A DNA stretch of 22,150 bases. It comes from Candidatus Iainarchaeum sp. (GTDB taxonomy: Archaea; Iainarchaeota; Iainarchaeia; Iainarchaeales; DTGL01). Below the pieces are notes generated by a model. That model was not told where the DNA came from and ran no database searches. It worked only from the letters and a program-made list of their open reading frames with translations. The translations under genes and the position numbers were made by a program. The stretch spans positions 1-22,150 of the forward strand of contig JAWALG010000017.1 in assembly GCA_038886995.1 (NCBI GenBank), read 5' to 3'. Below are positions 1 through 22,150 of this stretch, in pieces (the stretch's first letter is position 1; the number at the start of each line of letters is the position of its first letter).

Positions 1-51
1 CATAAAAAGCATCATAAGAACAATTGAAATAGCAAACATCAGAGTATCCAT
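1..51 (-). CDS. 5' end of a probable membrane protein (runs off the window edge)
   Basis: ATG at 51-49 is preceded by a GGTGGT SD (60-55). Reads MDTLMFAISIVLMMLFM (hydrophobic) and lies directly downstream of the 60..344 gene. Confidence 0.65.
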   Translation of the reverse strand, partial: MDTLMFAISIVLMMLFM

Positions 52-59
52 TTGACCAC

Positions 60-344
60 CTAATCCTTAAGGAATTCTGGCTTTTTACTACCGGCAGGTA
101 TTTTTTCAAACATTCCACTGAAAAATGTTTGTATTAGGAAAAGAACAATAGGTATTAGTATAAGCTCTGGATATTGCACGAACGTAAGATAAACAACAAG
201 TGTTGTGAGTATGGCGGCAATCTTTGCTGAGCCAAGCTGTTTCTTGAACCACCCAAATATCCATATGGTGTAAACTATGCAAAGCACAACCCAAAGGTTT
301 GTTACAAAATCACTTCTGCCAAAGATGGTGTCAAGCAAATCCAT
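60..344 (-). CDS. Small multi-pass membrane protein, hypothetical
   Basis: ORF 60..368; ATG at 344 (MDLLDTIFG) preferred as start. Three hydrophobic segments; divergent from polB. Confidence 0.75.
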   Translation of the reverse strand: MDLLDTIFGRSDFVTNLWVVLCIVYTIWIFGWFKKQLGSAKIAAILTTLVVYLTFVQYPELILIPIVLFLIQTFFSGMFEKIPAGSKKPEFLKD

Positions 345-495
345 GAAATAATATTGTTGTTTCCACAATAAAATCCTTTCTTTGAATGCTTTTAAGCGTA
401 TTTTTCAAAAATTGCAACATAATTTACAGCAGCACACCGGCAGGCACCTAATGAAAAGAATAATAATAATAGCCCACTTTTTTTAATAGAGGCAT

Positions 496-2928
496 ATGAA
501 AAAAGAAGTAGCTTTTCTTCTGGATATTGACTACATGAAGGAAGGCAAATCGCGGATCATGCTTTTTTTCAAAACGGAAAAGGAAAGATTAATTCTATTT
601 GTGCCTGATTACACGCCTTACTTATACATAACAACAGACTCAAACCCTGAGGAAGCCAAAAGAAAAATCCTTGAAGCAGACCTCAACGGTGTTAAGGCTG
701 CTAAAGCGGTTTGCGTTGAAAAGAAACTTTTCGGCTCTGAAGAAAAGGTAAATGCGATAAAGGTTTTCTTCAACTCAACCAAGGAGCTAAAAGACGCAAG
801 GGACGCAATAAAAGGCATCGGATTGAACATACACAAGCATGAATTTGATATTCCTTTTGTAAAAAGATTTCTTCTTGACTCAGGCTTAGAGGTCTTCTCA
901 TATTATGAAATAGAATATGAAGAAGACACAAAGGAGATAAAACAATTTAGAAAGATTAAAGATGCACATGACTTGTTTGAAATCAAAATCGGCGCTATAG
1001 ACATTGAAACATACTCGCCCGAGAGGTTTTCAGATCCAACAAAAGACCCGATAATAATGGCATCTTACGTTGACAGAGAAGAAAAGCTTGTTTTTTGTAC
1101 AGAAAAAATAAATGTAAGCTATGCTGTGAAGGTTAAAGACGAGAAAGAGATCATTGAAAAGCTCGTTGAAAAGATAAAATCAAAGGATCTTGATTTAATT
1201 GTAACATATAATGGCGACAACTTTGATTTGCCATACTTGAAAGTTCGTGCCTCAAAGCTTAAGATAAAATTTGATATTGGCGCTGATGGCTCTGAGCCAG
1301 TTACAGTTAAAAAGACAAGAGAATCAGCTACAAAAGTAAGGGGCAGGCCTCATATTGACTCATATCAGTTGCTTCGTATTTTAATGCGCTTTGGTGTTGT
1401 AAACCTCATCAAGATGGACTTGGAAAGTGTAAGCAAAACACTTTTCAATGAGGACAAAGAAAAGATACCAGCTGAGGAGATAAACAGAATTTGGGCCAGT
1501 AAAAAAGGTCTTGAAAGATTGGCTGAATACAACCTTTTGGACTCTGATGTTGCTTATAGGATTGCTGAAAGGTATCTGCCTCTTTTCGTGGAGCTTGGAA
1601 AACTTGTCCATTACACCCTTTTTGATGTGACCAGAAGCTCAAGCTCACAGCTTGTGGAAGCTTTGCTGAGTGCAGAGGCCTCAAATGAAGGAATACTTAT
1701 ACCGAACAAACCTAGTGACAAGCAGGTAAGAGAGAGGATAATGCAGAGCTACGAAGGAGGCTTTGTATATGAGCCACTGCCTGGTCTTCATGAAAGGATT
1801 GCAGTCCTAGATTTCACAAGCTTACATCCAACAATAATAATATCACATAATGTAAGTCCTGACTCGCTAAACTGTGAGCACAAGGAATGTTCAGAAAAGA
1901 ACTCTAGCCCAATAAAATACTGGTTTTGTACAAAAAAGAAGGGTTTCTTGCCGAAGGTCATACAGCGCCTTTTTGAAGAAAGGGTGTCCATAAAAAAATC
2001 ACTCAAGGCACTGCCGAAAGGAAGCACGGAATATGCTCTTGCTGACGCAAGACAACATTCACTAAAAATAATACTTAACTCATTTTACGGCACTCTGGGC
2101 TATGCGAGATTCCGATGGTATAGCAAAGAGTGCGCCGCGGCAGTAACTGCATGGAGTCGGGAGTATGTTAAAATGGTTGCGGAAGAAGCTAAGAAGTTGG
2201 GCTTTCAGATATTATATGGGGATACTGACAGCACATTCATAAAGATTCCTGCTGAGAAAAAAAAGGAAGATGTTCTTGCATTTGTAGAAAGAATAAATTC
2301 AAAGCTTCCTGGCGTCATGAATCTAGAGCTTGAGGGCTTCTACAAAAGAGGCATTTTCGTAACAAAAAAATCAGAAGTAGCGCAAGCGGCAAAGAAGAAG
2401 TATGCGCTGATAAGCGAAGATGGTAATCTGAAGATTGTTGGATTCGAATATGTTCGCAGGGATTGGGCAAACATTGCAAAGGAAACGCAGCGCATGGTTA
2501 TAAAGGCAATACTTGAGGATGGCTCTCCGGAAAAGGCAATTGCAATAGTAAAGCAGAAAATAAGGGAGTTGCGCGAGGGCAAAGTAAAAAAGAGCGACCT
2601 TATAATATACTCGCAAATAAAGAAAGACATTAATGCATATGAAAGCATAGGGCCGCATGTTGCTGCTGCAAAAAAAGCAATCATGCAAGGTCGTGACTTG
2701 GGTGAAAGCTCTGTAATTGGATATATAATAACGAAATGCGGGAAGAGCATAAGCGACAAAGCACAGCTTGCAGATTATGTAAATGAAGGGAACTATGATG
2801 CAGAGTATTATATAAAAAACCAAGTAATACCTTCCGTTATAAAAATAATTAGTGAGTTTGGTTATAGTGAAGAAGACCTTGTTGCGGGTGGCAAGCAAGT
2901 TAACTTAGGTTATTTTAACAATAGGTGA
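496..2928 (+). CDS. polB: Family B DNA polymerase (archaeal PolB3-like)
   Basis: Exo motifs DIETYS, TYNGDNFD, YNLLDS; pol motifs DFTSLHPTII, KIILNSFYG, YGDTDS, KKKY; C-terminal PIP-like QVNLGYF; no intein. Confidence 0.97.
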   Translation: MKKEVAFLLDIDYMKEGKSRIMLFFKTEKERLILFVPDYTPYLYITTDSNPEEAKRKILEADLNGVKAAKAVCVEKKLFGSEEKVNAIKVFFNSTKELKDARDAIKGIGLNIHKHEFDIPFVKRFLLDSGLEVFSYYEIEYEEDTKEIKQFRKIKDAHDLFEIKIGAIDIETYSPERFSDPTKDPIIMASYVDREEKLVFCTEKINVSYAVKVKDEKEIIEKLVEKIKSKDLDLIVTYNGDNFDLPYLKVRASKLKIKFDIGADGSEPVTVKKTRESATKVRGRPHIDSYQLLRILMRFGVVNLIKMDLESVSKTLFNEDKEKIPAEEINRIWASKKGLERLAEYNLLDSDVAYRIAERYLPLFVELGKLVHYTLFDVTRSSSSQLVEALLSAEASNEGILIPNKPSDKQVRERIMQSYEGGFVYEPLPGLHERIAVLDFTSLHPTIIISHNVSPDSLNCEHKECSEKNSSPIKYWFCTKKKGFLPKVIQRLFEERVSIKKSLKALPKGSTEYALADARQHSLKIILNSFYGTLGYARFRWYSKECAAAVTAWSREYVKMVAEEAKKLGFQILYGDTDSTFIKIPAEKKKEDVLAFVERINSKLPGVMNLELEGFYKRGIFVTKKSEVAQAAKKKYALISEDGNLKIVGFEYVRRDWANIAKETQRMVIKAILEDGSPEKAIAIVKQKIRELREGKVKKSDLIIYSQIKKDINAYESIGPHVAAAKKAIMQGRDLGESSVIGYIITKCGKSISDKAQLADYVNEGNYDAEYYIKNQVIPSVIKIISEFGYSEEDLVAGGKQVNLGYFNNR

Positions 2929-2932
2929 TTCC

Positions 2933-3865
2933 TTGGAAAAAGAAATATCTGCAAAGTATGTTACTGCTGGGTTGATACTTTCAGAAACCAAAACACTTGC
3001 CAAAAAAATATTAGTACCTGGTGCTGATATATTTGAATGCGCAGAAAAAATAGAGGAATTCATTGTAAAAAAAGGCGGCAGGCCTGCCTTCCCGGTTAAC
3101 CTAAGTTTTAATGAAAATGCAGCACATCAAACACCTGACTGGAACGAAAAAATTGTCCTGCGGAAGGACGATGTCTTAAAAGTTGACATAGGGGTGCATA
3201 TTGATGGCTATATTGCAGATTGTGCTTTCACGATTAATCACTCTGCCAAGCATGCGCTTTTGATAGAAGCTGCTGAGCTTGCTTTGAGTAATGCTTTTGC
3301 TATGTTGAATGCTGACCCGACAATTGGTGAAATCGGAAGCTGCATTGAGAATACGATTAAGGAAAAGGGCTTTAAGCCGGTTAGCAACCTTACTGGCCAC
3401 GGTCTGGAAAGATACGTGCAACATGCACCACCAAGCATACCTAACATTGGTAATAGCAGCAGAGCAAAGCTTTTGCCTGGAAAAGCTTATGCAATAGAGC
3501 CATTCGTAAGCACTGGCAGCGGCACAGTAAGAGAAAGTGGAAAGGCAAACATATTCTGCCTTGATGAGGTAAAGACGATAAGGAACCCGCATTCAAGAAA
3601 AATCTTAGCACATGTCTTTGAGCATTACAAAACGCTTCCTTTTGCTGAAAGATGGCTCAAAAGAGAGTTGAATATTGGTGATTTTGAGTTAAAGGTTGGG
3701 TTAAAGCAGCTTTTGCATGATAAGATAATAAAGGCATACCCAATACTGCACGACATCCCGGGTTCTTTTGTTGCCCAAGCTGAGAATAGCTTTATAAAGA
3801 CGGAAAAGCAAATTATTCCTTTAGTGGTTGATGATGCTGGAGAAATTAAAGGAAAACAAGCTTGA
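2933..3865 (+). CDS. map: Type II methionine aminopeptidase
   Basis: AAHQTP, DIGVHIDGYIAD, NLTGHGL, AIEPF, LPFAERW insert, AQAE. TTG start with GGTGA SD overlapping the polB stop. Confidence 0.95.
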   Translation: MEKEISAKYVTAGLILSETKTLAKKILVPGADIFECAEKIEEFIVKKGGRPAFPVNLSFNENAAHQTPDWNEKIVLRKDDVLKVDIGVHIDGYIADCAFTINHSAKHALLIEAAELALSNAFAMLNADPTIGEIGSCIENTIKEKGFKPVSNLTGHGLERYVQHAPPSIPNIGNSSRAKLLPGKAYAIEPFVSTGSGTVRESGKANIFCLDEVKTIRNPHSRKILAHVFEHYKTLPFAERWLKRELNIGDFELKVGLKQLLHDKIIKAYPILHDIPGSFVAQAENSFIKTEKQIIPLVVDDAGEIKGKQA

Positions 3866-4778
3866 GTTGACTGCCCTTGGAATATCTTTTGTATCTATCC
3901 TGCTTTCAATGTTTTTCCTTGGCTTGAGCGGCTTTAATCTGAAATCATTCTTGCTATTCGATTTGTATGAAATTAGAGATGTTTTCTTTTCGCCGATGCT
4001 ATGGCTTTTTGTCCTATTTTTTTGCATAGCCAATAGCGTTTTCATTTACTTATTCTATCGAAAAGGGGATATTGCCTCTTTGGCATTGAGCATAATATCT
4101 TCTTCTTCAGCCCTATTTTGTGGATTTCTACTTTTCCCAAACCTAAGGCAGCTTATATACGTTATGCCTTTCTATGTTATAGGGCTTGCAATATGCAAGG
4201 AGGTATTTTTGGCTAAGATAAGTGAACTTAAGAGATTTAAAAGCATAAGAGCAGCAAGTGGTGCTTTTGGCAAGATGTTTTTAATCCTCTCAATAGGCCT
4301 GTTTTTTTGCGGTCTTTTAGCAGTGATGCCTGAAAAGGAGAAATATGCTGAAAGGTTTGAGCAAACATTTTTGAAGTCGTTCATGAAGGTTGTTTTGGGC
4401 AGTGTGAGTGATGCAGTAGTGGAAGGGAAAAGGGAGATTGTTAGGGAAATAATTGACACTAATGAGTTCAGAGCAATGGAAAATGTCAACAACGAAGCAA
4501 ACAAAGCATTCTCAAGGTATATGCGAAATCTTGCCCAAGAGGTTCATTCGCAAAAATACCGCCAAGATGCAATAAAAGATGTTTCAAAGACGATAGAAGA
4601 TGAAAAATTTTTGGAAAAAGCTTCAGAACATATGCCACTTAAGAAGTTCACGAGCAGCATGAGTCATATTATTTTGCCACTAAATGCAGCAGTGCTCTTC
4701 TGGATCTTTGGGCAGATATTTATAAACCTGCCTTGTGCTTTGCTATCTGCGCTTTTCATCAAGATACGCTGGGAGTAA
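3831..4778 (+). CDS. Multi-pass membrane protein, hypothetical
   Basis: Long ORF overlapping the map 3' end; about 5 N-terminal hydrophobic helices, a charged helical region and a C-terminal hydrophobic segment. Start 3831 or 3834. Confidence 0.8.
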   Translation: MMLEKLKENKLELTALGISFVSILLSMFFLGLSGFNLKSFLLFDLYEIRDVFFSPMLWLFVLFFCIANSVFIYLFYRKGDIASLALSIISSSSALFCGFLLFPNLRQLIYVMPFYVIGLAICKEVFLAKISELKRFKSIRAASGAFGKMFLILSIGLFFCGLLAVMPEKEKYAERFEQTFLKSFMKVVLGSVSDAVVEGKREIVREIIDTNEFRAMENVNNEANKAFSRYMRNLAQEVHSQKYRQDAIKDVSKTIEDEKFLEKASEHMPLKKFTSSMSHIILPLNAAVLFWIFGQIFINLPCALLSALFIKIRWE

Positions 4779-4847
4779 AGTAGAGAGCACAAAAAGTCAA
4801 AACTTATTGGACATTATTAAATTGCTTTCTGCTGAATAATACTTTAA

Positions 4848-4919
4848 GACCCTGTGGTGTAGTGGACAGCATAGCAGCCTGCGGAGCTGCTGACCCGGGT
4901 TCAAGTCCCGGCGGGGTCA
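4848..4919 (+). tRNA. tRNA-Arg(GCG)
   Basis: Acceptor GACCCTG/CGGGGTC+A; anticodon arm GCAGC-CTGCGGA-GCTGC; T arm CCGGG-TTCAAGT-CCCGG; no CCA. Confidence 0.95.
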
Positions 4920-4922
4920 GTC

Positions 4923-5006
4923 GCAGGAGTGCCCGAGTGGTCTAAGGGGCAGCGTTCAGGGCGCTGTGGCTTAGTGCCTTCGGCGGTTCGAATCCGCCCT
5001 CCTGCA
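4923..5006 (+). tRNA. tRNA-Leu(CAG)
   Basis: Acceptor GCAGGAG/CTCCTGC+A; CAGCG-TTCAGGG-CGCTG; long variable arm; GGCGG-TTCGAAT-CCGCC. Confidence 0.95.
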
Positions 5007-5179
5007 ACTTAGCAGCGGAAATAAAACAATTAAAAGGGTTGCTGTGGAATGTTATATTATGAGCTTCAAAGGCGATTTACTTCATATACGCTGATTTTGC
5101 CATTTTTGCTAGCAGAAGCTCTAGCAATTGCAATTATAAAACATATTGTAAAATATTGCAGCAATGTTCAATTAATTAT

Positions 5180-5251
5180 GGCTGCGGTGGTGTAACGGTA
5201 GCATACGGGCCTGTGGAGCCCTTGGTTTGGGTTCGAATCCCAGCCGCGGCC
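5180..5251 (+). tRNA. tRNA-His(GTG) with genomically encoded G-1
   Basis: G-1 (5180) plus GCTGCGG/CCGCGGC and discriminator C; anticodon loop CTGTGGA; TTGGG-TTCGAAT-CCCAG. Confidence 0.95.
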
Positions 5252-5265
5252 TTTTTGGTGTTATG

Positions 5266-6525
5266 ATGGCTTTTGAAACAGTCCGTGGAATGCGTGACTT
5301 TCCGCCAGAGCTTGCAAGGAAAAAACAATTAATAGAAGATACTTGCAGGTGTGTTTTTGAGCGCTATGGCTTTGAACCTTTAGATACGCCCATTGTTGAG
5401 AACCTTGATCTTCTAACAAAAAAGGGCAGCAGTGGGGAAGCAATAGAAAATGAGATATATTCTTTTAAAGACAAAGGCGGCAGAAATCTCGGCTTGAGGT
5501 TTGACCTAACTGTGCCTCTTGCTAGGTTTGTAGCGTCATCAAGGTCACTGCCAATTCCTTTTAAGCGTTATCAGATAGGCAAAGTTTATCGCTACGACAG
5601 ACCTCAAGCAAAGCGCTACCGAGAGTTTACACAAGCAGATGCAGATATTGTTGGTGTTGGCTCCGTTTTGGCTGAGCTTGAACTCATTTCATTGAGCTAC
5701 GACATAATGAAAGAGCTTAACATTGAGGCAAAGCTCATATTGAACTCAAGGAAGATACTTGAAAGCATTGCTATTGCATCAGGCATTAGAAAGGACCAGA
5801 TAGGTGAATGCTTCAGGGCAATAGACAAAGCAGATAAAATTGGTTGGGCTGAAGTTGAAAGAGAACTTTGCTCAAAGCAGATTAGGACTGACATTTTGGA
5901 TATTATTAAAAGAAATGATTTGGATTATGCGAAAAAATTTGTCTTGGATTCTGGACAAAAAGATGAGAGCTTCGGTCGCTTAAATGAACTCTTGGAGTAC
6001 ATTAAGCTTATTGGGTTATCTGATTTTGTTAATGTTGATCTCTCGCTTGCGAGAGGGCTTGACTATTACACAGACATAGTGATGGAAATAAAAGTGTCTC
6101 AAGGCCCAAGCATCGGCGGTGGTGGCAGGTATGATAAGCTAATTGAGCAATACAGTGACAGAAGCATCTGCGCAACAGGAATTTCTTTTGGTATTGACAG
6201 AATACTTGACAGCATTGGAGATCAAATAGTTTTAGGCGCATCACCAGTAAAGGTATTTGTTTCTGTTGTAAGAAAGGATGACTGCAAAGAAGCCATTAAG
6301 TTGGTCTCAAAGCTAAGGGCTTTTAGAATAAGCGCTGAATTTGACTTGATGCAAAGAGACATATCAAAAAACTTAGAGTATGCATCAAGGAAGGGCATAC
6401 CTTATTTCATAATAATAGGCCCAAAAGAGCTTAGCGAAGGTAAAATCAAGATGCGCGATATGAAAACAGGTCTTGAACGATACATTGCCATAAAAGATAT
6501 TGAAAAGATTAAGGAAATATTATAA
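5266..6525 (+). CDS. hisS: Histidyl-tRNA synthetase
   Basis: RGMRDF, LRFDLTVPLAR, YRYDRPQAKRYREFTQ, RGLDYYT, GGGGRYD, GISFGIDR and an anticodon-binding C-domain. Start ATG 5263 or 5266 after GGTG; the ORF-track extension to 5227 runs into the tRNA. Confidence 0.97.
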   Translation: MAFETVRGMRDFPPELARKKQLIEDTCRCVFERYGFEPLDTPIVENLDLLTKKGSSGEAIENEIYSFKDKGGRNLGLRFDLTVPLARFVASSRSLPIPFKRYQIGKVYRYDRPQAKRYREFTQADADIVGVGSVLAELELISLSYDIMKELNIEAKLILNSRKILESIAIASGIRKDQIGECFRAIDKADKIGWAEVERELCSKQIRTDILDIIKRNDLDYAKKFVLDSGQKDESFGRLNELLEYIKLIGLSDFVNVDLSLARGLDYYTDIVMEIKVSQGPSIGGGGRYDKLIEQYSDRSICATGISFGIDRILDSIGDQIVLGASPVKVFVSVVRKDDCKEAIKLVSKLRAFRISAEFDLMQRDISKNLEYASRKGIPYFIIIGPKELSEGKIKMRDMKTGLERYIAIKDIEKIKEIL

Positions 6526-6562
6526 ATAAATACTCCCCAAAAGTAATATTGTAATTGCAAAT

Positions 6563-6637
6563 GCCCCGGTAGCTTTAGTCAGCCAGAGCGCCACACTGGT
6601 AATGTGGAGGTCGCGGGTGCAAATCCCGCCCGGGGCT
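6563..6637 (+). tRNA. tRNA-Thr(GGT)
   Basis: GCCCCGG/CCGGGGC+T; CCACA-CTGGTAA-TGTGG; T arm GCGGG-TGCAAAT-CCCGC (non-canonical G55). Confidence 0.92.
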
Positions 6638-6735
6638 CTTGAAAAGCGCTTTTATGAAGTTTCTGCGCTTGTTTGTGAAATTTTTTTGCATTTCAAAAAT
6701 CAGATTTAAAAATCTAATTGTGCAAATCTATCATT

Positions 6736-7017
6736 ATGGCGCTTGGCAGCTATGTCAAAGTTGTTAAAGCCCAGAAGGAAACACAAAAGCAAGCTTCCTC
6801 CCCAATATCGCCCGAGGTTTACACCCCAAAGGCTGAGGAAAACACTAGCGCTGGGATTCTTTTTGACTCAAAAGAAAGCACAGAGGTTTGGAAAAGCTGC
6901 AAGCACCTTAAGTATAAGGACAATGAGCCATATTGCAGCTATTTTGTAGCAAAGTGCGGAATGGACAAGTGCAACAAAAGGTTTTTGAGCACTACAAAAA
7001 ATATACCAAAACTTTAG
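6736..7017 (+). CDS. Small hypothetical protein with C-terminal four-Cys cluster
   Basis: ATG 6736 lies about 25 nt after TTTAAAAA (6705-6712). C-terminus CKH-x9-C-x6-C-x4-C. Confidence 0.7.
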   Translation: MALGSYVKVVKAQKETQKQASSPISPEVYTPKAEENTSAGILFDSKESTEVWKSCKHLKYKDNEPYCSYFVAKCGMDKCNKRFLSTTKNIPKL

Positions 7018-7018
7018 C

Positions 7019-7672
7019 TTAATCTTCTCTTTCTTTTTTAATACGGTTTTGCCCATTTTCAAAATTATGCTGCATTTCGTTCAAATTAAGCTTAAGCTTT
7101 GGCTTTTTCTTCAGAGCAAATATTGAAAGTGAGATTCCAGCAATTAAGCACGCTGCTGCCAAAAACAAAAAAGATTCTTGGCCTTGGCTAATTCCTTGAG
7201 CCGTGCTTTGGACTTCAGTTGCAGCCGGTGTTTTATCAACAACATACTCTGCCTTTCTAACCATGGTCGGCACTTCTGAACCGACACTTTTCATGATTCT
7301 TTCCTCTTTAACTTGACTTTGGGAAAAGTTAGAGAGGTATAAAAAGAATTGCAAGAAGGCTAATGCTAAGAAAATGCCTGCGAGCACAAGAACTATGCGC
7401 CTGCTTCTATCAAAGAACAAAGTGCCTTTATTTGTGAGGCGGTAATAAACCCATTTTGGGGCATAATTGCTTTCGACTCTCTCAACAAGCTTGGCTTCTT
7501 CAAGTTTTCTTATATGTTCGTGAATTGTTGACTTTGAGCAGTTAAGACGCTTTGCAATCTCAGAAACAGTATATTTGCGCTCTGAAAGAAGCTTAAGTAT
7601 TTCTACACGCGTATCTGAGGATAGCGCTTTTAGCTGTTCATTGTTTATTACAAGCTCCTGCTGCTCTTCCAT
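7019..7672 (-). CDS. ArsR-family winged-HTH regulator with two transmembrane segments
   Basis: LKALSSDTRVEILKLL...TVSEIAKRL...STIHEHIRKLEEAKLV...YYRLT, followed by hydrophobic segments IVLVLAGIFLALAFLQFFLYL and FLFLAAACLIAGISLSIFAL. Confidence 0.9.
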   Translation of the reverse strand: MEEQQELVINNEQLKALSSDTRVEILKLLSERKYTVSEIAKRLNCSKSTIHEHIRKLEEAKLVERVESNYAPKWVYYRLTNKGTLFFDRSRRIVLVLAGIFLALAFLQFFLYLSNFSQSQVKEERIMKSVGSEVPTMVRKAEYVVDKTPAATEVQSTAQGISQGQESFLFLAAACLIAGISLSIFALKKKPKLKLNLNEMQHNFENGQNRIKKERED

Positions 7673-7688
7673 AAAAAAAACTTAAAAA

Positions 7689-7707
7689 AAACCATTTAAA
7701 TTGGTTT
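7689..7707. promoter_or_regulatory. TATA box flanked by an inverted repeat (AAACCA-TTTAAAT-TGGTTT)
   Basis: TTTAAA 7695-7700 lies 23-28 nt upstream of the ArsR ATG (7672), which suggests a leaderless transcript. 6-bp inverted arms. Confidence 0.5.
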
Positions 7708-7776
7708 CTTTTTTGTTCGCCTTCAAAAAAAGGCCTTTTATGCAAAAAGTAAAGAATTAAAAACAGATTAAAGAAT

Positions 7777-8478
7777 ATGTATGCAGAGAGTATGCTTGAA
7801 GAAGAGGTAATTGAGGCACTTGTTTCCAAAGTATTGCGAGATGACCTAACAATTGCTGTTGGTACTGGCGAACATGGGGAGAAATTTCTGAAGCAAATTG
7901 CAATGAAAGCAATCGAGAATGACTTTAAGGTAAGAATAGTGCCAACCTCTTTAAAGCTTGCAGCAGTATGCGCCTCATTCAAGCTTCCAATTGAATCAAT
8001 AAACAGGAGTGAGGTTGACCTTGCAATAGAGTTTGCATCGATGGTTGATACTCAATTCAACTACATAAAGCGCGAAACGACTTCGCTTATAAGGGACAAG
8101 ATGATAGCACAAAGCGCAGCTGAGCTCGTAATTGTTTGCGAAGATACAAAATATGTTAAGCGCTTGCATGGAGTAATTCCTTTTGAGGTAGATGCCTTTG
8201 GGGCTGAAAGAAGCTTAATCCAGCTTGACGAGTATGGTAAAGCAAGCTTCAGGTTGGGTCCGAAAGGAGAGCGCTTCTTTACTGAAAGCGGAAATAACAT
8301 AATAGATGTGCATTTTGACCAAATATACTCGCTGGAAGACCTTGAATACAGCACAAAGAATATCCCTGGCGTTATAGAAACTGGATTATTTTTAGGTTAT
8401 GCTGACCGAGTGCTTCTGCACAATGGAAAAATAAAGATGCTTAGCAGGATAGTAAAGCTTGAGGAGCAGATTGAGTAA
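7777..8478 (+). CDS. rpiA: Ribose-5-phosphate isomerase A homolog with divergent active-site motifs
   Basis: AVGTG, VPTS, IPFEV, TESGNNIIDV and IPGVIETGLF match RpiA; the DGADE and KGGG..REK motifs are altered. Confidence 0.85.
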   Translation: MYAESMLEEEVIEALVSKVLRDDLTIAVGTGEHGEKFLKQIAMKAIENDFKVRIVPTSLKLAAVCASFKLPIESINRSEVDLAIEFASMVDTQFNYIKRETTSLIRDKMIAQSAAELVIVCEDTKYVKRLHGVIPFEVDAFGAERSLIQLDEYGKASFRLGPKGERFFTESGNNIIDVHFDQIYSLEDLEYSTKNIPGVIETGLFLGYADRVLLHNGKIKMLSRIVKLEEQIE

Positions 8479-8524
8479 AAACTATAGTTATTAAAACAAT
8501 TTTCTGTGCCTAATTTTAATGTGA

Positions 8525-8597
8525 GCCAGAGTAGCTCAGCGGTTAGAGCGTTCGACTCATAATCGAAAGGTCGCGGGTCCGACTCCCGCCTCTGGCA
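8525..8597 (+). tRNA. tRNA-Met(CAT), elongator type
   Basis: GCCAGAG/CTCTGGC+A; TTCGA-CTCATAA-TCGAA; T loop TCCGACT. Lacks the initiator A1-U72 pair and the GGG/CCC anticodon stem. Confidence 0.9.
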
Positions 8598-8625
8598 ATG
8601 TAAAATTGCTTAGGAAGGTGTTTTT

Positions 8626-8955
8626 GTGGATAAAAAAAACATTGCCTTGATTCTAATTGGTATTGTTTTTGGTATTGAAGGTGTTCTAATAAGCTACTTT
8701 AGCTATACACTCTCCTCGGAATTCGGTGAAGCTGCTGCCATTATGGAACAGGAGACAGAATTCTTTGATCAGGGCGCAGACCCTGAATTTGCAAAGATGC
8801 TTAGCATGTTATTTATGCTCGGTGTCTTTTACGGCATAGCAAAGACAATAATAGGCATTTTTTGCATTGCTACGGGAGCATCAGAAGCATTTGAGGGAAG
8901 AGAGCCAAAGGAAGAAATGGAAAGGCCAAAAACAAAGGGCAAAAGCAAATCTTAG
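8626..8955 (+). CDS. Two-TM membrane protein, hypothetical
   Basis: GTG start after GGAAGGTG; two hydrophobic helices and a charged tail. Confidence 0.8.
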   Translation: MDKKNIALILIGIVFGIEGVLISYFSYTLSSEFGEAAAIMEQETEFFDQGADPEFAKMLSMLFMLGVFYGIAKTIIGIFCIATGASEAFEGREPKEEMERPKTKGKSKS

Positions 8956-8957
8956 TA

Positions 8958-9029
8958 TGAAAACCTCAGCACTCAATTTTGACATCATTCAGCAAAGTCA
9001 GTGCTCAGCGGTCTCTTCATCGGTTTTCA
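8958..9029 (-). ncRNA. Box C/D guide sRNA
   Basis: Minus strand reads TGAAAACC-G-ATGAAGA(C)-GACCGCTGAGCA-CTGA(D')-CTTTGCTGA-ATGATGT(C')-CAAAATTGAGTG-CTGA(D)-GGTTTTCA. It has an 8-bp terminal stem, two 12-nt guides and a TATA box TTTAAAAA (9056-9049) upstream. Confidence 0.85.
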
Positions 9030-9089
9030 ATATAATATTGCAACAGCATTTTTAAATCTATAATGCGCAAAATTAGTAGTAAGCTGGAA

Positions 9090-9162
9090 GCCCCGGTGGT
9101 GTAGGGGTTAAGCACTCCAGCCTCTCAAGCTGGCAACCCGGGTTCAAATCCCGGCCGGGGCA
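9090..9162 (+). tRNA. tRNA-Glu(CTC)
   Basis: GCCCCGG/CCGGGGC+A; CCAGC-CTCTCAA-GCTGG; CCGGG-TTCAAAT-CCCGG. Confidence 0.95.
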
Positions 9163-9208
9163 TTCTAAGGTAATTGGGTGTGCAGGCAAAAATAAAAGAT
9201 TTTTTTCA

Positions 9209-9433
9209 ATGAAAAGACGCGAAAAGCAGAGGGCTTTGGAGATGGCCCTTTTTTCGGCAAAGGTCGACCTCAAAAGTATAAAGGGCAAACCTGAGAGGGA
9301 CATACACAGAGCTAGTAAAAAAGTCGAATCCTTGGCAAGGGAAATTTCATTCATTAAAATCCTTATCCAAGAAAACAGGAGAAAACACTCGCAATACCAG
9401 AAAAGCATTAAAGAAGCACGTGATTTACTATAA
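9209..9433 (+). CDS. Small basic helical protein, hypothetical
   Basis: 74-aa ORF filling the gap between tRNA-Glu and the aldolase gene; 8 nt from the next start. Confidence 0.6.
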   Translation: MKRREKQRALEMALFSAKVDLKSIKGKPERDIHRASKKVESLAREISFIKILIQENRRKHSQYQKSIKEARDLL

Positions 9434-9441
9434 ATACTTTT

Positions 9442-10152
9442 ATGCCTAGGAAAGAAGCAGAAAATTTTAGGGTTAGGCAGCCTGCTGCAAATGTGAGTGC
9501 AAACAAAAGCAAGCCAAAAAAAGAAGTGAAAGAAGGAGTAATTAAATTCAGTTATTCCCTTTTTCCGGCAAAAATTCCAATAGAAAGGATTTCAGGCCTT
9601 ATGATTTGCCGTGACAAACTCTACAAAGAAGGCCTTATTGGAATTTACAAAACTGGGCCTATGAAAGGTATTGGCTATGGAAATGCAAGCATAAGAGCTA
9701 CCTTTAAAGGCAAAAAGGGTTTTTTTATCACTGGATCGCAAACAGGGGGCATTGAAAAACTTCCTGCTGAAAAATATTGCTTCATTGAATCCTTTAGCAT
9801 TGCTGAAAACCATGTAAAGGCCTTTGGCAGCGTAGCGCCAAGCAGCGAGTCCATTACGCACGGTGCTATTTATTCTATAAACCAAAGCGTAGGCGCAGTC
9901 GTACATACCCATAGCAGAGAGATCTTTGAAAAAGCTGGAAAGCTCGGCCTCAAATTTACCAGCAAAAAGTCAAGTTACGGAAGCATGGATCTTGCGCTTG
10001 AATTAAAAAATGCGATTGAGAAAATGGGGTGCCCTGATTGCGGTGCTATTGTTACCCTTGGTCACGAAGATGGAGTATTTGTTTGGCATAAAACCATTGA
10101 AGAGGCCTCAAATCTCTGCCTAGAGTTATTGAAAAAAGCAAAAAGCATCTAA
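9442..10152 (+). CDS. Class II aldolase/adducin family protein
   Basis: GNASIR, FFITGSQTG, PSSESITHGAIY, VVHTHS and GHEDG (metal-binding His residues). Confidence 0.9.
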   Translation: MPRKEAENFRVRQPAANVSANKSKPKKEVKEGVIKFSYSLFPAKIPIERISGLMICRDKLYKEGLIGIYKTGPMKGIGYGNASIRATFKGKKGFFITGSQTGGIEKLPAEKYCFIESFSIAENHVKAFGSVAPSSESITHGAIYSINQSVGAVVHTHSREIFEKAGKLGLKFTSKKSSYGSMDLALELKNAIEKMGCPDCGAIVTLGHEDGVFVWHKTIEEASNLCLELLKKAKSI

Positions 10153-10154
10153 TG

Positions 10155-10643
10155 CTACTGCTTTGTTCTTTCCTTTATTTTTTCAAGGTAGTCTTTGTAT
10201 GAGTTTATGATTAACTCTCTATCTTGAGGAGTAAGAGGCCTTTTCTTCTCAGCTGGCACGCCAGCGTAAAGAAAACCGCCTTTTAGTGCAGAATTTGGTT
10301 TTACTAGTGAACCTGCCGCGATTATGATCCAAGAGCCAATCTTTGCGTTATTGAGTATTGTGCTGTTCATCCCTATAAGCACATTTGAGCCAACAGTTGC
10401 GTTGTGAATAACTGCAGAATGCCCAACAGTAACGTTTGAACCAATTTTTACTGTTCCGTGCAAAACACAATTGTCCTGTATGCTTGTGTTTTTGCCAATC
10501 CTTATTATGCCCTCATCAGCACGTAGGACAGCAAAAGGCCATATGCTTGAGTTTTTCCCAAGAAAAACTTCACCTTCGACAAATGCAAGTGGGTGAATAA
10601 AAGCAGTTCCAAATTTTTCAAGCTTAGAAAGGCGTATTTTCAC
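10155..10643 (-). CDS. Gamma carbonic anhydrase family (left-handed beta-helix, YrdA-like) protein
   Basis: Hexapeptide repeats, VLRAD, IQDNCVLH, TVGHSAVIH (three His ligands) and AGVPA. Probable GTG start at 10643. Confidence 0.9.
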   Translation of the reverse strand: MKIRLSKLEKFGTAFIHPLAFVEGEVFLGKNSSIWPFAVLRADEGIIRIGKNTSIQDNCVLHGTVKIGSNVTVGHSAVIHNATVGSNVLIGMNSTILNNAKIGSWIIIAAGSLVKPNSALKGGFLYAGVPAEKKRPLTPQDRELIINSYKDYLEKIKERTKQ

Positions 10644-10717
10644 GAAAAAATTTAAAAACACAATATTTATAAAGTAGTTAGTAGATATTAAATTAAACAT
10701 AACAAGGAGGTGTAGTA

Positions 10718-11110
10718 ATGGACCAAAGAATAGGTGGTTTTGCCTTTATAGCTGGTGTCTTGATTGCATTGTTTGGGGGTGTTATCAGTGGCTTAGGCAT
10801 TGCAGAACCTGGTTGGATCATAGCTGTGCTAGTAGTGCTTGGTATTATTGTTGGTCTAATGAATGTCAGTGACAAGGAAATAACTGCATTTCTAATTGCA
10901 GCAATTGCATTGCTTTCCATAAGCAATGTCGCAGCTGGAGACATACAGAAAAGCTTGGATATGATAGTGCCAAAATTGGGGGCTGTTATTATAAGCATAA
11001 CCAGCCACATAGCTGCATTTGTTGCACCTGCTGCATTAATAGTAGCACTTATCGAGGTCTACAAAGTTACAAGCACATCAGAAGGTCTTAAAACTGGAAA
11101 GGGGAAGTAA
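10718..11110 (+). CDS. Four-TM small membrane protein, hypothetical
   Basis: TTTATAAA (10666-10673), strong SD GGAGGTG (10706-10712), highly hydrophobic ORF and a downstream terminator. Confidence 0.88.
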   Translation: MDQRIGGFAFIAGVLIALFGGVISGLGIAEPGWIIAVLVVLGIIVGLMNVSDKEITAFLIAAIALLSISNVAAGDIQKSLDMIVPKLGAVIISITSHIAAFVAPAALIVALIEVYKVTSTSEGLKTGKGK

Positions 11111-11138
11111 AACTCCCCTTATTTTATTCTTTATTTTA
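11099..11138 (+). terminator. Hairpin plus T-rich tract, putative terminator
   Basis: AAGGGGAAGT-AAA-ACTCCCCTT followed by ATTTTATTCTTTATTTT. Confidence 0.55.
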
Positions 11139-11169
11139 TCGCGGCATCTAAAATTAGTTAGTGTGTTTT

Positions 11170-11901
11170 ATGCCCAAAAAAACAGTTAAAAAAGCAGGCA
11201 AAGAAAAGCTTTTCCTGATAATATTTGTAGTTTCCTCTGTTCTTTTCCTGGCTTTATTTGCAGCTCTTCTGCTTACATCGGCCACGTCAGGAAAAACACG
11301 GGTTAAAGAAGATTTAAATTATTACAAGCAGTATGGCTCACAGATTCATGCTGAAATCCAAAGAGTAATAATTGAATCCAAAGAAGCCGCGCTTCAGGAA
11401 GCAGACACAAATTTTGAGGATCCTGAAGAGGTTTTAACCTTCAATTTATATCTCTCTTTCATGGATGATATCCTTTGGATTGGTGAAGCTGAAAAAAAGA
11501 ACTATGAAAAGTTAGCTTTAAGCCAATCTGTTGAAGAGGCAAAAGAACTTTATAGGAGTGAGATTGCATATAGCATAGTAATGCATTATGTCTTAATAGT
11601 AAACCTAGTCGCTGAAGAACAGATACCTGAGATGCCTGATGAAAACATACGGGACAAAAGATATCGGCTTGCTGAATCCCTTATAAAAAACCCTGAAAAG
11701 TTTGAAATTAGCAAAGAACTATTTGAGACCTTTCGCTCAGAATTTGGACTAAAAACAGAAGAGGTCCAAGGCAAGGTTAATGAGGTATTTTCCTCATATG
11801 TTAAAGACCTTGCTGCAAGATTTAAGCGCTCATTGGCTGCTGAAAACCACGAAAAAGCATACATTGAAGCAGTAAAGATTATCAACATTGCAAATCCTTA
11901 A
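11170..11901 (+). CDS. Single-pass membrane-anchored protein, hypothetical
   Basis: Basic N-terminus, one hydrophobic helix and an acidic helical domain; ATG 11170. Confidence 0.8.
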   Translation: MPKKTVKKAGKEKLFLIIFVVSSVLFLALFAALLLTSATSGKTRVKEDLNYYKQYGSQIHAEIQRVIIESKEAALQEADTNFEDPEEVLTFNLYLSFMDDILWIGEAEKKNYEKLALSQSVEEAKELYRSEIAYSIVMHYVLIVNLVAEEQIPEMPDENIRDKRYRLAESLIKNPEKFEISKELFETFRSEFGLKTEEVQGKVNEVFSSYVKDLAARFKRSLAAENHEKAYIEAVKIINIANP

Positions 11902-11943
11902 AGGTAAAAATTTATAACACTTTCAAAACATAACTATTATGCC

Positions 11944-12015
11944 GCCTCGGTAGCATAGCGGCAATGCAGCTGACTTGTAATCAGCAGATCGTGGGTTCGA
12001 ATCCCACCCGAGGCT
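11944..12015 (+). tRNA. tRNA-Thr(TGT)
   Basis: GCCTCGG/CCGAGGC+T; GCTGA-CTTGTAA-TCAGC; GTGGG-TTCGAAT-CCCAC. Confidence 0.95.
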
Positions 12016-12029
12016 TGGAAGGTTTTTTT

Positions 12030-12590
12030 GTGGAGAGCCCTGTTGAAAAGATAAAGGAATCAGTTGCTAAGGCATTAGACACAGGAACGCATTTGAATAT
12101 TGCCAAAGCCACAGAAAAAATAGCAAAAAAGCTAGGCCTTAGCGAGCGCTGGGTCGAATATACTCATATTGAGTTCAGAAACAAGATGAATGAGATGGCA
12201 TACAAAAAAGTTCCCTACAATGAACGCCTGTTGTTCTTGCCACATTGCATGAGAAGCAGCACAAAATGCAAAGCACCGTATAGCGCTGAAGGCCTACAAT
12301 GCTTAAGCTGCAATGAATGCAAAATTGCTTTAATAAAGGCAAAGGCAGAAGAGCTTGGCTACAAAGGTGTTTTTGTTTGCCCTGGTGGCAGCATCGTGCT
12401 TGAGCTTGTGAACAAATACAAGCCAAAAGCAGTTCTTGGAGTTTGCTGTTATAAGGAGGCGATAATTGCATTTGACAGCTTAAGAGATTTCGGGGTAGCA
12501 CCGCAAGCAGTGCTTCTATCAAGGGCTGGTTGTGTAAATACTGAAGTCAATGTTGATGAAGTTATTGAGAAGCTGATGCTGAAGGAGTGA
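12030..12590 (+). CDS. DUF116-family Cys-rich protein
   Basis: RLLFLPHCMR..C..CLSCNECKI..GY..PGGS..GVCC..GCVNT pattern. GTG start at 12030 after GGAAGG. Confidence 0.85.
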   Translation: MESPVEKIKESVAKALDTGTHLNIAKATEKIAKKLGLSERWVEYTHIEFRNKMNEMAYKKVPYNERLLFLPHCMRSSTKCKAPYSAEGLQCLSCNECKIALIKAKAEELGYKGVFVCPGGSIVLELVNKYKPKAVLGVCCYKEAIIAFDSLRDFGVAPQAVLLSRAGCVNTEVNVDEVIEKLMLKE

Positions 12591-12599
12591 GGTGTTTAT

Positions 12600-13031
12600 A
12601 TGGATGCTGAAGGAGTACAACTAATAGCAAAACTTGAAGATTGGTCTTGCGTTAAGAAGCTCAAAATTGAAAAAAATATGCAAGCGTTTGAGATTGCTGA
12701 ATTTCTGATCTCGTTAAGCATGAGCGTAAACAAAAAAGCAGAGGACTTTCTGGCAAGAGAGATTGACTTCAACATTATAAAAAGCGCTGTTGATTCTTGC
12801 GTTTGTGAACCAGCCAAGCTTTTGGAAAACCCTGCTATTAAAAAAGCCATAAAGGATTCAATAAAGAATAAAGCAGCTCATGATAGCAATACATTGAAGG
12901 CGCTTGAGCTGCTTGCGGGCATTTTTGCAATAAGGTATTGCATGCAAAAATCAGGCCTGCAAATTGATTATTATGAAGCAGAGCTTCCTTCGCTTAAGCT
13001 TGCAAAGAAGCTAAACAAAAAGGTTAAATAG
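12600..13031 (+). CDS. DUF2666-like archaeal protein
   Basis: N-terminus QLIAKLEDWSCVKKLKIE...EIAEFLISLSMSVNKK resembles DUF2666 (recognised from memory). GAGGTG SD. Confidence 0.65.
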   Translation: MDAEGVQLIAKLEDWSCVKKLKIEKNMQAFEIAEFLISLSMSVNKKAEDFLAREIDFNIIKSAVDSCVCEPAKLLENPAIKKAIKDSIKNKAAHDSNTLKALELLAGIFAIRYCMQKSGLQIDYYEAELPSLKLAKKLNKKVK

Positions 13032-13056
13032 ATTGCTCGTGCAATAATTATTTTAT

Positions 13057-13170
13057 CCCGCCTTTGCATAGTAGCTAATGCGTCCGGCTGTAGGCTTGGT
13101 AGCAACAGTTTGCCTTGTTAAGGCAATGGCTGTTACCGGAAGATCCCCGGTGCAAATCCGGGAGGCGGGA
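13057..13170 (+). tRNA. tRNA-Tyr(GTA) with a 41-nt intron (13094-13134, position 37/38)
   Basis: CCCGCCT/AGGCGGG+A (C1-G72 Tyr identity); TCCGG-CTGTAG[intron]A-CCGGA; T arm CCCGG-TGCAAAT-CCGGG. Confidence 0.88.
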
Positions 13171-13233
13171 TTTAACTTATTTTATTACCTAATAATTTGC
13201 TTGCAAGTAAAACTGTAAGATTTAAATATTTTT

Positions 13234-14097
13234 ATGCGCATGTTTTTCAACATGCGCTTATGGGGTTGGGTTCTTATACTCTATGCTTTCTTGACTTTCT
13301 TGAGTTTGTTCCTTGCGCCATATCTTTTCTTTTTCATGGGATTTGTGCTACTAATTTTGCTTGGGATGTCAATAAGGATTGTTTATGAGTATCAGCGCGG
13401 TGTGCTTTTCACGCTTGGGAAATATTCTGGACTTTTGCATCCAGGCCTAAATGTAATATGGCCAGTAATACAATGGGCAACAGTAGTTGACCTGCGCGTG
13501 GAAGTTATTGATGTCCCGGAGCAAACGCCAATAACCAAAGACAATGTTTCAATAAGCGTTGATGCTGTTCTTTATTACAGAATTAGGAAGGAGCAAGCAG
13601 ATAAGGCAATACTAGAAGTTGAAAATTACAGGTACGCTGTAAGCCAACTTGCACAGACAACAATGCGCGATGTTATAGGTGAAATGACACTCGATGAAGT
13701 ATTAAGCAATCGAGACGATGTCTCAAAGAAGATCCAAACAATTGTTGACAAGGCAACAGACCCTTGGGGAATTGAGGTTATTTCTGTTGAATTGAAGCAT
13801 ATTGAACTTCCAGAATCAATGAAAACAATAATGGCAAAAGCTGCAGAAGCTGAAAGATTAAGAAGGGCTGCGATAATAAAGGCGAGTGGTGAAGCGGCTG
13901 CTTCTGAGATAATAGCAAAGGCAGCACAAACCCTGAATGAAGTCGAAGGCGGTCTTAATTTAAGAACACTGCAAGAGCTTGGAAGCATTTCTTCAGACCC
14001 TTCTAATGAGGTAATCTTTTTCTTGCCTCTTGATAGCTTAAGAGCAATTGAAGGCTATCCTGAACACAAAACAAAAGACAAGAAGGTGAGCCATTGA
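13234..14097 (+). CDS. SPFH/stomatin (band 7) family protein
   Basis: N-terminal hydrophobic segment, YQRGVLFTLG, PGL, VDLR, ITKDNV, AQTTMR, TDPWG, AEAER, LRTLQ. The true start may be 13252 given the TATA at 13221-13228. Confidence 0.95.
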   Translation: MRMFFNMRLWGWVLILYAFLTFLSLFLAPYLFFFMGFVLLILLGMSIRIVYEYQRGVLFTLGKYSGLLHPGLNVIWPVIQWATVVDLRVEVIDVPEQTPITKDNVSISVDAVLYYRIRKEQADKAILEVENYRYAVSQLAQTTMRDVIGEMTLDEVLSNRDDVSKKIQTIVDKATDPWGIEVISVELKHIELPESMKTIMAKAAEAERLRRAAIIKASGEAAASEIIAKAAQTLNEVEGGLNLRTLQELGSISSDPSNEVIFFLPLDSLRAIEGYPEHKTKDKKVSH

Positions 14098-14903
14098 TGA
14101 TTTTGCTTGAAGCACCACTTTGGGCATTCATTGTTGGAAGCCTTTTCATATTTGGTTTGCCAATCATTCTTATAATCGTCTTAGCTTCGTTAAAGATTGT
14201 TCACCAGTACGAAAAAGGGGTAAAATTTACATTAGGAAGGTATAGTGGCATAATGGATCCCGGCATTCATATAATTCTGCCAATTGTTCAGTCGTGGGAA
14301 AGGATAGATGTAAGGACTCGCGTCATAGATGTTCCACGGCAAGATACTATGACTAAAGACAATGTTTCAGCAGTAATAAATGCTGTTGTTTATTACAAAG
14401 TTAGCAACCCTGAGCTTGCTGTTCTCGAGATTAAGGATTACCACTATGCTGTGAGTCAGCTAGCGCAGACAACAATGCGCGAGGTCATCGGCGAAGTAAG
14501 CCTCGATGAGCTTCTCGCCCAGAGGGAAAAAATTGCGAAAAGGATTAGGGAAATATTAGATAGGGTTACAGACCCTTGGGGAATAAAAGTTGAATCTGTT
14601 GACTTGAAAGAAATAATTCTGCCTGAAAGTTTGGTAAGGGTTATTTCTAAAGAGGCAGAAGCCGAGAGAGAAAAAAGAGCAATATTGCTTAGGGCACAAG
14701 GTGAGCTTGAAGCAGCCCAAAATCTCAGGAAAGCGGCTTTGGAGTTAGCCGGTGTAAAAGGGGGTATGCACCTAAGAACATTACAAGTAATACATTCTCT
14801 AAGCACTGAGAAAAGCAAAACAGTGGTTTACACTGTGCCTTCTGAGCTTTTAAGACAGATAAATGTAAAGTTTGTGGACATAGCAAAGAAGCTTCTTGAG
14901 TAA
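14094..14903 (+). CDS. SPFH/stomatin (band 7) family protein, paralog 2
   Basis: YEKGVKFTLG, TKDNV, AQTTMR, TDPWG, EAEAERE, LRTLQ. Translationally coupled to paralog 1 (start 14094 or 14097, GGTGA SD). Confidence 0.95.
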   Translation: MMILLEAPLWAFIVGSLFIFGLPIILIIVLASLKIVHQYEKGVKFTLGRYSGIMDPGIHIILPIVQSWERIDVRTRVIDVPRQDTMTKDNVSAVINAVVYYKVSNPELAVLEIKDYHYAVSQLAQTTMREVIGEVSLDELLAQREKIAKRIREILDRVTDPWGIKVESVDLKEIILPESLVRVISKEAEAEREKRAILLRAQGELEAAQNLRKAALELAGVKGGMHLRTLQVIHSLSTEKSKTVVYTVPSELLRQINVKFVDIAKKLLE

Positions 14904-14943
14904 TGGCATTTATCCTAGCTTTGATTCTTTTTTTGGTTTTTTT

Positions 14944-15849
14944 CTATATAAGTATTACAATGCCGTATAGAAACACAGATAAAGCTGGTATGCAATACAA
15001 AGCAATGTGGTATATTCTATTGTACATTACTTCATCTTTGCGTTTTGCATGGCGCATCATCATCACTGTGCTAAATAAGCTTAGCAGCAAGATGGAATAA
15101 GTTGATATCATAAACTTGTCAGCGAATGTAAGGTAGCCAACTGGTGGTATGCTTGAAGTAACATTAAGGTGGAACATAACTGAAGCAATTAGTGAAGAAG
15201 TATTTATCCCAATCCTTGTCCAAAGTTTGTCTTGCTCCTGGATGAGCAACGCTAGTAACCCTGCAATGACAATGAATATTACCGGCAAGAACGTTTTTAT
15301 TATTGCAGCAAGAAGTATCCTCCTTATATGAATCTTGAATATAAACCTTGAATAGTGCTCACCGTATGGTTCATAGAAGTGGTCTGTTACCTCTTGCTCA
15401 TAGCCGAGAAGGTCCCAGCCAACTATCACTACAGAAGAATCAATTCCTGCGGATTTTTCATCTGGAACATAAATTAGTTTTTCAGAAGTGTTCCTTTTAT
15501 CCTCAATTTGTATCGTTAAAAAATGTTCATCGAAAGGATACTTCTTAAGATCTATGTTCTCAGCAAGTGATGCCTGAATGCGGTAAAACTTTTCATTGGG
15601 CTCATCAATAATCCTATCAATAGAGGTTGCACGACCATTCATAAACTCAAAATTGCTTGGATCGCAAGCTTTGTCACACTTCATTGAGAGGTAAAAATCA
15701 ACCGTGTATGATCCAGTGCTAACTTCAAATTTGCCGATATTGAGAACGTAAATACCAACTTCTACTTTTTGTGGCTCTGAGGCCACGCTACTAAACTGCA
15801 TAACGAATAACAGCAGCAACAATGCTGATGAAAAAATTTTCGCCTTCAC
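14944..15849 (-). CDS. Pentameric ligand-gated ion channel subunit (GLIC/ELIC-like)
   Basis: Signal peptide, VEVGIYV..YTVDFYL, Pro-loop DLKKYPFDEH, pre-M1 RR, M1 FLP, M2 RIGINTSSLIASVMF, M2-M3 PPVGYLTFAD, and M4. GTG start with GGTGA SD. Confidence 0.9.
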   Translation of the reverse strand: MKAKIFSSALLLLLFVMQFSSVASEPQKVEVGIYVLNIGKFEVSTGSYTVDFYLSMKCDKACDPSNFEFMNGRATSIDRIIDEPNEKFYRIQASLAENIDLKKYPFDEHFLTIQIEDKRNTSEKLIYVPDEKSAGIDSSVVIVGWDLLGYEQEVTDHFYEPYGEHYSRFIFKIHIRRILLAAIIKTFLPVIFIVIAGLLALLIQEQDKLWTRIGINTSSLIASVMFHLNVTSSIPPVGYLTFADKFMISTYSILLLSLFSTVMMMRHAKRKDEVMYNRIYHIALYCIPALSVFLYGIVILI

Positions 15850-15961
15850 AACATCACCAAAATACTTTTAGCATGGGAACAAATAAAAAATTTATTAACC
15901 TGCTCTTTGCTTGCTGTATTACTCAGGAACAATTTTAACACTGACTGAACAGATATCTTTT

Positions 15962-17068
15962 ATGGCAAACAAAACAGTAATTGCACCAAAGGAAATCGCT
16001 GACTGGGTAACATTCAAGAAGAATTTTGAACATCCGATACATGACTGGTTTTATTTTAAAGAGGGCTTTTCGAAGGAGCTTGTGGATTGGATCATGGATG
16101 TTTTTGGGTTGAAAGGACCTATATACGACCCCTTCTGTGGATGTGGCACTACGCTGTTGGCAGCAAAGCAGAGAAACATTGTTTCCTATGGCCTAGACAT
16201 TTCGCCATTGGCTGTGCTTATCAGCAAAGTTAAAACAAGAAATTATGATGTTGAAAAGCTAAGGGGCTCTATTGCAATCTGTAAAAGGGAGGCACCTAGC
16301 TTAGAAATCCAAAACAAGAAGATTTTCAAAAAATACTTCAGCAGTGAAAACATAGAAGATATTTGCATGATTAAACAAAACATCAAAAGCATACCTGATG
16401 AAAAAATACGAGACTTTTTTATGCTTGCACTAATGGATTCTGCTACAAAAGTAGCACTGGTCAAAAAGCAAGGCAGGAGCTTACGTAGGATAAAGAGAAG
16501 GCCTTTGCCCATAAGAAAAATTTTTTTTGAGAAAGTAGAAAAGATGGTAGGCGACTTAAGCAATTGTACTGCAACAGGCCCTGAGCCAAAGGTGATTGAA
16601 GGTGATGCTCGATACTTTGCGCTGCGTGAAAAAGCCAACGCTATAATCACATCCCCACCATATTTGGGAAAAGAAGAATATGCAAAGGTCTATAAAATTG
16701 AGTTGGGCCTATTCTTAGAGCAAGCACCTAAGCTGCAAACATACTTTGGCGAGATTAGAGAAATTCCAAAAACTGGAAAGTATGAAGAGATGCCTATCGA
16801 AGCCAAAGCGTATTTTTTAGATATGGAAAAAGCTATTGAAAAAATGCATGAATCTTTAGAAAAAGGCGGCCTGGCATTTATTGTTGTTGCGGGCGGTTGT
16901 TTGCCAAATGCTGTCATTGAGTCAGATGAGATAATTGAGCAAATTGCTGAAAATGCTGGCTTTGCAAAGGTTGATAGAATACTTGCTAGGAAAGTGCCTT
17001 GTATGCGTGATCGCACAAAATTTGTGGGAAAAACAAGGGAAAGCATACTTGTGCTTGAAAAATGGTAA
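15962..17068 (+). CDS. DNA methyltransferase, probably N4-cytosine, alpha motif order
   Basis: SAM-binding DPFCGCGTT precedes catalytic TSPPY; N-terminal HDWFYFKEGFS. ATG 15962. Confidence 0.85.
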   Translation: MANKTVIAPKEIADWVTFKKNFEHPIHDWFYFKEGFSKELVDWIMDVFGLKGPIYDPFCGCGTTLLAAKQRNIVSYGLDISPLAVLISKVKTRNYDVEKLRGSIAICKREAPSLEIQNKKIFKKYFSSENIEDICMIKQNIKSIPDEKIRDFFMLALMDSATKVALVKKQGRSLRRIKRRPLPIRKIFFEKVEKMVGDLSNCTATGPEPKVIEGDARYFALREKANAIITSPPYLGKEEYAKVYKIELGLFLEQAPKLQTYFGEIREIPKTGKYEEMPIEAKAYFLDMEKAIEKMHESLEKGGLAFIVVAGGCLPNAVIESDEIIEQIAENAGFAKVDRILARKVPCMRDRTKFVGKTRESILVLEKW

Positions 17069-17138
17069 ACCCCTGAAATTAAAAAAAGTTCTTTTTTTAA
17101 ATAGTTCTTGCCAATAAGCAATTCTGTGAGGTTAGCAT

Positions 17139-17543
17139 ATGGCAATGCCAAGTTCACAGCTTTTTAAAGGCAAAGGTGTTAAAAAAGATCTGGTTCTTGA
17201 GCTTTCCCAAGGCGAAGATGTTTTTGAATGTATAAGGCAAGGAATGATGCAGCAAAAGATAAAAGAGGCAAATGTAAAAGCCATAGAAGGTGTGCTCTCA
17301 AAGGCTTCAATAAATTATATGAGCGGCTCTCGTTACATTTTTGATGAGCTTTCTGGTGTAAGTGTCTTAAAGACCCATGGAAAATATGAGTTGCGTGGCA
17401 AGAACAACGACGTTCTCTACGGAAACCTGCATGTAGTTGTAAAATTGGCCGGCAAGCCAGTAAGTGCAACTCTTACAAAAGCAACTGCAAGCGAAGGTTT
17501 AAAGATAAGGCTTCAGTTTGTAGAAGTTGAGGAGAAAAAATAG
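17139..17543 (+). CDS. PPC/DUF296-like domain protein (degenerate)
   Basis: LELSQGEDVFECI..IKEANV..GVLSKASI..NLHVVV matches the DUF296 fold pattern. Confidence 0.65.
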   Translation: MAMPSSQLFKGKGVKKDLVLELSQGEDVFECIRQGMMQQKIKEANVKAIEGVLSKASINYMSGSRYIFDELSGVSVLKTHGKYELRGKNNDVLYGNLHVVVKLAGKPVSATLTKATASEGLKIRLQFVEVEEKK

Positions 17544-17548
17544 CATGC

Positions 17549-17935
17549 TTAGGTAAGCTCATCTAGCATTCGAGCTATTTCAAGCATGTTCTTCATTATC
17601 CTTTCCACATCTTCCTGCATTTCGGAAATGGTGTTTGAAAGCGTACTTGCACGGAGCAAATATCTCCTTCTTTCCCTAACAATGAGGCCTGCTGCCATAA
17701 GGCGGTTAAGCTGGTTTATAACCGCGCCCCTGGATTTATTTATTCGTTCAGAAAGCTCTGTTGAGCTTAGGCCTTCTCTTGATTTGAGAAGCTCCAAAAG
17801 AATTTGCTTCGCAGTGTTTGTATCATATGCTTCTAAACATAACGACTTGCAAAGATACTCTATGGCGTTATCAAAAGTAGGTTCAGTTAAACGCTCAACT
17901 TTTCTCAAACGTATAACAAAAGAGGATCTGGGCAT
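17549..17935 (-). CDS. Winged-HTH transcriptional regulator
   Basis: GLSSTELSERINKSRGAVINQLNRLMAAGLIVR..YLL plus a C-terminal amphipathic helix. Confidence 0.88.
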   Translation of the reverse strand: MPRSSFVIRLRKVERLTEPTFDNAIEYLCKSLCLEAYDTNTAKQILLELLKSREGLSSTELSERINKSRGAVINQLNRLMAAGLIVRERRRYLLRASTLSNTISEMQEDVERIMKNMLEIARMLDELT

Positions 17936-17952
17936 AATTAGAATATGGCAAA

Positions 17953-18003
17953 GAAAGCTTTTTAAATACTTTGTTCAATAAATATTGAATATGTTCAATA
18001 AAA
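17953..18003 (+). promoter_or_regulatory. hsp20 operon promoter with a triple inverted-repeat operator
   Basis: Purine-rich BRE-like GAAAGC plus TTTTTAAATA (17959-17968), followed by TTCAATA-AA-TATTGAA-TATG-TTCAATA (17974-18000). Confidence 0.7.
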
Positions 18004-18033
18004 CTTAGACAAAAAAAATAAGGAGGTGGTCAC

Positions 18034-18465
18034 ATGAGGAGAAGGTTTGGCTTTTTTGACCCATTTGAGGATATGAGGCGCATGCTTTCAAGTTTTTATG
18101 AGTTTGACAACGAAGATTTTCCTGTAGAAAGCCGAATGAGGTATCCAGCGGCCGATCTTTGGGAATCAGATGACGCATACCACCTTAGCATTGACATGCC
18201 GGGCGTGCAAAAGCAGGACATAAACATAAATATAGTTGACAATGGTCTAGAGATTACTGCAAAAAAGAAAGAGAAGCACGAAGAGAGAACACGCAACTTC
18301 TATAGAATGGAGCGCAACTACAGTGGCTTCTACAGGTTTGTGACATTGCCAGAAAACGCAGAGCTTGAAAAGGCAGACGCTAAGTACGAGAATGGTGTTT
18401 TGGAGATAAAAATACCAAAAAGCAAGGAAAAAGTTTCGGGAAAGAAGCTGATTGAGATAAAGTGA
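18034..18465 (+). CDS. hsp20: Small heat shock protein (Hsp20/alpha-crystallin)
   Basis: DMPGVQKQDI, ERNYSGFYRFVTLP, AKYENGVLEIKIPK, C-terminal IEI motif; SD GGAGGTG. Confidence 0.97.
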   Translation: MRRRFGFFDPFEDMRRMLSSFYEFDNEDFPVESRMRYPAADLWESDDAYHLSIDMPGVQKQDININIVDNGLEITAKKKEKHEERTRNFYRMERNYSGFYRFVTLPENAELEKADAKYENGVLEIKIPKSKEKVSGKKLIEIK

Positions 18466-18495
18466 TGAAATCAGCTTCTTTCATCTTAATTTTTT
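18464..18495 (+). terminator. Intercistronic hairpin plus T tract (terminator or stability element)
   Basis: GATGAAA(18464-18470)/TTTCATC(18479-18485) followed by TTAATTTTTT. Confidence 0.4.
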
Positions 18496-18520
18496 AATTC
18501 TGATATTTGGAGGGGATTTC

Positions 18521-18904
18521 ATGTTTGATGATAGTTTTTTTGATGATTTTGAAGATTTAGAAAGCTGGTTCTTTGGAGACAAAGCCGGCCACAGGGAAAG
18601 TGAAGCAGGGCGCTCACAGCTGACCCATGACGTTTGGGAAAGTGATAGTCGAATATTTGTAACCCTAGAATTGCCTGGAGCAAAAGAAAATGATATAGAG
18701 TATCAGATATCAGCCAATAGGCTTTTTATAAAAGTAAGGGAAAACAGCTCTGCAGAGCAGAGTGGTTATTATGCAACAATCAGGTTGCCATCAGCTGTGA
18801 AGGAAAGGCCTGTAAGCAAGACGTTCAAAAATGGTGTTTTGGAGCTAATATGGGAAAAGAGCAATGGTTCAACACAAAAGGGACAAAGAATAGAAGTTAG
18901 ATAA
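18521..18904 (+). CDS. Second small heat shock protein (Hsp20 family)
   Basis: ELPGAKENDI, IRLP, FKNGVLEL, C-terminal IEV; GGAGG SD. Confidence 0.9.
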   Translation: MFDDSFFDDFEDLESWFFGDKAGHRESEAGRSQLTHDVWESDSRIFVTLELPGAKENDIEYQISANRLFIKVRENSSAEQSGYYATIRLPSAVKERPVSKTFKNGVLELIWEKSNGSTQKGQRIEVR

Positions 18905-18923
18905 AATTAAAGGGTGATTTAGT

Positions 18924-21116
18924 ATGGGTGGCAAAGATAAAAGCAAAGATAAATGTTCAAAGAGTCAAAATGAAGCAAAAAAAGAAATCGAACTCACTGT
19001 CGGTGAAGCATATAAGATGGATGTTGGAAGAGGCATTGCGAGAATGAGCACATATGCAATGAATTCTCTTGGAATTGTTGCGGGTGACGCTGTGCTTATT
19101 AAAGGGCCTGAGGAGGCGCTTGCAATTGTATGGCGCGCCCATAATGATGAAGAAGAAAAGGAAATAATAAGGCTTGACAATGTGCTTAGGAATAATGCAA
19201 AAGTTTCCGTGGGTGACAAAGTAACTGTTAAAAAAGTTGATCTAGAAGAAGCTAAGAGTGTGACTCTTGCACCATTGGAAGAAGTTAGGTTTTCCGGAGA
19301 TCCTACGCATTATTTCCACGAAAAACTTATGGAAAAAGCAGTTATGAAAAATGCAATGATTGCGATTGATGTTATGGGTACAACCCTGCACTATATTGTA
19401 ACAAACCTACAACCAAAATGCTTTGCAAAAATAACGCCAAACACAAAGATAATTGTCTCTGAGAAGCGCGTTAAGGCAGAAGCAATGAAGATCCCAGCCA
19501 TAACATATGAAAATGTTGGCGGCCTTAAAGAGGAAATTTCAATGATAAGGGAAATGGTTGAATTACCAATGAGGCATCCAGAGGTATTTGAGCGCATTGG
19601 CATAAGTGCACCTAAAGGCGTACTCTTAACAGGTCCGCCTGGATGCGGAAAAACATTGTTAGCGAAAGCAGTTGCAAATGAAAGCGAGGCAAACTTTTAC
19701 GCGATAAATGGTCCTGAAGTAATGAGCAAGTGGTATGGTGAGAGTGAGAAGCGCTTAAGGGATATATTCGAGGAAGCTGAAAAGAATGCACCGAGCATAA
19801 TATTCATAGATGAGATTGATGCTATTGCGCCGAAAAGAGAAGAAGTCACTGGGGAAGTTGAAAGGCGTGTTGTTGCGCAATTGTTGACATTGATGGACGG
19901 GTTAAAATCAAGAGGAAATGTGATAGTCATTGCGGCAACAAATAGGCCTGAGGCGCTTGACGAAGCATTGCGCAGGCCGGGGCGCTTTGACCGTGAGATA
20001 GCAATTAATGTCCCAGACCAGAAAGCCAGAAAAGAAATATTGCAGATACACACAAGAGGCATGCCCTTAGCAAAAGATGTTGATTTGGATAAGCTTGCCG
20101 AGATAACTATTGGCTACACTGGCGCTGACTTAGAAGTGCTTAGCAAAGAAGCAGCCATGAAAGCTCTTAGGAAATACATTCCCGAATTCAAGAAGTATGA
20201 AGAAAAGATACCTACGGAAATTCTCGAAAAAATGGAGGTAAGAATGAAGGACTTTTTAGAAGCATACAAAAAGATAGAGCCAAGTGCAATGCGTGAAGTC
20301 ATGATTCAAAAACCAAACATTAAGTGGAGTGATATTGGCGGCCTTGAAAGCGTAAAAAGCAAATTAAGGGAAATAATTGAGTGGCCTCTCAGAAGGCCTG
20401 AACTATTTAAGAAAGCAGGCATAAAGCCGGCAAAGGGTATACTTCTTTATGGGCCTCCGGGCACGGGAAAAACATTGCTGGCGAAAGCAGTTGCAAATGA
20501 AAGCGAAGCAAACTTTATTGCAGTGAAAGGGCCTGAGCTTATAAGCAAGTGGGTTGGGGAAAGCGAACGCAACATAAGAAAGATATTCCGGAAGGCGAGG
20601 CAGGTTGCACCTGCAATAATATTCTTTGATGAGTTTGATGCAATAAGTCAGGTGCGTGGGGCAAGCTTAACAGATGCTACAGAACGCGTAATAAATCAGC
20701 TTCTAACTGAACTAGATGGCATAGAAGAGCTTGAAAAGGTTGTAGTCATAGCAGCGACAAACAGGCCTGACTTGATTGACAAAGCTTTGCTAAGGCCGGG
20801 TAGGATTGATGTGCATATTGAGATTCCAATGCCTGATGAAAAAGAGCGTATTGAAATATTTAAGGTACACACGAGAAACATGCCCCTAGCAAAAGATGTA
20901 AAAATCACTGAGCTAGCTTCAGAAACAAATGGTTTCTCTGGCGCAGACATTGCCGCAGTATGTCGCGAAGCTGGAATGAGTGCCATAAGAGAAGCTGTTA
21001 GGAAAAACACGCAGCAAATCACAATAAGAGAAGAACACTTCAAGGATGCTATTGCCAAAATAATGGAAATGCGGGGCTCTTCAGTTGAAAGCCAAGTGCA
21101 GAAAGGGGCCACATAG
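18924..21116 (+). CDS. cdc48: Cdc48/VCP-family AAA+ ATPase
   Basis: N domain DVGRGIAR; D1 [23 protein letters not shown]2 [22 protein letters not shown]. Confidence 0.97.
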
Positions 21117-21170
21117 AAATGATTAAAAGATAGGGTAATTTTTAATAACCTTTTGGCTTTTCTATTTTGC

Positions 21171-21368
21171 ATGCCTATGGGAAGATTGAGGGAAGGCAGG
21201 CCTCTTCCTGACACGCAGGAAATGAAACTGTGGAGAAAAAGCTACAGCAGCATGAGCTTTGAAGACCACGAAGAAAAACTGAGGTCTCTTGGGCTTGATG
21301 ACAATGACTTGGCAGAATTCAAGGAGGTTTGGGAAAGGGAAAGAAGGGAAAGCAAAGAGAAGAGATAG
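21171..21368 (+). CDS. Small charged hypothetical protein
   Basis: ATG 21171 lies about 25 nt after TTTTTAATAA; composition is typical of the coding regions here. Confidence 0.65.
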   Translation: MPMGRLREGRPLPDTQEMKLWRKSYSSMSFEDHEEKLRSLGLDDNDLAEFKEVWERERRESKEKR

Positions 21369-21549
21369 CACCTAAGCGAACCTAAGCGAAAAGATCGGGA
21401 ATTGGCTGCATAGAAGATGAATAAGCACGGATAGGCCTTTAGCATAATATTTAAAATGTTTTCTAATTATAAATACTAAAGCAAAAAATGCTTTCTTAGC
21501 TATGGGATTGGCCGACTTTTAAATCTTGTAATTTTAGCAGGGCGATATT

Positions 21550-21774
21550 GTGGAAGAAAAAAGGCATTTTCTAGTTCCAAAACACACAATTGTGCCAGCT
21601 GAAAAAGAAGCTGAAATCCTAAAGAAGTTTCATGCAACTAAGGAGGAACTTGCAACAATCCTAGCCTCTGATCCAATGGTAAAAAAGCTAAAGGCAAAAG
21701 TCGGAGATATTATTGAGATAGAACGCGAGTCCCCCATAGCAGGCAAAAGCATCTATTACAGAGTAGTAAGGTAA
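21550..21774 (+). CDS. rpo5: RNA polymerase subunit Rpo5 (H)
   Basis: HFLVPKH, I..SDP, GDIIEIERES..AG..YYRVV. Confidence 0.96.
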   Translation: MEEKRHFLVPKHTIVPAEKEAEILKKFHATKEELATILASDPMVKKLKAKVGDIIEIERESPIAGKSIYYRVVR

Positions 21775-21793
21775 GTTATTGCCTGGTGAGCGT

Positions 21794-22150
21794 ATGGATA
21801 CTTGGGCTCTTTTAGAAGCTTATTTTAGGGATAAGAGTATAGCGGACCTTGAGATCCAAAGTTATAACCAGTTCATTGAAGAAAAGCTTGATGAAATAGT
21901 AAGAGAAAACCAGCTCATTGTCCCAAAAATTGAGGAAGTGCGAGTTGAGCTCGGTAATATTCAGGTTCTAAAGCCCAGAATCATTGAAGCAGATGGTTCC
22001 CCAAGAGGTGAGTTTTTGCCAATGGAAGCCCGCTTGAGGAATATGACATATGCGGGCCCCATATATGTTGAGATGAAACTGTATCGGCGTGACATAGAGC
22101 AGGACTCAAGAACAGTTTACGTTGGTGACTTGCCGATACTTCTAAAATCA
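21794..22150 (+). CDS. rpo2: RNA polymerase subunit Rpo2 (B/B''), 5' partial
   Basis: Not in the ORF track because it runs off the window end. ATG 21794 after GGTGAG; translates to QSYNQFI..KPRIIEADG..PMEARLRNMTYA..VGDLPILLKS. Canonical position after rpo5. Confidence 0.96.
   Translation, partial: MDTWALLEAYFRDKSIADLEIQSYNQFIEEKLDEIVRENQLIVPKIEEVRVELGNIQVLKPRIIEADGSPRGEFLPMEARLRNMTYAGPIYVEMKLYRRDIEQDSRTVYVGDLPILLKS

Follow-up and report, generated by a model that had tools for sequence, protein, structure and literature searches.

A conserved box C/D sRNA of an Iainarchaeum genome, predicted to guide 2'-O-methylation of position 13 in the neighbouring tRNA-Met

INTRODUCTION

The box C/D sRNA sR-tMet, which Joardar et al. 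are said to have described in 2011, reportedly carries a guide that puts C34 of elongator tRNA-Met at the N+5 position, and the guide RNA in the intron of tRNA-Trp is said to go back to Clouet-d'Orval et al. in 2001 and Singh et al. in 2004. The rule for such RNAs is that the nucleotide which pairs with the fifth position of the guide, counted upstream from box D or D' (N+5), is the one that is methylated (PMC6009581). In Haloferax volcanii, sR-tMet is the wobble guide for tRNA-Met (PMC4033218), and Pyrococcus has guides for position 34 of both tRNA-Met and tRNA-Leu(CAA) (PMC7994747). A single C/D RNA in the archaeal pre-tRNA-Trp intron uses both of its guides on one tRNA, giving Cm34 and Um39 (PMC4033218, PMC7994747). 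For the C/D sRNAs of Pyrobaculum, methylation of 23 positions in tRNAs is predicted (Lui et al. 2018, PMC6009581); about 80% of those that target tRNAs use one guide only, and sR46, sR61, sR123, and sR126 are rare cases of dual guides on one tRNA, while sR44 lies no more than 8 nt after a tRNA-Met gene and yet targets 23S rRNA (PMC6009581). In humans, two C/D RNAs, SNORD97 and SCARNA97, direct the formation of Cm34 in elongator tRNA-Met (Vitali and Kiss 2019, PMC6601510).

The sRNA in this report is encoded in a genome of Candidatus Iainarchaeum sp., on a stretch of 22,150 nucleotides (contig JAWALG010000017.1) that was analysed as a whole and is referred to below as the window. It belongs to a family in which, as in sR-tMet, the D guide of most members has C34 at N+5; unlike RNAs of the sR-tMet type, the copy described here has lost the complementarity around C34, and the family also carries a conserved guide for the D-arm (C13) of the same tRNA. 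The family resembles the tRNA-Trp intron RNA in that both guides are directed to a single tRNA, but the tRNA-Trp guide lies inside the intron of its substrate with both sites in the anticodon arm, whereas the present guide has a gene of its own and its second site in the D-stem. The human RNAs differ in being eukaryotic and in serving one site with two RNAs, and the abstract of that report describes no D-arm guide. A search of the literature on fibrillarin-associated sRNAs of DPANN archaea returned nothing relevant. The sRNA adds an example to a known class of RNAs; its target site appears to be new, and the current view of box C/D guide function is unchanged.

RESULTS

The sRNA gene occupies positions 8958-9029 on the minus strand and, read directly, specifies an RNA of 72 nt including the terminal stem; the covariance model R1, described below, matches 8959-9027 with 81.4 bits. 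The 5' strand of the stem, UGAAAACC (9022-9029), pairs perfectly with the 3' strand, GGUUUUCA (8958-8965), over 8 bp, and a single G at 9021 separates it from the C box, AUGAAGA (9014-9020). Here A replaces U at position 5 of the box, a deviation that is conserved across the family, and AUGA-GA is invariant in the eight aligned homologues. Then follow the D' guide GACCGCUGAGCA (12 nt, 9002-9013), the D' box CUGA (8998-9001), a D'-C' spacer of 9 nt (8989-8997), the C' box AUGAUGU (8982-8988), the D guide CAAAAUUGAGUG (12 nt, 8970-8981), and the D box CUGA (8966-8969), all on the minus strand and with the D' and C' boxes assigned both by direct reading and from the alignment of homologues. The structural features that define a C/D RNA are seen: boxes C and D near the ends, a terminal stem of 8 bp that would bring them together in a K-turn and that covaries in relatives, internal D' and C' boxes, and two guides of exactly 12 nt. 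The original prediction had proposed a full C/D architecture on the minus strand, and when both strands were reread, the stem, the C, D', C', and D boxes, and the 12-nt guides agreed with it letter for letter. The locus is a real, conserved, and unannotated box C/D sRNA gene.

As a separate observation, the 3' end of the D' guide plus the first bases of box D' is complementary to the corresponding stretch of the D guide and box D (AGCACU/AGUGCU; window positions 9000-9005 and 8968-8973, minus strand). They form a helix of 6 bp in the minimum-energy fold (sRNA nucleotides 25-30 and 57-62), which may be due to chance.

The only matches at gathering level in an Rfam search of the window are tRNAs, and all C/D families score below threshold. 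The best C/D scores on the minus strand are those of the nematode family ceN22 (21.1 bits, cut-off 45) and of sR41 from Pyrococcus (RF01126), which is the best-scoring archaeal C/D family both for this RNA and for a relative, with 20.9 and 15.4 bits, respectively, far below the gathering cut-off of 54. The consensus D guide of sR41 ends with UAUGAGcg before CUGA, which is of the tRNA-Met C34 type, and we infer that sR41 is a tRNA-Met guide; its consensus D' guide lacks the GCUGAGC motif. Together with sR-tMet of H. volcanii, sR41 is the nearest known counterpart of the RNA described here.

A pattern that combined the four boxes with 12-nt guide spacings on either side and a stem of at least 5 bp was run over the whole 866-kb assembly and matched once, at this locus, with no match in any of 20 first-order Markov shuffles. 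A looser scan returned this locus and one doubtful candidate at C24:6970 only. Taken by themselves, these two crude scans bring up a single canonical C/D sRNA in 866 kb, although genes for the core proteins are present; there may be further guides whose boxes are unusual.

The assembly has 40% G+C and is 88.6% complete, and the DNA runs that contain the stretch carry the label hot springs metagenome. The predicted substrate, a tRNA-Met(CAT) that is probably the elongator, is encoded at 8525-8597 on the plus strand (ARAGORN and the Rfam tRNA model, 73.4 bits), about 400 nt from the guide gene, and a second, initiator-like tRNA(CAT) is found elsewhere in the assembly (C2:4248-4324). The divergent neighbour of the sRNA is tRNA-Glu(CTC) (9090-9162, plus strand; ARAGORN and Rfam). 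An A/T-rich block at about 9049-9065, conserved in congeners, is placed relative to positions 9029 and 9090 such that it holds candidate TATA elements for the sRNA and tRNA-Glu, and a TATA element common to these two divergent genes is plausible. A convergent frame of 109 codons (8626-8955) has its stop codon 2 nt from the end of the sRNA. No RNA run is listed among those that contain the stretch; contigs of one metatranscriptome from the same study overlap the tRNA-Glu part only and have no bearing on expression of the sRNA.

All three core proteins whose presence had been proposed as a check on the prediction are encoded in the genome, each with a score above the Pfam cut-off: fibrillarin (PF01269, 205.6 bits, in a gene cut by the end of a contig), Nop5 (PF01798, 191.9 bits), and L7Ae (PF01248, 93.4 bits).

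Some minor features of the tRNA complement were noted as well. ARAGORN calls an 88-nt tRNA-Asn(gtt) at 13083-13170 of the window that does not reach gathering in the Rfam tRNA model; it may have an intron or be unusual in some other way. Elsewhere in the assembly, at about C20:2056 and C24:14348 (both minus strand), what look like 5' halves of tRNA-Ser-like genes run into T-rich sequence with no ARAGORN call. The whole assembly yielded only 33 tRNA calls, so intron-containing or split tRNAs were probably missed.

The D' guide pairs with the stretch G10 to U20 of tRNA-Met, GCTCAGCGGTT (8534-8544, plus strand), through 11 contiguous pairs, 10 of them Watson-Crick and one G-U, and the pair at N+5 is a Watson-Crick G:C13 (8537), as expected of a C/D guide on its target. 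Both this pairing and the position of C13 at N+5 were part of the original prediction, and both were reproduced. Among the 16S and 23S rRNAs and the 33 ARAGORN tRNAs of the genome, tRNA-Met is the best match of the D' guide, followed by tRNA-Ser(GCT), mismatched next to the target, and tRNA-Asn(GTT), with 9 Watson-Crick pairs and one G-U pair. A target score of at least 10.5 was reached by 10 of 1,000 shuffled guides, which puts the probability of a chance match at about 1 in 100 from this genome alone. The D-loop sequence CGGTT is unique to tRNA-Met among the 33 tRNAs, and within the genus the D' guide tracks this genus-specific D-loop. The N+5 rule, taken together with the canonical boxes and the 12-nt spacing, predicts Cm13 in tRNA-Met, and it is most likely that the sRNA directs 2'-O-methylation of position 13 in its neighbour.

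Ribosomal RNA was also considered as the target of either guide and was rejected, its best matches being weaker than the tRNA match or mismatched at N+5. The comparison with all rRNAs and tRNAs had been suggested along with the prediction, and no rRNA match in it surpasses tRNA-Met.

Our literature search did not find Cm13 as a tRNA modification in any of the papers listed, and the terms "Cm13" and "position 13" are absent from a survey of archaeal tRNAs (PMC7668247). Position 13 may or may not be among the 23 positions predicted for Pyrobaculum. The target site has probably not been described so far.

A BLAST search of 40 relatives gave full-length copies of the sRNA in two congeners and partial matches elsewhere. 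Eight sequences were aligned (alignment A1), and the covariance model R1 was then used in searches. In A1, 93.8% of the cells in the terminal stem are paired, and both sides change in four of the six pairs; none of 500 shuffles reached the covariation score of the stem, and slid controls scored much lower. R1 has matches at E<=0.01 in 52 of the 151 genomes of the order and in all six of the genus, and in a phylum-wide sample it has matches at E<=0.001 in 37 of 151 genomes. Several families in that sample have no match (0 of 20, 0 of 15, and 0 of 17, for example), but their genomes are incomplete and only sample the group, so that this is not proof of absence. A pattern scan of a database of genome contigs returned 81 stretches, 80 of which were scored with the covariance model; 60 of the 80 have no match, are mostly bacterial, and are regarded as chance hits. 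Being exact, this pattern cannot be used to rule out family members beyond the Iainarchaeota; the named records with family members are "Candidatus Iainarchaeum". Judged by these matches, the unannotated family is widespread across the Iainarchaeota (DPANN), and the boxes, for which conservation in relatives had been suggested as a check, are conserved and covary along with the spacing and the terminal stem. The D' and C' boxes are degenerate in many family members, with forms such as ACGA, TTGA, CAGA, and CCGA.

Contigs of other strains give a similar picture at closer range, albeit at low depth. One has 28 differences from the window over 8400-9162, none of which, among those listed, is inside the sRNA, and another has a single difference, which lies in the sRNA and changes box D to CCGA (8968 A>G on the plus strand), a form also seen in relatives. 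In strain contigs from other hot-spring runs, the flanking frame differs at many positions and the sRNA is almost free of changes.

The D guide ends in AUGAGU before box D in 25 of the 33 family matches listed; this sequence is the complement of the tRNA-Met anticodon loop, with C34 at N+5. The two guides were compared with their targets in 17 pairs, in each of which one fetched locus contained both a tRNA(CAT) and an sRNA whose D' guide was parsed. Three rows of a paralogue (copy B, below), two rows without a parsed D' guide, and one parse failure were set aside, and loci without tRNA-Met were also excluded. The D guide scores at least 9.5 on its own tRNA-Met anticodon loop with C34 at N+5 in 12 of the 17, and the D' guide has C13 at N+5 in 16, the exception (G029) having an 11-nt guide that places A14 there. 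The 11-nt D' guides of four members from family f21 (G129, G119, G144, and G108), in which tRNA-Met lies outside the locus, would likewise have N+5 on A14 by sequence. Because of these shorter guides, the exact site C13 is not strictly conserved.

The D' guides form on average 9.9 contiguous pairs with their own tRNA-Met, compared with 7.7 for a tRNA-Met with a different D-arm, and the D-loop variants CGGTT, CCTGG, CCGGT, and TCGGT go with the guide variants ACCG, CAGG, CCGG, and GGA. Covariation of guide and target in relatives was one of the checks suggested at the outset, and the D' guide does follow all four D-loop variants. Since the D guide matches the tRNA-Met anticodon loop in 12 of the 17 pairs, beside the D-arm pairing, both guides appear to address one tRNA, and the family is at root, going by these complementarities, a wobble-C34 guide for tRNA-Met of the sR-tMet kind plus a D-arm guide.

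The D guide of the copy in this genome reads UUGAGUG, compared with AUGAGU in the family. It makes only 5 contiguous pairs with tRNA-Met, too few for a wobble guide of that tRNA, and 6 with tRNA-Leu(CAA) in a hand alignment. It has no significant target among the rRNAs and tRNAs of the genome, where 387 of 1,000 shuffled guides equal its best score, and is thus an orphan here. A scan of the whole genome for targets of the D guide gave 180 loose matches with no recognised non-coding RNA context, and the two matches of 11 bp both lie within long open frames. No other guide for C34 of tRNA-Met was found in this assembly (88.6% complete). The D guide is without a match to tRNA-Met in two congeners as well; it is conserved in them at 11 of 12 positions, while the D'-C' spacer of one has changed at 5 of 9. 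Conservation of the D guide next to a changing spacer means that it may have a further, undetected target. By sequence, the copy described here is a homologue of wobble-C34 guides that has lost its complementarity to C34.

One candidate for the D guide, C56 in the T-loop of tRNA-Val (8 Watson-Crick and 2 G-U pairs with one internal mismatch), was rejected as a chance match, since Trm56 is encoded and 387 of the 1,000 shuffles score as well. Pyrobaculum uses a guide RNA for Cm56. The Trm56 match in the present assembly (C2:3193-3543, 136.9 bits) contains one in-frame TAG.

Three other congeners (G001, G003, and G005) have two tandem sRNAs, one of which is of the tRNA-Met type. The paralogue, copy B, lies upstream of it (L049:448-511 in G001, L053:1398-1460 in G003, and L048:1615-1678 in G005). 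The D guide of copy B, AGAUUUUGAGUG, forms 10 Watson-Crick pairs and one G-U pair with tRNA-Leu(CAA) of the same genome, with C34 at N+5 (score of 9.5 in G003). Its D' guide forms 10 Watson-Crick pairs with one mismatch in the D-loop of tRNA-Leu(CAA) in G001, where N+5 would be G18; in G005 this pairing is weaker, and G003 lacks it. The D guides of the Met and Leu types differ in one base, which faces position 36 and is either A or U. The window sRNA is a mosaic of the two: the D' guide shares 10 of 12 positions with the Met-type copy of G005, and the D guide shares 8 of 12 with copy B. A Met-type D' guide is combined with a Leu-type D guide in G026 and G149, which belong to other families, as well.

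DISCUSSION

The best explanation of these results, to which we assign a probability of about 0.6, is that the D' guide directs formation of Cm13 in tRNA-Met and that the sRNA belongs to a family of tRNA-Met Cm34 guides, with a D guide that has drifted in this genome. Once expressed, the box C/D RNA of about 70 nt would form an RNP with L7Ae, Nop5, and fibrillarin, the D' guide would pair with nucleotides 10-20 (D-stem and D-loop) of an elongator tRNA-Met that has not yet folded, and C13, at the fifth position upstream of D', would then be converted by fibrillarin to 2'-O-methyl-C13. The D guide is predicted normally to direct Cm34 of the same tRNA-Met in the family; here and in two congeners it seems to have diverged from its match to tRNA-Met, and no target for it can be recognised, which leaves the D-arm guide as the only one with a clear substrate in this genome. 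The explanation draws on the architecture of the RNA and its conservation, the covariation of its stem and of guide with target, its linkage to tRNA-Met, and the genes for the core proteins, all of which are observed. The covariation, in particular, lends computational support to the Cm13 target that was originally predicted. Against the explanation we count the position of C13, which lies in a helix of the folded tRNA, together with the A14 register of the 11-nt guides, the degenerate D' and C' boxes of many members, the matches to other tRNAs (below), and the chance level of about 1 in 100 on this genome alone.

The main alternative is that the D' guide binds the D-arm without any methylation; as a tether or a chaperone of unfolding it would keep pre-tRNA-Met open, and it would originally have aided methylation of C34 by the D guide. 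The two guides of the family fall on one tRNA, 21 nt apart, N+5 moves to A14 with the 11-nt guides, and the D' and C' boxes are often degenerate, all of which would suit such a role; accessory base-pairing is known for some snoRNAs, and conserved pairings that are mismatched at N+5 have been read as folding aids (Lui et al. 2018, PMC6009581). We nevertheless think it unlikely, since the pair at N+5 is Watson-Crick G-C13 in 16 of the 17 pairs and the copy described here has a canonical CUGA and 12-nt spacing. Furthermore, a role purely as helper in C34 methylation cannot explain why the D' guide is retained in a genome where the D guide no longer matches tRNA-Met, and where the D' guide fits the local D-loop better than that of copy A in G005 does.

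It is also conceivable, but rather improbable in our judgement, that the D' guide serves several tRNAs that share a GCUCAG D-arm (Asn, Lys, and others), with tRNA-Met as one of them or as an accidental best match. In this genome tRNA-Asn(GTT) offers 10 contiguous pairs, and in relatives with a CCTGG D-loop the 13-mer of the tRNA-Met D-arm recurs in tRNA-Lys of three of the five genomes searched (G011, G008, and G040) and in a Phe/Lys tRNA cluster of a fourth (G031). Given these matches, tRNA-Met may not be the sole target of the D' guide. The guide of the genus, however, follows the tRNA-Met-specific CGGTT and not the D-loops of tRNA-Lys, and both the other guide and the gene linkage point to tRNA-Met.

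That the sRNA is a decaying remnant, or its match to tRNA-Met a chance one, with no present function, would fit the loss of the ancestral D-guide target but is very improbable, as three congeners have the same or almost the same boxes, stem, and guides while the spacer has changed at 5 of 9 positions in one, strain contigs are nearly unchanged in the sRNA and have many changes in the flanks, and the family-wide covariation argues against chance.

Beyond Cm13 guided by the D' guide in this genome, we suggest more tentatively, and with less than even confidence, a guide family of the type "one tRNA, two sites" that is linked to the gene of its substrate. The D guide would direct Cm34 at the wobble position and the D' guide an undescribed 2'-O-methylation in the D-arm, which would be Cm13 in tRNA-Met and possibly, through the tandem paralogue, in which both guides would have been retargeted together, Gm18 in tRNA-Leu(CAA); in the present genome only the D-arm guide would have survived, making Cm13 the selected product. 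The very limited set of RNAs known from DPANN archaea is extended by an unannotated, order-wide guide-RNA family, which also predicts a ribose methylation of tRNA, at position 13, for which we found no published record. The family is also a clean natural example of co-evolution between guide and target, and it illustrates retargeting after duplication, in that one base switches the D guide from a CAU to a CAA anticodon.

With regard to linkage, 17 of 30 related loci have tRNA-Met no more than 1.5 kb from the sRNA, and 21 of the 30 have tRNA-Glu(CTC) within that distance. The sRNA begins 0-25 nt 3' of tRNA-Met on the same strand in L043 (G017), L054 (G026), and L068 (G025), an arrangement that suggests a dicistronic tRNA-sRNA transcript in which 3' processing of the tRNA would make the 5' end of the sRNA. 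Two related loci contain an intron-bearing tRNA-Met(CAT): L056 of G149 (2509-2598), with the intron after position 37, and L066 of G023 (562-677), with a 40-nt insert before the anticodon as called by ARAGORN.
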